This document shows, in pieces, positions 1 through 64,000 of a stretch of DNA of 64,000 nt. The notes under the pieces were generated by a model. That model saw only the letters and a list, made by a program, of their open reading frames with translations, ran no database searches and was not told the origin of the DNA. The DNA is from Desulfobaccales bacterium (lineage in GTDB: Bacteria > Desulfobacterota > Desulfobaccia > Desulfobaccales > 0-14-0-80-60-11), in NCBI GenBank assembly GCA_052326585.1, contig JBKQLU010000048.1, forward strand, positions 6,590 through 70,589, given 5' to 3'. How positions within the stretch are numbered: position 1 is the first letter of the stretch; every line of letters begins with the position of its first letter. A program made the position numbers and the translations under genes.

Positions 1-1
1 A

Positions 2-523
2 GTGCTGGCGGTGGTGGAGTGCAATAGCTGCTTCGCCGACGGCATCCAGGTGGTGTGCGGCTGCACCTTCGGCAACAACGGCCTGATCTTCAAAGATTTG
101 GGGAAGACGGCGGTGACCGTGGCCCGGCGCCGGGATGGGGCCGCGGTGCGCCTGGCGCTGCAGGCGGATTTCCGGGAGGGCATGTTTGCCCGCTACCCGG
201 TCCTGGGCCCGTTGTTTGACCAGGTGGTGGCCCAGGGCCGGGGCACTGACGCGGAGCGGCACCGTTTCCAGCACCTGTGGCAGGCGGTGGCCCGGCGGGA
301 GTTGCTGGAAGTACCCCTTGAGGAACAGTTTCGCATCCAGCATCTGCAGATGCCGGCGCCTGGCCCGGCCCCGCGGTTTGCGACGCTTGCCTGCAGCCGT
401 TGCGGCGACGGGGTGCTGGAGCCCCGGCTCCGGGTGCAAGCCGGCAGGATGCTCTGCCTGGATTGCGCCGGTGAACCGCACAATGTCCTCACCGGACAGG
501 GGATCGCCTGCGCGCAGAAATGA
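2..523 (+). CDS. FmdE-family (formylmethanofuran dehydrogenase subunit E-like) protein, 5'-truncated by window edge
   Basis: The ORF is open from the window start. It has the Cys-rich core 'CNSCFADGIQVVCGCTFGNNGL' typical of FmdE/FwdE domains. The C-terminus carries a CxxC...CxxC zinc ribbon (CSRCGD...CLDCAG). Confidence 0.6.
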   Translation: MLAVVECNSCFADGIQVVCGCTFGNNGLIFKDLGKTAVTVARRRDGAAVRLALQADFREGMFARYPVLGPLFDQVVAQGRGTDAERHRFQHLWQAVARRELLEVPLEEQFRIQHLQMPAPGPAPRFATLACSRCGDGVLEPRLRVQAGRMLCLDCAGEPHNVLTGQGIACAQK

Positions 524-555
524 GGCCGGCCATGGTGGGACGGGCGGCTCCTAAC

Positions 556-1131
556 TCAACTCGCAAACCCTCGCCAGCAGACGATCGCCATCCCCATGGC
601 CATGGCTACCGCGTAGGGAATTACCTCGGATTTTTCTCGGGCCGCGGGGGCCGGCGCGCCGCGGGGGCCGGCGTGGGGACGCAATAGCACCCAGCCCACC
701 AGAAAGTCCCAGCCCCGCTTGATTCGGCTCCAGAGCGCCCCCCGCCACCAGAGAACCAGAATCACCAGGAACACTCCCGAAAAGGCCATATAAGCAAAGA
801 GAAAAAGGGTCTGCCAGACTCCCAGCCATGTCCCCAGGGCAGCCAGGGCCTTGACATCCCCGGCCCCCATACCGCCTTTCAGATAGAAGGGGATTAGCAA
901 TGCGAAGCCCAAAACCATCCCCAAAAGTCCATCGGTCAATCCGGCCAGGCCGTTAAACCCCAACTGATAGCCCAACCCCGCCAAGGCGCAGCACAGGTTG
1001 AGGTAATTGGGAATACGCCTGGTCCTGGCATCGTTCCAGCCCATAACCAGTGCGAATAACAGCGGCAGGACCAGCTGCGGGTGAGTCTTGGAGAGAGTGA
1101 GGCCTATCAGATTCAGCCATTCGGGGCGCAT
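556..1131 (-). CDS. A24-family type IV prepilin peptidase (CpaA-like)
   Basis: ATG at 1131. The protein is polytopic. 'WNDARTRRIPN' and 'GGMGAGDVKALAALG' match the two Asp-containing active-site motifs of A24 prepilin peptidases. Confidence 0.65.
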   Translation of the reverse strand: MRPEWLNLIGLTLSKTHPQLVLPLLFALVMGWNDARTRRIPNYLNLCCALAGLGYQLGFNGLAGLTDGLLGMVLGFALLIPFYLKGGMGAGDVKALAALGTWLGVWQTLFLFAYMAFSGVFLVILVLWWRGALWSRIKRGWDFLVGWVLLRPHAGPRGAPAPAAREKSEVIPYAVAMAMGMAIVCWRGFAS

Positions 1132-1354
1132 GTCAGATCCTGATCAGTTGGCCGACGGCCATTTATTCCTATCGGCGCAGGTAAACGCTATATTAATATA
1201 AAAGCCTGCGGCTCTGAACCTGAAAATCTTATATCAAGATAGTCCGAAAGCATGATGCCGGCCGGATTGAATAGTATCAAAGGGCGGGGCCGGTGGCAAG
1301 GTTCGCAGCTATCGCGGCCAAAAATTCCAAAAAATTATAATTGTCGGGGCGCCC

Positions 1355-1384
1355 TTGAAATCCTGCGACAAATGTAGATAAAAT
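1355..1384 (+). promoter_or_regulatory. sigma-70-like promoter candidate (TTGAAA-18 nt-TAAAAT) upstream of the 1434 gene
   Basis: TTGAAA at 1355-1360 and TAAAAT at 1379-1384, in an AT-rich intergenic region about 50 nt before an SD (GGAGGAG) and the ATG at 1434. Confidence 0.3.
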
Positions 1385-1433
1385 ATTGTTAAGGAATCTG
1401 CCTTGCCATTCCGCGGTCAGGAAGGAGGAGATT

Positions 1434-2048
1434 ATGAAACGTCTGCTGCCACTAGTTTTAGGGGTGCTGCTCTTAGTCGGCAATAGTTCCGGGGTCCTGG
1501 CGGCAAGCGCCAAGGCCCTGGCCCAGCGTCAAGCTCAGGGGCTGATCCCCTTCAACCCGCCCGAGAAGTTCCTGGACGGAAATTTCGTGGCCGATGAACT
1601 GAACCCCTCATTTATTTTCGGTCCGGTGAAAACCTTTGTCGCCTCTCGCAAATGTCCCACCGCCTGGCTTATCGAAAAGGGGGACCCTGATCGCCTGGCC
1701 AAGCCGGGCAGCGCCGATAAGCTGGCGGAGTACACCCTCTATCTGGAGGAGGACTGCCCGGATAAAGTGGTCTATTATGTCTTCATTGACCAGAGCGGCC
1801 TGACCCCCCAGCAGTGGATCGACTGGCGGGCAAAATTCCACGGGCAGAGCAAGACGGGACCTGAGTTTTCCGAGACCAAATCCAAACTGGATACAGCCTG
1901 CACCGCGGGTTGCGGGGTAGGCGCCGAGTTGCGTTTTATCGAAAAAGACGGGGAACTCCAGTCCAAATCTCCGGAAGCAGTTCTGCGGGATGAACTGCAC
2001 TTTGCCCCGATCTATGATCTGAACCGGCAGCAGAAGATGGCCCAATAG
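1434..2048 (+). CDS. exported hypothetical protein (signal peptide, 6 Cys)
   Basis: ATG at 1434 is preceded by GGAGGAG. The N-terminus 'MKRLLPLVLGVLLLVGNSSGVLAASA' is a signal peptide. I recognised no family motif. Confidence 0.6.
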   Translation: MKRLLPLVLGVLLLVGNSSGVLAASAKALAQRQAQGLIPFNPPEKFLDGNFVADELNPSFIFGPVKTFVASRKCPTAWLIEKGDPDRLAKPGSADKLAEYTLYLEEDCPDKVVYYVFIDQSGLTPQQWIDWRAKFHGQSKTGPEFSETKSKLDTACTAGCGVGAELRFIEKDGELQSKSPEAVLRDELHFAPIYDLNRQQKMAQ

Positions 2049-2069
2049 CGCTGCCCCAGCGGAAGCTTT

Positions 2070-3086
2070 ATGGCACAAAGGAGAACCAAGGTGGGTGCGG
2101 TGCAGAAGCGGACCGGCTACGGCATTATAGCCCTGCTGGGCTTGATCACTATCTGGCTGCTGTTTCAACAGGCCCGCTTCAACCCCGCGGTGCTCGTGGC
2201 CCTGCACCAGCCCCCGCCGCCAGGCCGGGCCCAGGCCGTCTCCGGCCAGGCCTTGCCGGCCACCGCCGCCCTGCTCCCCGAAGTCCCGGGCTTCAATCCC
2301 CTGGCCCCCATCGAGAGCTACGGCCCGGAAACCCTCTCCGACAAGATCGACGGCAAGGCTGATCTCTACCTGCCCGCGGGCTTCAAAGAGATGTCCTGCC
2401 GGAAATTCGGCCTGGATACCGGCGCCGAGAAGGCCTTCGTGGAAGTGTTTATCTATGATATGGGGTCGGCCGCCAATACCTTTGCCGTGTTCAGTGGACA
2501 ACGCCGTCCGGGTTCCCCCAGCATCCCCCTGACCGCCAATGCCTACGCCACCAGCAATGCCCTCTTTTTTACCCAGGGGCGTTATTATCTGGAGATTGTG
2601 GCTGACCGGGCCTCGGAAAAGCTGTCAGACGCACTTAAGGCATATGCCACCGCGCTCCTGGCCAAGATTCCCTCTGAGGGAGGACAGGCAAACCCGGCGT
2701 TGCTTTTTCCCAAGGAAGGTCTGGCGCCGGACACCGTGCGCCTGTTGGCCAGCGACGTCTTTTCCATGGAGGGCTTCAACGACGTGCTTACCGCAGAATA
2801 CCACCTGAAAAGCGGCAACGGCACGGCATTTATCGCCAGGCGCGGCGCCCCGGCCGAGGCCCGGGCCGAGGCGCGGCGTTATCTGGACTTCTTGGCCGCC
2901 AATGGTTACCAGAAAGTTCAGACTCCGGCCGCGGCCGGGGACATCTCGGTGCTGGCCCTGGATAATTCCTTTGAAGTGGTCTGGGTCCAGGGCCCGATCA
3001 TGGCCGGGGTGCATGACGCCACCTCGGTTCAGGCGGCCCTGGATCTCACCGCCCAATTGCGCCCCGCTCTCGAGGAAAAGCCGTGA
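2070..3086 (+). CDS. membrane-anchored hypothetical protein (single N-terminal TM helix, periplasmic body)
   Basis: TM segment 'GYGIIALLGLITIWLLF'. The stop overlaps the next gene's GTG (GTGA at 3083-3086). An alternative GTG start at 2091 has an AAGGAG SD. Confidence 0.6.
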   Translation: MAQRRTKVGAVQKRTGYGIIALLGLITIWLLFQQARFNPAVLVALHQPPPPGRAQAVSGQALPATAALLPEVPGFNPLAPIESYGPETLSDKIDGKADLYLPAGFKEMSCRKFGLDTGAEKAFVEVFIYDMGSAANTFAVFSGQRRPGSPSIPLTANAYATSNALFFTQGRYYLEIVADRASEKLSDALKAYATALLAKIPSEGGQANPALLFPKEGLAPDTVRLLASDVFSMEGFNDVLTAEYHLKSGNGTAFIARRGAPAEARAEARRYLDFLAANGYQKVQTPAAAGDISVLALDNSFEVVWVQGPIMAGVHDATSVQAALDLTAQLRPALEEKP

Positions 3087-4105
3087 AGCAACCCACGGAT
3101 GAAGAACGCCGGCTCTCCGGCGCCATGAACCGCCGGGATTTTCTGAAGCGCTTGGGGTACGCCTCGGTGGTGGCCCTGGCAGCCGGTGGCGGCGGACTGG
3201 CCCTTTATGACTCGAAAGGTCCGGCCTCTTCCGGGGCCCAGACGGTGTTGACCGGTTTGGGAGATTACAGCCTCCGGGGCAAATCTCCTGGGCCGGGGAA
3301 AATGGCCATCATCCGGGGCACTGACCGGGCGCTGATGTTCGAGCAGGGGGTGAAGGCCCTGGGAGGAATGGAGTCCTTTATCCAGAAGGGCGACCGGGTG
3401 CTCATCAAGGTCAACGCCGCCTTCGCCACGCCGCCCTCCTTAGGGGCCACCACCCACCCGGAAATACTCGCCGCGGTGGCCGGCCTCTCTATTAAGGCCG
3501 GGGCGGCCCAGGTGCTGGTTACCGATAACTCCATAAGCGATCCCGACAGTTGCTTCGAGATCAGCGGGCTGGCCGGCGCGGCTCGAACTGCCGGGGCCCG
3601 GATCATTGTCCCCCGGCCCTCCCTGTTTGCCCCCGTCAGCCTGCCAAAGGGCAAGCTTATCGAGGATTGGCCCGTTATGGCCGGGGTCTTCCAGGGAGTG
3701 ACCAAGGTCATGGTGGTGAGCCCGGTCAAGGATCACCACCGCGCCGGGGCCTCCATGATCCTGAAGAATTATTACGGATTCCTGGGCGGACGGCGCAACG
3801 TCTTTCACCAGGATATTAACGGCATCATCACCGAGCTGGCGCAACTTATGAAGCCCACTCTGTGCGTCCTGGACGGCACGGTGAGCATGATCGCCAACGG
3901 CCCCACCGGCGGTTCCCTGGCCGATTTGAAGGAGACTGGCACCATGGTGGTGTCCACCGACCCCGTGGCCGCCGATGCCGTAGGCGTGGAACTTTTGGGC
4001 CGTTCCCTGGCCGACGTGCCTTACATCCTCATGGCTGGCAAAGCCGGGGCCGGCCAGGCCGACTATCACCAGCTCAACCCGGTGCTTCTCAACGCTAGCA
4101 CTTAA
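3083..4105 (+). CDS. DUF362 domain protein with twin-arginine (Tat) signal
   Basis: 'MNRRDFLKRLGYASVVALAAGGGG' carries the Tat motif RRxFLK. 'GDRVLIKVNAAF...ATTHPEILAAV...AAQVLVTDNS' resembles the DUF362 core. The start could instead be the ATG at 3125. Confidence 0.65.
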   Translation: MKQPTDEERRLSGAMNRRDFLKRLGYASVVALAAGGGGLALYDSKGPASSGAQTVLTGLGDYSLRGKSPGPGKMAIIRGTDRALMFEQGVKALGGMESFIQKGDRVLIKVNAAFATPPSLGATTHPEILAAVAGLSIKAGAAQVLVTDNSISDPDSCFEISGLAGAARTAGARIIVPRPSLFAPVSLPKGKLIEDWPVMAGVFQGVTKVMVVSPVKDHHRAGASMILKNYYGFLGGRRNVFHQDINGIITELAQLMKPTLCVLDGTVSMIANGPTGGSLADLKETGTMVVSTDPVAADAVGVELLGRSLADVPYILMAGKAGAGQADYHQLNPVLLNAST

Positions 4106-4152
4106 GATAGTGCATACCTCATACACATATAAGGATTATAAATTAGGACAAA

Positions 4153-5373
4153 ATGACCAATCGAGTGACACTTGAGTGTGATTCATGTGGGACAAGGATA
4201 ATTACTAGGACTCAGATTGGATGGGGTGACTCCCAGATACACTCATTTCCATGTCCTGTCTGTGGCATAGGGATCACGTACAAGGTAATACTCGATCAAA
4301 AAAAAATTACTGTTAAATATGATCCCAAACCTGAGAATGCACATTGGGTCGATTCTGAAATCGGCGCTAATCATGTGGTTAATTTTAATGCTGAGTTACT
4401 AATACCTGAGTACGCAATAACGCATCCATTTTTAAGTTCATTTATTTCTGTTTGTCATCATTTCAAAAATTGGCCACATTTTCAACGTCAAGAATTGGCT
4501 AGGTTAAATTGGCGAAAAAATATTTGGCCCATTACAAAACGCTTACCAATACACTTTGAAAAAGGCAATTGGAAGTTATTTGATTCTGATGCCGCCAAAA
4601 TTGGCGAGTCAACCAAAGAAAATTCAATCATATCTCGCTTAGAGCTACTAAGGCATATTTACGATGTTCCCATCTCTTGGATGCTTTACCCTGATTTTTC
4701 TCGTCGCTCAAGAATAAGCCAGCGTATTGCTTTGGCTTCATCAATATCTGTGACTCTTATGAACCAGATTAGCTCTGATTTTAATGCATCTGGGCGTTTG
4801 AAGGAGATTTGGCGGCAACTTCAGCATTTTCATGATTCTTTCGTGAATTGCTTTCCATATTTGAGCCCTCTTCTTCAGCCAAAGATTTATTGGGGGGGAA
4901 AAGGCAATTTAGTTGACTATGTGGTCTGTGATAAACGTTTTGGTCCTTTAAAAAATTTTTATATTGAATGCTTTGAAACTTTTTGTCGTTTATCTGTAAT
5001 TGCATCATCTATTGAAGCAATTATATTCTATCAAAAATTAGAAATACCCACTAAAAAGGGTAGTCTTGATTTATGGTCCTTTGAAAAACTGCCTAATGCA
5101 AATAAGGGTAAGCATTTAATTAAATTCCCTATTGCTGACCTTTTTGTATCTTTTATGGATACCTCATTGCGTAATGGAATAGGACACAATTCCGCAAAAT
5201 ATGACTCTTCAAATGATGAAGTGGTGTGCATTCAACAATCTGGTAGTGCATTGATTGAGGAAAGAATACACTATACAATTTTTTGCGATAAAGTTTTGGA
5301 ACTCGCGTCGGTCCTTTTTCATAGTGAAGAATATTTTTTCACTTTATTAACAAATGCCGGCGGTATCTTGTAA
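4153..5373 (+). CDS. orphan zinc-ribbon protein with C-terminal HEPN-like RNxxxH motif (putative RNase toxin or defence protein)
   Basis: A 406-aa ORF fills an AT-rich insert (hand counts 23-47% G+C per 60 nt). The N-terminus has C9xxC12...C34xxC37. 'SLR340NGIGH345N' matches the HEPN Rx4-6H signature with Asn after Arg, and the motif lies in the C-terminal part of the protein (R340 of 406 aa). A weaker second match is 'R221QLQHFH227'. The ORF is clearly coding. The function is inferred. Confidence 0.7.
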   Translation: MTNRVTLECDSCGTRIITRTQIGWGDSQIHSFPCPVCGIGITYKVILDQKKITVKYDPKPENAHWVDSEIGANHVVNFNAELLIPEYAITHPFLSSFISVCHHFKNWPHFQRQELARLNWRKNIWPITKRLPIHFEKGNWKLFDSDAAKIGESTKENSIISRLELLRHIYDVPISWMLYPDFSRRSRISQRIALASSISVTLMNQISSDFNASGRLKEIWRQLQHFHDSFVNCFPYLSPLLQPKIYWGGKGNLVDYVVCDKRFGPLKNFYIECFETFCRLSVIASSIEAIIFYQKLEIPTKKGSLDLWSFEKLPNANKGKHLIKFPIADLFVSFMDTSLRNGIGHNSAKYDSSNDEVVCIQQSGSALIEERIHYTIFCDKVLELASVLFHSEEYFFTLLTNAGGIL

Positions 5374-5397
5374 GGGATATCCCATAGGCCAAAGTTC

Positions 5398-7134
5398 ATG
5401 CGCATCGTCACCGTCCGCCGCATCAGCCAGATCTTCTTCCTGGGACTCTTTCTCTGGTTCTGCATCACGGCCACCCTGGGGACCGCCTGGTGGCAGTTGC
5501 GGGGCTGGCCCATCAACTGGATACTGAGCCTGGACCCCCTTACCGCTCTGGCCACCATTCTCGCCACGCACACCTTCTACGCGCCCCTCACCTGGGCCCT
5601 GGCAGCCGCCATTCTGACCCTGTTCGTGGGCCGCTTCTTCTGCGGATTTGCCTGCCCCATGGGCACGATCAACCATTTTACCGGCTGGCTGGGGCGGCTG
5701 GGCCAGAACCCGGCGGCGCGGGAGGAGGCCAATCGCCACCGCCGGCTGCAGGCCTGCAAATATTACCTCTTGATCGCCCTGCTGGGACTGGCCTGCCTGG
5801 GCTCGGTGCAGACCGGAATTTTTGACCCGCTGCCCCTGGTGCACCGCAGCGTCAACCTGGCCCTGGCCCCCTTAGCCGATAACCGTCTGGGGGTGCTCAA
5901 CGACGTGCCCCGCTTTTACGCCTCGGCCTGGCTGCTGGGGGTCGTATTCCTGGCGGCGGTGGGCTTGAACCTGGCCCTGCCGCGCTTCTTCTGCCGCTTT
6001 CTCTGTCCCCTGGGGGCATTGTTCGGCCTGCTGAGCCGTTTCACGCCCTGGCGCATCGGCAAGGCCGCGGGCAACTGCGGCGATTGCCATATCTGTGAGC
6101 AATACTGCGAAGGGGCCTGCCGTCCCTCGGGAAGATTCATCGGCAGCGAGTGCGTCTTGTGCTTTAATTGCCTGGACCGCTGCCCGGCCGGCCGGGTCAC
6201 CTTTGCCACCAAACCCTCGGCTGCCGGGGAGGCCGGGTTGCCGGACCTCTCCAGGCGCGGCATGGTTCTGGGCGGGGCCGGCCTGCTGCTGGCCTCCATG
6301 TGGGGCGTCGGCCGGCTGGCCGGGACCGACCGCGATCCCCACCTCATCCGGCCTCCGGGGGCCCTGGACGAAGAGCGCTTCTTAAGCCGTTGCCTCCGTT
6401 GTGGCCAATGCATGCGCATTTGCCCCGGCAACATCATCCAGCCCGCCCTGTTCGAGGCCGGGGTGCAGGGGTTGTGGACCCCCGCGGTCAACTACCGGAT
6501 CGGCAGCAGCGGCTGCCTCGTCAATTGCATCGCCTGCGGCCAGGTCTGCCCCACTGCGGCCATCCGGCCCTTGAGTCTGGATGAGAAGAAAGGACTGGGC
6601 CAGTTCGCCAGCCAAGGGCCCATCCGTATGGGCATAGCCTTCGTGGACCGCGGCTGCTGCCTGCCCTGGGCCATGGACCGGCCTTGCCTGGTCTGCCAGG
6701 AATTATGTCCCGTGAGCCCCAAGGCCATCTTCACCCGCACCGTGTTCAACACCCTCAGGGACGGCCAGGCTGTGGCGGCCAAGTCCCGGGGACCCGCAGC
6801 AGTGGACCTGGAAGCCGCCATCCCGGTGACGGTTAATCTGGCCAGCGGAGACTACTACCTGCGCCCCACCGGCGACCTTGAGGCTGCCCTGAGACGCATT
6901 ACCGGCTCTGCCGGAACCAATCTGACCCTGGAGAGCCCCCTGCCCGGGAAGGGTCTTCCGGACACCGGGGGGCGGGTAGATATTTTGGTGCGCTTGCAGC
7001 GTCCTTTTGTGGACGCCGCCAAATGTACCGGCTGCGGCATGTGCGAGCATGAATGCCCGATATCGGGCCGGCGCGCCATCCGTGTTTACAGTGAGAACGA
7101 ATCCCGTTCCCGCCCGGGGCGCATGCTCATTTAG
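5398..7134 (+). CDS. membrane-bound polyferredoxin (NapH/MauN-like N-terminal domain plus multiple 4Fe-4S domains)
   Basis: N-terminal TM helices carry the CX3CP motifs 'CGFACPMG' and 'CRFLCPLG'. Six or more CxxCxxCxxxCP-type clusters follow (CLRCGQCMRICP, CIACGQVCP, CLVCQELCP, CTGCGMCEHECP and others). Confidence 0.8.
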   Translation: MRIVTVRRISQIFFLGLFLWFCITATLGTAWWQLRGWPINWILSLDPLTALATILATHTFYAPLTWALAAAILTLFVGRFFCGFACPMGTINHFTGWLGRLGQNPAAREEANRHRRLQACKYYLLIALLGLACLGSVQTGIFDPLPLVHRSVNLALAPLADNRLGVLNDVPRFYASAWLLGVVFLAAVGLNLALPRFFCRFLCPLGALFGLLSRFTPWRIGKAAGNCGDCHICEQYCEGACRPSGRFIGSECVLCFNCLDRCPAGRVTFATKPSAAGEAGLPDLSRRGMVLGGAGLLLASMWGVGRLAGTDRDPHLIRPPGALDEERFLSRCLRCGQCMRICPGNIIQPALFEAGVQGLWTPAVNYRIGSSGCLVNCIACGQVCPTAAIRPLSLDEKKGLGQFASQGPIRMGIAFVDRGCCLPWAMDRPCLVCQELCPVSPKAIFTRTVFNTLRDGQAVAAKSRGPAAVDLEAAIPVTVNLASGDYYLRPTGDLEAALRRITGSAGTNLTLESPLPGKGLPDTGGRVDILVRLQRPFVDAAKCTGCGMCEHECPISGRRAIRVYSENESRSRPGRMLI

Positions 7135-7166
7135 ACTGTGCCCGGAGCCCTTAGGAGGGGGCCATC

Positions 7167-8408
7167 ATGAGCCGTAGAACTAAAGGAACCGACCTTACCC
7201 GCAGGCAGTTCGTGACCACCGTCGGCCTCGCCGGCCTCGCCGGCCTCGCCGTCGCAGGAGCCGGCGCCACCGGAGCGCTTGCCGCCCCGGAGCCGCCGGC
7301 TGGAGCGGCCCAGGCCGAGACCATGCCCAAACGCCAACTGGGAAAGACCGGGGTGGACGTATCTGTCCTGGCCCTGGGCGGCATGATTGACACCATCAAC
7401 AACCAACTGCTCCTCAGGCAGGCCCTGAAATTGGGCATCACCTACTGGGACACGGCCGAGTCCTACGGCAACGGCCTGGGCGAGGAAGGCTACGGCCGCT
7501 TCCTGGCCCGCAACCCGGAGGCTCGCAAGGAGATCTTCCTGGTCACCAAGCTTCACCCCACTAGCGACCTCGCCGCGCGCCTGGATAGCTCTCTGAAGAG
7601 GCTGCAAACCAACTATGTGGATGCCTTATTCGTCCCCCACGGCCTCGCGGACATCGGAGAACTGACGCCGGCTATCAAGGATTTTGCCGCGGAGATGAAG
7701 AAGGCCGGCAAGATTAAATTCTTCGGGTTCAGCAGCCACAGCAACATGGCGGACAATCTGCTGGGCGCGGCCAAACTGGGCTGGATCGATGTGGTGATGA
7801 TGACCTACAATTTCCAGTTCTTGAACGACCCCAAGATGAAAGAAGCCATCGACGCCGCGGCCAAAGCCGGTATCGGGCTGGTGGCCATGAAGTCTCAGGC
7901 CGGCAGGCCGGGGAAGCATGAAATCGGCGACAAGGTCAAGGAAGAAATGATCCAGAGCTTCCTGCAGCGGGGCTTCACCGACAAGCAGGCCAAACTCAAG
8001 GTCATATGGGAGACCCCCCAAATCGCCAGTCTCTGCTCCCAGATGCCCAACCTGACCATCCTTTCGGCCAACGTGGCCGCGGCCCGGGACCTGACCAAAC
8101 TGGCCCGGGAGGACCTGGAATCCTTGCGCCGCTATGCCCTGGAGACGAAATCAGAATACTGCGCCGGCTGCGGCAAAATCTGCCAGGAGGCCCTGGGCGG
8201 GGCCGTACCCGTAAACGAGGTCATGCGCTGCCTCATGTACTACCGGGAGTACGGCGAGCCGGAACTGGCCAAACTGACCTTTGCGGGGCTGCACCCGGAG
8301 CTGCGGCAGCGCTTGGCCGAAGTCGATTACTCCCGGGCCGAGCAAGCCTGCCCCCAGGGACTGGCCATCGGCGAGCTCATGCGCCAGGCCCGCGAATTAT
8401 TGGCTTAG
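7167..8408 (+). CDS. aldo/keto reductase with Tat signal peptide and Cys-containing C-terminal extension
   Basis: Tat motif 'TRRQFVTTVGLAGLAGLAVAG'. AKR core 'GITYWDTAESYGNGLGEEGYGRFL'. C-terminal 'CAGCGKICQE...RCLMYYREYGE'. Confidence 0.8.
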   Translation: MSRRTKGTDLTRRQFVTTVGLAGLAGLAVAGAGATGALAAPEPPAGAAQAETMPKRQLGKTGVDVSVLALGGMIDTINNQLLLRQALKLGITYWDTAESYGNGLGEEGYGRFLARNPEARKEIFLVTKLHPTSDLAARLDSSLKRLQTNYVDALFVPHGLADIGELTPAIKDFAAEMKKAGKIKFFGFSSHSNMADNLLGAAKLGWIDVVMMTYNFQFLNDPKMKEAIDAAAKAGIGLVAMKSQAGRPGKHEIGDKVKEEMIQSFLQRGFTDKQAKLKVIWETPQIASLCSQMPNLTILSANVAAARDLTKLAREDLESLRRYALETKSEYCAGCGKICQEALGGAVPVNEVMRCLMYYREYGEPELAKLTFAGLHPELRQRLAEVDYSRAEQACPQGLAIGELMRQARELLA

Positions 8409-8419
8409 AACCATTTCTT

Positions 8420-8488
8420 GTCATTCTGAAGGGGCGGAGGCGACTGGAGAATCTTTAAATACGGGCGCTTCGCTGCGCTCAGGATGAC
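8420..8488. repeat. GTCATTCTGA...TCAGGATGAC inverted-repeat element (copy 1)
   Basis: The arms 'gtcattctgaag' and 'ctcaggatgac' are reverse complements and enclose GC-rich 'cgcttcgctgcgctc'. A related copy lies at 55129-55190. Confidence 0.6.
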
Positions 8489-8500
8489 AAAAGATGCAGA

Positions 8501-8516
8501 GTGGGCTCGAGCCCAC
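8501..8516. repeat. perfect 16-nt palindrome GTGGGCTCGAGCCCAC
   Basis: Read directly from the sequence, within the gene-free stretch 8409-8980. Confidence 0.6.
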
Positions 8517-8980
8517 CACTTTTCGAGTCAAAGGATAACCTGGGGTTGGGGGCGCCCACTCCATCTTTGCGTCTTTTGAAGGCTGAGGAGATGGCCGCTT
8601 CGGATAAAACCGGGGCGGCCATTTTCGTTCCATGGTCAGCGCCGCGTTTGACCGGGGCCGCGGCCAGACCCACCTCACCCCGCAAAATTAATCTGAGACC
8701 TAAAGTATTCGCTGGAATAAGCCGAATATCCAGCCTACGGGAGGTTCTCTTACGAACGGAGGGGAGCGCAGGCCTGGCAGCATCAGCATCTGACTGGAAT
8801 AACTACCGATTGTCGATTTCCTTTGCTTTTCAAGAAGTTAATTGGTATAGTGTATGAAATCTCAGCAGTCAGGCAGGGTAACCTGCTGACTCGCGCCTGT
8901 GAAACCGGATCTCCTTCTCGAGCTCGTGCCCCTTTAAATCACCACTGATTTCACCAAGTTCCGCAGGAGGTAATCTAACC

Positions 8981-9457
8981 ATGAAAACTCTCATTATATT
9001 TCTATGTTTGACCACCACAGCCTGGGCGCAACCGTGGCCCCAAACCCCTCCCAGGATAGGGAGGCTGGAACTGAAGCAGGAGTATTGGGACTGCATCAAG
9101 AAAGCTGCCAAGAAGTATCAAATTTCTCCGTACCTGATTCAGGCGGTATGCGCAATTGAAAGCCGCTTTAATCAAGAAGCGAGATCGTCTCATGGAAAAT
9201 GTGTTGGTCTTATGCAACTCCATGTTGGGACTGCTTCCGCATATGGAGTAGATCCATATGATCCGTATGATAATATCATGGGTGGAGCAGCGGTACTGGC
9301 CCACCTTATGCAAAAATATAACGGGGATATTCATCGGGTTTTACATGTCTATAATGCTACCTGCACCCGAGGCTATGAGCGGGAGGTTTTCCGGGCTTAT
9401 AGGCAGGCGCAGCTCGTGGAAACATCTTATTTGCCACCCGGCGGGCACAACAATTAG
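8981..9457 (+). CDS. exported lytic transglycosylase (SLT domain)
   Basis: Signal peptide 'MKTLIIFLCLTTTAWA'. 'AVCAIESRFNQEARSSHGKCVGLMQL' is the SLT catalytic-Glu motif (ES...GLMQ). SD AGGAGG lies upstream. The gene has visibly lower G+C than its flanks. Confidence 0.8.
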   Translation: MKTLIIFLCLTTTAWAQPWPQTPPRIGRLELKQEYWDCIKKAAKKYQISPYLIQAVCAIESRFNQEARSSHGKCVGLMQLHVGTASAYGVDPYDPYDNIMGGAAVLAHLMQKYNGDIHRVLHVYNATCTRGYEREVFRAYRQAQLVETSYLPPGGHNN

Positions 9458-9593
9458 ACTTGCATTCCCTTAAGGAGCGCTCCTGATCCCTCCTGGCAGC
9501 AGGAAAAAGAATGGTCGGAGGCCTTTATTGACCCGGCAGCCTGGCTGGGAGGGCATGACTTAAGCGAGGAGGCAAAGGCCAGAAGGGCGCAAT

Positions 9594-11018
9594 ATGCCAC
9601 TGCCGACCCATAAAACCAAGATCGTCGCCACCATCGGCCCGTCCTGTGAGTCTCCCGAAGTTCTGGGGAAGATAATCGCAGCCGGTATGAACGTGGCCCG
9701 GCTCAATTTTTCCCATGGCGATTTCGCCACCCACCGGCGTCTCATAGAGAACGTGCGGGCGGCGGCCGGGGCGGCGGGGCGGCGGGTGGCCATCCTGGCT
9801 GATCTCCCCGGCCCCAAGATGCGTATCGGCCAAATCTCCGGTGAGCCCATCGAGTTGAAGCCGGGGGATGCCTTTACCCTGACTACAGAGAAGATCACGG
9901 GCGACCAACGCCGCGCCGCGGTGACTTTCAGCCGCCTACCGGAGGTAGTGAAGCCCAGGGACACCCTGTTTCTGAATGACGGCCTCATTCAGCTAGAAGT
10001 TACCGATATTCATGGCAATAACTTGATTTGCCGGGTGATCGTCGGGGGCGAACTGCGCTCCAGGAAAGGCCTTAACCTTCCAGGCATCTCTTTGGGAATC
10101 AGCGCCTTCACCGACCATGACCGTGAGTGCTTGCAGCTGGCTCTGGAATGTGGGGTGGACGCGGTCAGCCAATCGTTCGTTGAGTCTGGCGAGGATGTTG
10201 CCGCGGTGCGGGAGGCCGCCCGGGCTCTCGGCCACCAGCCGTTCATCATCGCCAAGATAGAGCGCCGCAATGCCCTGAATAACCTGGACAGTATCCTCGC
10301 AGCGGCGGACGGCATCATGATTGCCCGGGGCGATCTGGGGGTGGAAGTCCCCATCGAGCAAATCGCCGGGGTGCAAAAACGACTCATGCGCCAGGCGAAC
10401 CTGCTGGGGAAACCGGTGATTACGGCCACCCAGATGTTGGAGTCCATGGTGGCCAACCCCCGGCCCACCCGGGCGGAGGCTACCGATGTAGCCAACGCCA
10501 TTTTGGATGGCACCGACTGCGTCATGCTTTCAGAAGAGTCGGCCATGGGCCAATACCCGGTAGAAGCAGTGGCCATGCTGGCCAAGATCGCGGCCGCCAT
10601 CGAACCTTTTCGGCCCGGAGAAGGGGTGAGAAAGATGCTCCGCCGGTCCGGAATGGATAGTCAAACCGGCTTCACGGATCTGATCGCCTTGAGCGTGGAT
10701 GCAACGCTGGAAAGGATCGCCCCAGCCGCGATATTCGTGCCCACCCGCAGCGGGGCTACGGCCCGGAGCCTCGCCCGTTTCCGGCCGCCGGTGTGGATCG
10801 TGGCAGTGAGTTCCCAGGAGGCCACCTGCCAGCAACTCCTCCTGACCTACGGGGTCCAGCCCGTCCACGAAGCGAACCACCCGGAGGACTGGAAAAACTA
10901 TGCGCGCCGCTATTTGCAAGCCAATGAGATGACTGGCGAAGTGGCGGTGCTGACCGAAGGCCCTTCCTCCAAGGATCCCGAGGCCAACAACCGCATGGAA
11001 CTCATTAACCTGCGATAG
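9594..11018 (+). CDS. pyk: pyruvate kinase
   Basis: 'KTKIVATIGPSCESPEVLGKIIAAGMNVARLNFSHGDF', 'MIARGDLGVEVP' and 'ATQMLESM' are canonical pyruvate kinase motifs. Confidence 0.95.
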   Translation: MPLPTHKTKIVATIGPSCESPEVLGKIIAAGMNVARLNFSHGDFATHRRLIENVRAAAGAAGRRVAILADLPGPKMRIGQISGEPIELKPGDAFTLTTEKITGDQRRAAVTFSRLPEVVKPRDTLFLNDGLIQLEVTDIHGNNLICRVIVGGELRSRKGLNLPGISLGISAFTDHDRECLQLALECGVDAVSQSFVESGEDVAAVREAARALGHQPFIIAKIERRNALNNLDSILAAADGIMIARGDLGVEVPIEQIAGVQKRLMRQANLLGKPVITATQMLESMVANPRPTRAEATDVANAILDGTDCVMLSEESAMGQYPVEAVAMLAKIAAAIEPFRPGEGVRKMLRRSGMDSQTGFTDLIALSVDATLERIAPAAIFVPTRSGATARSLARFRPPVWIVAVSSQEATCQQLLLTYGVQPVHEANHPEDWKNYARRYLQANEMTGEVAVLTEGPSSKDPEANNRMELINLR

Positions 11019-11099
11019 ATTGGCGGGGCCGGCAGGGCCCAAGGGAAGAGAGGCCGGCAACCCCGAGATTGCCAACCTCTGGTAATCCTTCCTTATTCG

Positions 11100-11137
11100 T
11101 GGTGGAGATGAGGGGACTCGGACCCCTGGCCTCCTGC
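11100..11137 (-). repeat. 38-nt duplicate of the tRNA-Ala 3' half (variable loop, T-arm, acceptor and CCA), att-like
   Basis: 'tggtggagatgaggggactcGgacccctgGcctcctgc' matches 14209-14246 at 36 of 38 positions. It has the same orientation as the intact tRNA. Confidence 0.7.
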
Positions 11138-11226
11138 CTCTCTGTGGACCCTCAGAGATTTTCGAAAAACCTGTCAAACCGTCAGAAATTTTTCCCAAGA
11201 AACGTGGTTACTGCCTGCTAGTGCCA

Positions 11227-12048
11227 CTACACGTAATTGCGGTAAATTAAGATAATCACCAACAGGTAGAGGCCTACGGACAAGGCCGTGAAGCCAAAGA
11301 TGAAATAAGCCACCCGGAACCAACGGGCCGGCGCCGGGACCATGGCTTCCTCAAGTTTTCCTTCTTCTTCCAGGCGCACAATCCACAGCGGCTTTTCCCG
11401 CCGTACCTCCTCCAACTCCACACTGCCGGCAAACATGCATTCATTCATGGGGAACATGCCGTGGCGCAGATGGCCCACGCTAAAGTGGATGATGAAGATA
11501 TAAAGCATCGCCAGCAGTGCTTCGGCCCGGTGCAGTAAGAGGGTCACATTGAGCACCCAGCCCGGCAGGAAATAGCTGGTGACCAGGGGATACATGAGCA
11601 GGAGGCCGGTGACCCCCAAAAGGGGCACCCCCCAGAAGACCGCCATGTAGTCGAACTTCTCCCAGTAAGTCCAGCGGTCAAAGGGCGGGGGCGGGCCCAG
11701 CCCGAAAAACCAGCGGATTTGCTGGCTTAGGTGGATGACATCCTGGGGCTGCGGCACCAGGGAATCCGGGTGAAAGAGGCTGTGCCGCAAGGATTTCCAC
11801 TCCACTTTCAGCAGGATATAGGCGATGTGGACCGCAAAGCCCAGGAGCATAGCCACGCCCACCCGGTAGTGGATGGTGGTGACGGACTCGTAACCGCCGA
11901 AAAAATCGGTAAGAGCTCTGCCCCAGGCAGTGGCGTAAAGCAAGCGGCAGAGACCGGTGACGGCCTGGATGAGAAAAGTGACCATGATGAACAGGTGAAA
12001 AAGCCGATGGATGACATTGAACCGGATTATGCGCACCTGGTCATTCAT
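11227..12048 (-). CDS. membrane cytochrome b (b561 / Ni-hydrogenase CytB-like) subunit
   Basis: Five or six TM helices carry conserved His residues (HRLFHLF, HYRVG, HIAYI, HRAEA, HFSVGH). The gene overlaps the upstream cytochrome c gene by 8 nt. Confidence 0.7.
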   Translation of the reverse strand: MNDQVRIIRFNVIHRLFHLFIMVTFLIQAVTGLCRLLYATAWGRALTDFFGGYESVTTIHYRVGVAMLLGFAVHIAYILLKVEWKSLRHSLFHPDSLVPQPQDVIHLSQQIRWFFGLGPPPPFDRWTYWEKFDYMAVFWGVPLLGVTGLLLMYPLVTSYFLPGWVLNVTLLLHRAEALLAMLYIFIIHFSVGHLRHGMFPMNECMFAGSVELEEVRREKPLWIVRLEEEGKLEEAMVPAPARWFRVAYFIFGFTALSVGLYLLVIILIYRNYV

Positions 12049-12751
12049 CTTCGGACTTTCTCTTTTTCTCGGTGTAGACGTGGTAAAGCTCCTTGCTCAC
12101 CCATACTACGGTGTGCGCCCCAAAGAAGGCCAAGGTGCCGACAATCAGGAGATGCATGAACCAGTCGGAGTAAAACAGGGAGGCGAAAGTCTTTCGGGTT
12201 TCCAAAGCCCCGGGGTCGGGTTCATGGACCACGTAAGTGGCAAAGGAGGCGCTGGCACCCTCGTGGCACTTGGAGCACACGTAAGCGTAGCGCCGGACGG
12301 GGTTCAGAGGGGAGAAGTAATGGGCGATGGAGGCAATGGGCTCACCGCCGTGGCACTGGCGGCAGGTAAGGTTGCCCCGGGTAGTGTGGATGCTCTTGGC
12401 CTCCTCCGCGTGGCAGGCTACACAGGCCTGGACATTGTAAAACAGGACGGCCCGATGGGAATCGGCCAGGTAAGTGTGGGGGATTGATGGGACCTGAGGG
12501 CTATAAGCGAAGGGGGGCCGGACCACCCCGGGGCCGCCCAAAAAAGAGCTAAAAGGATAGGGCTTGACTTCGGAGTCTTCGTAATACCCGGTCGAGGCCT
12601 CCTGGTCTTTGTATCGCCTCAACGAGGTGGTCACTTCCTCTTGGGCCGGGGCCACCACGGGTAATACCAGCAGGAGTCCCAGCCCTCCCAGTACCATCCA
12701 CAGGATGCTTCGCCTGAGAATCCGCCGCGACCTCATTGAGCTTCCCTTCAT
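12041..12751 (-). CDS. trihaem cytochrome c with C-terminal membrane anchor
   Basis: Signal peptide, three CxxCH motifs (CVACH, CRQCH, CSKCH) and a C-terminal TM segment 'FMHLLIVGTLAFFGAHTVVWV'. ATGA overlap with the upstream gene. Confidence 0.8.
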   Translation of the reverse strand: MKGSSMRSRRILRRSILWMVLGGLGLLLVLPVVAPAQEEVTTSLRRYKDQEASTGYYEDSEVKPYPFSSFLGGPGVVRPPFAYSPQVPSIPHTYLADSHRAVLFYNVQACVACHAEEAKSIHTTRGNLTCRQCHGGEPIASIAHYFSPLNPVRRYAYVCSKCHEGASASFATYVVHEPDPGALETRKTFASLFYSDWFMHLLIVGTLAFFGAHTVVWVSKELYHVYTEKKRKSEDE

Positions 12752-14079
12752 TTTTTCGGCGATTCTTTGGCGGCTTTCGGTTTCTCAGGCGTCACAGGCG
12801 TCGCTACCGGAGCCTCCACCTCGGGGATCGCCATCTTCACGGGTTGGCCCACCGGCACCGGCAGCTTAACCAGGGCATCCCAGGCAGCTGCCAAGTAGTC
12901 GAGACTCTCTCCCCGGTAAATGTGACAGCCCTCGCAGGAATTGGGGATGGCCGGGTTGGCTATGGAATCCTTGGGCAGCAGACAGGCGAAGGTATGGCTG
13001 TGCATATCCCCGGATTCGGCGCTGGTGACAATCCTGGGCATGTGGCAACCCACGCAGTTGCCGAAGGAGTGAATGGAATGGCCCATGTTTCTGTTGATGA
13101 TATCATGACAGGTGAGGCACTGCTTGGAGCCGGCCTGGATAGTTTGGGACCGGGTGGGGGGCATGCCGATCTGGTGCACGAAGTGGCAGGAGGTACAGGT
13201 CACCCCTTCTTTATAGTGCATAGATTGCTTCCAATCCAGATATTGCTGATGGTGGCCTTCGGTAAACTCCTTGGCATAGACGTCCTTCACGTCGCCGGCG
13301 GCAATGGTGGGCTCCTTGAAGAAAGGTCCGATGGCCTTGCCGGGCTGGTAGCCCACCGGCCAGTCAGCCCCCTTCACCAGGGTGGATTCGCCCCGGGTAT
13401 GGCAGGAGCCGCAGATCTGCACCGCTACCCCCATGGTAAGCTTGGACGGGTTGATGATGGTCTGGCGCTTCTCGAAGACCGCGGTCTTGGGCAGGGCCGC
13501 GTGCCAGGAACCCGGGCCGTGACAGGCTTCGCAGCCAACCCCGGGCTCGACAAAGGTGTTTTTCTCGATATTTACCCCGGTGGCGTGGCAGCCGCCGCAT
13601 TTGATGATCCAGGGTTTCTTATCCCAATCGGGGTCCCCTTCAGCATAAGGCATCCAGCGGTGGCTCTCAATATTATACTCGATGGGGGTAATGTATAGTT
13701 TCCCAGCCTTTTCCACCAGGTAGCGTTGTTTCCACTGGCTGCCCTGGGTATACTTGATATCGTCCTCTTTGGGGATGTAGACTTGGTCAACCGGTATTTT
13801 GAGCTTTGCTTTAGCCAAATCGGCGCGAATTACTTTTTCATCGATGGGGGCGACAATGGCGTCCCGGTTCGTTTGGGCGTCCTGGGTGGCGCGGGAATGA
13901 AGGGTCATCTTCCAGGAGTCGTAGTGCTCCAGGTGGCAGAGCTTGCAGGTATCCGAACCCACGTAGGTCTTGGGCTGTTTTTTCAGAGCCTCCACGTCGA
14001 GGGGCCTCTCGCCGCAGCCCGCCAGGGCCAGAAGCCCCAGCCCCGCCAGGAAAAATCTCGCCGGACCGTAACCGTTCAT
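12748..14079 (-). CDS. octahaem cytochrome c lipoprotein
   Basis: Lipobox 'LLALAGC'. Eight CxxCH motifs: CKLCH, CGGCH, CEACH, CGSCH, CTSCH, CLTCH, CVGCH, CEGCH. SD GGGAGGG precedes the ATG at 14079. Confidence 0.85.
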   Translation of the reverse strand: MNGYGPARFFLAGLGLLALAGCGERPLDVEALKKQPKTYVGSDTCKLCHLEHYDSWKMTLHSRATQDAQTNRDAIVAPIDEKVIRADLAKAKLKIPVDQVYIPKEDDIKYTQGSQWKQRYLVEKAGKLYITPIEYNIESHRWMPYAEGDPDWDKKPWIIKCGGCHATGVNIEKNTFVEPGVGCEACHGPGSWHAALPKTAVFEKRQTIINPSKLTMGVAVQICGSCHTRGESTLVKGADWPVGYQPGKAIGPFFKEPTIAAGDVKDVYAKEFTEGHHQQYLDWKQSMHYKEGVTCTSCHFVHQIGMPPTRSQTIQAGSKQCLTCHDIINRNMGHSIHSFGNCVGCHMPRIVTSAESGDMHSHTFACLLPKDSIANPAIPNSCEGCHIYRGESLDYLAAAWDALVKLPVPVGQPVKMAIPEVEAPVATPVTPEKPKAAKESPKK

Positions 14080-14208
14080 GCCGCCCTCCCGGGTGCGCGT
14101 GGATATTGAATTTGGCCAAGGGACAAGATCGCGGGGACCGCGGCGTCTGGTACTCCTGTTCTCCTCGGGTTCGGGAAGTTTAGTTTATTATATATAATAA
14201 AATATTAG

Positions 14209-14284
14209 TGGTGGAGATGAGGGGACTCGAACCCCTGACCTCCTGCATGCGAAGCAGGCGCTCTTCCAGCTGAGCTACATCCCC
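14209..14284 (-). tRNA. tRNA-Ala (anticodon CGC), CCA-encoded
   Basis: Reverse complement: GGGGATGTAGCTCAGCTGGAAGAGCGCCTGCTTCGCATGCAGGAGGTCAGGGGTTCGAGTCCCCTCATCTCCACCA. It folds as a 76-nt cloverleaf with the G3:U70 Ala identity pair and anticodon loop TTCGCAT. Confidence 0.95.
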
Positions 14285-14470
14285 ACGTGCCGCGATTATT
14301 TCGGCTCCAGGAGCCCTATAAAGCACAAACGCCGCTTCGCCCCGGAGCGCGCCGAACCATGCACGGGCTTTCCCCCAGTCTCGCCGCCTGCCTGGAGCAT
14401 CGAGCCGATGGCCCGGGGGAACTGGACCGATCGCCGGGCCAACCCGGGGTTGGCTGGCAGGGGCGCGGCC

Positions 14471-14704
14471 TTAAACGGCCTGGACTTGTTTGAGCCCCGG
14501 GACTTCCTGCATCAGGAGCTTTTCCACCCCCTGCTTCAGGGTCATCTGGGACATGGGGCAACCTTTGCAGGCGCCGGTAAGCCGGACTTTGACAATGCCG
14601 TCGGTCACTTCGACGAGTTCGATATCCCCGCCGTCCCGCTGCAGCATGGGGCGGATCTTGGTCAGGGCTTGCTCCACTGAAGCTTTCATATCGTTCACGG
14701 GCAT
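14471..14704 (-). CDS. NifU-like (Nfu C-terminal domain) Fe-S assembly protein
   Basis: 'IRPMLQRDGGDIELVEV...VKVRLTGACKGCPMSQMTLK' carries the Nfu CxxC motif. ATG at 14704 is preceded by GGGAGGA. The longer track ORF starting at 14767 is unlikely. Confidence 0.85.
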   Translation of the reverse strand: MPVNDMKASVEQALTKIRPMLQRDGGDIELVEVTDGIVKVRLTGACKGCPMSQMTLKQGVEKLLMQEVPGLKQVQAV

Positions 14705-14865
14705 CCTCCCAAGTTTGATTGAGTAAAGATAAACAGATAATGGCCGCTTGTAAAGGTCTGCGGCCAACGGTAGTCTCCTTTATCAGGACGCTACCTTGGC
14801 AAAGGCCAGGAAGGCGGGCGCCGGCAATTCCTAAAATTTGTCCGGGAGGCAAACCAGAACCCGCC

Positions 14866-15585
14866 TTAAGGTTCCAGCAGGAATACCGCCTGGACGCTGG
14901 CCGTGATCTCTTCTTCCCCCACCTCGATGGGAGTGGTGGGGGCGCCGGCGGCCAGCCGCATGGCCGCGGCCGGAGCCTCCAGGGGCAGGAAACGGATGCC
15001 GGTGGAGATCTTCTCCAGCCCTTTGATTCTGAGGCCTTGCGACTGGGCCAGGGCCTCGGCCAGGCGCCGGGCTCGCTCCAACGCCGCCACCGCGGCCTGC
15101 CGCTGCAGCTCCTCAGCGTGGGAATGTCCCCAGAACGGCCCGTTAATCCCTGAGGCGCCGTTTTTCAGGGCGAGATCGATGATGGCCCCCAGCCGGGCCG
15201 GGCCCTGGAGCTTCACCTGCAGGCGGTGCACCGCCTGGTAGCCCTTGATTTCCAGGGAACCGGATTTGACCTGGGGAGCGTAAACCGGCGAGAGATGGTA
15301 ACCCAGAGTCTTGACCTGGTCGCCGGGGCCCAGGGCCTGCTTCAGGGCAGTGAGCAGGGCCTCGGCCCGGCGGCTGTTTTCCTGGGCGGCGGCCTCGGCC
15401 TGGGGTGCCCGGGTCTCCACTTCCACGGTCAGCATGGCCAGGTCCGGAACCGCGGCGACCTTGCCCTCAGCCTCCACCGTAATGGTGGGGCCGGCCATGT
15501 CTGCTGCCGCGCTTTGCCCAGCAGCCGCCAGACAACCGGCCAACAGCAGCAACCATGTAAAACCCTTAGGTAGATTAGCGCTCAT
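14866..15585 (-). CDS. SIMPL/DUF541 family periplasmic protein
   Basis: Signal peptide. 'ITVEAEGKVAAVPDLAMLTVEVETRA...AEAAAQENSRRAEALLTALK' follows the pattern typical of SIMPL (26-kDa periplasmic immunogenic protein-like) domains. Confidence 0.7.
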   Translation of the reverse strand: MSANLPKGFTWLLLLAGCLAAAGQSAAADMAGPTITVEAEGKVAAVPDLAMLTVEVETRAPQAEAAAQENSRRAEALLTALKQALGPGDQVKTLGYHLSPVYAPQVKSGSLEIKGYQAVHRLQVKLQGPARLGAIIDLALKNGASGINGPFWGHSHAEELQRQAAVAALERARRLAEALAQSQGLRIKGLEKISTGIRFLPLEAPAAAMRLAAGAPTTPIEVGEEEITASVQAVFLLEP

Positions 15586-15696
15586 TTTCCCCCTCTCCGG
15601 CGCCGCCGCCGTCCTCTATCACTGTTGCCAATAAACTTTCAGTCATTATATTATTATGCATGTGGAGAAATTTGGCAAATCCGCCCTTCAGAGGTA

Positions 15697-17595
15697 ATGA
15701 TGGCCGATAACCCCCAAGCCAGCTCTCCGGCCCGCTATCTCATCTGGTACTTGCTGGCCGTAATCTTGATTTTGCTGGTTTTTCAAATTTATGGCGGCGT
15801 CAAACCGGCTACCCAGATCAGCTACAGCGAATTTCGCCGTTTGCTGGAAACCAAGGGAATCGACGACCTGACCATCTACCCCGGGAGCATCACCGGCGAG
15901 CTCCTGCCGGCCGGCGTCGAGCAACTGACCAAAGAGCGGAAAGAACCGGACCTGCCTAAAAAGTTGGCTCAATTGCCCGATAACAAGGAACCTAACTTCA
16001 CCGTGGACCGGGTGGAGGATAAGGACCTGGTGCCGCTTCTGGAAAAGCAAGGGATCAAGTACAGCGCCGCGCCGGATAGGACCGCGATCAACAACCTCCT
16101 CTCCTGGGGACTGCCGATTTTGCTGCTGGTAGGCATCTGGATCTATTTCTTCCGCAGGGTCGGCGCCAGTACCGGCGGCCTGATGACGGTGGGCAAAAGC
16201 CGGGCCCGGGTTTACGCCCAGGATGAGACCAAGGTCACCTTCCAGGATGTGGCCGGGGTGGATGAGGCCATTGAGGAACTCAAAGAGATCATCGAATTCC
16301 TGAAAAATCCCGCCAAGTTTCAGATGCTGGGGGGCAAGATCCCCAAAGGGGTGCTGCTGGTAGGACCGCCGGGAACCGGCAAGACCCTGTTGGCCCGGGC
16401 CGTAGCCGGAGAGGCCGGGGTGCCTTTCCTGAGCCTGACCGGCTCCGACTTCGTGGAGATGTTCGTGGGGGTGGGAGCGGCCCGGGTGCGGGACCTGTTC
16501 GCCACCGCCCAGGAGAAGGCCCCTTGCATCATCTTCATCGATGAACTGGACGCCGTGGGCAAGGCCCGGGGGGTGAGCCCCATGGGCGGTCCCGAAGAAC
16601 GGGAAAATACCCTGAACCAGCTCCTCTCGGAGATGGACGGCTTTGACACCCGCAAAGGCGTGATCATTATGGCGGCCACCAACCGCCCGGAGATCCTGGA
16701 CCCGGCCCTGATCCGTCCGGGGCGCTTCGACCGGCACATCCTGGTGGACCGGCCCTCCCTCCCGGGCCGGGAAGAAATCTTGCGGATTCATTCCCGGCAG
16801 ATCAAGCTCTCCGACAAGGTCGACCTCAAGACCCTGGCGGCCCGCACCCCCGGGATGGTGGGCTCGGACCTGGCCAACATCGTTAACGAAGCGGCCCTCC
16901 TGGCAGCCCGGAAGAATAAAGAGGCGGTGGAGATGGACGATTTCGAGGAGGCCATCGACCGGGTGGTGGCTGGCCTGGAAAAACGCAACCGGGTCATGAA
17001 CCCCCGGGAGAAGGAGATCGTCGCCTACCATGAAACTGGCCACGCCCTGGTGGCCGAGGCCCTGCCCACCGCCGACAAGGTGCACCGGGTCTCCATCATC
17101 CCCCGGGGCATCGGCGCCCTGGGCTACACCATGCAGTTGCCCACCGAGGACCGCTATCTGATGACCAAGACTGAACTGGAAGACCGCATGGCGGTTATGC
17201 TGGGAGGCCGGGCGGCCGAGGAGCTGGTCTTTCAGGAGATTTCCACCGGGGCCCAAAGTGATCTCTACCGGGCCACCGATATTGCCCGTTCCATGGTGCG
17301 GGAGTACGGCATGAGCGAGAAGCTGGGCCCCATCACCTTCGAGCGGGAGCGGCGGCCCCTGTTCCTGGACGGTATCATGCCGACCTCCGGCAAAGATTAT
17401 AGCGAAGCCACGGCCCAGGAGATCGATCAAGAGGTGGCGGACCTGATGGCCCTGGCCCACCGGCGGGCCAGGGAGGTCCTGGAGGCACAGCGGCCCACCC
17501 TGGAGAAGGTTGGCAAGATTCTCCTGGAAAGGGAGGTGCTGGAGGGCGAGGAGCTGCGGCAGATCTTAAATTCCATCACGCCGCCGCAACCCTAA
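15697..17595 (+). CDS. ftsH: ATP-dependent zinc metalloprotease FtsH (paralog 1)
   Basis: Walker A 'GPPGTGKT', Walker B 'IIFIDELD', SRH '[20 protein letters not shown]' and zinc site 'HETGHAL'. The ATG at 15697 follows GAGGT. Confidence 0.95.
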
Positions 17596-17814
17596 CCAAA
17601 AATTTTGCATCGGTTATGGTGGGCCCGGGCATTCTCCCCGGCCAGCCAAAACGGCGGGCCCAGCCTCCCCTATGAGCCCTGGAGTGAGGGGGTTTTCTAG
17701 GGCGGCCTATGGCCGCCGATTATCCGGGCTACTGCGTCACCCATAATTTTGCCGGCCCTGGGATTGGCCGTTAATCTCTTCAGCGTAATTAGGATGCCCG
17801 GCGGTTCGCAATCT

Positions 17815-20532
17815 ATGCCGTTCTTCCCCTCTGCTGCAGCCTTACAAGATTATCTCCTGGCCGAGGCCGGCCCCGGGACCCTGGTGTTGGTCCCGCAGCA
17901 ACGGCTGGCGCAGCAGTTGTGGCAGCGGGAACGCCGCGCCCAGCTTGAGTCCGGCGCCGCGGCCTGGGAGCCTTTGCCCCTGAAGACCTTCCAGGGCTGG
18001 TTGCCAGACCTCTTCCAGGCCCTCTGGCCGGAGGTGGCGCTAGCTCCTGATGTGCGGCGCCTGTCCCTGTGGCTCCGAGCCATCGCGGCGGCACCGGGCC
18101 TGGAGGGGACCGCCGCCGACCTTTCCTGGACTCAGGCCCTGGATGAGGCCTACGAGCTTCTGGCTCGCCACGCCCTGGTAGGTGGAGGCGCCCGCGCGGC
18201 CAGGTCTGCGCCATCGGCTGGGGCGCGGGATGAGGCGCCTCTGTTTGCCTGGCGCGGCCGGGTTATCCAGATCTTTAGCCAGATCCTGGCGGAGGGCGGC
18301 TGGTTGGCGCCGGCAGATTTGCCGGCCTTCCTCCTGGCCCGCTTGCAGGAAGGAAAGATCACCCTGCCGGGGAGGATCATGGTGGTGGGCCTGGAGAATC
18401 CGGCCCCGGCGGAGGACGCCTTCCTGACCGCCGTGGCCCGGCGCACCCGGGTAGAACACCTGCAGGTGCGGGGCCATCCCCAAGCGGTGCAACGGGCGGT
18501 GCTGCTCCCCGACCGGGGCCAGGAGCTGGCCTGGGTGGGCTCCCGGTTGGCGGAGCTGGCCGCCCGGGACGGCGTTCCCTTGCACCGGCTGGCGGTAACC
18601 TCCCCGGATCTGAATCACTATCTCCCCCAGTTAGCGCGGCTGCTCCCCGAGTTGCTGGGGCCGGCGCAGACCTCCGCCGGCTTTGCCTACAACATCTCCC
18701 AGGGGCCGCGCCTGGCGCAAACCCCCCTCTTTCTGGCCGCCACCCTGCCCTTGCGGTTCGTCTCCGCCGGGGAAGGCCGGGAAGATCTGATGTCCCTCCT
18801 GCTGTCGCCCTTTTACCGCGAACTCCGCCGCTACCGGGACCAGACCGCAGCTTGGGACCGTCTTTTCCGCGAACGGCGCCTGGACCAGGGCTGGTTCTAT
18901 TTTAAGGCAGCCATCACCGCTTCCGGTAAGGAGGCGCCTATACTGGCCCGGCTGGACCGCCTCTGGGCCAGCCTTAAGGCCCCCGGCGCCGGCCAGGAGT
19001 GGCGGCGGCGCCTGGATGAGGTCTGGCAAGGGCTGGGATTCGCCCCTGGGGCTGAGTTCGAGGCGGCGCAGTGGAAGGGCCTCGATTCCCTGCTCAAGGA
19101 GACGGCCGCCACCCTGGCCTCCCAACCCTTGGCGGCCGGGGAGTTCCTGGGCTGGCTGGAGCACGGGGCGAAACAGGTATTACTGCCGGGACCCGGAATT
19201 CAGGGGGCCGGCATTCAGGTCCTGGGCCTCCTGGAGATGCGCGGCCTGGAGTTTTCCCGGGTCTTTTGCCTGGGGATGAACTCCGGGACCTTCCCGCCGC
19301 CGCCCCGGTCCCTGCCCCTGCTCACCGCCGCGGAACGGCGCGCCGTCCTGGGCGGCACTTACCGGAGCCAGCACGAATTTTCCCGGGGGCTCTACGATAA
19401 CCTGCTGGGCGCCGCTCCGCACCTGATCCTTACCCGGCCCGGAGTGGTCGAAGACGAGGAGCGGCCCGGCAGCCCACTCTACCTGGGCCGCTGGGAATCG
19501 CAAGACATGCCGGTATTGAGCTCCCTCGATCCGGCCTGGCTGCGCAGTCCGGCCATCCGGGCCGCTTTTGGCGGCGCCTGGGCTCCCTTTGCCGGCCACC
19601 GCGACGGCCCGCTGTCCATCAATCTCCCCGACCGGCTCTCCGTGGGAAAGGCCGCCGCGGCGCTGAGCTGTCGGTGCCGCTTCCTGCTGGAGGGCATCCT
19701 GAGGCTCCAGGAACTGCCGGAGATAGAAGCGGGCCTGCCTCCCCGGGAGCGGGGCGAGCGGCTCCACCAGGTCCTGGCCCGATTCGTCAAAGAATTTAAG
19801 GAAATTCTGCAGGAACATGACTGGAACCACGACCAAGCCGAGAAGGTATTGGACCGCGCGGCGCGCCGGACGCTGGGAGACCTCTTACGAGACCCCCACT
19901 GGCAGGCAGAGCTTATGCGCTGGCTGGGCGCAGATGAAGGCGGCGCGGGCCTGCTCCGGGAATGGCTCCTCCGGGAGCGGGAGCGCTACCAGCAGGGTTG
20001 GCGCTGGCAATTCACGGAAGAGGGTTTCAGCGGGCTGAAAGATGAGGGCTGGCCCTTTGCCCTAACCGGCCGCCTGGACCGCCTGGACTACCACCCGGGG
20101 ACGCAGGAGGCCGTTATCTGGGACTATAAGAGCGGCAAGCTCCCCACCGCCAAAGAGGTGTTCGATGAGCTGCTGGAGTTCCAGTTACCCTGCTACCTGC
20201 TGGCGGTGGAGCGCGGCCTGACCGCGGCTCCCCGGGAGCGCCGGGGACTCCGGGCCGGGTTCATCGGACTCAAAAGCCTGCGACAGGGCCACCTGAAACA
20301 TGAGGATTTCCCCAGCCGGGCCCAAGACTGGCCCCGGGTGGCGGCGGCCCTGGCGGCCAGCCTGAAAGACCTGGGGGCCCACCTGGCGGCGGGAGATTTC
20401 AGCCCCCAACCCCAACCCGCCCCGGCCCCGGCGGGCAAAGAATTGGCGGCCTGTAAGTATTGCCCGTACGACCTGCTCTGTGGTTATACCGGCGCTCCCG
20501 CCCCGCCGGGTGAAGAGGAGTCGGAATCATAA
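17815..20532 (+). CDS. AddB-like PD-(D/E)XK nuclease subunit (no Walker A, Fe-S Cys cluster)
   Basis: C-terminal 'GRLDRLDYH...VIWDYKSGK' is a RecB-type nuclease motif, and 'CKYCPYDLLC' is the Cx2Cx5C Fe-S ligand set. The gene lies directly upstream of an AddA-like helicase. The start is uncertain (17749, 17794 or 17815). Confidence 0.75.
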   Translation: MPFFPSAAALQDYLLAEAGPGTLVLVPQQRLAQQLWQRERRAQLESGAAAWEPLPLKTFQGWLPDLFQALWPEVALAPDVRRLSLWLRAIAAAPGLEGTAADLSWTQALDEAYELLARHALVGGGARAARSAPSAGARDEAPLFAWRGRVIQIFSQILAEGGWLAPADLPAFLLARLQEGKITLPGRIMVVGLENPAPAEDAFLTAVARRTRVEHLQVRGHPQAVQRAVLLPDRGQELAWVGSRLAELAARDGVPLHRLAVTSPDLNHYLPQLARLLPELLGPAQTSAGFAYNISQGPRLAQTPLFLAATLPLRFVSAGEGREDLMSLLLSPFYRELRRYRDQTAAWDRLFRERRLDQGWFYFKAAITASGKEAPILARLDRLWASLKAPGAGQEWRRRLDEVWQGLGFAPGAEFEAAQWKGLDSLLKETAATLASQPLAAGEFLGWLEHGAKQVLLPGPGIQGAGIQVLGLLEMRGLEFSRVFCLGMNSGTFPPPPRSLPLLTAAERRAVLGGTYRSQHEFSRGLYDNLLGAAPHLILTRPGVVEDEERPGSPLYLGRWESQDMPVLSSLDPAWLRSPAIRAAFGGAWAPFAGHRDGPLSINLPDRLSVGKAAAALSCRCRFLLEGILRLQELPEIEAGLPPRERGERLHQVLARFVKEFKEILQEHDWNHDQAEKVLDRAARRTLGDLLRDPHWQAELMRWLGADEGGAGLLREWLLRERERYQQGWRWQFTEEGFSGLKDEGWPFALTGRLDRLDYHPGTQEAVIWDYKSGKLPTAKEVFDELLEFQLPCYLLAVERGLTAAPRERRGLRAGFIGLKSLRQGHLKHEDFPSRAQDWPRVAAALAASLKDLGAHLAAGDFSPQPQPAPAPAGKELAACKYCPYDLLCGYTGAPAPPGEEESES

Positions 20533-20635
20533 AGTGTCATAGCAGCCCCCCGCTGGCAATATTTTACCGTGCTGCAAGGGGGGGAGAAAATCGCTGCATT
20601 AATTGCGCCGGTTTTAACTAGACCGGGAGGATTTA

Positions 20636-23600
20636 ATGATAAGTCTGCCCGCCGATCAGGCTGTCCGGGAAGAGGCCCTGGACCCCCGGGGGAGCTTCCA
20701 CCTGGAAGCTCCGGCGGGTTCGGGCAAAACCTCGGTGCTCCTGGCCCGCTTCCTCACCCTCCTGGCCCGGGTGGAGGCCCCCGAGGAGCTGCTGGCCCTG
20801 ACCTTCACCCGCAAGGCCGCGGGGGAGCTGCGCACCCGGGTCATGGACCTCCTCTGGTCCAAGGGGAAGCCCCCTGAGTCGCCCTGGGAACAACGCCTGG
20901 TGGACCTGGCCCAACAAGTCCTGCGGCACTTCGGCGGCAAGTCGGAAGCCCTCCAGGAGTTGCTGGCGGCCGAGCGCCTGCCGGTCATGACCTTTCACAG
21001 TTTTTGCGCCCAGTTGCTGAGGCTGGCTCCCCAGGAGGGCGGGGTTGCCCTGGAATTTCGGCTCCTGGAAGATGATGAAGCCCGCCTCCTCAAGGAGGAG
21101 GCCCTGGAAGAGCTGCGCCGCAACCTGGCGGCCCGGCCCGCCCGGAACCCGGTGCGCCAGGCCCTGGTGCGGCGCCTGGTGCGCCTCAACAACGACTGGC
21201 CCCGCCTGGCCGGGGAACTCTTATCCTTGCTCTCCCGCCGGGACAGCCTCGGAGAATTCCTGGAGCTGGCCCGCCGCAGCAGCCAGCCGGAAGCCTACCA
21301 GCGCCTATTGCAGCAGCGTTACCGGCTGCTGCTACGGCCGCTTCTGCAAACCCTGGCGGACAGCTTCCGGGACGCAGCCCTGGGCCGGGAATGGCAGCGC
21401 CTCTGGCGGGAATTGGGCGGAACTTTCAATGGGGGGCCGCTCCCGCCGGACCTCCCCGGGACCGAGCCCGGGGATCTGCCGGCCTGGCAAGCCATCTCCA
21501 GCCTGCTCCTCACCCAGGGCGGCGAGCCCCGCAAACGGCTGAGCGAGAACTTGGGCTTCCCTGCCGGTTTCCAGAAGAGCGGTTGGCCGCCACTGTTCCT
21601 GGAACTGCCGCCTGCCTTGGCGCGACTCCTGGATCAATGCCGCCAACTGCAACCTGCCGCGGCCCAGCCCCAGGAGGCCCAGGCCCTCCAGGACCTGGTA
21701 ATCCTCCTGGGAGAGGCGCTGGCCGCCTACGAAGCTCTCTGCACCCGCAGGCAGGCCCTGGATTTCATCGCCCTGGAGCAGGCCACTCTACGGTTGCTGG
21801 GCGACCAGGACCCCAGTGAGATCCTGTTGCGCCTGGACCTCAAGCTGCGGCACCTGTTGGTGGACGAATTTCAAGACACCAGCCTGAACCAGATGGAGTT
21901 GCTGTGCCGTATCATGGCTGGCTGGCAGGCCGGGGAGGGCCGCACCTTGACCGCGGTCGGAGACCCGAAGCAGTCCATTTATGGTTTTCGGGACGCCAAA
22001 CCCTGGATTTTTGCGGAATCTCGCCAGGGCCTCTCCTGCCGGGCAGGCCGCTTTCCCCTGAAACCATTACAGCTCACCACCAACTTCCGGGCCAGCCGGA
22101 CCTTGATCCAATGGGCCAACGCGGTCTTTAGTGACGTCCTGGCCAAGGAAAAAGTCTCGGACTTGAGCTTCCACGCCGCCGCGGCCAGCCCCGGGGCCCC
22201 GGAAGGGGCGCCCCCGCTGCTGGCCCTCTTTGCCGGGCGCGGCAACCTTCCCGCCCAGGAGGCCCGGGAGGCAGAGGCCCGCTGGCTGGCCCGGCAGGTG
22301 GGCGAAGCCTGCTCCCAGCTAGCAGAAAAGGAGACAATCGGCATCCTGCTCTTCACCCGCAGCCACCTCTCGGTCTACCTCCAGGCCCTGGCGGCGGCCG
22401 GTCTGCCGGTCAAGGTGCGGCAGGGGCTGAAACTGGCGAAGGACAGCCTGGTGGTGCAGCATCTCCACAACCTGGCCCGGGCCCTGACCCGGCCCCAGGA
22501 CGACCTGGCCTGGGCCGCCCTGCTCCGGGGGCCCTGGGCCGCCCAATCTCTGGAGGTGCTGGCCCGGGTGGCCGGGAGCGCCCCGGGGGAATTGTGGCCG
22601 GAGAAGCTCTCGCGCTTCGCCGGGACCCCTGAATGCCCCGGGGATTTAGCCAAGCTTGCCAACAACCTGATGGCGGCCCTCGACCAGGTGGGGCGCCGGC
22701 CCCTGGCGGAGGTCGCCGGAGACTGGCTGGCGGCGGTGGAGGCCTGGCCCGGCATAGCCGCCTGGGAAGGCCCCTTGGGAGTGGCCTGCGCCCGGGCCTA
22801 TCTCGATCTCCTGGCCCAGGCGGAGGCCGGCCTGCCGGAGGCCACCTTTACCCAGGCCGACTTCTCCCTGCCGGAGGCCTTTCAGCCTCCAGATCCCAAG
22901 GCCCACGACTCGCGGGTGGAAGTGCTGACGGTGCATGGCGCCAAGGGGTTGGAGTTCACCCGGGTATTTATTCCATTTCTCGACTGGCAACCTTTGCCCC
23001 GGGAAAAACTGTCCTCCCCGCCCTTTCTGCTGGAAGAGATTGCCGTGCCGGGCGGCGGCCCTCGGGTTCCGGGCCTGGCCCTGGCCCGGCCTTACGTCCA
23101 GGAGCGCCAGGATTCCTTTTATCTGCTTCTAAAAAATTCGAGGGAGCGGCGCCTCCTGGAAGAGGCCCGGCGAGTCTTTTATGTGGCGGCGACCCGGGCC
23201 CGGCAGCACCTGACCCTGAGTTCCGCAGTGAAGACTGATAGCCGGGGGGAGCTGGCCATCCCTCTTGAAAGCCCCCTGGCCTGGCTGCTGGATCATTACC
23301 AGGCCAGCCTACCCCCGGCCGGCGCCGCGGTGACCTGGGCGGAGCCGGAACTCCAGGTGGAACTGCCGCAGAAACTCCCAGCTCCTGTCCCGATAACCCC
23401 CCCGACCCAAGAACTGCCGCCGGCCCTGAGCTTCAGCCCCGAAGCCCCGGGCTATCAGATAATCCACCCCTCCCAACTGGCCGCGGCTGGCCTTGACGAG
23501 GCCCCAGCCCCGGCGGCGCCCGGGGAAGATCCGGAAATCCCCCGCCTCCGGGGAGAGATTATCCATCGGGGCCTGGATACCCTGGCTCGGGGGGGAGAAC

Positions 23601-24040
23601 TGCCCGGGCTGGCCTCCCTGGCCGCGGCCTTGCGCCAGATGGGCCTGACTCCGGAAGCCGCCGCCGCCCTTGCCCCGGAACTCCTGGCGGAGCTTCAGGC
23701 CTGCCGCCTGGACCCCTGGCTGGCGCCCCTCCTCGACCCGGAGCGGCCCGGCGCAGTGAGTGAGTGGCTCCTGGAGGACCTGGCCGCCCCGGACACCCTG
23801 CGCCGGGGCAAGATCGACCGGCTGGTCTTCGACGGCCGGGACTGGTGGCTCCTGGATTACAAGAGCTCCAGGCCTGACGACCCGGCTGCCTGGGAGGATT
23901 TCATCGCCGGAGAATTGGTTAAGTACCGCTCCCAACTTCTGGCCTATCGCGAGATGGCGGCCCGGGCGAGGGGGCTGCGGTTGGAGGAGATCAGACCGGC
24001 CCTTTACTTTACCGCCTGCCAGCGCGCGGTGGAGGTGTAA
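20636..24040 (+). CDS. AddA/RecB-like UvrD-family helicase-nuclease
   Basis: Walker A 'APAGSGKTSVL', 'LLVDEFQDTS', 'TVHGAKGLEF' and 'VAATRAR'. C-terminal nuclease motif 'GKIDRLVFDGRDWWLLDYKSS'. SD GGGAGGA precedes the ATG. Confidence 0.8.
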   Translation: MISLPADQAVREEALDPRGSFHLEAPAGSGKTSVLLARFLTLLARVEAPEELLALTFTRKAAGELRTRVMDLLWSKGKPPESPWEQRLVDLAQQVLRHFGGKSEALQELLAAERLPVMTFHSFCAQLLRLAPQEGGVALEFRLLEDDEARLLKEEALEELRRNLAARPARNPVRQALVRRLVRLNNDWPRLAGELLSLLSRRDSLGEFLELARRSSQPEAYQRLLQQRYRLLLRPLLQTLADSFRDAALGREWQRLWRELGGTFNGGPLPPDLPGTEPGDLPAWQAISSLLLTQGGEPRKRLSENLGFPAGFQKSGWPPLFLELPPALARLLDQCRQLQPAAAQPQEAQALQDLVILLGEALAAYEALCTRRQALDFIALEQATLRLLGDQDPSEILLRLDLKLRHLLVDEFQDTSLNQMELLCRIMAGWQAGEGRTLTAVGDPKQSIYGFRDAKPWIFAESRQGLSCRAGRFPLKPLQLTTNFRASRTLIQWANAVFSDVLAKEKVSDLSFHAAAASPGAPEGAPPLLALFAGRGNLPAQEAREAEARWLARQVGEACSQLAEKETIGILLFTRSHLSVYLQALAAAGLPVKVRQGLKLAKDSLVVQHLHNLARALTRPQDDLAWAALLRGPWAAQSLEVLARVAGSAPGELWPEKLSRFAGTPECPGDLAKLANNLMAALDQVGRRPLAEVAGDWLAAVEAWPGIAAWEGPLGVACARAYLDLLAQAEAGLPEATFTQADFSLPEAFQPPDPKAHDSRVEVLTVHGAKGLEFTRVFIPFLDWQPLPREKLSSPPFLLEEIAVPGGGPRVPGLALARPYVQERQDSFYLLLKNSRERRLLEEARRVFYVAATRARQHLTLSSAVKTDSRGELAIPLESPLAWLLDHYQASLPPAGAAVTWAEPELQVELPQKLPAPVPITPPTQELPPALSFSPEAPGYQIIHPSQLAAAGLDEAPAPAAPGEDPEIPRLRGEIIHRGLDTLARGGELPGLASLAAALRQMGLTPEAAAALAPELLAELQACRLDPWLAPLLDPERPGAVSEWLLEDLAAPDTLRRGKIDRLVFDGRDWWLLDYKSSRPDDPAAWEDFIAGELVKYRSQLLAYREMAARARGLRLEEIRPALYFTACQRAVEV

Positions 24041-24101
24041 GAAACGGCTATTCAGGACCCCAGAGAGAGGCAGGACGCCTCTCCGGCGGGATGACGAAAA
24101 T

Positions 24102-24935
24102 ATGTTTCTGATCTCGACAGCGAAAACTAAATTGACTGGTTGGTTGCTGGCGCTGGCGCTGGCGTCCGTCGCCTCCAACTGCGCCATTCCTGCCTTTTCC
24201 CAGGAAATCCTGGAATCCCAGGGCCTCCGTTTTCGCCTCATTCCCGGCGGCTGCTACCGCCTGGGGAGCCCGGCGGGTGAAGCGGGCCGCTATGCCGACG
24301 AAGCATCTCCCCACCTGGTTGAGCTGGAAGCCTTTTATATGGCGGTTACCGACACCACCAACGCCCAGTACCAGCAATTTCTCAAGGCCGGCGGCCATAA
24401 GGCGCCCCTTTATTGGCAGGATAAACATCTCAACGGCCCCAGCCAGCCGGTGGTGGGGGTTACCTGGGATGACGCCGCGGCCTTTTGCCGCTGGCTGACC
24501 CAGCTAACCGGGGTGGAACACCGGCTGCCCACCGAGGCCCAATGGGAGGCCGCCGCCCGGGGTGGCCTGGACGGCCAGCCCTTCCCCTGGGGTGCGGAGG
24601 CCCCGGAGGCCGGCGGGGTCCGGCGGGCCAATTTCCGCCAAGCCGCCAGCGAGCAGGACGGTTATCGCTTCACCACCCCGGTGGGCTCCTTTCCGGCCAA
24701 TGGTTTCGGCCTGTTCGACATGGCCGGCAACGTCTCCCAATGGTGCCAGGATTCTTATAGGCCCCTGGCCGCCTCCGGACCCTTCCAGCCCGGCGGGCAG
24801 CGCCTGCTCAAAGGGGGCTCCTGGTTCTCCCAGGCCCGGGACCTGCGCGCCGCCGCCCGGCAAGCCGCGTCGCCCCGGTATGCAGATGGCTACATCGGCT
24901 TCCGGGTGGTGCGCCTGCCGCATCCTTCCCCTTGA
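24102..24935 (+). CDS. exported formylglycine-generating enzyme (SUMF1/FGE) family protein
   Basis: Signal peptide. 'PVVGVTWDDAAAFCRWL...HRLPTEAQWEAAARGG', 'GNVSQWCQD', 'LKGGSW' and 'GFRVVR' are FGE-sulfatase domain motifs. The track ORF start at 23760 overlaps addA and was rejected. Confidence 0.8.
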   Translation: MFLISTAKTKLTGWLLALALASVASNCAIPAFSQEILESQGLRFRLIPGGCYRLGSPAGEAGRYADEASPHLVELEAFYMAVTDTTNAQYQQFLKAGGHKAPLYWQDKHLNGPSQPVVGVTWDDAAAFCRWLTQLTGVEHRLPTEAQWEAAARGGLDGQPFPWGAEAPEAGGVRRANFRQAASEQDGYRFTTPVGSFPANGFGLFDMAGNVSQWCQDSYRPLAASGPFQPGGQRLLKGGSWFSQARDLRAAARQAASPRYADGYIGFRVVRLPHPSP

Positions 24936-25106
24936 GCTAAAAGTTCAGGGTGTAGTAGGACAAGATTCATTTTGCTTTTCACGGCAACCTGTTATGAGCC
25001 CCCACCCAAGGCGCGGAGTTTTCTATTTGCGCAAAATGATAAAATCCTTTAGAAAAGCAATTAGCGGGCCTAAGCGAGAAATGCCGAGGCAAGATGGTTA
25101 AGTCCG

Positions 25107-25129
25107 GGGGCGGTTTTAAAACCCGCCCC
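25107..25129. repeat. GGGGCGG-TTTTAAAA-CCCGCCCC palindromic element (copy 1)
   Basis: An imperfect palindrome read directly from the sequence. A related copy 'ggggtgggttttaaaccagcccc' lies at 39359-39381. Confidence 0.6.
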
Positions 25130-25223
25130 TACAGAACCGGCTACAGGGAGATAGACGCAGGCAAGATCGGGTAATTTAGGATGCGCGATCGGCACCGGAC
25201 GTCCAGCCAACCCTTTAAAAGAG

Positions 25224-25943
25224 ATGTCGCCGGCGATGCAGGACCCTGACGAAAAGAGCCTCAAAAGGGACAAACCCCATTACCTCGGGCACCGGCAACG
25301 CCTGCGGAATCGCTTTCTCCAGGGCGGGCCCCGGGCCTTGCAGGACTATGAGCTGCTGGAACTGCTGCTCACCTTCGCCCGCCCCCAGGCCGACCTCAAG
25401 CCCCTGGCCAAGGAGTTGGTCCAGCACTTCGGCTCCTTCACCCGGGTCTTGGACGCCAGCCCGGAGGCCCTGATGGAGATTAAGGGGGTGCGGGACAACT
25501 CCGCCACCCTTATCCGGCTGGTGAAGGCCTGCGCCGAGTACTATTTGAAGGAAGAGGTCCTGGAGCGGCCCAACATCTCCTCCCTTTCGGCCCTGGTGGA
25601 CTACTGCCGCACTGCCATGGGCGGCCTCCCGGATGAGCAGTTCCGGGTGATCTTCCTCAACAGCCAGAACGAGATCATCGCCGAAGAGGTCGTCCAGGAG
25701 GGCACCGTGAACCAGACGGTGGTCTATCCCCGCAAGGTCCTGGAGCTGGCCCTGAAACACAAGGCCTGCGGCCTGATCCTGGTGCACAACCACCCCAGCG
25801 GGAATCTGACGCCGTCGGCGGCGGACCTGGAACTGACCCGCTCCCTGGTGAAGGCCTCCCGGTCCTTCAACCTGACGGTGCACGACCACCTGATCATCAG
25901 CCGCCAGGGGTATTTCAGCCTGGCGGAGAAGAATTTGTTGTGA
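25224..25943 (+). CDS. radC: RadC-like JAB-domain protein (UPF0758)
   Basis: 'GHRQRLRNRF', 'YELLELLL' and the HhH region. The JAMM motif 'ILVHNHPSGNLTPSAADLELT' is present. Confidence 0.9.
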   Translation: MSPAMQDPDEKSLKRDKPHYLGHRQRLRNRFLQGGPRALQDYELLELLLTFARPQADLKPLAKELVQHFGSFTRVLDASPEALMEIKGVRDNSATLIRLVKACAEYYLKEEVLERPNISSLSALVDYCRTAMGGLPDEQFRVIFLNSQNEIIAEEVVQEGTVNQTVVYPRKVLELALKHKACGLILVHNHPSGNLTPSAADLELTRSLVKASRSFNLTVHDHLIISRQGYFSLAEKNLL

Positions 25944-25984
25944 GTGAGGCGTGACTTTGGGGAGGGGGCCAGGGCTTTTAGTGG

Positions 25985-26028
25985 CACCGGCCTCTGGCCG
26001 GTGAAAGGCCACAGGCTGGAAGCCTGTG
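25985..26028. repeat. cluster of GC-rich hairpins (CACCGGCC-tct-GGCCGGTG and CACAGGC-tggaa-GCCTGTG)
   Basis: Stems read directly from the radC-glcD intergenic region. The second hairpin is a short palindromic element of the same general kind as the two families above. Confidence 0.5.
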
Positions 26029-26134
26029 CCACCGGGTAAACCGGGGGCCGCAGGCCGCCATAGACAGAGAGCCCGATAGGCCGCCTGCTCCACATTTTTT
26101 TTTGCCAAAACACTGAAAACCGAAAACCACTATC

Positions 26135-27523
26135 ATGCGCTATGCTCTAATTAATGAGATCGCCGCCCTGATCGGCCCGGAGCACCTCCTCACCGCCCCC
26201 GAGGACTGCTGGACCTACGCCTATGACGCCACCGACCAGGCCCGGATGCCGGAGGCCGTGGTCTTTCCCGGCTCCGCGGCGGAGATCTCCCAAATCTTGC
26301 GCCTGGCCAACGAACATCGCTTTCCAGTCACTCCCCGGGGGGCGGGCAGCGGCCGCAGCGGCGGCGCCGTGCCCATAGCCGGCGGCGTGGTCCTGGTCCT
26401 CACCCGCCTGAATCGCATCCTGGAGATCGCCCCCGCCGACCTGGTGGCAGTGGTGGAGCCCGGGGTGGTTCTGGGGAGATTCAAGGCCGCGGTGGCGGCC
26501 CAGGGCCTCTACTACCCGCCGGACCCGGCCAGCGCCGACTTCTGTACCATCGGCGGCAACGTGGCCGAGTGCGCCGGGGGCGCGGTGGCGGTGCAATACG
26601 GGGTCACCCGGGACTACGTCCTGGGGCTGACCGTGGTCCTGCCCACCGGCGAAATCATCGAGGCCGGCAGCCGCACCATGAAAGGGGTGGTGGGCTACGA
26701 CCTCACCCGGCTCTTTTTGGGCTCCGAAGGCACCCTGGGGGTAATCTCCCGCATCATCCTCAAACTGGTACCCAGGCCCGCGGCCCGGCAGACCCTGGCC
26801 GCGGGCTTCGAAACGCTTACAGCCGCCGCCCGGGCGGTGAGCCAAATCCTCACCGCCGGTCTCGCCCCCACCGCCCTGGAATTCCTGGACCCGGTGACCC
26901 TGGGCTGCGTCCGGGAGATGCTGCCCTTTAAGGTTCCCGGCGAAGCCGCGGCCCTGCTGCTGGTGGCGGTGGACGGCCACCCCCATGACGTGGAAGAGCG
27001 GGCCGCCGGCATCGCCCACTTCTGCGAGGAGCAGGGCGCCCGGCCCGTCCTCCGGGCCAGGAGTATCAGCGAAGCGGAGGACCTCTGGAAGGCCCGCCAG
27101 GTCATCTCGCCGGCCATCCTCAAGGTTAAACCCCAAAAGGTGAGTGAAGACGTGGTGGTGCCCCTCAGCGTCATTCCGGACTTGATCGCCGGCCTGCAAA
27201 AAATTTCCCGGCGGCGGGGCCTGATCATCCCCTGTTACGGCCACGCTGGGGACGGCAACATCCATGTCAACGTCCTCTATGACCGCAAGATCGACCGGGA
27301 ACGGCAAGCGGTCAACCCCACCGTGGAGGACATCTTTGCCCTGGTGCGGGAACTGCGCGGCACCCTTTCGGGGGAGCACGGCATCGGCCTCACCAAGGCT
27401 CCATACCTCGGGATGGAGCTTTCCCAGGCGGCTATTGCCCTGCAAAAACGCCTCAAGCTGGCCTTCGACCCCCATGACATCATGAACCCGGGGAAGATCT
27501 TCCCGGGCCCCCGGGGCCGCTGA
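26135..27523 (+). CDS. FAD-linked oxidase (GlcD / D-lactate dehydrogenase family)
   Basis: FAD-binding PCMH domain 'PEAVVFPGSAAEISQILRLANEHRFPVTPRGAGSGRSGGAVP'. C-terminal 'GHAGDGNIHVN' and 'GTLSGEHGIGLTK'. Confidence 0.85.
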   Translation: MRYALINEIAALIGPEHLLTAPEDCWTYAYDATDQARMPEAVVFPGSAAEISQILRLANEHRFPVTPRGAGSGRSGGAVPIAGGVVLVLTRLNRILEIAPADLVAVVEPGVVLGRFKAAVAAQGLYYPPDPASADFCTIGGNVAECAGGAVAVQYGVTRDYVLGLTVVLPTGEIIEAGSRTMKGVVGYDLTRLFLGSEGTLGVISRIILKLVPRPAARQTLAAGFETLTAAARAVSQILTAGLAPTALEFLDPVTLGCVREMLPFKVPGEAAALLLVAVDGHPHDVEERAAGIAHFCEEQGARPVLRARSISEAEDLWKARQVISPAILKVKPQKVSEDVVVPLSVIPDLIAGLQKISRRRGLIIPCYGHAGDGNIHVNVLYDRKIDRERQAVNPTVEDIFALVRELRGTLSGEHGIGLTKAPYLGMELSQAAIALQKRLKLAFDPHDIMNPGKIFPGPRGR

Positions 27524-27634
27524 GGGGATGCGGCCCGAAAACCGGGGGCGGGCCCGGAGGCCGGAGAATCCCCTGCCGATTATAAGGTTTCCAGGTTTCT
27601 GAACGATGAAGACCCGGTTAGCAATTTTTATTGC

Positions 27635-27663
27635 TTGACAAAATTTTCACAATCACATATTTT
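27635..27663 (+). promoter_or_regulatory. sigma-70-like promoter candidate for dsrC (TTGACA-17 nt-TATTTT)
   Basis: A perfect -35 TTGACA at 27635-27640 and an A/T-rich -10 at 27658-27663, about 45 nt before SD GAAGGAGG and the ATG at 27709. Confidence 0.4.
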
Positions 27664-27708
27664 GAATCCAAAAACCGTGGACCAAATATTGAAGGAGGAT
27701 ATCTCGGC

Positions 27709-28026
27709 ATGGCAACAGTTGAATACGAAGGGAAGACTTTCTCGGTAGACGAAGACGGCTTCCTGGAAAATCTGGACCAATGGTCTCAAGAATGGGTGGA
27801 TTACGTGAAGGATTCCGAGGGCATCTCAGAACTCACCGAGGAGCATTGGAAGGTTATCCACATGCTCCAGGACTACTACAAGAAGAACGGCATCGCCCCC
27901 ATGGTGCGGATCCTTTCCAAGGTGACGGGTTTCAAACTGAAACATATTTACGAGTTGTTTCCTTCCGGACCGGGCAAAGGCGCTTGTAAGATGGCGGGAT
28001 TGGCGAAACCCACCGGTTGTGTCTAG
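27709..28026 (+). CDS. dsrC: DsrC (TusE/DsrC family sulfur-relay protein of dissimilatory sulfite reduction)
   Basis: 105 aa ending 'CKMAGLAKPTGCV', with both conserved Cys in the CX10C C-terminal arm. 'HWKVIHMLQDYY' is a TusE/DsrC core motif. A strong SD is present. Confidence 0.9.
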   Translation: MATVEYEGKTFSVDEDGFLENLDQWSQEWVDYVKDSEGISELTEEHWKVIHMLQDYYKKNGIAPMVRILSKVTGFKLKHIYELFPSGPGKGACKMAGLAKPTGCV

Positions 28027-28060
28027 GCTGATTCCTCCTTGTCCATAAGAGCTTGGGTCG

Positions 28061-28091
28061 GGGCAGATTCCCCCCGCCGGGGAATCTGCCC
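28061..28091 (+). terminator. stem-loop terminator candidate after dsrC
   Basis: A perfect 13-bp stem (gggcagattcccc / ggggaatctgccc) with loop ccgcc starts 35 nt after the stop. The tail 'tgcgtgtta' is only partly T-rich. Confidence 0.5.
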
Positions 28092-28126
28092 TGCGTGTTA
28101 AGATTTGGCTAGCCGTGAAGATTCGA

Positions 28127-28155
28127 TTGACATTTGCCTCGTTTTCCTTTACATT
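28127..28155 (+). promoter_or_regulatory. sigma-70-like promoter candidate (TTGACA-17 nt-TACATT) for the radical SAM gene
   Basis: TTGACA at 28127-28132 and TACATT at 28150-28155. Confidence 0.35.
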
Positions 28156-28283
28156 TTTCCGCATAGGATCATTCAATTCCAGTCCCACAGCAGTCACCTC
28201 CGCAACCTGACCACAGCGAGACGGCTTGGCGTGAGTCCTTGATTTACCACCTATTTTCGAAATAATGACACGAGGAGATGCCC

Positions 28284-30140
28284 ATGGCGCATCCCATGAA
28301 GAAGATTCTCTTTATAGAACCCCGGGCCCCCCGGGAGCATATCTTCAGCCGGGTGACCATTCCCCGCCTGGGTTCGCTGCTCCTGGGCACCATTCTGCAG
28401 CGCCAGGGGCGGGAGATCAAGGTGGTGGTGGAAGATATGGCCACCCCGGACTACGAGAGCCTTGCTTTTAAACCGGACCTGGTCTGCATCTCCAGCATCT
28501 CCTCCACCGCCCCCCGGGCCTATGAGTTGGCGGATTTTTACCGGGGCCGCGGCACACCGGTGGTCCTGGGCGGGGCCCATCCCAGTTTTCTGCCCCTGGA
28601 GGGACTGGAACACGCGGACTACGTCATCTGTGGCGAGGGCGAAGGCGCTTTGCCGGAACTGATAGCCGCCCTGGAAAACGGCGGCGACCTGAACCCCATT
28701 CAGAACCTCTGCTTTCGCCAGGGGGACGCCATCCGCCAGAATCCCTGGCGCCCCATGGTGCAGGACCTGGATGGACTGCCCATTCCCAATTATGACCTGA
28801 TCCACGGCAGGAATTCCAAGAAGCGCCTGCCCGTCGTCTCCATCTCCACCTCCCGGGGCTGCCCCTTTAATTGCAGCTTCTGTTCGGTGATCCTCATGTT
28901 TGGCCGCCAATACCGCGCCCACTCGGTGGACCGCATCATAGAGGAGATCCGGCAAAACGGCCTGCGGGCCCATCATATCTTCTTCTGTGACGACAATTTC
29001 ACGGCCAACCGGGCCCGCACCAAGGAATTGTGCGAGCGCATCCTTGCAGAAAATCTGAAGATCGAATGGAGCGCCCAGGTGCGGGTGGAGGCGGCCAAGG
29101 ACCCGGAACTCCTGGATCTCATGGCCAAGAGCGGCTGCTTCGCGGTCTTCGTGGGCCTGGAATCCATCAACCCGGCCACCCTGAAGGCCTACAACAAATC
29201 CCAGACGGTGGAGGGGATCAAGGAGGCGGTGGCCAATTTCCACCGGTTCGGCATCAATGTCCACGGCATGTTCGTCTTTGGCGCCGAAGAGGACCATTAC
29301 CAGGTGATCCGGGACACCGTCAAGATCTCGCGGCAGATGGACCTGGACTCCTTGCAATACCTGATCCTGACGCCGGTGCCGGGCACTCCCTTCTATAAGG
29401 AGATGGAGGCGCAAAACCGGATCATCTGCCGGGATTGGAGCCAGTACGACGGCCACCACACCGTATTCCAGCCCCGCCAGTTCTCTCCCTTTGAGCTGCA
29501 GATGGAAACCAACCGGGCCATGAAGAAGTTTTACTCCTGGCCCTCGGTGGTCAGGCGTCTCATCACCCTGGACCTGTTTTACGCCAAGCTCAAGGCCTAC
29601 GCCCGCTTGCTGTTATGGAAAACCAACGCTCCCCGGCGGAACCGCTACTTCCAGGAGCTCAGGGAGAAATTATTCACCCAGGCCCTTCACCTGCGCCACT
29701 GGCGCCCCAGCGGCCATCAACTGCCCCGGGTAGGCATCCCGGCGGCCATCTGGAACCTGGGCCCCTGGGAGAGCCGTCCCCGGGAATTCCTGCTGCACTT
29801 TCTGAAACGCCTGGGGGTGGAGGTGGTGCAGGATGCCGGCGACGCCCTGGGGGAGGCCGGCCCCCTGGCCGCGGTCAAGGGCGAAATTATCCGGCTGCAG
29901 GAAAAGGCCGACGTGGTGCTGCTGCCTATGTGGCAGGGCCTGGGAGAGGCGGCCCTGAAGCTGAAGGAGCTGCCCCAGGAACTGGCTCAGGAGACCATGG
30001 CCCGGTTTATGGCCCTGGAATTTAGCCCCGCCTGTTTCTACACCGCCTGCATGGAACTGGGCCTCTGCTTCCGGAAGCGTCTTTCCGGCGTTCGCCGCAT
30101 CTACTTCCAGACCCTGGCGGAGGTGGGCGGCGAGATTTAA
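28284..30140 (+). CDS. B12-binding-domain radical SAM enzyme with long C-terminal extension
   Basis: N-terminal cobalamin-binding-like domain ('DLVCISSISSTAP...VVLGGAHPS'). Radical SAM motif 'TSRGCPFNCSFCS'. About 200 aa after the core carry no motif I recognise. The ATG at 28284 has better SD spacing than the one at 28278. Confidence 0.85.
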   Translation: MAHPMKKILFIEPRAPREHIFSRVTIPRLGSLLLGTILQRQGREIKVVVEDMATPDYESLAFKPDLVCISSISSTAPRAYELADFYRGRGTPVVLGGAHPSFLPLEGLEHADYVICGEGEGALPELIAALENGGDLNPIQNLCFRQGDAIRQNPWRPMVQDLDGLPIPNYDLIHGRNSKKRLPVVSISTSRGCPFNCSFCSVILMFGRQYRAHSVDRIIEEIRQNGLRAHHIFFCDDNFTANRARTKELCERILAENLKIEWSAQVRVEAAKDPELLDLMAKSGCFAVFVGLESINPATLKAYNKSQTVEGIKEAVANFHRFGINVHGMFVFGAEEDHYQVIRDTVKISRQMDLDSLQYLILTPVPGTPFYKEMEAQNRIICRDWSQYDGHHTVFQPRQFSPFELQMETNRAMKKFYSWPSVVRRLITLDLFYAKLKAYARLLLWKTNAPRRNRYFQELREKLFTQALHLRHWRPSGHQLPRVGIPAAIWNLGPWESRPREFLLHFLKRLGVEVVQDAGDALGEAGPLAAVKGEIIRLQEKADVVLLPMWQGLGEAALKLKELPQELAQETMARFMALEFSPACFYTACMELGLCFRKRLSGVRRIYFQTLAEVGGEI

Positions 30141-30207
30141 GAAGAGTGGAGTTCAGTCTTCTTCCGGTTCCCAAGCCCGCGCTTGGGAACCTTTTTTTAT
30201 GCCAGGT

Positions 30208-31590
30208 TCAGCCCTCCCCCTCCTTCCCGGGTTCCAGGCCGTAAGCCTTGAGTTTCCGGTAGAGGTGGGAGCGCTCCAGGCCGACCTTCTCCGCCAGTAG
30301 GCTGACGTTGCCCTGGCACTCCGACAATTTGCGCCGCAAGAACTGCTTCTCAAAGAGGGCCCTGGCCTCCCTAAAGGAGGGCACCTGGAGAAAGGGGTCG
30401 ATAAAGCGGTAATCGGCCGCCGGCTCTGGCCCGGAGGCGGCCAGGGGCAGATCGGCTACATCCACCAGATCGAAGGGACTGAGGATGGCCAGGCGGAAGA
30501 CGAAATTCTTCAACTCCCGGACGTTCCCCGGCCAGGGCATGGCGGCCACGGCCATGAGGGCCTCGGGGGTAAAGGTCTTGGCCGGGGCGCCGTTCTCCTG
30601 GGAGAGCTCCTTTAAGAAGTGGGCCGCCAGCAGAGGGATGTCCTGCCGGCGCTCCCGCAGGGGTGGCACGCTGAGGGGAATGACGTTGATGCGGTGATAG
30701 AGGTCTTCCCGAAAGGCCCCCTTGGCGATCTCCTCTTCCAGGTTCTTATTGGTGGCAGCCAGCACCCGCACGTCCACCTGGATGGAGCGGCCCCCCCCCA
30801 CCCTCTCGAAACGCTGCTCCTCCAGGATACGCAGAATCTTGGCCTGGGTCTTCAGGCTCATATCGCCGATCTCATCCAGGAACAGGGTGCCTTCATGGGC
30901 CAAATCAAACTTGCCCCGGTGCTGGCTGGAAGCCCCGGTGAAGGCCCCCTTCTCGTGGCCGAAGAGCTCACTTTCGATAAGGTCTTCGGGAATGGCGGCG
31001 CAGTTCACCTCCACCAGGGGCTGGTGTGCGCGACGGCTCAAGGCATGCAGGGCCCGGGCCACCAACTCCTTACCGGTGCCGTTTTCGCCGATGATGAGCA
31101 CCGCGGCGTTGGTGGGGGCCACCAGGGCCAATTTCTCCCGAAGACGGAGGATGGCGGCGCTTTCACCAATGATCTCCTTGACCGGGGCCCGCTGTTGGCG
31201 CAGGCGCCGGTTCTCTTCGGCGAGCCGGGCCCACTCCAGGCCATTGCGCACCGATAGCAGGATCTTATCGGCGTTGGGCGGCTTTTCGATGAAATCGAAG
31301 GCCCCCAGACGGGTAGCCTTGACGGCGTTCTCCACCGAGCCGTAAGCGGAGACCATAATCACCGGCAGCAGGGGGTGCTGCTTCTTCAGCTCAGTAAGCA
31401 CCTCCAGGCCATCCAGGCCAGGCAAGGCAATATCCAGGAGGACCAGGTCGGGGGCCTCGGCAGCCACCATTTTGATGGCAGTTTCGCCGTCCGGGGCAGT
31501 GAGCACCTCGAAGCCCTCATCTTGCAAGACCCCGGTTACGGCGCGCAGAATCTGGGGCTCGTCGTCAACTACCAGCAAGGTTCTCGGCAT
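30208..31590 (-). CDS. sigma-54-dependent response regulator (NtrC/NtrX-like enhancer-binding protein)
   Basis: REC domain 'LLVVDDEP...DLVLLDIALPGLDG'. AAA+ motifs 'GENGTGKE', 'GAFTGA' (GAFTGA loop) and 'FLDEIGD'. C-terminal HTH. The ATG at 31590 overlaps the kinase stop. Confidence 0.9.
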   Translation of the reverse strand: MPRTLLVVDDEPQILRAVTGVLQDEGFEVLTAPDGETAIKMVAAEAPDLVLLDIALPGLDGLEVLTELKKQHPLLPVIMVSAYGSVENAVKATRLGAFDFIEKPPNADKILLSVRNGLEWARLAEENRRLRQQRAPVKEIIGESAAILRLREKLALVAPTNAAVLIIGENGTGKELVARALHALSRRAHQPLVEVNCAAIPEDLIESELFGHEKGAFTGASSQHRGKFDLAHEGTLFLDEIGDMSLKTQAKILRILEEQRFERVGGGRSIQVDVRVLAATNKNLEEEIAKGAFREDLYHRINVIPLSVPPLRERRQDIPLLAAHFLKELSQENGAPAKTFTPEALMAVAAMPWPGNVRELKNFVFRLAILSPFDLVDVADLPLAASGPEPAADYRFIDPFLQVPSFREARALFEKQFLRRKLSECQGNVSLLAEKVGLERSHLYRKLKAYGLEPGKEGEG

Positions 31591-33811
31591 AATCGGCCCT
31601 GTGCATGGGAAAGTCGATGATGAATTTGGTCCCCCGGGGGACATTGTCTTCTACCCGGATATGGCCCTGGTGCTCGGCCACGATGGAATTGACGATGGCC
31701 AGGCCCAAACCGGTGCCGCCCCGCTTAGTGGAGAAGTAGGGCTCAAAGATGCGCACCTTGTCATGGTCCGGGACGCCCCTGCCGGTATCAGCCACGCTGA
31801 GTTCCACCCTGCCGTCGGCCGGAGTTCTCCGGATGGAGACCAGGATAGTCCCGGCCCCGTCAATAGAGGCCAAGGCGTTATCCAGTAAATTGAGGAGCAA
31901 CCGCTTCACCTGCTCACGGTCCAGGAGTACGGGGGGTAGCTGGGGGTCGGGGTGAAATTCCAGGACCACCCGGGGCTGAATTTCCCGGTAGAGGAGCACA
32001 GTCTCCTGGACCAGGGCGTTAAAATCCTGGGGGGCCAGGGTCAGTTGGGGCAGGCGGGCGAAGCGGGCAAAGTTATTCACCAGGTTCTGGAGTTCCTCCA
32101 CCTGGTTGACGATGATCTGGGTGCATTCCTGGAAGACCAGGCCATCCTCCCCGAGGCGGTCGGCGTAGCGCCGCTGCAAGCGCTGGGCCGCCAGCTTCAG
32201 GGGGGTCAGGGGATTCTTTACTTCATGGGCAATCCGGCGCGCCACCTCGCGCCAGGCCGCCAGCCGCTGGGCCCGCTCCAGTTCCGTCAGGTCTTCGAAG
32301 ACTATGACCACTCCCAGGTCACGGCCGGCTTCATCCTTGAGCACTGTGGTCTTAAGCAACAGATAAAGGGTCTGGTTGGGCAGGATCAGATGCAGGGGCT
32401 TCTCCACCGTGCCCCGAGCTGCGGCGCGGGCCGCGGCCACCACCTCGAGCATGCGCTGGTATTCGGCCGGCGGCAGCAGCACCCGGGCCTCCCGGCCCAA
32501 GACCTCCTCCCTTTTCAGGCGCAGCATCTGGGCGGCAGAATCATTGATCATGGTGACCTTGCCCGCCGCGTCCAGGGCGATGACCCCCGCGGCCACGTTT
32601 TTCAAGAGGATCTCCATGTCCCGCTTCTGGGTGGAGATGAGTTCGTGGGAGACGCTCAACTGCCCGTAGGCCGCGGCTAACTGCGCCTTGCCCTGCTGCA
32701 GGTCCTGGGTCATCTTATTGAAGGATTGCACCAGAAAGCCGATTTCGTCCCGGCCTTCCTGGTGAATCTGGAAGTCGTAGTCCCCTCCCGCCACCTTCAG
32801 GGCGCCCTCGGCCAGTTCCCGGATAGGGGTGGTTAACTCCCGGGCCATGTAAAACCCCAGCCAGATGGCGGCCATCAGGGCAATTAAGGTGACGATGATC
32901 AGGCCCAGGTAATGGCTCACCTTCAGCGGGCTGAATTGCAAAAGGCGCTGGCGCAGCTCCTGAAGGCTGCGTTCCGCGGCAGCGACCCGCAGCAGGTGGG
33001 TTTCGGGAATGGTCTGACGCACCAGCAGGTAGCCTTGGATCTCGCCGGCGGCATCGGTCACCGGCGTCAGGAAACTCAAGAGTTCCTGTGTACCGAGCTT
33101 CTGGCGGAGGACCACCTCCGCCGGGGTCTTAGTGCCCGGGGGAGCAGGCTGCGGCAATTCGGCCCCGCGCAGCAGAGGATCGTAGCTGGCGGCCAGCGGC
33201 GTCCCGTGCCGGTCCAGGACCTCCAGGCCGGTGAGGTGATAATCGGCGCGGCGCCGCTCGACGAAGGATCGCAAGTGATCTCGATCCCCACCAGCCAAAT
33301 GGCCGCCATCCTTCAATTCCTCAGCCAGCATGCGGCCATAGGCCTTGAGGTTGTCCTCCACCTCCAGGGAGAAGGTGCGGGTCAGACCAACAGCCTTGTC
33401 CAGGGACTCCTCCACCTGCCGGTCCCAGGAGTAATCGACCTGGCTGGAGAGGAGTTGCCAGGCCATAAAAATGAAGAACAGGGTGGGGAGCAAGGTGAGG
33501 CTCATGAAGGTGAGGACCAGGCGGGTGCGCAGCCGGGAGCCGAAGACCTTGCGGCGCCGCTCCAGGAAGAGTTTGGCCAGGTGCCGGAAGATGAGAAAGG
33601 TGAAGAGCAGCAGCAGGAAGACGTTGATATTCAGGAGGCTAAAGGCCAACATACTGCCGGCCATCGCCTGGCCGCCCTGGTGCACCAGGCGTACTTCCAT
33701 GGTAGTGATGCACACCACCAGCGCCAGGGTGAGGGCGATGAGGAGCCTTTCCCGTCGGCGCTTGCGAGATTCCCTGAGTTGATCCGGAGTGGGAGCGCGG
33801 TTGGTTGGCAT
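31565..33811 (-). CDS. NtrY-like sensor histidine kinase (TM-HAMP-PAS-HisKA-HATPase)
   Basis: HAMP 'ARELTTPIRELAEGALKVAGGDYD', H-box 'IAHEVKNPLTPL', and N/G boxes 'LLNLLDNA', 'DTGRGV' and 'GGTGLGLAIV'. The ATG at 33811 forms an ATGA overlap with the upstream kinase stop. The track's longer N-terminus is an artefact. Confidence 0.85.
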   Translation of the reverse strand: MPTNRAPTPDQLRESRKRRRERLLIALTLALVVCITTMEVRLVHQGGQAMAGSMLAFSLLNINVFLLLLFTFLIFRHLAKLFLERRRKVFGSRLRTRLVLTFMSLTLLPTLFFIFMAWQLLSSQVDYSWDRQVEESLDKAVGLTRTFSLEVEDNLKAYGRMLAEELKDGGHLAGGDRDHLRSFVERRRADYHLTGLEVLDRHGTPLAASYDPLLRGAELPQPAPPGTKTPAEVVLRQKLGTQELLSFLTPVTDAAGEIQGYLLVRQTIPETHLLRVAAAERSLQELRQRLLQFSPLKVSHYLGLIIVTLIALMAAIWLGFYMARELTTPIRELAEGALKVAGGDYDFQIHQEGRDEIGFLVQSFNKMTQDLQQGKAQLAAAYGQLSVSHELISTQKRDMEILLKNVAAGVIALDAAGKVTMINDSAAQMLRLKREEVLGREARVLLPPAEYQRMLEVVAAARAAARGTVEKPLHLILPNQTLYLLLKTTVLKDEAGRDLGVVIVFEDLTELERAQRLAAWREVARRIAHEVKNPLTPLKLAAQRLQRRYADRLGEDGLVFQECTQIIVNQVEELQNLVNNFARFARLPQLTLAPQDFNALVQETVLLYREIQPRVVLEFHPDPQLPPVLLDREQVKRLLLNLLDNALASIDGAGTILVSIRRTPADGRVELSVADTGRGVPDHDKVRIFEPYFSTKRGGTGLGLAIVNSIVAEHQGHIRVEDNVPRGTKFIIDFPMHRADYAENLAGS

Positions 33812-35625
33812 CAGCCTTGCCGCGGCAGCCTGACGGTGAAGGTGCTGCCGGCCTCTGGAGCGGTTTCCAGATCGATGGCGCCGCCGTGGTCGGTGATGAT
33901 CTTGTTGACCACCGCCAGCCCCAAACCGGTGCCTTTCTCCTTGGTGGTGAAAAAAGGATGATAGATCCTGTTCTTGACTTCCGGAGTCATGCCTTTGCCG
34001 GTGTCCCGGATGGAAAACCACACCTGGCCATTCTCAGAGCCGCTGGCCAGGATGATGCCGCCATTAGGGCCGGTGGCCTCCACGGCGTTCTTGAGGAGGT
34101 TGAGCACTACCTGATTGAGCTGGGTGGGGTCGGCTTCGATCGAGGGCAGCTGGGAGTCGAGCCGCTCTTCCAGGGTGACGCCCTTGTCCTCGGCAGCCGG
34201 GCCCATCAAGGCCTGGACCTCCCGGATAATTTCATTCAGATTGACAGGGCGCTTTAGAGGATGCACCGGCCGCAAAAAATCCCGCAGATCGCCGAGGAAC
34301 GACTCCAGGCGCTTGACCTCCACTTGGATGATCCGGAGTTTATCCTGGTGGGCGGGATCGGTAAGATGCCGCTCCACCTGGCCGGCCAGGCCGCCGATAA
34401 CCATGAGAGGATTCTTGATTTCATGGCTGACGTAGGCCGCGGCTTCGCCCACCGCGGCAAAGCGCTCCGAATGCAGCAGGCGCTCCTGGGAATCCACCAG
34501 TTCCCTGGTCTTGATCTCCACCTGGCGGGCCAAGGCCCTGTTAAAACCCAGGGCGCTGGCGATCAGGACGCCGCTGGCCAGCACCACCACCACCAGGAAT
34601 AGACCCGCCATAAACAGCTCCTGGTGCATCACCTCCTGCACTTCACCGGAGACTTCCTCCACCGGGGCCACCACCGCCACACCCCAAAGGTTGTGGCTCG
34701 GGTCCTCCAGGTCGGTCGCCCCGGTGGTCGAGCCCTTGGCGAAGATGATGGGGGTGTAGGCCGCCAGCTTGGGCATCAGTCCCACCTTTTGCCGGTGCCA
34801 GCCGGAGTCGTATTCCGTCACCCCCTCCCTGCCCGCCAGAAGCGCGGCGTTGAGTTCCCATAGGCCCCGGAAGACGATCTTGGGATTCCGCTGGGTGCGG
34901 ACCTGCAGAGAATTGCGGCCCACAAAATCCTTTTCATAATGGGCCAGGAAGATCTGGTCCTGATCGATGATCCAGGCATAGCCCGTCTGGCCGGAGTGCA
35001 CCCCGGCAGTCGCCTTTTCACAGATGAAAAACGGATCCAGGAGAAATTCCACCACCCCGAAAAATACCTGGTCCCTCCCCCAATAAAGGGGAGTGAGGAA
35101 ACGCATGACCCGGCGCCCCTTCCAGGGGGGAGCGGCATAGTCGAAGGTCTTGCTCAGAAAGAGGCAGCCGCGATGGGCCGGGTCACGAGCCCACTGCAGG
35201 CAGGCGGCCGGCAGCGCCGGGTACCCGGCCGGCAGAGGGGAGGCCCCGGCGCTAAGGTCCTGCACCTCCTGCCCGGCGGCGTTGAAGCGGCGGATATCCA
35301 GGATGCCTAAGCGCCGGTGCCGGCTGAACCTTTCCGCCATGACCTCGCCCAGCTCCCGTTCCTGGGGCAGGGCGCTTTGAAATAATCCGGCATAGCCCCT
35401 CAAGGCATTATCCAGAAAGCCGAAATAGGATTCCACCTGGCCGCCGACCTCCCGGGCCAGCATCAGTTGCTGCTGGTTGAATTGGTCTTCCAGGATCACT
35501 TCTACTTTCAGATTGAGTTTCTGCCAGAAGAAATAGAAGAGGAGGGTGAGGACCGCGGCGACGGTCAGGATGAGGCCAATGATCACTGGCAGGGAGATGG
35601 CTCCCAGGCTCCGGCTGGCTTTCAT
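33811..35625 (-). CDS. sensor histidine kinase with periplasmic Cache-like domain
   Basis: Two TM segments flank a domain of about 300 aa. H-box 'VSHEIKNPL'. HATPase motifs 'LLKNAVEA', 'DTGKGM' and 'GTGLGLAVV'. Confidence 0.85.
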   Translation of the reverse strand: MKASRSLGAISLPVIIGLILTVAAVLTLLFYFFWQKLNLKVEVILEDQFNQQQLMLAREVGGQVESYFGFLDNALRGYAGLFQSALPQERELGEVMAERFSRHRRLGILDIRRFNAAGQEVQDLSAGASPLPAGYPALPAACLQWARDPAHRGCLFLSKTFDYAAPPWKGRRVMRFLTPLYWGRDQVFFGVVEFLLDPFFICEKATAGVHSGQTGYAWIIDQDQIFLAHYEKDFVGRNSLQVRTQRNPKIVFRGLWELNAALLAGREGVTEYDSGWHRQKVGLMPKLAAYTPIIFAKGSTTGATDLEDPSHNLWGVAVVAPVEEVSGEVQEVMHQELFMAGLFLVVVVLASGVLIASALGFNRALARQVEIKTRELVDSQERLLHSERFAAVGEAAAYVSHEIKNPLMVIGGLAGQVERHLTDPAHQDKLRIIQVEVKRLESFLGDLRDFLRPVHPLKRPVNLNEIIREVQALMGPAAEDKGVTLEERLDSQLPSIEADPTQLNQVVLNLLKNAVEATGPNGGIILASGSENGQVWFSIRDTGKGMTPEVKNRIYHPFFTTKEKGTGLGLAVVNKIITDHGGAIDLETAPEAGSTFTVRLPRQG

Positions 35626-35845
35626 CTTGGCATAATCCCTTAAACTTTATATATTTATCATTCTTGCGGGGCCTTGGCAAGCCTGGGCCGGGAGGGATGG
35701 GCTCAGGGTGGCGCGGGGCTCCATATGGCGGGGGAAAGAAGAGGCAGGCGGGGTAAAACCGGGAACTGGGACATCGGGTATTGCGGTGGATACGCTGATT
35801 GCCGCCCCGGATCTAAAAATCATCCATGCCACTAACGGCCGCTGC

Positions 35846-36664
35846 TCACTGGCCGCGGCCCGCAGCGGTCTTTTCTTGCTTGCTCGCCTCCCAGATGGCC
35901 TCCATCTCTTCCAGGGTGGCGGTCTCCGGGGTCTTGCCTGCCTTGGCCAGGGTGCGCTCCACCACGTGAAACCGTTTGATGAATTTGAAGATGGTGCGCC
36001 TCAGGGCCCTTTCGGAATCGAGGTCCAGAAAGCGGGCCACGTTTACCAGGGAAAAGAGGAGATCCCCCAGCTCTTCCTCCCGGGCGGGGTTGGCAGGGCC
36101 GCTGAGGGCCTGACGAAATTCCTGCCATTCTTCCTCCACCTTGTCCAGGGCCCCCTGCACCTGGGGCCAGTCGAAGCCCAGGCGAGCCGCGGCCTCACCC
36201 AGGCGTTGGGCCTGCACCAGGGCGGGCAGCGCCGGCGACACCTTGCCCAGAGCGCCCGGGGCCGCTTTGCCCTCCCGGGCCTTCGCCTGTTGCCAGAGGC
36301 GCCGCAGGTCCTCCTGGGTCTTGGCCTCTTCACCCTTAAAGACATGCGGGTGGCGGTGGATCATCTTGGCGGCGATCCCGGCCGCCACCTCCACCAGGGA
36401 AAAGTCGCCCCGCTCCTGGTAAAGATCGCTTAAGAAGACCAGCTGCAGCAGCAGGTCTCCCAACTCCTCCTTGATCGACTCCGGGTCGCCGCTCTCCAGG
36501 GCCTCGACCAATTCATAGGCCTCTTCGAGAACGTAGGTCTTCAGGGTCTCCGGGGTCTGGAGGGCGTCCCAGGGACAGCCGCCGGGGCCTCGCAGCCTTC
36601 GGACAATGGCGGCAAATTCATTGATCATGGCCCCGGGATCGGTAGCCTTCCGGTTCATCTTCAC
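35846..36664 (-). CDS. mazG: nucleoside triphosphate pyrophosphohydrolase MazG
   Basis: 'CPWDALQTPETLKTYVLEEAYELVEAL...EELGDLLLQLVF' followed by a second EExxE/D repeat 'EELGDLLFSLVNVARF'. Confidence 0.9.
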   Translation of the reverse strand: MKMNRKATDPGAMINEFAAIVRRLRGPGGCPWDALQTPETLKTYVLEEAYELVEALESGDPESIKEELGDLLLQLVFLSDLYQERGDFSLVEVAAGIAAKMIHRHPHVFKGEEAKTQEDLRRLWQQAKAREGKAAPGALGKVSPALPALVQAQRLGEAAARLGFDWPQVQGALDKVEEEWQEFRQALSGPANPAREEELGDLLFSLVNVARFLDLDSERALRRTIFKFIKRFHVVERTLAKAGKTPETATLEEMEAIWEASKQEKTAAGRGQ

Positions 36665-36714
36665 AAAGGTCCCTTCTCAAGCGCGATGGGCAGTCCCGGG
36701 AACGGCCGGAGCCT

Positions 36715-37281
36715 TCAAGCCCCCTGCCCCTCCCCGGCCACCGGCTCCTCGGAGGGTCTCTTCCGCTCCAACTGGTCTTGCCAGCGCTTCAGGTCGTCCT
36801 CGAGCCGCTTTTTAAAGCTCGGAGGCAGCAATTCCAGGGTCTGGCGGCTGATATTGGTGAGTTCCGGGGCGGTGCGGGATTCCTTGAGGAGCCGGGAATC
36901 CCGGGGCAGGAGCAGGGCGAGAGCCATTAAGCCGAAGCCGATGACCACCGCCCCTTTGACCAGGGCAAAGAGGGCCCCCATCAGACGCTCGAAAAAATCG
37001 AGGTTGAGGTAGTACAGGAGGCGTTGCAGGGCATGGGCCACCAGGAAGGTGACCCAATAGACCACCACCAGGATGACGGCAAAGGCGGCGATCCGGGCAT
37101 ACTGGGGATCGGTGATCCAGCGCGACAGGATCTCCGCCAGTTGCAGGTAGGTGTGGGCGGCGGCCACCACTCCCGCGGCCAGGCCCACCACCACCGCCAG
37201 TTCCTGGAACAGGCCCCGGTAATATCCCCGGATGGTAACCAACCCGAGCAGGATCAAGATCCCCAGGTCCAAGAGGTTCAT
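36715..37281 (-). CDS. cvpA: CvpA family membrane protein
   Basis: 'MNLLDLGILILLGLVTIRGYYRGLFQEL' is a typical CvpA N-terminus, and the protein has four TM helices. Confidence 0.8.
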   Translation of the reverse strand: MNLLDLGILILLGLVTIRGYYRGLFQELAVVVGLAAGVVAAAHTYLQLAEILSRWITDPQYARIAAFAVILVVVYWVTFLVAHALQRLLYYLNLDFFERLMGALFALVKGAVVIGFGLMALALLLPRDSRLLKESRTAPELTNISRQTLELLPPSFKKRLEDDLKRWQDQLERKRPSEEPVAGEGQGA

Positions 37282-37361
37282 GGGCGCACCTGTTCCACTA
37301 GATGAAGAGGAACTATCAAAAAAACCGGGAACCGTCAACCCTGGAGGATTTTAGTAGCATA

Positions 37362-39080
37362 TCAGCTCGGCCAATCCTGGGCCAGGCGGACGGCCCCGGC
37401 CAGGGCCTCCGGACCGTGGGCCCCCAAGGCCCGGGAGGGAAAATAGAGGAGCTGTTCCACCAGCCGGTCCTGGTCCGAGTGGCCCCGAATAAAGCGGATG
37501 CGGCCCCGGGCCAGCATGGCGGACAGGGCGGCCACCCGGCTCTCTCCGGCCAGGTGCGGGCTCACCCCCTGAAGGGGCGGACAGCCGCCCTCCTCCCGGC
37601 CCAGGCGCTCAAACTCCCGGAATAGCAGCCCCTGGAAGGGCGAATCGGCCACCCCCAGAATCCCATAGGGAGAGCGGCGGTGGCGCTGGCAGATGGACCG
37701 CAGGGCCTCCTCCAGGGTGGACCGGCAAAGGAAGGCGTCCATGACCCAAAAAGTCATCTGCCGCCGGTCCCAACCCACGGTGACCACTGCCCGGTGGCCG
37801 GCGCCGGCCCCGGCCCCCAGAGATGGCTCGAAGAAACCGGCCACCAGGAGCTGCCGGTCTTTGAGGATATCCGGATGATAGTAATGGATCCACTCTTCCC
37901 GGAACAGTCCCGCCTCTGGCAGCGGTTCGTTCATCTTCTCCCGGTTGAAGGCCACCCGGCCCAGGAAACGTTTCTGCAGCTTAAGGCGCTCCGCGGGATA
38001 GCGGGCCTCCCAGAGGGAGCTGCCGTCTTCCAGCACCGCCCGGTAGATGCGCCGCCGGAAATGGCGGAAGGGTTCCTCATCACCGGTGAGCATCAGGTGC
38101 AGGGCGCTCCGCCATCTGAGAATGGTCCCGAGGATCAACAGGTTGCCCCCGGCCTCCAGGGAGGGGAGCACCTCCAGCTTCACCCAGTCCAGGATCTGAC
38201 GGACCTCCCCGGGGCCGGCCGCCTTTGGTCGATTTTTTTCCCCATATTTTTCGTATTTCCGGTCAGGACCGGTTTCCGGATCGTCCAGGATCACCAGGTC
38301 GGGCCGGCATGACTGCCCTGAAGAAAACTTCAGGCCCCGGAGGCGCTGGCCCAGGCCCCGGGCCTTCACCCGGACGCCGTTGGCGGTGACGAAGTCGTCC
38401 ACCGGCCGCCCGGCCTTCGCCAATTCGCCGAAATCCTGGTGCAGCCTCTGATTGTAAAGCAGCTCCAGGTAGAGACGGCCGATGAGGTCGCTGGCCCGGT
38501 CCTCGCTGCCGCTCCCGGCGATGATGAAGCGCCGCCGCCGGAAGCAGATCTGGTGCAGCAGGTAGCCGAAGGCGGTCGTGGTCTTGCCGAACTCCCGGGG
38601 GGCGGCCACCACCGCCGGGTTCGCGGGTTTCGGGGTTCCTCCGCCCGCGGCCGCGCCATCCGGGCCAGCCGGCGGGTCGCCCCTACCTGCCGGGTCGTCC
38701 GGATGGGACTGCAGCTCCATAAGCTTTGCCAGTTCATAATGGAAAGGCGCCGATACCTGGGAGAAGTGATGCGGCAAATAGGTGCGGCAGAAATAGAAGG
38801 GATCGGCCGCGGCCTGCCTGAGCCGCTGCTGCTGTTTTTCTTCATTTTCCGGCCAAAACGGCGCTTCCAGGCTGAGCCGCACCAGCATCTCGTCGGCCCG
38901 CCGGCGGAACTCCGGTTGGGCCAATTTCTCTTTCAGGGTCTTTACCTCCGCCCCCGCTCTCCCGCGATTCATGTCTTTCTCCATTTCCCCGGCAGCCGGG
39001 GCCGGGCGGACCTTGGCCGGCCCGGAGCAGTCCGGCGGCTCCATCATAAAAAAGACCAAATTAAGAAAATTCCAGCTCAA
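37362..39080 (-). CDS. phage terminase large subunit (TerL)-like ATPase-nuclease
   Basis: Walker A 'VVAAPREFGKTTTAF' and Walker B 'PDLVILDDPE'. The C-terminal RNase-H-like region reads 'AVVTVGWDRR...YFPSRALGAHGPEAL'. A TTG start at 39080 overlaps the upstream small HTH gene. The first in-frame ATG codons (M12 and M13, 39047 and 39044) are alternative starts. Confidence 0.7.
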   Translation of the reverse strand: MSWNFLNLVFFMMEPPDCSGPAKVRPAPAAGEMEKDMNRGRAGAEVKTLKEKLAQPEFRRRADEMLVRLSLEAPFWPENEEKQQQRLRQAAADPFYFCRTYLPHHFSQVSAPFHYELAKLMELQSHPDDPAGRGDPPAGPDGAAAGGGTPKPANPAVVAAPREFGKTTTAFGYLLHQICFRRRRFIIAGSGSEDRASDLIGRLYLELLYNQRLHQDFGELAKAGRPVDDFVTANGVRVKARGLGQRLRGLKFSSGQSCRPDLVILDDPETGPDRKYEKYGEKNRPKAAGPGEVRQILDWVKLEVLPSLEAGGNLLILGTILRWRSALHLMLTGDEEPFRHFRRRIYRAVLEDGSSLWEARYPAERLKLQKRFLGRVAFNREKMNEPLPEAGLFREEWIHYYHPDILKDRQLLVAGFFEPSLGAGAGAGHRAVVTVGWDRRQMTFWVMDAFLCRSTLEEALRSICQRHRRSPYGILGVADSPFQGLLFREFERLGREEGGCPPLQGVSPHLAGESRVAALSAMLARGRIRFIRGHSDQDRLVEQLLYFPSRALGAHGPEALAGAVRLAQDWPS

Positions 39081-39250
39081 TCCACCTCGGCCAATTTCTC
39101 GTGCACCGCGCTGGCCAGGATTCTCAGGGTGCCACCGTTAAGCTTGACCCCCTTGAGCCGGCCCTCCCAGAACCAGCGATACACGGTGGACCTGGATACC
39201 GCCAGTTGCCGGGCCACGTCCCGGGGCCGCATCAACTCTTCTCGGTTCAT
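39077..39250 (-). CDS. excisionase-family (HTH_17/MerR-like) DNA-binding protein, possible small terminase subunit
   Basis: 'LMRPRDVARQLAVSRSTVYRWFWEGRLKGVKL'. A 4-nt overlap with terL gives a TerS-TerL-like arrangement. Confidence 0.6.
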   Translation of the reverse strand: MNREELMRPRDVARQLAVSRSTVYRWFWEGRLKGVKLNGGTLRILASAVHEKLAEVD

Positions 39251-39358
39251 CTTCACCCCTGCCTCCTTTCTGTTTCTCCAGCTCCCCTTCAAGATTCATG
39301 TCGTCCAGCAGGAGAGTTGTCCGCATCTGTCCCAAAATCGGCTCCACTAGCAACTGTC

Positions 39359-39381
39359 GGGGTGGGTTTTAAACCAGCCCC
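39359..39381. repeat. GGGGTGGG-TTTTAAA-CCAGCCCC palindromic element (copy 2)
   Basis: Related to 25107-25129 and read directly from the sequence. Confidence 0.55.
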
Positions 39382-39718
39382 GGCAAGCAAATTGAGACTC
39401 CTGGGAAAATCTCAGCAATCCCCTGAATAATCAAAATGTCTGTGGGGCGCCTGATGAGGTGCGAGCCCGGTGCAGCCCTCCGGTCACAACCCAAAAAATG
39501 ATCAAAAACCGCCTGGTGGGGATTTGCGGCGGAGGTTCGCACCTCGCGATTAGAACCCGAACCTGGAAATTGGCAGGGCGGCCACCAGGACGACGATTTC
39601 CGGGGCCTTCTCTTAACCCCTAGAATCAACGGCCAGATGGACCCCTAATTTAGGTAGGCTTTAGGAATGGCAGGATATTTTACCCATTATATTCAAATGT
39701 TATCCAGCAAGAGAGATT

Positions 39719-39734
39719 TGGCCCTGCATTTGCA
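39719..39734 (+). promoter_or_regulatory. sigma-54 (-24/-12) promoter candidate TGGCCC-N5-TTGCA
   Basis: 'TGGCCCTGCATTTGCA' has GG and GC with the canonical spacing (consensus TGGCAC-N5-TTGCW). It sits 52 nt upstream of the ATG at 39785. Confidence 0.45.
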
Positions 39735-39784
39735 ATCTTAAGCCGGCGATGACCCAACACTCATTCCACAGAGGAGATGAACGC

Positions 39785-39988
39785 ATGGATTTACTGCAGC
39801 CTAAACGGTTTTTCCGGCCGGATGAAGTAGCCGCCGTCCTGGCCCTTTCCCGCCGCACCATCTACCGCATGATCCGGGATGGGCGCCTGCCCGGGGTGAA
39901 ATGGGGCTCCGGCCCCTGGCGCATCCCCCGGGAGAGCCTGGACGGAATATTTCCCGAGGACCCGGATGCCTGGACGGCTAACCCTTAA
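39785..39988 (+). CDS. excisionase-family (HTH_17) DNA-binding protein
   Basis: 'FFRPDEVAAVLALSRRTIYRMIRDGRLPGVKWGSGPWRIPRESL'. The ATG at 39785 follows AGAGGAG. A GC-rich hairpin (agggcggg...ccccgccct) follows the stop. Confidence 0.65.
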   Translation: MDLLQPKRFFRPDEVAAVLALSRRTIYRMIRDGRLPGVKWGSGPWRIPRESLDGIFPEDPDAWTANP

Positions 39989-40185
39989 CGGTGCCACCGG
40001 GACTCGAAGGGCGGGCGGCGGTCCCTGCCCCGCCCTGAAACTTCCCTTACCGGAGGCTGCCTTGCTCCGGCCGGGTCAACATCAAGATTACCTTGCATTT
40101 TCTACAGATAAATTTAAAATAATAATTTGAACAAATCTAGTAACAGGTCAGAATGTCCATATCTGACCGCTTCTTAAGGACGATA

Positions 40186-42069
40186 ATGAATAAGCGCTTG
40201 AGCCCGTTTTCTAAGAATATCGCCTTGTGGCTGCTTATCACCCTGGTGATGATTGTGCTGTACAATTATTTCTCCATCGTCGAGAGCAACCGGGGTAAGT
40301 CCACCATCACTTACAGCAAGTTTGTGGAGATGGTGAAGGCTGACCGGGTGGCCAAGGTCACCCTGAAGGGAAATGAAATTACCGGGGAGTACTCTGACGG
40401 CAAGATCTTCAAAAGTTATGGCCCCGGCGACCCGGACATGGTGAAGTTGCTCGAGTCCAAAAAGGTGGAGATCACCGCTGAGAACAAGGATGACAGCTCC
40501 TGGTACGGGACTTTGCTGGCTTCCTGGTTGCCCATGATATTGCTGGTGGGCATCTGGATCTTCTTCATGCGCCAGATGCAGGCCGGCGGCGGCAAGGCCA
40601 TGTCCTTCGGCAAGAGCCGGGCTCGCCTGATGACCGAAAACACCGTGAAGATCACCTTCAATGACGTGGCCGGCATCGAGGAAGCCAAGGAAGAAGTATC
40701 GGAGATCATCGACTTCCTGAAAGACCCCAAGAAGTTTACCCGCCTGGGGGGACGCATCCCCAAGGGGGTCCTCCTGGTAGGGGCGCCGGGGACCGGCAAA
40801 ACCCTGCTGGCCCGGGCCATCGCCGGGGAAGCCGCGGTCCCCTTCTTTAGCATCAGCGGCTCCGACTTCGTGGAGATGTTCGTAGGCGTGGGCGCCGCCC
40901 GGGTGCGGGACCTGTTTATTCAGGCCAAGAAAAGCGCCCCCTGCATCATCTTCATCGATGAGATCGACGCAGTGGGCCGCCATCGGGGCGCCGGGCTGGG
41001 CGGCGGCCACGACGAGCGGGAGCAGACCTTGAACCAGCTCCTGGTGGAGATGGACGGATTTGAGGCCAACGAAGGGGTTATCCTGATCGCCGCCACCAAC
41101 CGCCCTGATGTGTTGGACCCGGCCCTGCTAAGGCCTGGCCGTTTCGACCGCCAGGTGGTGGTCCCGGTTCCGGACCTCAAAGGCCGGGAGGCCATCCTCA
41201 AGGTCCATACCCGCCGCACCCCTCTATCCGATTCGGTGGACCTCTCCATCCTGGCCCGGGGCACCCCCGGATTCTCCGGGGCCGATCTGGAGAACCTGGC
41301 CAATGAGGCCGCCTTGTTCGCCGCCCGCCGGGGTAACGAAACGGTGGCCATGGAAGACTTTGAGCAGGCCAAGGACAAGGTCCTCATGGGTACGGAACGC
41401 CGGAGCCTCATTCTGAGCGAGCGGGAGCGGCGCAATACCGCCTACCACGAAGCGGGCCACACCCTGGTGGCCAGGCTCAGCCCCGGCGCCGACCCAATCC
41501 ATAAGGTGACCATCATCCCCCGGGGGCGGGCCCTGGGTCTTACCCAGCAGTTGCCTCTGGACGAACGCCACACCTATTCCAAAGATTTCCTGATGTCCGT
41601 GCTCACCGTGCTTCTGGGTGGCCGGGCCGCTGAGGATCTGGTTTTTCAACAGTTTACCACCGGCGCGGGCAACGATCTGGAGCGGGCTACCGACCTGGCC
41701 CGGAAGATGGTGTGCAACTGGGGCATGAGCGATGAGCTGGGGCCGGTCACCTTCGGGAAAAAGGAAGAGCATATCTTTCTAGGCCGGGAGTTCGCCCAAT
41801 CCAAGGATTTTAGCGAGGATACGGCCCGCGTCATCGACGCCGCCATCAAAAATCTGGTATTAAAGGCCTCCGGGCAAGCGCAATCCTTGCTTTCCAAGCA
41901 CCGGGGGCAATTGGAAATCCTGGCCCAGGGCCTCCTGGAAAAAGAGACCCTGGACAGCCGGGAGATCGACAAGATCCTGGCTGTAGTTGAGCAACCGCAG
42001 GAAGAAGCCCCGGAACCCCAGGGGGAGTCGCGGGATCCCGACCAGTTTCCCTTGAGCCAGCGAGCTTAA
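40186..42069 (+). CDS. ftsH: ATP-dependent zinc metalloprotease FtsH (paralog 2)
   Basis: '[15 protein letters not shown]', Walker A 'GAPGTGKT', 'IIFIDEID', '[20 protein letters not shown]' and 'HEAGHTL'. The ATG at 40186 has SD AAGGA. It forms the conserved ftsH-folP neighbourhood. Confidence 0.95.
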
Positions 42070-42199
42070 CGGTTTGGCAATCCCGAGGTCGCGGAGAGAA
42101 ACCTGGGCCGGTTTCGGGGCCTGCCCCGATTTTTCGGGTCAGGGGCCAGCCTTGACGCCGCCCTCCATAGATGGCGCTCCGGGCCTTTCGGATTAGCCC

Positions 42200-43081
42200 A
42201 TGGCCGACACCTCTCCCTTCGCCACCTCCGTGCAGCTTCCCCCCGGCCGCCAGTCCTGGCCGGAGCTCTTGGCCTCCCGCCGCCCTCTGATCATGGGCAT
42301 TCTCAACGTCACCCCTGATTCCTTCGCGGACCACGGCCGTTTCTTCGACCATGACGCAGCCCTGGCCCAGGCCCGGAATCTGGTGGCCGCGGGGGCCGAT
42401 ATCCTGGACGTGGGCGGTGAGTCCACCCGCCCCTTTGCCGAACCGGTGTCTCTGGAAGAGGAACTACGCCGGGTCATCCCGGTCATCCGGGCCCTGGCCC
42501 CGGAAATTCCCATCCCGATTTCCATCGACACTTACAAGGCCCCGGTGGCCCGAGCCGCCCTGGCCGCCGGGGCCAGCATCATCAATGATATCAGCGCCCT
42601 GCGTTTCGACCCGGAGATGGCCCCCCTGGCCGCCGCCTCCGGGGTGGCGGTGATCCTGACGCACATGCAGGGCACCCCCCGAGACATGCAGCGGCAGCCC
42701 TATTACCACGACCTCCTGGGTGAGATCACCGCCTTTTTCCGGGAGCGCCTGGAGTTTGCCGAAAGCCGGGGCATCCTCCGGGAGCTGCTGGTCTTGGACC
42801 CGGGCCTGGGCTTCGGCAAGACTTGGGGGCATAACCTGGAGATCCTGCGCCGGTTGGAGGTCTTCCTTCAATTGGGTTGTCCCCTGCTGGTGGGGGCCTC
42901 CCGCAAGGCCTTCATCGGCAGGATCACCGGGCTGCCCAGCGGCCCGGAACGGGATGTGCCTACCCTGGCCGCCATGGCGGCCGCAGTGCAGGGCGGCGCC
43001 AGGATCATCCGCACCCATAACGTCGCCTACGCCCGCCAGTTTTTTGCGGTGTGGGAAGCGCTTTACCCAACTAATTTTTAG
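42200..43081 (+). CDS. folP: dihydropteroate synthase
   Basis: 'IMGILNVTPDSFAD', 'GADILDVGGESTRP', 'ISIDTYK', 'INDISA' and 'DPGLGFGK'. Confidence 0.92.
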   Translation: MADTSPFATSVQLPPGRQSWPELLASRRPLIMGILNVTPDSFADHGRFFDHDAALAQARNLVAAGADILDVGGESTRPFAEPVSLEEELRRVIPVIRALAPEIPIPISIDTYKAPVARAALAAGASIINDISALRFDPEMAPLAAASGVAVILTHMQGTPRDMQRQPYYHDLLGEITAFFRERLEFAESRGILRELLVLDPGLGFGKTWGHNLEILRRLEVFLQLGCPLLVGASRKAFIGRITGLPSGPERDVPTLAAMAAAVQGGARIIRTHNVAYARQFFAVWEALYPTNF

Positions 43082-43164
43082 CTTTACTCAGATAAAATTC
43101 CGGGTGATCATTTTTAAGAAAGGGCGCGGCCGGCAACCTCGCAGGCCTAATAATCGGTCCGACT

Positions 43165-43965
43165 ATGGGGCACATCTTTCAGAACCTGCGCTGGCAAGAC
43201 CTGGTGGACATCCTGCTGGTGGCCATCATCATTTACCAGGTGGTCCTGGCCCTGAAAGGCACCCGGGCCATCCAGGTCCTGGCCGGGCTGTTTCTGCTAT
43301 TTCTGGCCTATCTGGTGGCCCGCCGCTTGGAGTTCTTCACCCTGGAATGGCTCCTGGACATCATCGTCAAGAGCTTTGTCCTCATCATCATCATCCTGTT
43401 CCAGGCCGATATCCGCCGGTTGCTGGGCCGGATGGGGAAAAAAGCCCTGGCCCCGGGTGGGGAGCAACTTCCGGCGACCAGCGAAGAGGTCTGCAGCGCT
43501 ACGGAAACCATGGCCAGTCGCCACATCGGGTCCTTGATCGCCCTGGAACGCCATAACGGCCTCTCCGAATACCTGGAGGGGGCTATCACCTTGGACGCCG
43601 TGGTCACCAAGGAATTGCTCATCTCCCTCTTCTGGCCCCATACCCCCACCCATGACGGTGCGGTGGTCATCCAGAAGGATCGGGTGGCCGGCGCCGGGTG
43701 TCTGCTGCCCCTATCCAAAAACCCCAATCTCGAGCCCACCCTGGGCACCCGCCATCGCGCCGCGGTGGGGCTCAGCGAGCTAACCGATGCCGTGGTCCTG
43801 GTGGTCTCTGAAACCACCGGCCAGATCTCCCTGGCCCAGGGAGGCAAACTGCGCCAGAATCTCCGTCCCGCCGAAGCGCGCCGGGTCTTGCAGGATCTGA
43901 TGGAAACTCCCAATGAATCGAAAGGAACCTGGACTGAAAAATTGGCTCGGGCACTTTGGGCGTAA
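43165..43965 (+). CDS. cdaA: diadenylate cyclase CdaA (DisA_N/DAC domain, 3 TM)
   Basis: Three N-terminal TM helices. DAC motifs 'HDGAVVI' (DGA), 'TRHRAAVGLSE' (RHR) and 'VVLVVSETTGQISLA'. Confidence 0.9.
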   Translation: MGHIFQNLRWQDLVDILLVAIIIYQVVLALKGTRAIQVLAGLFLLFLAYLVARRLEFFTLEWLLDIIVKSFVLIIIILFQADIRRLLGRMGKKALAPGGEQLPATSEEVCSATETMASRHIGSLIALERHNGLSEYLEGAITLDAVVTKELLISLFWPHTPTHDGAVVIQKDRVAGAGCLLPLSKNPNLEPTLGTRHRAAVGLSELTDAVVLVVSETTGQISLAQGGKLRQNLRPAEARRVLQDLMETPNESKGTWTEKLARALWA

Positions 43966-44851
43966 CAAAGGCCTCAAGCTCCTGTCGCTGCTGCTGGCGC
44001 TGGCCTTGTGGTTTGCCGTCAGCGGTGAAGAGCGCACCGAAACCAGCCTGCACGTGGCCCTGGAGTTCGCCAACCTGCCGACCCAGATGGCGATCGTCGG
44101 CGAAGTCCCCTCCGAGTTGCAGGTTCGGGTTATCGGGCCTCAGTCCGTGGTCAACCGGCTATCCGAAAGCCACCTGACCCAGAACATCGACCTGGCCAAT
44201 TATAAGAGCGGCTCCCACACCTTTTACCTGGGGCCCAGCAGCTTCTCCTTTCCCCAGGGGGTGCTGGTGCTCCGGATTCAGCCCAATCCCATATTCCTCC
44301 GCCTTTCCCCCAGCATCAGCGCCACCTTGCCCATCAGGCCGGTGCTGGCCGGTATTCTTCCGGAAGGTTATGAACTGAAGAGCCTCGACACCAAGCCGGC
44401 GGAGGTCACGGTCAGCGGTCCCGAAGAGGAACTCAAGGATCTCAAATTTCTGCCCACCCATCCCATCGAGCTGAGCGGCCTCACGGAGCCAAGCACCGTG
44501 CGCACGGACCTCGATTTTAAGAACCTCCACCTCACCTTGAAGGCTCAGGTCCCCATCCTGGCGGAACTGGTGATCCAGCCCAAGACCTTGACCCGCACCC
44601 TCTCCGGAGTTCCGGTGATCCCGGAGCCGAACCCGGCCAGGCTGCAGCCACCCCAGGTGGCCGTCACCGTCCAGGGCTCCTGGTTCCAGATGAAGGAGCT
44701 GAAACCTGCCGAGATCCAGGCCCGGGTAGATACCGGAAATCTAGGTCCAAGACGGTCGCGGCTCCGGGTGGCCATCGGCCTGCCCGAGGGGGTCGGCCTG
44801 GTACGGGTGGAGCCCGCCTGGGTGAACGCCACCCGGCCGGGGGCGCATTGA
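43913..44851 (+). CDS. cdaR: YbbR-domain protein CdaR (CdaA regulator)
   Basis: N-terminal TM segment 'LKLLSLLLALALWFAV'. Repeated YbbR-like beta segments. The gene overlaps the cdaA 3' end, as in cdaA-cdaR operons. Confidence 0.78.
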   Translation: MNRKEPGLKNWLGHFGRNKGLKLLSLLLALALWFAVSGEERTETSLHVALEFANLPTQMAIVGEVPSELQVRVIGPQSVVNRLSESHLTQNIDLANYKSGSHTFYLGPSSFSFPQGVLVLRIQPNPIFLRLSPSISATLPIRPVLAGILPEGYELKSLDTKPAEVTVSGPEEELKDLKFLPTHPIELSGLTEPSTVRTDLDFKNLHLTLKAQVPILAELVIQPKTLTRTLSGVPVIPEPNPARLQPPQVAVTVQGSWFQMKELKPAEIQARVDTGNLGPRRSRLRVAIGLPEGVGLVRVEPAWVNATRPGAH

Positions 44852-44919
44852 TTTTCTGAGTCGGCCAAACTTGATACCTTGATAAACCGCCGGGCAATAT
44901 TTATAAGAATCTAACCCCC

Positions 44920-45924
44920 ATGGATAATTCTGCCACCCCCTACCTCAAACACCGCCTCATCGCCATCTCCGCCTCCGTGGCCATCGGCCTGGGGTTGATG
45001 GTGCTGAAATTCGTCGCCTTTTGGATCACCGACTCCGCCGCCATCCTCTCCGATGCCCTGGAGTCCATCATCAACGTGGTGGCCGCTTCTTTTGCCCTGT
45101 GGAGTATCATCTATGCCGCCCGCAGCCCCGATCCGTCGCACCCTTACGGGCACGGCAAGATGGAATATTTTGCCGCCGGCTTTGAAGGTGCCCTCATCAT
45201 CCTGGCGGCCCTGGGCATCTTCTATGAGGCGTGGCCCCGGCTTTTGCATCCCAAGGCCATCTCCAGCCTGGCCAGCGGACTCTATCTCATCCTGGCGGCG
45301 GCGGCGATCAATCTCATTTTGGGCCTGGCTTTGGTGCGCGTGGGCAAGCGCACCGGCTCCCTGGTCCTGGTGGCCGACGGCAAGCACATCCTCACCGATG
45401 TCGTCACCACCGCCGGGGTGGTGCTGGGCCTGGCGGGGGTCATGGCCACCGGCTGGAACTGGCTGGACGGCGGCGTGGCCATCCTGGTAGGGTTGAGTAT
45501 CCTGATTACCGGGGCCCTGCTGGTGCGGCAATCCTCGGCTGCCTTGCTGGACACCTCGGACCCCGAGCTTTTGCAAGATATCTGCGGAGTCATCGCCCGG
45601 CATCGCCGGATTGCATGGATCGACGTCCACCAGCTTCGGGCCCGCCGCTCCGGTTATCATGTCTTCATGGACTTCCACCTTATTTTGCCCCGGGACCTGA
45701 GCCTGGAGGCCAGCCACGATGAAGTCAAGAAACTGGAGAAGATCTTGAATGATCACTTTGAAGGGCGGGCGGATATCCTGATCCACGCCGATCCCTGCGC
45801 CGACCCGGAGTGCCCCATCTGCGGTCACGCTCCCTGTGGACATCGCCGGGAAGACCACACGAGGCAGCGCCTCTGGACCCAAGAGAACCTGACCTGCGGC
45901 GACCCGACGGGCACCAGACGTTGA
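44920..45924 (+). CDS. cation diffusion facilitator (CDF) family metal efflux transporter with Cys/His-rich tail
   Basis: 'SAAILSDALESIINV', 'HPYGHGKMEYF' and 'ADGKHILTDVV'. C-terminal 'HADPCADPECPICGHAPCGHRREDH'. Confidence 0.88.
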   Translation: MDNSATPYLKHRLIAISASVAIGLGLMVLKFVAFWITDSAAILSDALESIINVVAASFALWSIIYAARSPDPSHPYGHGKMEYFAAGFEGALIILAALGIFYEAWPRLLHPKAISSLASGLYLILAAAAINLILGLALVRVGKRTGSLVLVADGKHILTDVVTTAGVVLGLAGVMATGWNWLDGGVAILVGLSILITGALLVRQSSAALLDTSDPELLQDICGVIARHRRIAWIDVHQLRARRSGYHVFMDFHLILPRDLSLEASHDEVKKLEKILNDHFEGRADILIHADPCADPECPICGHAPCGHRREDHTRQRLWTQENLTCGDPTGTRR

Positions 45925-46058
45925 AGCCCGGACGGCCTCGTGATAAAATGGAGCAGTAGCGAGGACGGGGTGGCTTAAGGCGCGGCTCGCCCGCAACTCC
46001 AATGAACCAAACAGCCAAAATCTCCCGGCTCGATCCCAATTCAAGGAGCAGCGTTTTT

Positions 46059-46331
46059 ATGAAGATGCTCAAAATCCTGGCCGTTTTCCTGGTAGTCCTG
46101 GCCCTGGCCGCCGGCCCGGTCCTGGCTGCAGAGTCCCAGCCCCAGACCGTCTGCCCGGTATTGGGCGGCAATATCGATAAAAAAGTCTTTACCGATTATC
46201 AGGGGAAGCGCATCTACTTCTGCTGCGCCGGCTGTCCCGCGGAATTCAAAAAAGACCCGGAAAAATACCTGAAGAAGATGGAGGCAGAGGGGGTTACCCT
46301 GGAAAAGTGCCCTGAGACCAAGGCCAAATAG
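46059..46331 (+). CDS. exported YHS/TRASH-domain metal-binding protein
   Basis: Signal peptide 'MKMLKILAVFLVVLALAAGPVLA'. 'CPVLGGNIDKKVFTDYQGKRIYFCCAGCPAEFKKDPEKYL' is a YHS-type motif. Confidence 0.75.
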   Translation: MKMLKILAVFLVVLALAAGPVLAAESQPQTVCPVLGGNIDKKVFTDYQGKRIYFCCAGCPAEFKKDPEKYLKKMEAEGVTLEKCPETKAK

Positions 46332-46432
46332 AAAGGGCCCAATCCAGAGAGGCTTTTTGATGTGACCTTAATGCTCCCAGGCAATCTTGCCCTGGTTAAA
46401 TTATCCTGACTGAGATCAGGCGGCTTTCTTCT

Positions 46433-47041
46433 TTATTTACTCTGTACAGAGAAAACCAGGACCGCGGCTGCCCCTTCCGTTTCATTAACCAAGTGCAACA
46501 GATAATCTGGGGGCAGCCGGTGTTCGTAGCTGGTTTGTTTCCCCAGGTAAGTCAGGTATCCCGGGGTCGGCTTTTCAGGTAGCTTGGGTATCTCCGCCCG
46601 CCGTTGAATTATGGTCATGGTGGAGGTGCCTTGGAACTGGATTTCATTGATAAGGTCGGTGGTTTCCCCGTCCCTGGGGGCAGGGAGTCCGGCCAGGAGG
46701 AAGCTCTTGGCAATGTCCCGGGCGAAGACTCCTTCCCGGGGGTCATCAATGAAGGACCGGGCCAAAGCCATCTCCAGGGCCAGGATGCAGCCGGCAGCGT
46801 CAGTGGTGACCTTAACCGTCACCAGGGGGCGGAACTTTTCGCCGCTGGGCTTGAAGGCAGTCACGGTGCTGCCATCGCTTTTGCTCACCTGGCTCTGCTC
46901 CAAGTGAAAAAAATGGAAAAAATCTGTTTGTTTGGCCTGCTCCAGGGTCTCCCCCAGGTTTCCGAAGGATGCCGCGATCAGGGGCGCGGCGAGACCCAGG
47001 GGAACGAGCACCTTCGATAGAATGCCGCGAAGTTTGCCCAT
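46433..47041 (-). CDS. exported hypothetical protein
   Basis: 'MGKLRGILSKVLVPLGLAAPLIAASFG' is a signal-like N-terminus. I recognised no family motif. Confidence 0.5.
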   Translation of the reverse strand: MGKLRGILSKVLVPLGLAAPLIAASFGNLGETLEQAKQTDFFHFFHLEQSQVSKSDGSTVTAFKPSGEKFRPLVTVKVTTDAAGCILALEMALARSFIDDPREGVFARDIAKSFLLAGLPAPRDGETTDLINEIQFQGTSTMTIIQRRAEIPKLPEKPTPGYLTYLGKQTSYEHRLPPDYLLHLVNETEGAAAVLVFSVQSK

Positions 47042-47137
47042 TAAAAAAATGCCTCCAAAAAACAAGACCCCCGGCGCGGCTCCGCAGGCCAGCGCCGAAA
47101 CCATGGAGGGGATTAAACTACCAATGAACCCCAGCCC

Positions 47138-47632
47138 TCATAAATCGAGGCGGTAGGCCAGGGGTCCAGGCTCCCGGGGCTCGAAGTCCGGGGCTCGTTT
47201 AAAGCCCAGGTTCTCGTAGATATGCTGGGCCGCCAGCATGAAGCGGCCGGTGTATAAAAAGATGGTGGGGAGCTTCAGCTCCCGGGCCCGGCGCAGGCAC
47301 TCCCGGGTCAGCCTGGTGCCCAGGCCTTGGCCCCGGGCCTGGGCACGCACTGCCAGCAGGCGGATGGTGCCGGACCCCGCCGGCCAGTGGCCCTGGCTGG
47401 AGCGGCTGGCGTCAGGGTAGAACTGCACCACCCCCTGGATGGCCCCTGCCACTTCAGCCACCAGCAGCAGCCCGGCTCCGGTGTGAATAGCCTGGCTGAC
47501 GCTCTCCATCCACTTCTCCCAGCCCTCTGGGGGGACCAGTTCCCGATATTCCAGGTAGGCGCCCTTCACCAGGGACTCCACGGCCTCCAAGTCTCCGGCC
47601 CCGGCCTCCCGGATCACTAGGTTAACGCTCAA
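47138..47632 (-). CDS. GNAT family N-acetyltransferase
   Basis: The acetyl-CoA-binding motif 'RAQARGQGLGTRLTRECLRRA' (R/QxxGxG/A) sits in a protein of about 160 aa. Confidence 0.8.
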   Translation of the reverse strand: MSVNLVIREAGAGDLEAVESLVKGAYLEYRELVPPEGWEKWMESVSQAIHTGAGLLLVAEVAGAIQGVVQFYPDASRSSQGHWPAGSGTIRLLAVRAQARGQGLGTRLTRECLRRARELKLPTIFLYTGRFMLAAQHIYENLGFKRAPDFEPREPGPLAYRLDL

Positions 47633-47649
47633 GGTCTCTCTATTCCCGT

Positions 47650-48252
47650 TTAGGGTTTTTCCACTACCGTGGCCTTGACGATGACCACCGGGGTCAGCGG
47701 CACGTCCTGGTAGCCGTCCCGAGTTCCGGTGGGTACGGCCTTGATCTGGTCCACCACCTCGCGGCCCTGGACTACCTTGCCAAAGACCGCGTAGCCCCAG
47801 CCCTGGGGAGTCTTGGCAGTATGATTAAGGGATTTGTTGTCCGCCACATTGATGAAGAACTGGGAGGTGGCGGAATTGGGGTCGGAGGTCCGGGCCATGG
47901 CAACTGTGTAAGGCTGGTTGGTCAGGCCGTTGTCAGCCTCATTCTGAATGGGCGCCCGGTTGGGCTTCGGGTTCAGGTTGGCATCGAGGCCGCCGCCCTG
48001 GATCATAAAACCGTTGATGACCCGGTGAAAGACGGTCCCGTCATAAAAACCTTCCCGGACGTATTGCAGAAAATTGGCCACTGTGGCCGGGGCCTTATCC
48101 GGATACAACTCCAAGGTGATCTCTCCCAAGCTCGTTTCCAGTCTTACCAAGGGATTCCTCCTTTCCGCCCTGGCCGAGGTCCCGATAAGCGTGATCAGGG
48201 CCAGCATCATTAAGCACGCCAGCGCCAGCTGGCCATAAATTTTGGTTGGCAT
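47650..48252 (-). CDS. ppiA: periplasmic cyclophilin-type peptidyl-prolyl cis-trans isomerase
   Basis: Signal peptide. 'KAPATVANFLQYVREGFYDGTVFHRVINGFMIQGGG', 'SATSQFFIN' and 'GYAVFGKVV'. Confidence 0.9.
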   Translation of the reverse strand: MPTKIYGQLALACLMMLALITLIGTSARAERRNPLVRLETSLGEITLELYPDKAPATVANFLQYVREGFYDGTVFHRVINGFMIQGGGLDANLNPKPNRAPIQNEADNGLTNQPYTVAMARTSDPNSATSQFFINVADNKSLNHTAKTPQGWGYAVFGKVVQGREVVDQIKAVPTGTRDGYQDVPLTPVVIVKATVVEKP

Positions 48253-48460
48253 AATCATCCCCTCTAATAGCCTTATTCCGGCAGGATCTCCAGATACCGC
48301 GATTCGGCCCAGTGTAACAAATCGGTGGTCCCAGAGCAAATCCAGGATGCATAGATCTTCAGGAGGCTAAAAATCCGGGGGGGGGTATTGGGTTCAGGAG
48401 GACTGGCGGGCGAGGTTTGCCATCTGCGGTGATCTTAGGGCGATAATGTCCACCTCTACT

Positions 48461-48871
48461 TCATTCAGCCGCCCTGGTTTTCACTCGCCGGGATTGCTGC
48501 GGGTAATGCCTGTCCAGAACTTCGGCCACCACCGCCTTCAGATGATCCGTATCTCCTTGCTTTTCCAGAAAGGCGGCAGCCTGGGGAACCGTCAGGCGGG
48601 TCGGATATTCCGGCAAAAAGGTGTGGATCACCACCGGCAGCGGCGGCTGGCGGTCCTGGAGCCGGGCCCAGATTTCCAGCTCTTCCAGGTAGGGGATCTC
48701 CAGGTCCAGGATCAAGAGGTGCAGCGGTTCGCCGCTGCTCAATAGAGTCAGGAGCTCCCGGCCATCCCCGGCCACCACCACTTGATAACCCTCAGCCCCT
48801 AACTCCCGGCGCAGAAATTCCCGGACGTGCCGGTTGCGATCCGCAATCAAGATTTTGCAAGGCTCGGCCAC
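48461..48871 (-). CDS. single-domain response regulator (receiver only)
   Basis: 'KILIADRNRHVREFLRRELGAEGYQVVVAGDG...LLILDLEIP'. I place the start at the GTG at 48871 (SD GAGGGAAG) because a near-consensus sigma-54 promoter lies inside the longer track ORF. Confidence 0.7.
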   Translation of the reverse strand: MAEPCKILIADRNRHVREFLRRELGAEGYQVVVAGDGRELLTLLSSGEPLHLLILDLEIPYLEELEIWARLQDRQPPLPVVIHTFLPEYPTRLTVPQAAAFLEKQGDTDHLKAVVAEVLDRHYPQQSRRVKTRAAE

Positions 48872-48899
48872 CGCAGGATCTTCCCTCGGAACATAAATC

Positions 48900-48915
48900 A
48901 GCAACGGGCGTGCCA
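48900..48915 (-). promoter_or_regulatory. sigma-54 promoter TGGCAC-GCCCG-TTGCT
   Basis: The minus strand reads 'TGGCACGCCCGTTGCT', a full match to TGGCAC-N5-TTGCW, about 30 nt upstream of the GTG at 48871. Confidence 0.6.
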
Positions 48916-49017
48916 AACCCCGGGCTGAGGTGGCCTGATGCAACTAATTTATAATATTCTCTTTTTTCCGGAAGCACGCCCTACCCTCCCCCTTCCTGCC
49001 AGCGCGGTGACTGTCGC

Positions 49018-49044
49018 TATTTTTTACAGTTTGTAAAAGAAGGC
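49018..49044 (-). promoter_or_regulatory. putative enhancer (UAS) site A: GCCTTCTTTTACA-AAC-TGTAAAAAATA
   Basis: A perfect 6-bp inverted repeat TTTACA/TGTAAA lies about 115 bp upstream of the 48900 promoter. It matches site B at 55022-55050 over most of its length. Confidence 0.4.
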
Positions 49045-49139
49045 GTGGCTACTGGAGAGGGAGAAGACTAAATAACCTCACCTGGTGCGGCCAGTAATCG
49101 TGCAGCCAGGTTAGGGACGACCCTTAAAAAAAACGCCGG

Positions 49140-50579
49140 TTAAGGCCCTTCCATTCTGATGGAGGTCTCGAACTTCAAGCGGTATTTATCGATTTTGGAG
49201 AGCAGGGTGGGCCGGGAAATGCCCAGGAGCCGCGCAGCCCGGCTGCGGTTGCCGCCGGTGAGGTCCAGGGCCTCCGTGATGAGCAGCCGGGCGCAGCGGT
49301 CCATGACGGTATCGAACAGGTCTTTGCCGTCCCCTGACACCAGGGAGCGCCGCAACCATTGGCGGATGACCTCATCGGCCCCCTGGTCCCCCTCCACCCC
49401 CCTGGCCGGGCCTTCAAGGCCCATGGCCCGGGTGAGGTCCTCCGGGTGGATGGGATAGCCCCGGCTGAAGATCAGGGCCTTCTGCATGGCGTTGGCCAGC
49501 TCGCGGACGTTGCCGGGCCACGGGTAATTATGGAGCATGGCCTTGGCCGGCGCGTCCATGCCGGGATTGTCCAGTCCCATCTCCTTGGCGAACCGGGCCA
49601 GGAAATATTCCGCCAGCAGGGCCAGGTCTTCGGGGCGCTCCTTTAAGGGTGGCAGCCAGATAGTCACCACCTTGAGGCGGTAATAGAGGTCTTCCCGGAA
49701 CTTGCCGACGGCCAGGGCGGCCTCCAGGTCCCGGTTGGTGGCCGCAATGATGCGCACGTCCACCGGGATAGGGTCCCGGCCGCCCAGGCGTTCGATGCTC
49801 TTCTCCTGCAACAGTCTCAGTATCTTGGCCTGGATGCTGAAGGGCATATCGCCGATTTCGTCCAGAAAGACGGTGCCACCGTGGGCCTGCTCGAACTTGC
49901 CCACCCGGCGATTGACCGCCCCGGTGAAGGCCCCCTTTTCATAGCCGAAGAGTTCGGACTCCAGCAGGGTCTCCGGGATGGCCACGCAATTGATGACCAG
50001 AAAGGGTTTGGCACCTCGCAGGCTGTGCTGATAGGTGGCCCGGGCCACCAGCTCCTTGCCGGTGCCGGATTCCCCCCGGATGAGGACGGTGGCATCGGTG
50101 GGGGCCACCCGGCCAATGGCCTTATAGACCTCCTGCATGGGCTTGCTGCGGCCGATGATGGCCTCCGCGGCCGCGGTGGTCGGCGCCACGTCCAACTCCA
50201 CCCGGGAGCGCATGAAACGCCCGGCCTCCAGGGCCTGGCCGATCAAGGCCAGCATATCCGGAAATTCAGGGGGCTTGAGGACGTATTCAAAGGCCCCCAG
50301 CTTGGTGGCCTCGATGGCCGTCTCGGTCGTGCCATAGGCCGTCATGACGATCACCGGCAGCTTGGGCTCCATCTCATGGATGGCCCGGAAGGCCTCCAGG
50401 CCGTCCATCCCCGGCAGGCGCACGTCCATGATCACCAGGTCGGGGGTTTCGGCCTTGACCAGGGCCAGGGCCGCCTCACCGCTGGAGGCGGTCTTCACGT
50501 GGTAGCCATCCTCGGTCAAGAGCTTTTCAAAGCTTTGCCGCAACTGCGGGTCGTCGTCCACGATTAAGATTTTGCCCAT
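49140..50579 (-). CDS. sigma-54-dependent response regulator (NtrC/AtoC family)
   Basis: REC 'ILIVDDDP...DLVIMDVRLPGMDG'. AAA+ motifs 'GESGTGKE', 'GAFTGA' and 'FLDEIGD'. Fis-type HTH 'AARLLGISRPTLLSKI'. Confidence 0.92.
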   Translation of the reverse strand: MGKILIVDDDPQLRQSFEKLLTEDGYHVKTASSGEAALALVKAETPDLVIMDVRLPGMDGLEAFRAIHEMEPKLPVIVMTAYGTTETAIEATKLGAFEYVLKPPEFPDMLALIGQALEAGRFMRSRVELDVAPTTAAAEAIIGRSKPMQEVYKAIGRVAPTDATVLIRGESGTGKELVARATYQHSLRGAKPFLVINCVAIPETLLESELFGYEKGAFTGAVNRRVGKFEQAHGGTVFLDEIGDMPFSIQAKILRLLQEKSIERLGGRDPIPVDVRIIAATNRDLEAALAVGKFREDLYYRLKVVTIWLPPLKERPEDLALLAEYFLARFAKEMGLDNPGMDAPAKAMLHNYPWPGNVRELANAMQKALIFSRGYPIHPEDLTRAMGLEGPARGVEGDQGADEVIRQWLRRSLVSGDGKDLFDTVMDRCARLLITEALDLTGGNRSRAARLLGISRPTLLSKIDKYRLKFETSIRMEGP

Positions 50580-52048
50580 GCCTGTCCGTCCTTGAGGGGC
50601 AGGGTGATCATGAAGGTTGCCCCCTCCCTGGCCGCGGCGGCCAATTCCAACCTGCCGCCGTGGTCCTCGATGATCCGGGTGGCGATGCTCAAGCCCAGGC
50701 CGGTGCCCTCCTCCTTGGTGCTGAAAAATGGCTGAAAGACCTGGGGCCGGATAGATTCGGCGATGCCCGGGCCGGTGTCACTCACCCCGATGACCACTTC
50801 CTGCTCCGAGGCCGGAGACCGCCGGGCCTCCTCCCGGATGGTGATAACCCCGCCATTCACCATGACTTCGCAGGCGTTGACCAGCAGGTTGGCCAGGACT
50901 TCCTTGAGCTGGTCCGGGTCACCCAGGATTTCCGGCAGTCTTTGGGAACGCAGCAACTTCACCTGCACCCCGTAGGATTCGAGGCGATGGCGCAGCAGTT
51001 GCAAGGCTCCGTCCACCACGTCGGAGGGACTGATGTTTTGCATCTTGAGCTTGGGTGGCCGGGAGAATTCCAGAAAATTCCGGACAATGGCGTCCAGACG
51101 GCGGATCTCTTCGGAGATCACCTCGAAATCATCCCGCTGGGAAGAGGTCATTTTTAGGGAACGCTTCAGGGAAAAGAGGCGCATGTTTACCGAGGTCAAG
51201 GGGTTGCGGATGCTGTGGGCCACCCCGGCGGCCAGTTTTCCCACCAGGGCCCATTTCCCGGTTTGCAGCAGGTGCTCCTGGCTGCGTTCCAGTTCGCTCT
51301 GGGCCTGGTCCACGTTCTCGATGAGGCTGTGCACCCGGCGGCTCAGGGTTTTGACTTCATCCAGACCCGGCTTCTCGCCACCGCCGGGCCCGGTCTCCAG
51401 GGCCAGCCGGCGAATGGGCTCCAAAATCTGCTTGGAGAGAATATAGGCCAGCAAAATTCCCAAGGCCGCCACCCCTGGCAAGACCGCCAGGGCCAAGGCG
51501 TTGATAAACCTGGCCTGGGCCTGGCTCGTAAGGCGCACCCGGGAAATGGCATACTGCTGCATCAGCTTATATCGTTCGCACAGTTGCAAGAGGGCGGCAA
51601 ATTGGCGGCGCAGCTCCCAGTGCAACCTGGCCCCGGCTTCCCGCTGCCCCCGCGCGTACAAGTCGATCACCTGTTGCCGGGATTGGCCATAGGCGCCGTA
51701 GCCGGCATCAATCTGCCGGATAAGCTCCGCCATGGGCTCCGTATCGGCGGATTTTCGGGCCTTTTGCAGCCATTCGACAAAGTCCTGCTGGTGCTGCTCC
51801 ATCTGCTTGAGCCAGTCGGGGTTGCCGTCCAGGAAATGATAGGTGAGGAAACCTCTTTGACTCAACAGAGAGGCGGTCAGCTCCTCCGCCGCCTGAAAGG
51901 AGGCCACGTCCTTGTCGATGAGGGAGGCCAGGAGGGCGTCCATGGCGCGGGTGTGCCAGAGGGTGACCAGGCCGCCCCCCAAGGTGGCGCCCACCAGGGC
52001 AGTCAATAACAAGAAGATGCGGGCCCGCAGGCTGAGCCGTTTCCACAT
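50564..52048 (-). CDS. sensor histidine kinase (TM-HAMP-HisKA-HATPase)
   Basis: H-box 'VAHSIRNPL'. 'LLVNACEV', 'DTGPGI' and 'GTGLGLSIA'. A 16-nt overlap with the downstream regulator. Confidence 0.88.
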   Translation of the reverse strand: MWKRLSLRARIFLLLTALVGATLGGGLVTLWHTRAMDALLASLIDKDVASFQAAEELTASLLSQRGFLTYHFLDGNPDWLKQMEQHQQDFVEWLQKARKSADTEPMAELIRQIDAGYGAYGQSRQQVIDLYARGQREAGARLHWELRRQFAALLQLCERYKLMQQYAISRVRLTSQAQARFINALALAVLPGVAALGILLAYILSKQILEPIRRLALETGPGGGEKPGLDEVKTLSRRVHSLIENVDQAQSELERSQEHLLQTGKWALVGKLAAGVAHSIRNPLTSVNMRLFSLKRSLKMTSSQRDDFEVISEEIRRLDAIVRNFLEFSRPPKLKMQNISPSDVVDGALQLLRHRLESYGVQVKLLRSQRLPEILGDPDQLKEVLANLLVNACEVMVNGGVITIREEARRSPASEQEVVIGVSDTGPGIAESIRPQVFQPFFSTKEEGTGLGLSIATRIIEDHGGRLELAAAAREGATFMITLPLKDGQAWAKS

Positions 52049-52348
52049 AGCTAATAAGTGATGTTACCACAAAAATAAGGGAATCGCCCCGGCCTTATCG
52101 AACTTCCCCGGGGGGTGGTCCCCTAAATTCCAAAGCGGGCGGTGGTTCCAGCCGCAGATTTTATGGTTAGCCCCAGCCGGCGGCCCGAAAGCAAATCCTG
52201 CTGTCCCGGAAAATGACAATCTGGTATATTTCTAGATAGCAGGAAACGTCCCTGGAGGAAGGCGATTACAGGTTGGAGCCGGGTGCAGGGCGGAAGTTCC
52301 CGGCCGCGCCTTGAAAAACTTAAATAATATCTGAGGATATAAACAAAG

Positions 52349-52585
52349 ATGAAATCCTTAACCGACAGCTACCGGGAACAATCCCTGAAGATTCACGGCA
52401 TGGTCTGCGCCAAATGCGGCCGGGAATTCACCCAGAAGAACCGGAATCTCCTGACCGTGCACCACAAGGATGGCAACCACCGGAATAATCCCAGGGATGG
52501 GTCCAATTGGGAGAATCTCTGCATCTACTGCCATGATGACGAGCACAGCCGAAAACTTCTGGCTGACTATCTCAGCGGTAAATGA
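52349..52585 (+). CDS. yajD: YajD-family HNH endonuclease
   Basis: 'CAKCGREF...LTVHHKDGNHRNNPRDGSNWENLCIYCHDDEH' is collinear with E. coli YajD as I remember it. Confidence 0.85.
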   Translation: MKSLTDSYREQSLKIHGMVCAKCGREFTQKNRNLLTVHHKDGNHRNNPRDGSNWENLCIYCHDDEHSRKLLADYLSGK

Positions 52586-52755
52586 CGGCGCTGCCTTTCG
52601 TAAAACTGGGCCTCCGGCCTGGCCGCGGCCCGCGATCTTTTTCCCCGTGCAGCTTCTCTTCCCAGGCCGCCGCGATCTTCAACCGCAAAGGCCAGCCCTG
52701 CCGCCGGGACCGGTCGTGATCCTGGGGTGAAAATCCAAGTCCCGGCAGCTTCAGC

Positions 52756-53151
52756 CTAATGAGAGCCCGGGCCTTCCTGGACCAGCTTTCTGGCATAGGC
52801 CTGGCGCACCTTTTCCAGCAACTCATCCAGGGCTATCGGCTTCATGAGGTAATCGAAGGCCCCCAATTGCATCCCCTGGATCCCCGTCTCCACCGAGGCG
52901 TGGCCGGTGAGCATGATGACTTCCGTCAGGGGCTTCTTCTTTTTGATTTCCCGGAGGGTCTCGATGCCGTCCATGCCCGGCATCTTGACGTCCAGGATGA
53001 TGACGTCCGGCGGGCTGCTGTCCAGGGCTTCCAAGGCCCGATAGCCGCTCTCCACCCCGCTCACGTCGATATCGCGGGCCCGGAGCCTCTTGACTATGGT
53101 CTCCAGAAAATCGGCTTCATCATCTACAATCAAAACCTTGAACTTTTCCAT
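52756..53151 (-). CDS. CheY-like single-domain response regulator
   Basis: 'KVLIVDDEADFL', 'DVIILDVKMPGMDG', 'VIMLTGH' and 'DYLMKP'. Confidence 0.9.
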   Translation of the reverse strand: MEKFKVLIVDDEADFLETIVKRLRARDIDVSGVESGYRALEALDSSPPDVIILDVKMPGMDGIETLREIKKKKPLTEVIMLTGHASVETGIQGMQLGAFDYLMKPIALDELLEKVRQAYARKLVQEGPGSH

Positions 53152-53167
53152 GACGCCCCCTTTCGGC

Positions 53168-54823
53168 TTATCTGACCGGGAAATATATGGTGAAGGTAGT
53201 GCCCTGGCCCTCCTCGCTGGCCACCATTATCCGGCCCCCCAATTTTTCCACGATACTGTAGGAAATGGAAAGGCCCAGGCCGGTGCCCTTGCCCGCCTCC
53301 TTGGTGGTGAAGAAGGGATCGAAGATCTTGTTCAGCATCTCCCTGGGGATGCCGGGGCCGCTATCGCTAATCTCTATGCCGATCTCATTATTTTTGGCCA
53401 GATGCCTGGTCTGGAGATGGACCTCACCATCCTTGCCAATGGCGTCGATGGCGTTATTGAGGATATTGAGAAAGACTTGCTGCATCTGCGCCGAATCGCT
53501 GTTAGTCATGGGAAGATCGGGGGCATAATCGGCCTCGATCTCGATCTTGCGATAGCGGGCCTCATTTTCCAAAAAGGCCGCGCTCTCGGCCAGGACGGTG
53601 TTGATATTGAGGACCTCGGTGACCGGCTCCATTCGCCGGGCAAAGCCCAGGAGACGGTGGGTTATCGTCTTGGCGCGGTTGATATGATACTCAATCTTGT
53701 TCACCGCCGCGTCTATTTCCTGAAAATCCTCGTTCTTGGAGATATCTACCCTAGTTAGCAAGTCTTTAATCCAACCGGCCTTTTCGCCGATGACCGCCAA
53801 AGGATTATTGATTTCGTGGGCAATGCCGGCGGCCATCTTCCCCAACGCCGCCATCTTGCTTTCCTGCAGGGCCATCTCCTCGCTGGCGGCCTTCTTCCGT
53901 GCCATGTCGATCATTTCATTCATCATCGAGCGGGTGGCGAGCACCGCGCCGATGACAATCAACGCCACTCCCCCCAGGGCAATCAAGACCATCAGGGACT
54001 TGGTGCGCAGCAGGGGGGTCAACTGGTCCCCGGGGTCTTCCCGGATTACCAGCGCCCATTTCTTCAGTTTGACGATGCCGGCGGCGAAAAGCCCTTCAGC
54101 GCCATGGACCGTGAGTTCCTCGGCCTGGGGAACGCTGGCCTTGGAGAAATCCGGCCCCGGCGCCGGTTGCAGCACGGCCCCGGCAAACCGGGGCTTGGTT
54201 TGCAAAATATCCTGGTCGTTAATGAGAAAGGCATCCCCCTTTTTGCCGACCCAGGCGGCCCGCACCATGTTCTCAATAGTGTCCGAATCGATGGTGGCCC
54301 GCAGGATCCAGCTCTGGCTCCCTTCCCGCACCAGCACCGCAATGATAAAATGCGGAATCTTGCGAAATCCCAGAAACACGTCGCTCACATAAACGCCGGT
54401 GGACATCACCGCGTGGAACCAGTCCTCGTCCTTATAATTTGCCGATTTCATGAGGGAGTAATACGGCCCCACGTAGGCCAGGTGCCTGCCTTCCTGATCG
54501 ATAATCCCCAGATCCAAATAAGACCTGGAACGGGCCTGGATGATGTTGAACACCTTTTCCAGGTAGGCTTCATCCCGCAGTTTTTCCGGGGGGATGATAT
54601 GAGCCAGACTGGTGAGCTGGGAGATGCGTTCGTCCAAAAAGAGATCGATGGAACTGGAACGGTTTTCCGCCAGGGTCTTCATATCCTCCATGATCTTGGT
54701 GTAGTAGGATTGGCTGAACTGGTAATAGATGAAGGCTCCCAGGATGAGCAGCGGGATTACCGAAAAGGCCAAAATGGTCAGGATAATCTGCCGCCATAAT
54801 TTTTTATAGTATTCCCGCTGCAT
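53168..54823 (-). CDS. sensor histidine kinase with extracytoplasmic Cache-like domain
   Basis: Two TM segments flank a domain of about 250 aa. H-box 'IAHEINNPL'. '[11 protein letters not shown]', 'DSGPGI' and 'GTGLGLSIS'. Confidence 0.88.
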
Positions 54824-54913
54824 CCCGATGACCGCCTCTCGAGGGCCGAGATCTTTTCTGAGATAGCCCGATCCGCCGGGTTCCAGAGACCGGGGCTCGT
54901 CGAAACTTAGCCA

Positions 54914-54929
54914 AGCAATAGCCGTTCCA
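54914..54929 (-). promoter_or_regulatory. sigma-54 promoter TGGAAC-GGCTA-TTGCT
   Basis: The minus strand reads 'TGGAACGGCTATTGCT' with canonical GG/GC spacing, about 90 nt upstream of the ATG at 54823. Confidence 0.55.
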
Positions 54930-55021
54930 AGGGAGAGCCGCCTGGTTAACCAAATGTAATCATTTAATTAACTTATCGAAGCCGCCTGGCTTCCGGGAAA
55001 AATACGGGACCTACATGTCAA

Positions 55022-55050
55022 TATTTTTTACAGGGTTGTAAAGGAAGGCC
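55022..55050 (-). promoter_or_regulatory. putative enhancer (UAS) site B: GGCCTTCCTTTACA-ACCC-TGTAAAAAATA
   Basis: It has the same TTTACA/TGTAAA inverted repeat and flanks as site A, and lies about 105 bp upstream of the 54914 promoter. Confidence 0.4.
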
Positions 55051-55128
55051 ACGCCCCGTGCCTTTCTGGTATAATAACAGCTAGCGTGGCCGGAGATGCC
55101 ACCCGATTATGGCCAAGATAGCAGAATT

Positions 55129-55190
55129 GTCATTCTGAGCGAAGCAAATAATCGAATTCTTTTTAACGCCGCCGCGCTCGGTTCAGGATA
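55129..55190. repeat. GTCATTCTGAGCGAAGC...TTCAGGATA inverted-repeat element (copy 2, degenerate right arm)
   Basis: 'gtcattctgagcgaagcaaataatcgaattc ... gcgctcggttcaggata' is related to 8420-8488. Confidence 0.55.
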
Positions 55191-55415
55191 ATCTTGAATC
55201 TCTCCGCCTGATCGGCTAACATTTGAAGATAAGGCAACTTTCCCGGCTGGGCCCCGGCCGGGTGAAACCGGAGACCATGTCCAGAAAGCGCCACCAGGGT
55301 CCGCATTGGACCGAAAGGTCACCGGGGAGATCCGCGCTGGCCCTCACCGGTACTGGAGAGGTGCGTGATTTCCTGTCCTGGGGAGCGCCGGCTCGCCCCA
55401 AGGTTTTCTGAACCT

Positions 55416-56861
55416 ATGAAACGCCTGAATCTGCGAACTATTTGGATGCGACCGGACCAAGACCTGAACCCCTTCGGCCTGGTAAAATTCTTTTCTTTGC
55501 CGGGTTTTATCGTCATCACCATCGTCACCGGCATTCTGGTGGTTTTGCTGACTCTCCGGGCCCAGCAGATGATCATGAAGAAGAACGAAGCCTACCTGGA
55601 GTTACTGGCGGCCAACCTGAACCACCAGATCTTTCAGCAGTTCGTGCTGCCTACTGCCTTCGAAAGGGGCGGCCGGATTACCTTATCCGACCCAGAGCAG
55701 TCCCACCGCCTGGATGAGGTGGTGCGCACCACCATCCACGGGTTTCACGTGGACGAGTTGAACCAGTACGATCAAGAGGGGGTCTTTTCCTACAGCACCG
55801 CCCACCTGCCCCTGGGCAAAAAGTCCGCTGACCTTCCCGGGGTTCAGAGGGCCCTGGCCGGGGAGAACTATTTTGAGGTGCCCGGCTACGGTCCCCTTAG
55901 CGTCCTCTGGCCTCGCAGCACTCAGTCGAAGCACCTCAAGGCCTTCATCCCCTTCCGCCTGGAGAAAGAGTTAACCACCCCCTCGGGGCCGGTTATAGGG
56001 GTCTTTGAGATCACCCAGAACATCTCCGGCGATCTGGCGGAAATCAATAAATTTCGCCTCCTGATCATGGTCATCCTGGTGGTGATTATGGGCTGCCTTT
56101 TTATTGTCCTGCGCCAGATCGTCAAGCGGGCTGGCCTGATTCTGGCCCGGCGCCAGGAGGAGCAACGGTCCTTGGAGGCCCAGTTGCACCAGTCGGAGCG
56201 TCTGGCGGCCCTGGGGGAGATGACCGCAGGGGTGGCCCATGAAATCCGCAACCCCTTGGGGATCGTCAGCTCCACCGCCGAACTGCTGCAAGAGCGCCTG
56301 GCCCGCTACGAGCCGCAAAACCGCCTGGCCTGGATTATCGTGGAGGAAGCCAACCGCCTCAATGAAAAGGTCACGGAATTCCTCGATTTTGCCCGGCCTC
56401 GGGTGCCCCAGTTGCGCCCCTGCGACCTGGAGGCGGTCCTGGACCGGGGTCTTGAGTTCCTGGAGCCGGAGATCCAGCGCCTGGGAATAGAGGTCAACCG
56501 GGATTACCATCTCCGGGGCCGGGCCCTGGTCGCGGACCCGGACCTGTTGTACCAGGCCTTCCTGAACCTGCTGCTCAACGCCATCCAGGCCATGCCCGGG
56601 GGCGGCCGCTTCACTGTGTCCACCCAACCGGGCCCCCAGGGCCGCGGCGGCGAGATCCGCTTTGCCGACAGCGGCGAAGGCATTGAGCCGGAAAGCCTCA
56701 AAAAGGTCCTCAACCCTTTCTTCACCACCAAGGTAAGAGGCAGCGGCCTGGGTCTGCCCATCGTCAAGAGCATTATCGAAACCCATCAAGGCACCATGAA
56801 GATCGACAGCGCCGTGGGCCAGGGCACGGTGGTAGCCATCACCCTGCCGAGGTTGCAATAA
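55416..56861 (+). CDS. sensor histidine kinase
   Basis: Two TM segments. H-box 'VAHEIRNPL'. 'LLLNAIQA', 'DSGEGI' and 'GSGLGLPIV'. The ATG at 55416 is preferred over the track start at 55365. Confidence 0.85.
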   Translation: MKRLNLRTIWMRPDQDLNPFGLVKFFSLPGFIVITIVTGILVVLLTLRAQQMIMKKNEAYLELLAANLNHQIFQQFVLPTAFERGGRITLSDPEQSHRLDEVVRTTIHGFHVDELNQYDQEGVFSYSTAHLPLGKKSADLPGVQRALAGENYFEVPGYGPLSVLWPRSTQSKHLKAFIPFRLEKELTTPSGPVIGVFEITQNISGDLAEINKFRLLIMVILVVIMGCLFIVLRQIVKRAGLILARRQEEQRSLEAQLHQSERLAALGEMTAGVAHEIRNPLGIVSSTAELLQERLARYEPQNRLAWIIVEEANRLNEKVTEFLDFARPRVPQLRPCDLEAVLDRGLEFLEPEIQRLGIEVNRDYHLRGRALVADPDLLYQAFLNLLLNAIQAMPGGGRFTVSTQPGPQGRGGEIRFADSGEGIEPESLKKVLNPFFTTKVRGSGLGLPIVKSIIETHQGTMKIDSAVGQGTVVAITLPRLQ

Positions 56862-56921
56862 TGGCTAGGCTGGGGCCGGGGACGGCCGCCCTCCCAAAAA
56901 TCCAAACTCGAAACTCTTGTT

Positions 56922-58289
56922 ATGGATACCATCTTAGTCGTTGACGATGAAATCAATTATTTGACGGTCATGGAAGCCCTGCTGGGAGGGGAGGGCTACG
57001 AGGTCCTTACCGCCCCCAGCGCCCCGGAGGCCTTGAAGGTCGCCGACGCCGCTGACCTGGACCTGGTGCTCACCGACATGAAGATGCCCAAGATGAGCGG
57101 CATCGAGCTCCTGGAAGAGCTGCGCCGCCTCTATCCGGACCTGCCGGTGATCATCATGACGGCCTTCGGCACTGTGGAACTGGCCGTCACCGCCATGAAG
57201 AAAGGGGCCTTCGACTACATCCTGAAACCCTTTAAAAATGAGGGGATCCTGGCGACCATCGCCAAGGCCCTGGAGCACCGCCACCTCCTCCTCGCCAACC
57301 GGCTGTTATACCAGGACTTGGACAAGAAATACGGCTTTCCCAACATCGTCGGGGAATCCCGGGTCATGGCGGAGATCCTGGCCCTGGTCAAAAGGGTGGC
57401 CACCTCCAAGGCCACCGTCCTGGTCACCGGCGAAAGCGGCACCGGCAAAGAGCTGATCGCCCGGGCCACGCACCAGTGCAGCAACCGGGCGCAGCGGCCA
57501 TTCATCTCGGTCAACTGCGCCGCGCTTACCGAAACCCTGCTCGAAAGCGAGCTCTTCGGCCACGAGCGGGGCGCCTTTACCCACGCGGTGGCCATGCGTA
57601 AGGGGCGCTTCGAACTGGCCGACGGCGGCACCCTGTTCCTGGATGAAGTGGCGGAGATGTCCCAGGCCCTCCAGGTGAAACTGCTCCGGGTCCTCCAGGA
57701 GATGGAGTTCGAACGGGTCGGGGGCAACCGCTCCATCAAGGTGGACGTGCGGGTGGTGGCTGCCTCGAATCGGGACCTGAAGGAAGAGGTGGAGGCCGGC
57801 CGCTTCCGTGAAGACCTGTTCTACCGCCTCAATGTGGTTCATCTGCATATCTCCCCCCTGCGCCAGCGCCCGGAGGACATCCCCCTGCTGGCGGTCCACT
57901 TCATCAAGAAGTACGCCCAGGAAAACACCCGGGGCAAGATCCGCCTCACCCCGGAGGCCTTGAAGTTGCTGGTGCAGTACCCCTGGCCCGGCAACGTCCG
58001 GGAGCTGGAAAACGTCATGGAGCGGGCCGTGATCCTCTGCGCCAATAACCTGATCACCCCCGAGGACCTGCCCGGGGAAATGGCTCCCGCCGCCGGGGGT
58101 AAACTGGACATCGACCATTTCGTCCCCCTGCATACCCCCCTGCCGGAGGCCCTGGAGGCCATTGAGGAACAGATGATTCGCCGGGCCCTGGAGCAGAGCG
58201 GCCAGGTGCAGGTGCGGGCCGCCGAGATGCTGGGCATCACCAAGAGCCTGCTGCAATACAAGCTGAAGAAGTATCATCTGACTACATAA
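56922..58289 (+). CDS. sigma-54-dependent response regulator (NtrC family)
   Basis: REC 'ILVVDDEINYL...DLVLTDMKMPKMSG'. 'GESGTGKE', 'GAFTHA' (GAFTGA variant) and 'FLDEVAE'. HTH 'AAEMLGITKSLLQYKL'. Confidence 0.92.
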   Translation: MDTILVVDDEINYLTVMEALLGGEGYEVLTAPSAPEALKVADAADLDLVLTDMKMPKMSGIELLEELRRLYPDLPVIIMTAFGTVELAVTAMKKGAFDYILKPFKNEGILATIAKALEHRHLLLANRLLYQDLDKKYGFPNIVGESRVMAEILALVKRVATSKATVLVTGESGTGKELIARATHQCSNRAQRPFISVNCAALTETLLESELFGHERGAFTHAVAMRKGRFELADGGTLFLDEVAEMSQALQVKLLRVLQEMEFERVGGNRSIKVDVRVVAASNRDLKEEVEAGRFREDLFYRLNVVHLHISPLRQRPEDIPLLAVHFIKKYAQENTRGKIRLTPEALKLLVQYPWPGNVRELENVMERAVILCANNLITPEDLPGEMAPAAGGKLDIDHFVPLHTPLPEALEAIEEQMIRRALEQSGQVQVRAAEMLGITKSLLQYKLKKYHLTT

Positions 58290-58449
58290 CTGGTGGCACC
58301 GGCGTCCCGCCTGTGACAGAAATGGACTTTTGGGGGCAGGCCGGTGGTGGCGGGCCTCCGGGCCCGCCAAACAATCGGCGGCCACAGGCCGCCCTATATC
58401 TGAGACACAAGCAAGACCGGTTTGTAAAAAGCTATTATCCGGAGGCCCC

Positions 58450-59916
58450 TTGAAACCCGAACAATTTCCCGACGATATCCGGCCCTTTCTCATCCCGAAG
58501 CCGGAAGGGGATCTGGTCTATCGCTGTCTCGAATGCGGGGCGGAGTATGACATCAGCCGGCTCCTCTACACCTGCCCCAAGTGCCGGGGCCTCTTCCTCC
58601 TGGAGGATAAGGCCGCCGGCCGCCTCCAGCAGCGCTCCGGGGCCTTTTGGCGCCGGTTGTTCGATTACCGCAAGATGCTCAACCTGCCGGCCCTGAAAGG
58701 GGTCTTTCTCTTTTATGAACTGATTGCCCCGGTCATACCCCTGGAGGATATCATCTACCTGGGGGAAGGCCACACCCCTCAGGTGGCCGCCAACGAGGCG
58801 TTGCAGGCGGAAGTCGGCGGGGCCTTTTATTATAAAAACGACGGCCAGAACCCCAGCGCCTCTTTCAAAGACCGGGGCATGGCCGCGGCCTTGAGCTATC
58901 TCAACTATCTGGCGCGCCAGTCCGGGGCCGGCAAGATCCTGGCCATCTGCGCCTCCACCGGCGACACCTCCGCGGCCGCGGCCCTTTACGCCGCTTACCT
59001 GGGAAGCCGGGTGGCCTCCGCGGTCCTCCTGCCCCACGGCAAGGTCACCCCCCAGCAACTGGCCCAGCCCCTGGGCCACGGCGCCAGGGTATTAGAGATC
59101 CCCGGGGTCTTCGACGACTGCATGAAGGTGGTGGAGTCCCTGGCGGACCACTACCAGGTGGCCCTGCTCAACTCCAAGAACGCCTGGCGCATCCGGGGCC
59201 AGGAGTCATTCGCCTACGAGATCGCCCAGTGGTTCGACTATGACCTGGCCGGCAAGGTCGTGGTGGTGCCCATCGGCAACGCCGGCAACATCACCGCCAT
59301 CATGCAGGGCTTCCTGCGCCTCCACGGCCTCAAGATCATCGACACCCTGCCCCGGATCATCGGGGTCCAGTCCCGCCACGCCGACCCGGTGTTCCGCTAC
59401 TATCTGGAGCCGGACCCGGCGAAACGGGTCTTCAAACCGGTGACCGTGCAACCCAGCGTGGCCCAGGCGGCCATGATCGGCAACCCGGTATCCATGCCCC
59501 GGGTCATCCGCCTGATGGCGGAATACCACCGCGCCGCCGGCGCGGGCTCCGTGGCCGTGGTCCAGGTGCGCGAACAGGAGATCATGGACTCCATGCTGCT
59601 GGCCAACCGCCACGGCCACATCGCCTGCACCCAGGGGGGCGAATCCCTGGCCGGCTTCCGGGCCGCCTTGAAAGAGAGGCTGGTGGAGCCAGGAGAAACC
59701 GCGGTGCTGGACGCCACCGCCCACCATCTCAAGTTCATCGGTTTCCAGCAGATGTACTTTGAGGACTCCTTTCCGCCGGAGTTCGAGGTGGTCCCCAAGG
59801 CCGAGTACCGCAATCGGCCGCAGTTGCTGACCCCCCGGACCGCTGACCCGGGAGAGCAGACCGCCGATTTGGCGGCACAAATCGCCGCCTTGTTAGAATT
59901 GACCCCAAGGGAGTAA
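58450..59916 (+). CDS. thrC: threonine synthase with N-terminal zinc-ribbon
   Basis: 'YRCLECGAEY...YTCPKCRG' forms the zinc ribbon. The PLP-Lys motif is 'NPSASFKDRGMA'. 'PIGNAGNITA' is also present. The start is assigned to the TTG at 58450 (SD GGAGG 4 nt upstream) and is uncertain. Confidence 0.85.
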   Translation: MKPEQFPDDIRPFLIPKPEGDLVYRCLECGAEYDISRLLYTCPKCRGLFLLEDKAAGRLQQRSGAFWRRLFDYRKMLNLPALKGVFLFYELIAPVIPLEDIIYLGEGHTPQVAANEALQAEVGGAFYYKNDGQNPSASFKDRGMAAALSYLNYLARQSGAGKILAICASTGDTSAAAALYAAYLGSRVASAVLLPHGKVTPQQLAQPLGHGARVLEIPGVFDDCMKVVESLADHYQVALLNSKNAWRIRGQESFAYEIAQWFDYDLAGKVVVVPIGNAGNITAIMQGFLRLHGLKIIDTLPRIIGVQSRHADPVFRYYLEPDPAKRVFKPVTVQPSVAQAAMIGNPVSMPRVIRLMAEYHRAAGAGSVAVVQVREQEIMDSMLLANRHGHIACTQGGESLAGFRAALKERLVEPGETAVLDATAHHLKFIGFQQMYFEDSFPPEFEVVPKAEYRNRPQLLTPRTADPGEQTADLAAQIAALLELTPRE

Positions 59917-60117
59917 TGCCGGACTCGGTAACTAGTATTTATCAAATCAAATGAAAAACCTGAGTTCCGGGGGTATTAAAGTCCCATTTTGTCAAAGGCG
60001 GGTTCAAGAACCGCGGTTGGAAATGTCCTGGCAATTATGGAGCGCCACACTCCCGAGGTTGCTTCTCCGTTGGCCCGATCTTACCTTTTCTCCGAGACCG
60101 GAAAAGGAGAAGGGAAG

Positions 60118-60537
60118 ATGCAGAAAGCAAGGTCATGGCTGCTGCTGGTGGCGCTCAGCCTGATGCTGGCGATCCCTTGGTCATGTTCCAGCGCCCAGGC
60201 CCCCGGACCGGAAGCCCCGCGTCTGGCCCCCGAAACTCTAAAAAGCTGGCTCTCCGACCCCCAGGTACTTATCCTGGATGTGAGGCAGCCTCCGGAATGG
60301 GCCAGCAGCGATAAAAAAATCGCGGGCGCGGTGCGCCAGGATCCCAACGATGTCAAGACCTGGGCCACGGGCCTGCCGAAGGAGAAAAAAATCGTCCTGT
60401 ACTGCTCCTGACACAACGAGGGCACCAGCGCCCGGGTGGCGCAGCAATTGCTAGCAATGGGCTTCCCCCAGGTTTGGGCCTTGAAAGGCGGCTGGACGGA
60501 ATGGGAGAGGAGGGGCTACCCCACCGATTCGCAATGA
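60118..60537 (+). CDS. exported rhodanese-like protein, predicted selenoprotein (in-frame UGA = residue 98)
   Basis: The track ORF stops at the TGA at 60409-60411, in the middle of the rhodanese active-site loop ('KKIVLYC96-S-TGA-HNEGTSARVAQQLLAMGFPQVWALKGGWTEWERRGYP'). The same frame stays open for 41 more codons that complete the domain (GGW..W..GYP). A GC hairpin with a CGGGU loop lies 16 nt downstream. SD AAGGAGAAGGG precedes the ATG at 60118. Confidence 0.6.
60428..60442 (+). promoter_or_regulatory. SECIS-like hairpin (GCGCC-CGGGU-GGCGC)
   Basis: A 5-bp GC stem with a G/U-containing apical loop starts 16 nt after the UGA. This is within the spacing range reported for bacterial SECIS elements. 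It was not evaluated with a covariance model. Confidence 0.35.
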
Positions 60538-60695
60538 GAACCGTGGTGGCAGGTGGGGGTTATAAAGGGTTCCGGATTATGCCGGCGTCGAGCCTGGCGG
60601 CAAAGTGCTAATGTGGTATTTCCGCAGAACTTCTAAAGAGAGTTTCACGGAAAGCATTGCCAACTCAAGGGGTTGTCCTTGGTGATATTTTCATT

Positions 60696-61154
60696 ATGAC
60701 GATTAAGCTCCCTACCGCCGGCGACGCCCCGGCGCCGACCCCCATGGCCGACGACTACTGCTTCGTCTGCGGCAAGGACAATCCTCGCGGCTTTAAGATC
60801 GCAGTGCGCTATACGGAGGCGGAACTGGCGGCGGAGACCGAACTGACCATACCCAGGGAATACCAGGGCTGGGCGCAGGTGATCCACGGCGGCATCCTCT
60901 CCACCCTGCTGGATGAACTGATGGCCCACGCGGTGTGGCGCTTTGCCGGCCCCGGTCTAACCTTGAGCATGGAGGTGCGCTTTCACCAGCCCTTGAAACC
61001 CGGGGAGCCCATCCGGGTGCGGGGGGTGCTCCACACCAAAAATGGCAGCCGCCGCCAGGCCGAAGGGGAGATCATCCGCATTGCCGACGGCAGCCGCATC
61101 GCCTCGGGTAAGAGCCGCTTTCTCCTCCTCCCGGGAAATGGCCCGGAACCTTGA
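60696..61154 (+). CDS. PaaI-family (hotdog fold) thioesterase
   Basis: 'CFVCGKDNPRGFKI...GWAQVIHGGILSTLLDELMAHA...VRFHQPLKPGEPIRVRG' is the PaaI/4HBT-type pattern. Confidence 0.8.
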   Translation: MTIKLPTAGDAPAPTPMADDYCFVCGKDNPRGFKIAVRYTEAELAAETELTIPREYQGWAQVIHGGILSTLLDELMAHAVWRFAGPGLTLSMEVRFHQPLKPGEPIRVRGVLHTKNGSRRQAEGEIIRIADGSRIASGKSRFLLLPGNGPEP

Positions 61155-61241
61155 GTCCGCTTAGGCTCGAGGCCTACGCCGCCTTCTGGCGGCCGCGGGG
61201 CCTCCTATGATCTGGTTTCCCTCCGTATCCCGAGCCCTGGC

Positions 61242-61712
61242 ATGATTCAGATGACTGTCCTGATGGTGGGCAAGACCCGGGAAGGGTTCATTCAGGAAGG
61301 CCTGGACTTTTACGGCAAACGCCTTCTGCCCCTGGTGCGGCTCACCCTGAAGAGCGTCCGGGAGGAAAAGGAGGCCGGAGGCTTAACCCCGGAAATCATA
61401 AAAATGAAAGAAGGCCAACGCCTCCGGGCCGGGACGCCGCCCCGGGCCTGGGTGACGGCCCTGACCCCCGCCGGCCGGGAGTTTACCACCGAAGAATTCG
61501 CCGCCTGGCTCCGCAAGCGGCAAGAGCTGGCCCGGCCCCTGGCCTTTCTCCTCGGCGGCCATTGGGGGCTGGCGGACACTTTATTGGCTGCGGCCGACGA
61601 ACAATTATCTCTCTCCCGCCTCACCATGACCCATGAACTGGCCCGCCTCGTCCTGCTGGAGCAGCTCTACCGGGCCTTGACCCTCAATCTGGGGCACCCC
61701 TACCACGTCTAA
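61242..61712 (+). CDS. rlmH: 23S rRNA (pseudouridine1915-N3)-methyltransferase RlmH
   Basis: 'VGKTREGFIQEGLDFYGKRL', 'FLLGGHWGL' and 'LSLSRLTMTHELARLVLLEQLYRA' are SPOUT/RlmH motifs. Confidence 0.92.
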   Translation: MIQMTVLMVGKTREGFIQEGLDFYGKRLLPLVRLTLKSVREEKEAGGLTPEIIKMKEGQRLRAGTPPRAWVTALTPAGREFTTEEFAAWLRKRQELARPLAFLLGGHWGLADTLLAAADEQLSLSRLTMTHELARLVLLEQLYRALTLNLGHPYHV

Positions 61713-61743
61713 GGAGCGGGCTGAACCAGCTCCGGCCGGTTCC

Positions 61744-62409
61744 TCATTCAATCCAGCGCACCAACTTCTCCAGCGGCTCCCGCTCGGTCCGGTAGGCATT
61801 GGCCGGCGCCTGCGCATCGGGGTAGCCCAGGGCGATGCCCACTACGATCTTGTGGACCGGCGTGAGGCCCAGGTGCCGCCGGATAATATCCGGGTACCTG
61901 GCTATCTGGGCGGTGATGCAGGTGCCCAGGCCCAGGTCATGGGCCGCCAGGCAGATGGCGTGGCTGATGGACCCCAGGTCGAACATGGAGTAGGGCTCGC
62001 CCAGGTCCGCATTGAAAATCACATAGATGATCACCGGCGCCCCGAAGGCCCGGGTCATATTATCCAGGTGGGCCCAGCGGCAGGCCTTGTCGCCCCGGGC
62101 CACCCCCATCTTGTCGAACAGCCCAGCCGCGCAGGCCATATAGCGATCCTTGTAGGCATCGGGAAAAGTGTCCGGCATGGCCACGTCGGTGTTCATCGCC
62201 AGCCTCTGCTGCAAAGCCGCCGACATCTCCCCGGCCAGTTCCCGGAGCTTCTCGCCTTGCACCACCACCAGCTCCCAGGGCTGCGTATTCCCCCAGGAGG
62301 GGGACCAACGGGCCGCATCGAGGATGCGGGTGATGAGTTCCCGGGGAACTGCCTTGGGCTTATAGCCGCGGGTGCTCTTTCTGGTCTTCAGGGCTTCCAA
62401 AAGTTCCAT
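61744..62409 (-). CDS. nitroreductase family protein
   Basis: 'LEALKTRKSTRGYKPKAVPRELITRILDAARWSPSWGNTQPWELVVV' is a classic nitroreductase N-terminus. Confidence 0.85.
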   Translation of the reverse strand: MELLEALKTRKSTRGYKPKAVPRELITRILDAARWSPSWGNTQPWELVVVQGEKLRELAGEMSAALQQRLAMNTDVAMPDTFPDAYKDRYMACAAGLFDKMGVARGDKACRWAHLDNMTRAFGAPVIIYVIFNADLGEPYSMFDLGSISHAICLAAHDLGLGTCITAQIARYPDIIRRHLGLTPVHKIVVGIALGYPDAQAPANAYRTEREPLEKLVRWIE

Positions 62410-62624
62410 GGACTCCTCCTTGTATCTCCGGTTTTCTTAGGATATTAATAGTTATATAAGAGTAAGACTGTCAAATAATTTTTCCGGAAGCCAGATGGTT
62501 TTGCCGGTGGTTATTTAGCCGCGGCCCATAAGCCGGTCATGGTCAAGAACCGCTTGGTGGCTCCGATTTTCTGCGGCCGCATCTACCCCACTCTTTGCTA
62601 AAGGACGACAAAAGCGGTGACCAG

Positions 62625-63578
62625 ATGACAGCAGCCCGGCTCGTGGCCTTCCCTTTGATTCTCCCCTGGCGGCAGGAGTTTTGGAGCCTCCCTCTCTATT
62701 TTCCCTATCTCCAGGTGGGAGTGATCCCGGGGTGGCCGGCCCAACTGCCGTACCAGGGAATGCCGTTACCGGTGGAAGCCCAGCCCCCCTCCCCCGGGCT
62801 CAAGCACTATAAGCCCGGTGACTTCCTGCAGTGGCAGGCCTTTGCGGAGTATCAGAAAGGTCAGGAAGACGGGGGCGATCTGCTCCAGGCCCTGCGCAAT
62901 TACGGCCGGGCGGAGGCGCCGGGGCAGGCTGCTTCCCCGGACCCCTGGTCTCTGGCCTGGCAGTTGGAAAAGCTCCAGGCCGACCAGGAGGCCCAAATGT
63001 ATCTGGTGGACCAAGGTCAGGAATGGCTCAAGGAAGTCCTGGCCCCGGAACCCTGGGAGCAGGCCTCGGGTCTCGGCCCGGTTCCCGGGATCCCGGAGAT
63101 GGTGGACCCGGAACTGGCCAACCTGCGCTACCGGCTCTGGCAGCGAGTTATGGGCCCCCAGTTGCAAGACCCCTGGGTTCCCTTTTTATTGGGCCGCACC
63201 GCCCGTTCCCTGTTCCTCACCTTGAGGGGCTGGCCGGAGCAGGCCGAGCCCAAAATGGTGCAGCTCTCCCTGCCCGGCTGCCGCAGCTCCCAGGAATGGT
63301 CAACGGTGCGCGGCAACGGGGAGGCGCTCCCCTGGCAGGCTCAGTTCCAGGAACGATTGGCTGCTTTGCTGGATGCCGCCGCCGCTGCCGGGGACCTGGA
63401 GGCTGCGGCCCGGGAACTGGCCGAATTTGTGGCCGACCGGGTAGCGGCCTCCTGGCCGCTGCCGGTAATCTGGGACCTGGAATTAGAGGTCTGGCTTCCG
63501 GACCCTGGGAAGAATATTTCGTCGCCGCCGGTGCTCTGCTGGTCCGGAGCCGGGGCCGCCGATGTCTTGCCGGGATAG
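62625..63578 (+). CDS. hypothetical protein (Trp/Pro/Gln-rich, no TM segment or signal peptide)
   Basis: A 317-aa ORF starting at the ATG at 62625 with no motif I recognise. Its G+C looks typical of the window's coding regions by eye. No competing ORF explains the region. Confidence 0.5.
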   Translation: MTAARLVAFPLILPWRQEFWSLPLYFPYLQVGVIPGWPAQLPYQGMPLPVEAQPPSPGLKHYKPGDFLQWQAFAEYQKGQEDGGDLLQALRNYGRAEAPGQAASPDPWSLAWQLEKLQADQEAQMYLVDQGQEWLKEVLAPEPWEQASGLGPVPGIPEMVDPELANLRYRLWQRVMGPQLQDPWVPFLLGRTARSLFLTLRGWPEQAEPKMVQLSLPGCRSSQEWSTVRGNGEALPWQAQFQERLAALLDAAAAAGDLEAAARELAEFVADRVAASWPLPVIWDLELEVWLPDPGKNISSPPVLCWSGAGAADVLPG

Positions 63579-63720
63579 GAGAAGATTAGCCGGTTGGGCG
63601 GGTTTTCTGTAAAGGGCGGACCCGGGTGTCCACCCGTAGCGGCTTGGTTTCTGGTCGATCGCAGACTGGGCCGGAGTCCCGGAGAGTCGAACCTTACCGG
63701 TGCCGGCCACTGGCTAAAGA

Positions 63721-63963
63721 TTACTCCCCAGTCTCCGGCAGTAGTTTGGCCTCTGCGGTCTCCTCCAGGGTTGGCAAGGGCTTGGCGGCGATGATCTTGC
63801 CGGCGGCGATTTCCCGCATGGCCATGACGATCTCTTTATTGTCCCCCTTTACCAATACTGGGGCGCCCCGGTAGATCTGTTGCACCCGCTTGGCGGCCAG
63901 GTGGACCAGGCCGAAACGAGTGGGAACCCTTTGCAGGCAATCTTCGATGGTAACGCGCGCCAT
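63721..63963 (-). CDS. rpoZ: DNA-directed RNA polymerase subunit omega
   Basis: '[30 protein letters not shown]...[12 protein letters not shown]' is a canonical RpoZ sequence. Confidence 0.92.
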
Positions 63964-64000
63964 AAAATCCCTCCTCCGGGATGGGCTGGATGAAATCGAT

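What the first reader, a model, noticed from the sequence alone, without database searches (positions are those of the whole stretch)
60118..60537. Rhodanese-like gene interrupted by an in-frame TGA in its active-site loop (Cys-Ser-UGA): probable unannotated selenoprotein with a SECIS-like hairpin
The ORF track ends the gene at TGA 60409-60411. That point is two codons after the canonical rhodanese catalytic Cys ('IVLYC96-S97-*').

The same reading frame continues without a stop for 41 codons. Those codons encode exactly the missing C-terminal third of a rhodanese domain ('HNEGTSARVAQQLLAMGFPQVWALKGGWTEWERRGYPTDSQ'). A frame-preserving stop that sits in a redox-active loop next to a Cys is the classic footprint of selenocysteine.

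A GC-rich hairpin, GCGCC-CGGGU-GGCGC at 60428-60442, starts 16 nt after the UGA and has a G/U-containing apical loop. This is compatible with bacterial SECIS geometry.

The protein has a signal peptide, so it would be a periplasmic C-x-U sulfur/selenium transferase or reductase. From memory, rhodanese-related selenoproteins have been listed in metagenomic selenoproteome surveys, so the family may not be new. Standard gene calling would nevertheless truncate this gene.
Basis: partly seen in the sequence, partly recalled or inferred. Interest (0 to 1): 0.7.

Follow-up and report, generated by a model that had tools for sequence, protein, structure and literature searches.

The report
Known CxU rhodanese selenoprotein gene
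The "interrupted" rhodanese gene is very probably a real selenocysteine-encoding gene with its own recoding hairpin, but it belongs to a selenoprotein family that is already catalogued (NCBIfam NF041203, motif LYC[A/S]U), so it is a correct but ordinary catch.

Summary
ATG 60118 opens a frame that meets TGA at 60409-60411 after ...KKIVLYCS. It then continues for 41 sense codons to TGA 60535-60537.

Read through, the product is a complete rhodanese domain: Pfam scores 60 bits against 29 bits for the truncated form. It passes the curated NCBIfam equivalog NF041203 "rhodanese_LYCAU, rhodanese-related (seleno)protein" at 151.9 bits (cut-off 115).

All 81 loci that matched the motif (the window plus 80 others) carry TGA at this codon, never TAA or TAG. 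They span 42-98% amino-acid identity and include a Nitrospirota genome. The codons after the TGA vary mainly at third positions, as translated sequence does.

- 99.7% of cells are paired, and two of five pairs show compensatory changes.
- Fourfold-degenerate sites inside the stem are almost fixed.
- The hairpin fits the published bacterial SECIS rules.

Two reviews (2022, 2026) already list this family as a predicted selenoprotein with a CxU motif and unknown function.

Not tested: the Sec machinery. None lies in the window, and the source appears to be a metagenome. It is also unresolved whether C96 or U98 sits at the canonical nucleophile position.

The parts
60104..60109 (+). Shine-Dalgarno-like AAGGAG, 8 nt upstream of the ATG
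   Evidence: Read directly from the sequence.
60118..60537 (+). Full coding sequence of the rhodanese-related selenoprotein: 139 residues including Sec98, with stop TGA at 60535-60537.
   Evidence: Translation. Pfam Rhodanese covers 2-101 of 102 positions at 60.4 bits on read-through. NCBIfam NF041203 scores 151.9 bits against a cut-off of 115.
60118..60198 (+). Probable Sec-type signal peptide. It has a basic n-region (MQKARS), a hydrophobic core (WLLLVALSLMLAI), and a likely signal-peptidase I site after AQA27.
   Evidence: Read from the sequence. An N-terminal hydrophobic segment and an AxA-type site precede a conserved APR[LM] in orthologues. No signal-peptide predictor was available, so this is an inference.
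60229..60510 (+). Rhodanese domain (residues 38-131), spanning the UGA.
   Evidence: Pfam PF00581 match. PDB rhodaneses 6mxv, 1yt8, 3tp9 and 1qxn were hit by sequence.
60403..60405 (+). Cys96 codon (TGC), the partner residue of the CxU motif.
   Evidence: TGY is present in all 75 distinct orthologous sequences (T1 and G2 invariant in alignment A2). One further locus, L079, has TGA here.
60409..60411 (+). Sec-encoding UGA (residue 98).
   Evidence: TGA in 81 of 81 loci that matched the motif, never TAA or TAG. Codons after it vary mainly at third positions.
60409..60426 (+). Active-site loop U-H-N-E-G-T (U-x4-T).
   Evidence: Glu is invariant in 75 of 75 sequences and Thr is present in 73 of 75. 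Cx4[R/T] is the catalytic loop motif of active rhodanese domains (PMC10135228).
60428..60442 (+). Bacterial SECIS core hairpin: stem 60428-60432 paired with 60438-60442, apical loop CGGGU at 60433-60437.
   Evidence: It is the RNAalifold consensus. 99.7% of cells are paired, 2 of 5 pairs are compensatory, and 0 of 500 shuffles reach the covariation score. Stem wobble sites are nearly fixed. The hairpin alone folds at -7.6 kcal/mol and lies 21 nt from the UGA to the loop. These values meet the criteria quoted in PMC13188914.

Best explanation
**What it is**
The stretch 60118-60537 is one gene for a small exported single-domain rhodanese. UGA 60409-60411 is decoded as selenocysteine (Sec98), giving the active-site motif Y-C96-S-U98-H-N-E-G-T.

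**How recoding would work**
Recoding is directed by a 5-bp, 5-nt-loop hairpin that lies inside the coding sequence, with 21 nt between the UGA and the loop. In a Sec-competent host this hairpin would recruit SelB carrying Sec-tRNA(Sec). The gene is a member of the catalogued family NCBIfam NF041203 (rhodanese_LYCAU), the "CxU" form of the rhodanese selenoproteins.

**Shown here**
- Family membership.
- Conservation of the UGA.
- Coding constraint downstream of the UGA.
- A conserved, covarying SECIS-like hairpin.

**Inferred, not shown**
- The product is secreted to the periplasm.
- A selenolate acts as nucleophile, taking up a sulfur or selenium atom (or being oxidised).
- Cys96 resolves the intermediate through a Se-S bond.
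- The physiological substrate is unknown.
For: **Sequence and family**
- The frame and motif are as described.
- Read-through completes the rhodanese domain.
- NF041203 scores 151.9 bits against a cut-off of 115.
- More than 100 database homologues are 93-97 aa products ending in ...LYC[AS].

**Conservation of the UGA**
- 81 of 81 loci that matched the motif carry TGA. They include a Nitrospirota genome contig at 51% identity and metagenome loci down to 42% identity.
- Entropy at codon positions 1, 2 and 3 downstream of the UGA is 0.59, 0.52 and 1.26. Upstream it is 0.94, 0.68 and 1.52.

**The hairpin**
- It is the RNAalifold consensus.
- Pair 60429/60441 reads U-A in 40 sequences, C-G in 23, U-G in 11 and is unpaired in 1.
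- Pair 60432/60438 reads C-G in 71, U-G in 2 and A-U in 2.
- Fourfold-degenerate sites 60432 (C in 71 of 75) and 60438 (G in 73 of 75) are nearly fixed, while those outside the stem have entropy 1.3-1.8.
- The Ser codon in the stem is AGY in 75 of 75 sequences, against 48% AGY for Ser codons elsewhere.
- Loop position 2 is an invariant G followed by G or U. Spacing is 21 nt and the hairpin alone folds at -7.6 kcal/mol. All fit the bSECIS model.

**Standard genetic code**
- TGA is a common ordinary stop in the window, used by 15 of 53 long ORFs, so the code is standard.

**Literature**
- The family is listed as a predicted selenoprotein with a CxU motif.
Against: - No selA, selB, selD or tRNA-Sec was found in the 64-kb window or in the flanks of related loci. 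The rest of the genome could not be examined.
- The hairpin is short, and the local fold is not better than shuffles for this single sequence.
- No Rfam SECIS family matches.
- The hairpin persists in variants that have lost Sec (L094, L096-98) and can still be drawn in Cys-type L018-21. It is therefore not exclusive to UGA carriers.
- The covariation counts are not corrected for phylogeny.
- No experimental evidence exists for this family. The reviews list it as "predicted" with unclear function.
Confidence: 0.88

Rival explanations
1. It is a pseudogene: a TGC/TGT-to-TGA nonsense mutation truncated a Cys-type rhodanese in this lineage.
For: Variants that have lost the redox residues do exist in close relatives. 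L096-98 have TAC-TGC deleted and TGA changed to CGA. L094 has TTA in place of TGA.
Against: - TGA is present at the same codon in 81 of 81 loci that matched the motif, across 42-98% identity and at least two phyla.
- The downstream codons keep the third-position variability pattern of translated sequence.
- The Cys-type relatives are not CxC. They have a loop two residues shorter.
Confidence: 0.02
2. The gene is intact but is a relic in this organism. The Sec machinery has been lost, so only the truncated 97-residue peptide is made.
For: No sel genes or tRNA-Sec lie in the 64-kb window. The exact gene occurs only on metagenome-assembly contigs, so the genome could not be checked.
Against: - The UGA, Cys96, the loop and the hairpin are all intact.
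- They are identical or near-identical in several independent assemblies of close relatives.
- Loss of decoding would be expected to be followed quickly by decay, or by conversion of the kind seen in L096-98.
Confidence: 0.05
3. UGA is a sense codon here (Trp or Gly in an alternative genetic code), or it is read through without Sec.
For: Some public gene calls of relatives show W at this position (P0043, P0105).
Against: - P0105 also runs through its normal stop to 220 aa, which points to a caller using a TGA=Trp table rather than to biology.
- TGA ends 15 of 53 long ORFs in the window, including this gene itself.
- The position is a redox site next to Cys, with a dedicated conserved hairpin.
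Confidence: 0.02
4. The hairpin is only a by-product of the conserved peptide T-S-A-R-V-A-Q and has no RNA function.
For: - The stem lies wholly in coding sequence for a conserved helix N-terminus.
- It persists in Sec-less variants.
- The single-sequence fold is not significant.
Against: - Selection is visible at synonymous sites. Ser is AGY in 75 of 75 sequences and never UCN.
- Two fourfold-degenerate sites in the stem are nearly fixed and pair with each other.
- The Ser and Ala wobble bases covary (C-G 23, U-A 40, U-G 11, C-A 1; Fisher p = 5e-10, not corrected for phylogeny).
- Cys-type L095 has lost pair 2.
Confidence: 0.05

Closest known systems
NCBIfam NF041203 "rhodanese_LYCAU", rhodanese-related (seleno)protein. 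[quoted passage not shown]
   Same: - Single rhodanese domain and the motif L-Y-C-[A/S]-U.
- An HMM score above the curated cut-off.
- UGA followed by a coding-region hairpin.
- An N-terminal export signal in orthologues.
   Different: Nothing essential. This clade has Ser instead of Ala between Cys and Sec (LYCSU). The copy here is uncalled or truncated in public gene calls.
Other rhodanese-domain selenoproteins: forms 1, 2 and 4 (UxxS, UxxG) and TsoB (NF045694, UxxxxU).
   Same: A rhodanese fold with Sec in or at the active-site loop.
   Different: - They lack a Cys two residues before the Sec.
- TsoB is a 572-position fusion model, and this protein scores only 26 bits against its cut-off of 805.
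Exported Cys-type single-domain rhodaneses: E. coli PspE (COG0607) and the Wolinella Sud polysulfide-sulfur transferase (PDB 1qxn).
   Same: - Small size, an export signal and a single catalytic rhodanese domain.
- A Cx4[R/T]-length loop if U98 is taken as the nucleophile.
- 1qxn is a sequence hit at E = 6.6e-5.
   Different: - Sec replaces Cys, and there is an extra vicinal Cys.
- The loop carries an invariant Glu, whereas the PDB rhodanese loops aligned (CGGGFRS, CRTGGRS) carry none.
- No functional data exist for this protein.
Bacterial SECIS consensus (Zhang and Gladyshev 2005, as summarised in PMC13188914); the archetype is E. coli fdhF.
   Same: - A hairpin directly downstream of the UGA, inside the ORF.
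- A 3-9 nt loop with G then G or U at its start.
- UGA-to-loop spacing of 16-37 nt and an MFE of -7.5 kcal/mol or lower.
   Different: - The conserved stem is minimal, at only 5 bp.
- No conserved lower stem or bulge was detected.
- No Rfam SECIS model matches.

Membership tests
NCBIfam NF041203 rhodanese_LYCAU (rhodanese-related selenoprotein) | Whole-protein HMM score at or above the curated cut-off (115 bits) | tested here: met
   151.9 bits, E = 6.5e-45, covering model positions 9-125 of 126, with Cys substituted for Sec.
NCBIfam NF041203 rhodanese_LYCAU (rhodanese-related selenoprotein) | L-Y-C-[A/S]-U motif, with U encoded by an in-frame UGA | tested here: met
   The window reads LYCS-TGA. 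Orthologues read LYCA or LYCS followed by TGA in 81 of 81 loci that matched the motif.
Bacterial selenoprotein gene | The UGA is conserved among orthologues, and sequence after it is under coding constraint | tested here: met
Bacterial selenoprotein gene | Cys-containing homologues align with the Sec position | tested here: inconclusive
   Cys-type relatives (LYCQKEGT, LYCAKGLT) have one Cys and a loop two residues shorter. Their Cys matches U98 in the helix register and C96 in the strand register. No LYCxC homologue was seen.
Bacterial selenoprotein gene | A SECIS stem-loop downstream of the UGA that meets the consensus: 3-9 nt loop, stem of at least 4 bp, G in the first two loop positions, 16-37 nt spacing, MFE of -7.5 kcal/mol or lower | tested here: met
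   The loop is CGGGU (5 nt), the stem is 5 bp, the spacing is 21 nt, and the hairpin folds at -7.6 kcal/mol. The criteria are taken from PMC13188914.
Bacterial selenoprotein gene | The SECIS is conserved with compensatory change in UGA-bearing orthologues | tested here: met
   99.7% of cells paired, 2 of 5 pairs compensatory, and 0 of 500 shuffles reach the covariation score. An independent RNAalifold run gives the same helix. Caveat: the sequences are related, and no tree-aware test was run.
Bacterial selenoprotein gene | The host encodes SelA, SelB, SelD and tRNA-Sec | not testable with these tools
   None was found in the window or in locus flanks.
Bacterial selenoprotein gene | Selenium is incorporated into the full-length product | not testable with these tools
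   This requires 75Se labelling or mass spectrometry.
Catalytically active rhodanese domain | A Cx4[R/T] or Cx5R catalytic loop at the end of strand beta-3 | tested here: inconclusive
   U98-HNEG-T103 fits U-x4-T, whereas C96 would give C-x6-T. The motif definition comes from PMC10135228. HMMER alignments to PDB rhodaneses disagree on which residue matches the catalytic Cys.
Rfam SECIS families | A covariance-model match | tested here: not met
   No SECIS family matched at E up to 10 in 60300-60600 or at gathering score in the whole window.

The most novel reading that the evidence does not exclude
The CxU rhodaneses may not be classical sulfurtransferases. They may instead be periplasmic selenenylsulfide-based redox enzymes, for example reductases or carriers for polysulfide, selenium or metalloid species. 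Three observations are compatible with this reading:
- The active-site loop carries an invariant Glu, which may be poorly suited to an anion-binding cradle.
- A vicinal Cys is always present.
- One contig (L079) shows a possible UxU double-Sec form.

The function of the family has never been tested experimentally.
Probability: 0.25. Interest if true: 0.45.

Novelty: already known. Interest (0 to 1): 0.2.

Why it matters
The practical value lies in annotation. The exact 97-residue truncated product of this gene sits unnamed in public protein collections. At least one NCBI record of a relative is also a truncated call. Selenoproteome counts for Desulfobaccales-like and Nitrospirota metagenomes are therefore underestimates unless UGA-aware calling with NF041203 is applied.

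Biologically, the family is widespread in anoxic sediment and wetland metagenomes, and its function is uncharacterised. The comparative data assembled here would help an experimental study:
- an invariant Cys, Sec, Glu and Thr in the loop;
- a minimal 5-bp SECIS;
- natural Sec-less and Cys-type derivatives.

They do not change what is known.

Tried and rejected
- **Rfam scans** (gathering score on the whole window; E up to 10 on 60300-60600). No SECIS family matched, only noise.
- **Single-sequence folding of 60409-60470.** The fold is no better than shuffles, z = 0.02. Single-sequence thermodynamics is therefore uninformative here, and only the comparative analysis shows the hairpin.
- **Genome-contig scan with the single protein.** It returned only 2 loci, one of them useful. 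The metagenome scan with an alignment gave the needed 80 loci.
- **Search for Sec machinery.** ARAGORN found no tRNA-Sec in the window or in 43 loci. Pfam on 30 of the largest window ORFs found no SelA, SelB or SelD.
- **Search for other selenoprotein genes in the window.** Two in-frame-TGA scans returned only out-of-frame junk besides this gene.
- **Gene-neighbourhood analysis for function.** Close relatives share the order PALP enzyme, rhodanese, 4HBT thioesterase, RlmH-like SPOUT methyltransferase, nitroreductase. A distant clade shares a divergent DndB-like gene, a cyclophilin and DUF547. Neither neighbourhood suggests a sulfur or selenium pathway.
- **Deciding between C96 and U98 as nucleophile by alignment to PDB rhodaneses.** The alignments disagree.
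- **Structure prediction.** It was not run, because the tools return no coordinates or residue-level superposition that could settle the register.
- **Lipoprotein reading of the conserved W-S-C.** Rejected as unlikely: from my knowledge of the PROSITE-type lipobox, Trp at position -2 does not fit it. Distant orthologues have no Cys there and have plain AxA sites instead.

Full report
**1. The observation**

- An ATG at 60118 is preceded by AAGGAG at 60104-60109.
- It opens a frame that reads MQKARSWLLLVALSLMLAIPWSCSSAQA...KKIVLYCS and meets TGA at 60409-60411.
- The frame then stays open for 41 codons (HNEGTSARVAQQLLAMGFPQVWALKGGWTEWERRGYPTDSQ) to a second TGA at 60535-60537.
- GCGCC-CGGGU-GGCGC lies at 60428-60442.

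On their own these features are weak evidence. A 41-codon open stretch is not unusual in G+C-rich DNA. The 62 nt after the UGA fold no better than dinucleotide shuffles (z = 0.02). The case therefore rests on homology and comparison.

**2. One gene, one domain**

The Pfam Rhodanese model (PF00581) covers positions 2-69 of 102 in the truncated product, at 29.1 bits. With read-through it covers positions 2-101, at 60.4 bits. The downstream 41 codons thus encode the missing end of the same domain.

**3. The family is already curated**

With Cys substituted for the UGA, the protein scores 151.9 bits against NCBIfam NF041203, "rhodanese_LYCAU", an equivalog model with the product name "rhodanese-related (seleno)protein" (cut-off 115). 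The next best models are far below their cut-offs: ChrE at 48 against 120, and TsoB at 26 against 805.

Two reviews of prokaryotic selenoproteomes list the family:
[quoted passage not shown] It is listed among predicted families whose "functions are not clear".
[quoted passage not shown] It credits the 2005 bSECISearch paper of Zhang and Gladyshev.

A rhodanese-related selenoprotein family was also in the 2005 Sargasso Sea survey.

**4. Conservation of the UGA**

A protein search returned 190 relatives. Most are 93-97 residues long, cover 70% of the query, and end in ...IVLYC[SA]. These are truncated gene calls.

I fetched DNA for 88 loci and read the frames:
- a Nitrospirota genome contig, L001, at 51% identity;
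- long contigs syntenic with the window;
- 80 metagenome loci at 42-78% identity.

All 81 loci that matched the motif, counting the window, carry TGA at the same codon and never TAA or TAG. L008 (frameshifted further on) and L030 also show an in-frame stop there.

Across 75 distinct sequences, mean column entropy at codon positions 1, 2 and 3 is 0.59, 0.52 and 1.26 for the 36 codons after the UGA. It is 0.94, 0.68 and 1.52 for the 50 codons before it. Both sides therefore evolve as translated sequence. This excludes a lineage-specific nonsense mutation.

TGA also terminates 15 of 53 long ORFs in the window, including this gene, so the genetic code is standard.

**5. The hairpin**

RNAalifold on a gap-free alignment of the 75 distinct sequences predicts exactly one helix: 60428-60432 paired with 60438-60442. 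Pair counts:
- 99.7% of cells form standard pairs.
- 2 of 5 pairs show changes on both sides.
- 0 of 500 shuffles reach the observed covariation score.
- Sliding the 3' arm by 1-3 columns drops pairing to 20-66%.

Pair 60429/60441 reads U-A in 40 sequences, C-G in 23, U-G in 11 and C-A in 1 (Fisher p about 5e-10, not corrected for phylogeny). Both bases are wobble positions, of a Ser codon and an Ala codon. Pair 60432/60438 reads C-G in 71 sequences, U-G in 2 and A-U in 2.

The synonymous-site evidence is the strongest:
- Fourfold-degenerate sites in the stem are nearly fixed. Site 60432 is C in 71 of 75 (entropy 0.35). Site 60438 is G in 73 of 75 (entropy 0.18).
- Comparable sites outside the stem have entropies of 1.3-1.8.
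- The stem Ser is AGY in 75 of 75 sequences, whereas only 48% of other Ser codons in the same genes are AGY.

The element fits the published bacterial SECIS constraints quoted in PMC13188914:
- a 5-nt loop (3-9 allowed) and a 5-bp stem (at least 4 required);
- an invariant G at loop position 2, followed by G or U;
- 21 nt between the UGA and the loop (16-37 allowed);
- -7.6 kcal/mol for the bare hairpin, and -9.1 to -10.6 with flanks (-7.5 or lower required).

Caveats:
- The conserved stem is minimal.
- No Rfam SECIS model matches.
- The stem is still present in derivatives that have lost Sec (L094, L096-98), and it can be drawn in Cys-type L018-21. It is broken in Cys-type L095. This is what recent derivation would give, but it means the hairpin is not strictly exclusive to UGA carriers.

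**6. Anatomy and likely mechanism**

The N-terminus has a basic n-region, a 13-residue hydrophobic core and an A-Q-A site before a conserved APR[LM]. Distant orthologues have plain A-x-A sites. Export by the Sec pathway to the periplasm is therefore likely, but this is an inference, since no predictor was available.

The active-site region is Y95-C96-S97-U98-H-N-E101-G-T103-S. C96, U98 and E101 are invariant, and T103 is nearly so.

Active rhodaneses carry a Cx4[R/T] or Cx5R loop at the end of strand beta-3 (PMC10135228). The two possible registers give different answers:
- Counting back from the helix, U98-x4-T103 fits this motif and C96 does not (it would give C-x6-T).

HMMER alignments to solved rhodaneses split the same way. 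Domain 1 of 6mxv aligns without gaps and places U98 on the catalytic Cys. Domain 2 of 6mxv and 3tp9 place C96 there, with a two-residue gap. Cys-type relatives have a single Cys and a loop two residues shorter (Cx4T).

I lean towards U98 as the nucleophile with C96 as the resolving partner, forming a selenenylsulfide. This is an inference.

The substrate is unknown. Conserved neighbours give no pathway clue:
- In the window's clade: a PALP enzyme, a 4HBT thioesterase, a SPOUT methyltransferase and a nitroreductase.
- In a distant clade: a divergent DndB-like gene, a cyclophilin and DUF547.

**7. What could not be tested**

No tRNA-Sec, SelA, SelB or SelD lies in the window or in the flanks of 43 related loci. 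The window also holds no other credible in-frame-TGA gene.

The exact gene occurs on contigs of metagenome assemblies, so the rest of the genome is out of reach. A close relative is labelled Desulfobaccales by NCBI. Deltaproteobacteria, as the group was then called, are known to be rich in selenoproteins (PMC1794560). This is supportive background, not a test.

**8. Verdict**

- The family is already catalogued, so novelty is "already known" and interest is low.
The exact 97-residue truncated product is in public collections without a name, and one NCBI relative (MGO9176126.1, 95 aa) is a truncated call.

Noticed in passing
L079:2136-2144: One metagenome orthologue reads TAT-TGA-ACC-TGA (LY-U-T-U-AREGTS). 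The partner Cys codon is also TGA, upstream of the same hairpin. This could be a UxU double-Sec variant, or a single-base error or mutation of TGY. It was seen only once.
   Followed up: partly
L096:3001-3414 (also L097, L098; protein P0001 = MGD0971173.1): A syntenic orthologue found on at least 54 contigs has TAC-TGC deleted and TGA changed to CGA, giving "IVL--SRNNEGTS". It has neither Cys nor Sec and would be a catalytically dead rhodanese. NCBI still names it "rhodanese-related (seleno)protein". The hairpin is retained.
   Followed up: partly
L094:136-543 (protein P0003): A full-length relative has TTA (Leu) at the Sec codon, one base away from TGA, with the hairpin intact. It comes from a single 750-nt contig. 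It could be a real loss or a sequencing error.
   Followed up: partly
proteins P0043 and P0105 (JGI gene calls): Both show Trp at the Sec position (LYCAWPNEGTS). P0105 also runs through its normal stop to 220 aa. The gene caller apparently applied a TGA=Trp table to these contigs, which accidentally yields near-full-length products.
   Followed up: no
L018-L021 and L095 (Cys-type relatives): Cys-type genes (LYCQKEGTIVRVA) can still form the equivalent stem, UCGUC/GGCGA, around CGGGU. Their first pair has changed from G-C to U-A. L095 (LYCAKGLTSARLA), which is syntenic with the window's clade, has a C.U mismatch at pair 2. This suggests Cys forms arose from Sec forms by a 6-nt deletion and carry a decaying SECIS.
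   Followed up: partly
window 60418-60420 (Glu101) and PDB 3k9r alignment: The active-site loop carries a Glu that is invariant in 75 of 75 orthologues, whereas the loops of the PDB rhodaneses aligned (CGGGFRS, CRTGGRS) carry none. The Cys-less cyanobacterial rhodanese-like protein Alr3790 has a similar DEQTS at the aligned place.
   Followed up: no
L025, L028, L050 and about 20 other metagenome loci: In the distant (42-50% identity) clade the selenoprotein gene has recurring neighbours. A divergently transcribed DndB-like protein of about 416 aa occurs in 20 loci. A downstream cyclophilin-type PPIase occurs in 16 loci and a DUF547 protein in 11. No functional link is evident.
   Followed up: partly
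window 58330-59916 (+): The upstream gene is a PALP-fold (threonine-synthase-like) enzyme. Its N-terminal extension carries CLECG...CPKC, which looks like a zinc ribbon. The PALP-rhodanese adjacency is kept in 9 related loci.
   Followed up: no
window 15625-17595 (+) and 40153-42069 (+): There are two full-length FtsH paralogues (FtsH_ext, AAA and Peptidase_M41 domains) within 25 kb of each other.
   Followed up: no
protein MGO9176126.1 (P0126) and P0135: Public records hold truncated calls of this gene family. One is a 95-aa NCBI "rhodanese-like domain-containing protein". The other is the window's own 97-aa product, which is unnamed and occurs on 7 contigs.
   Followed up: no
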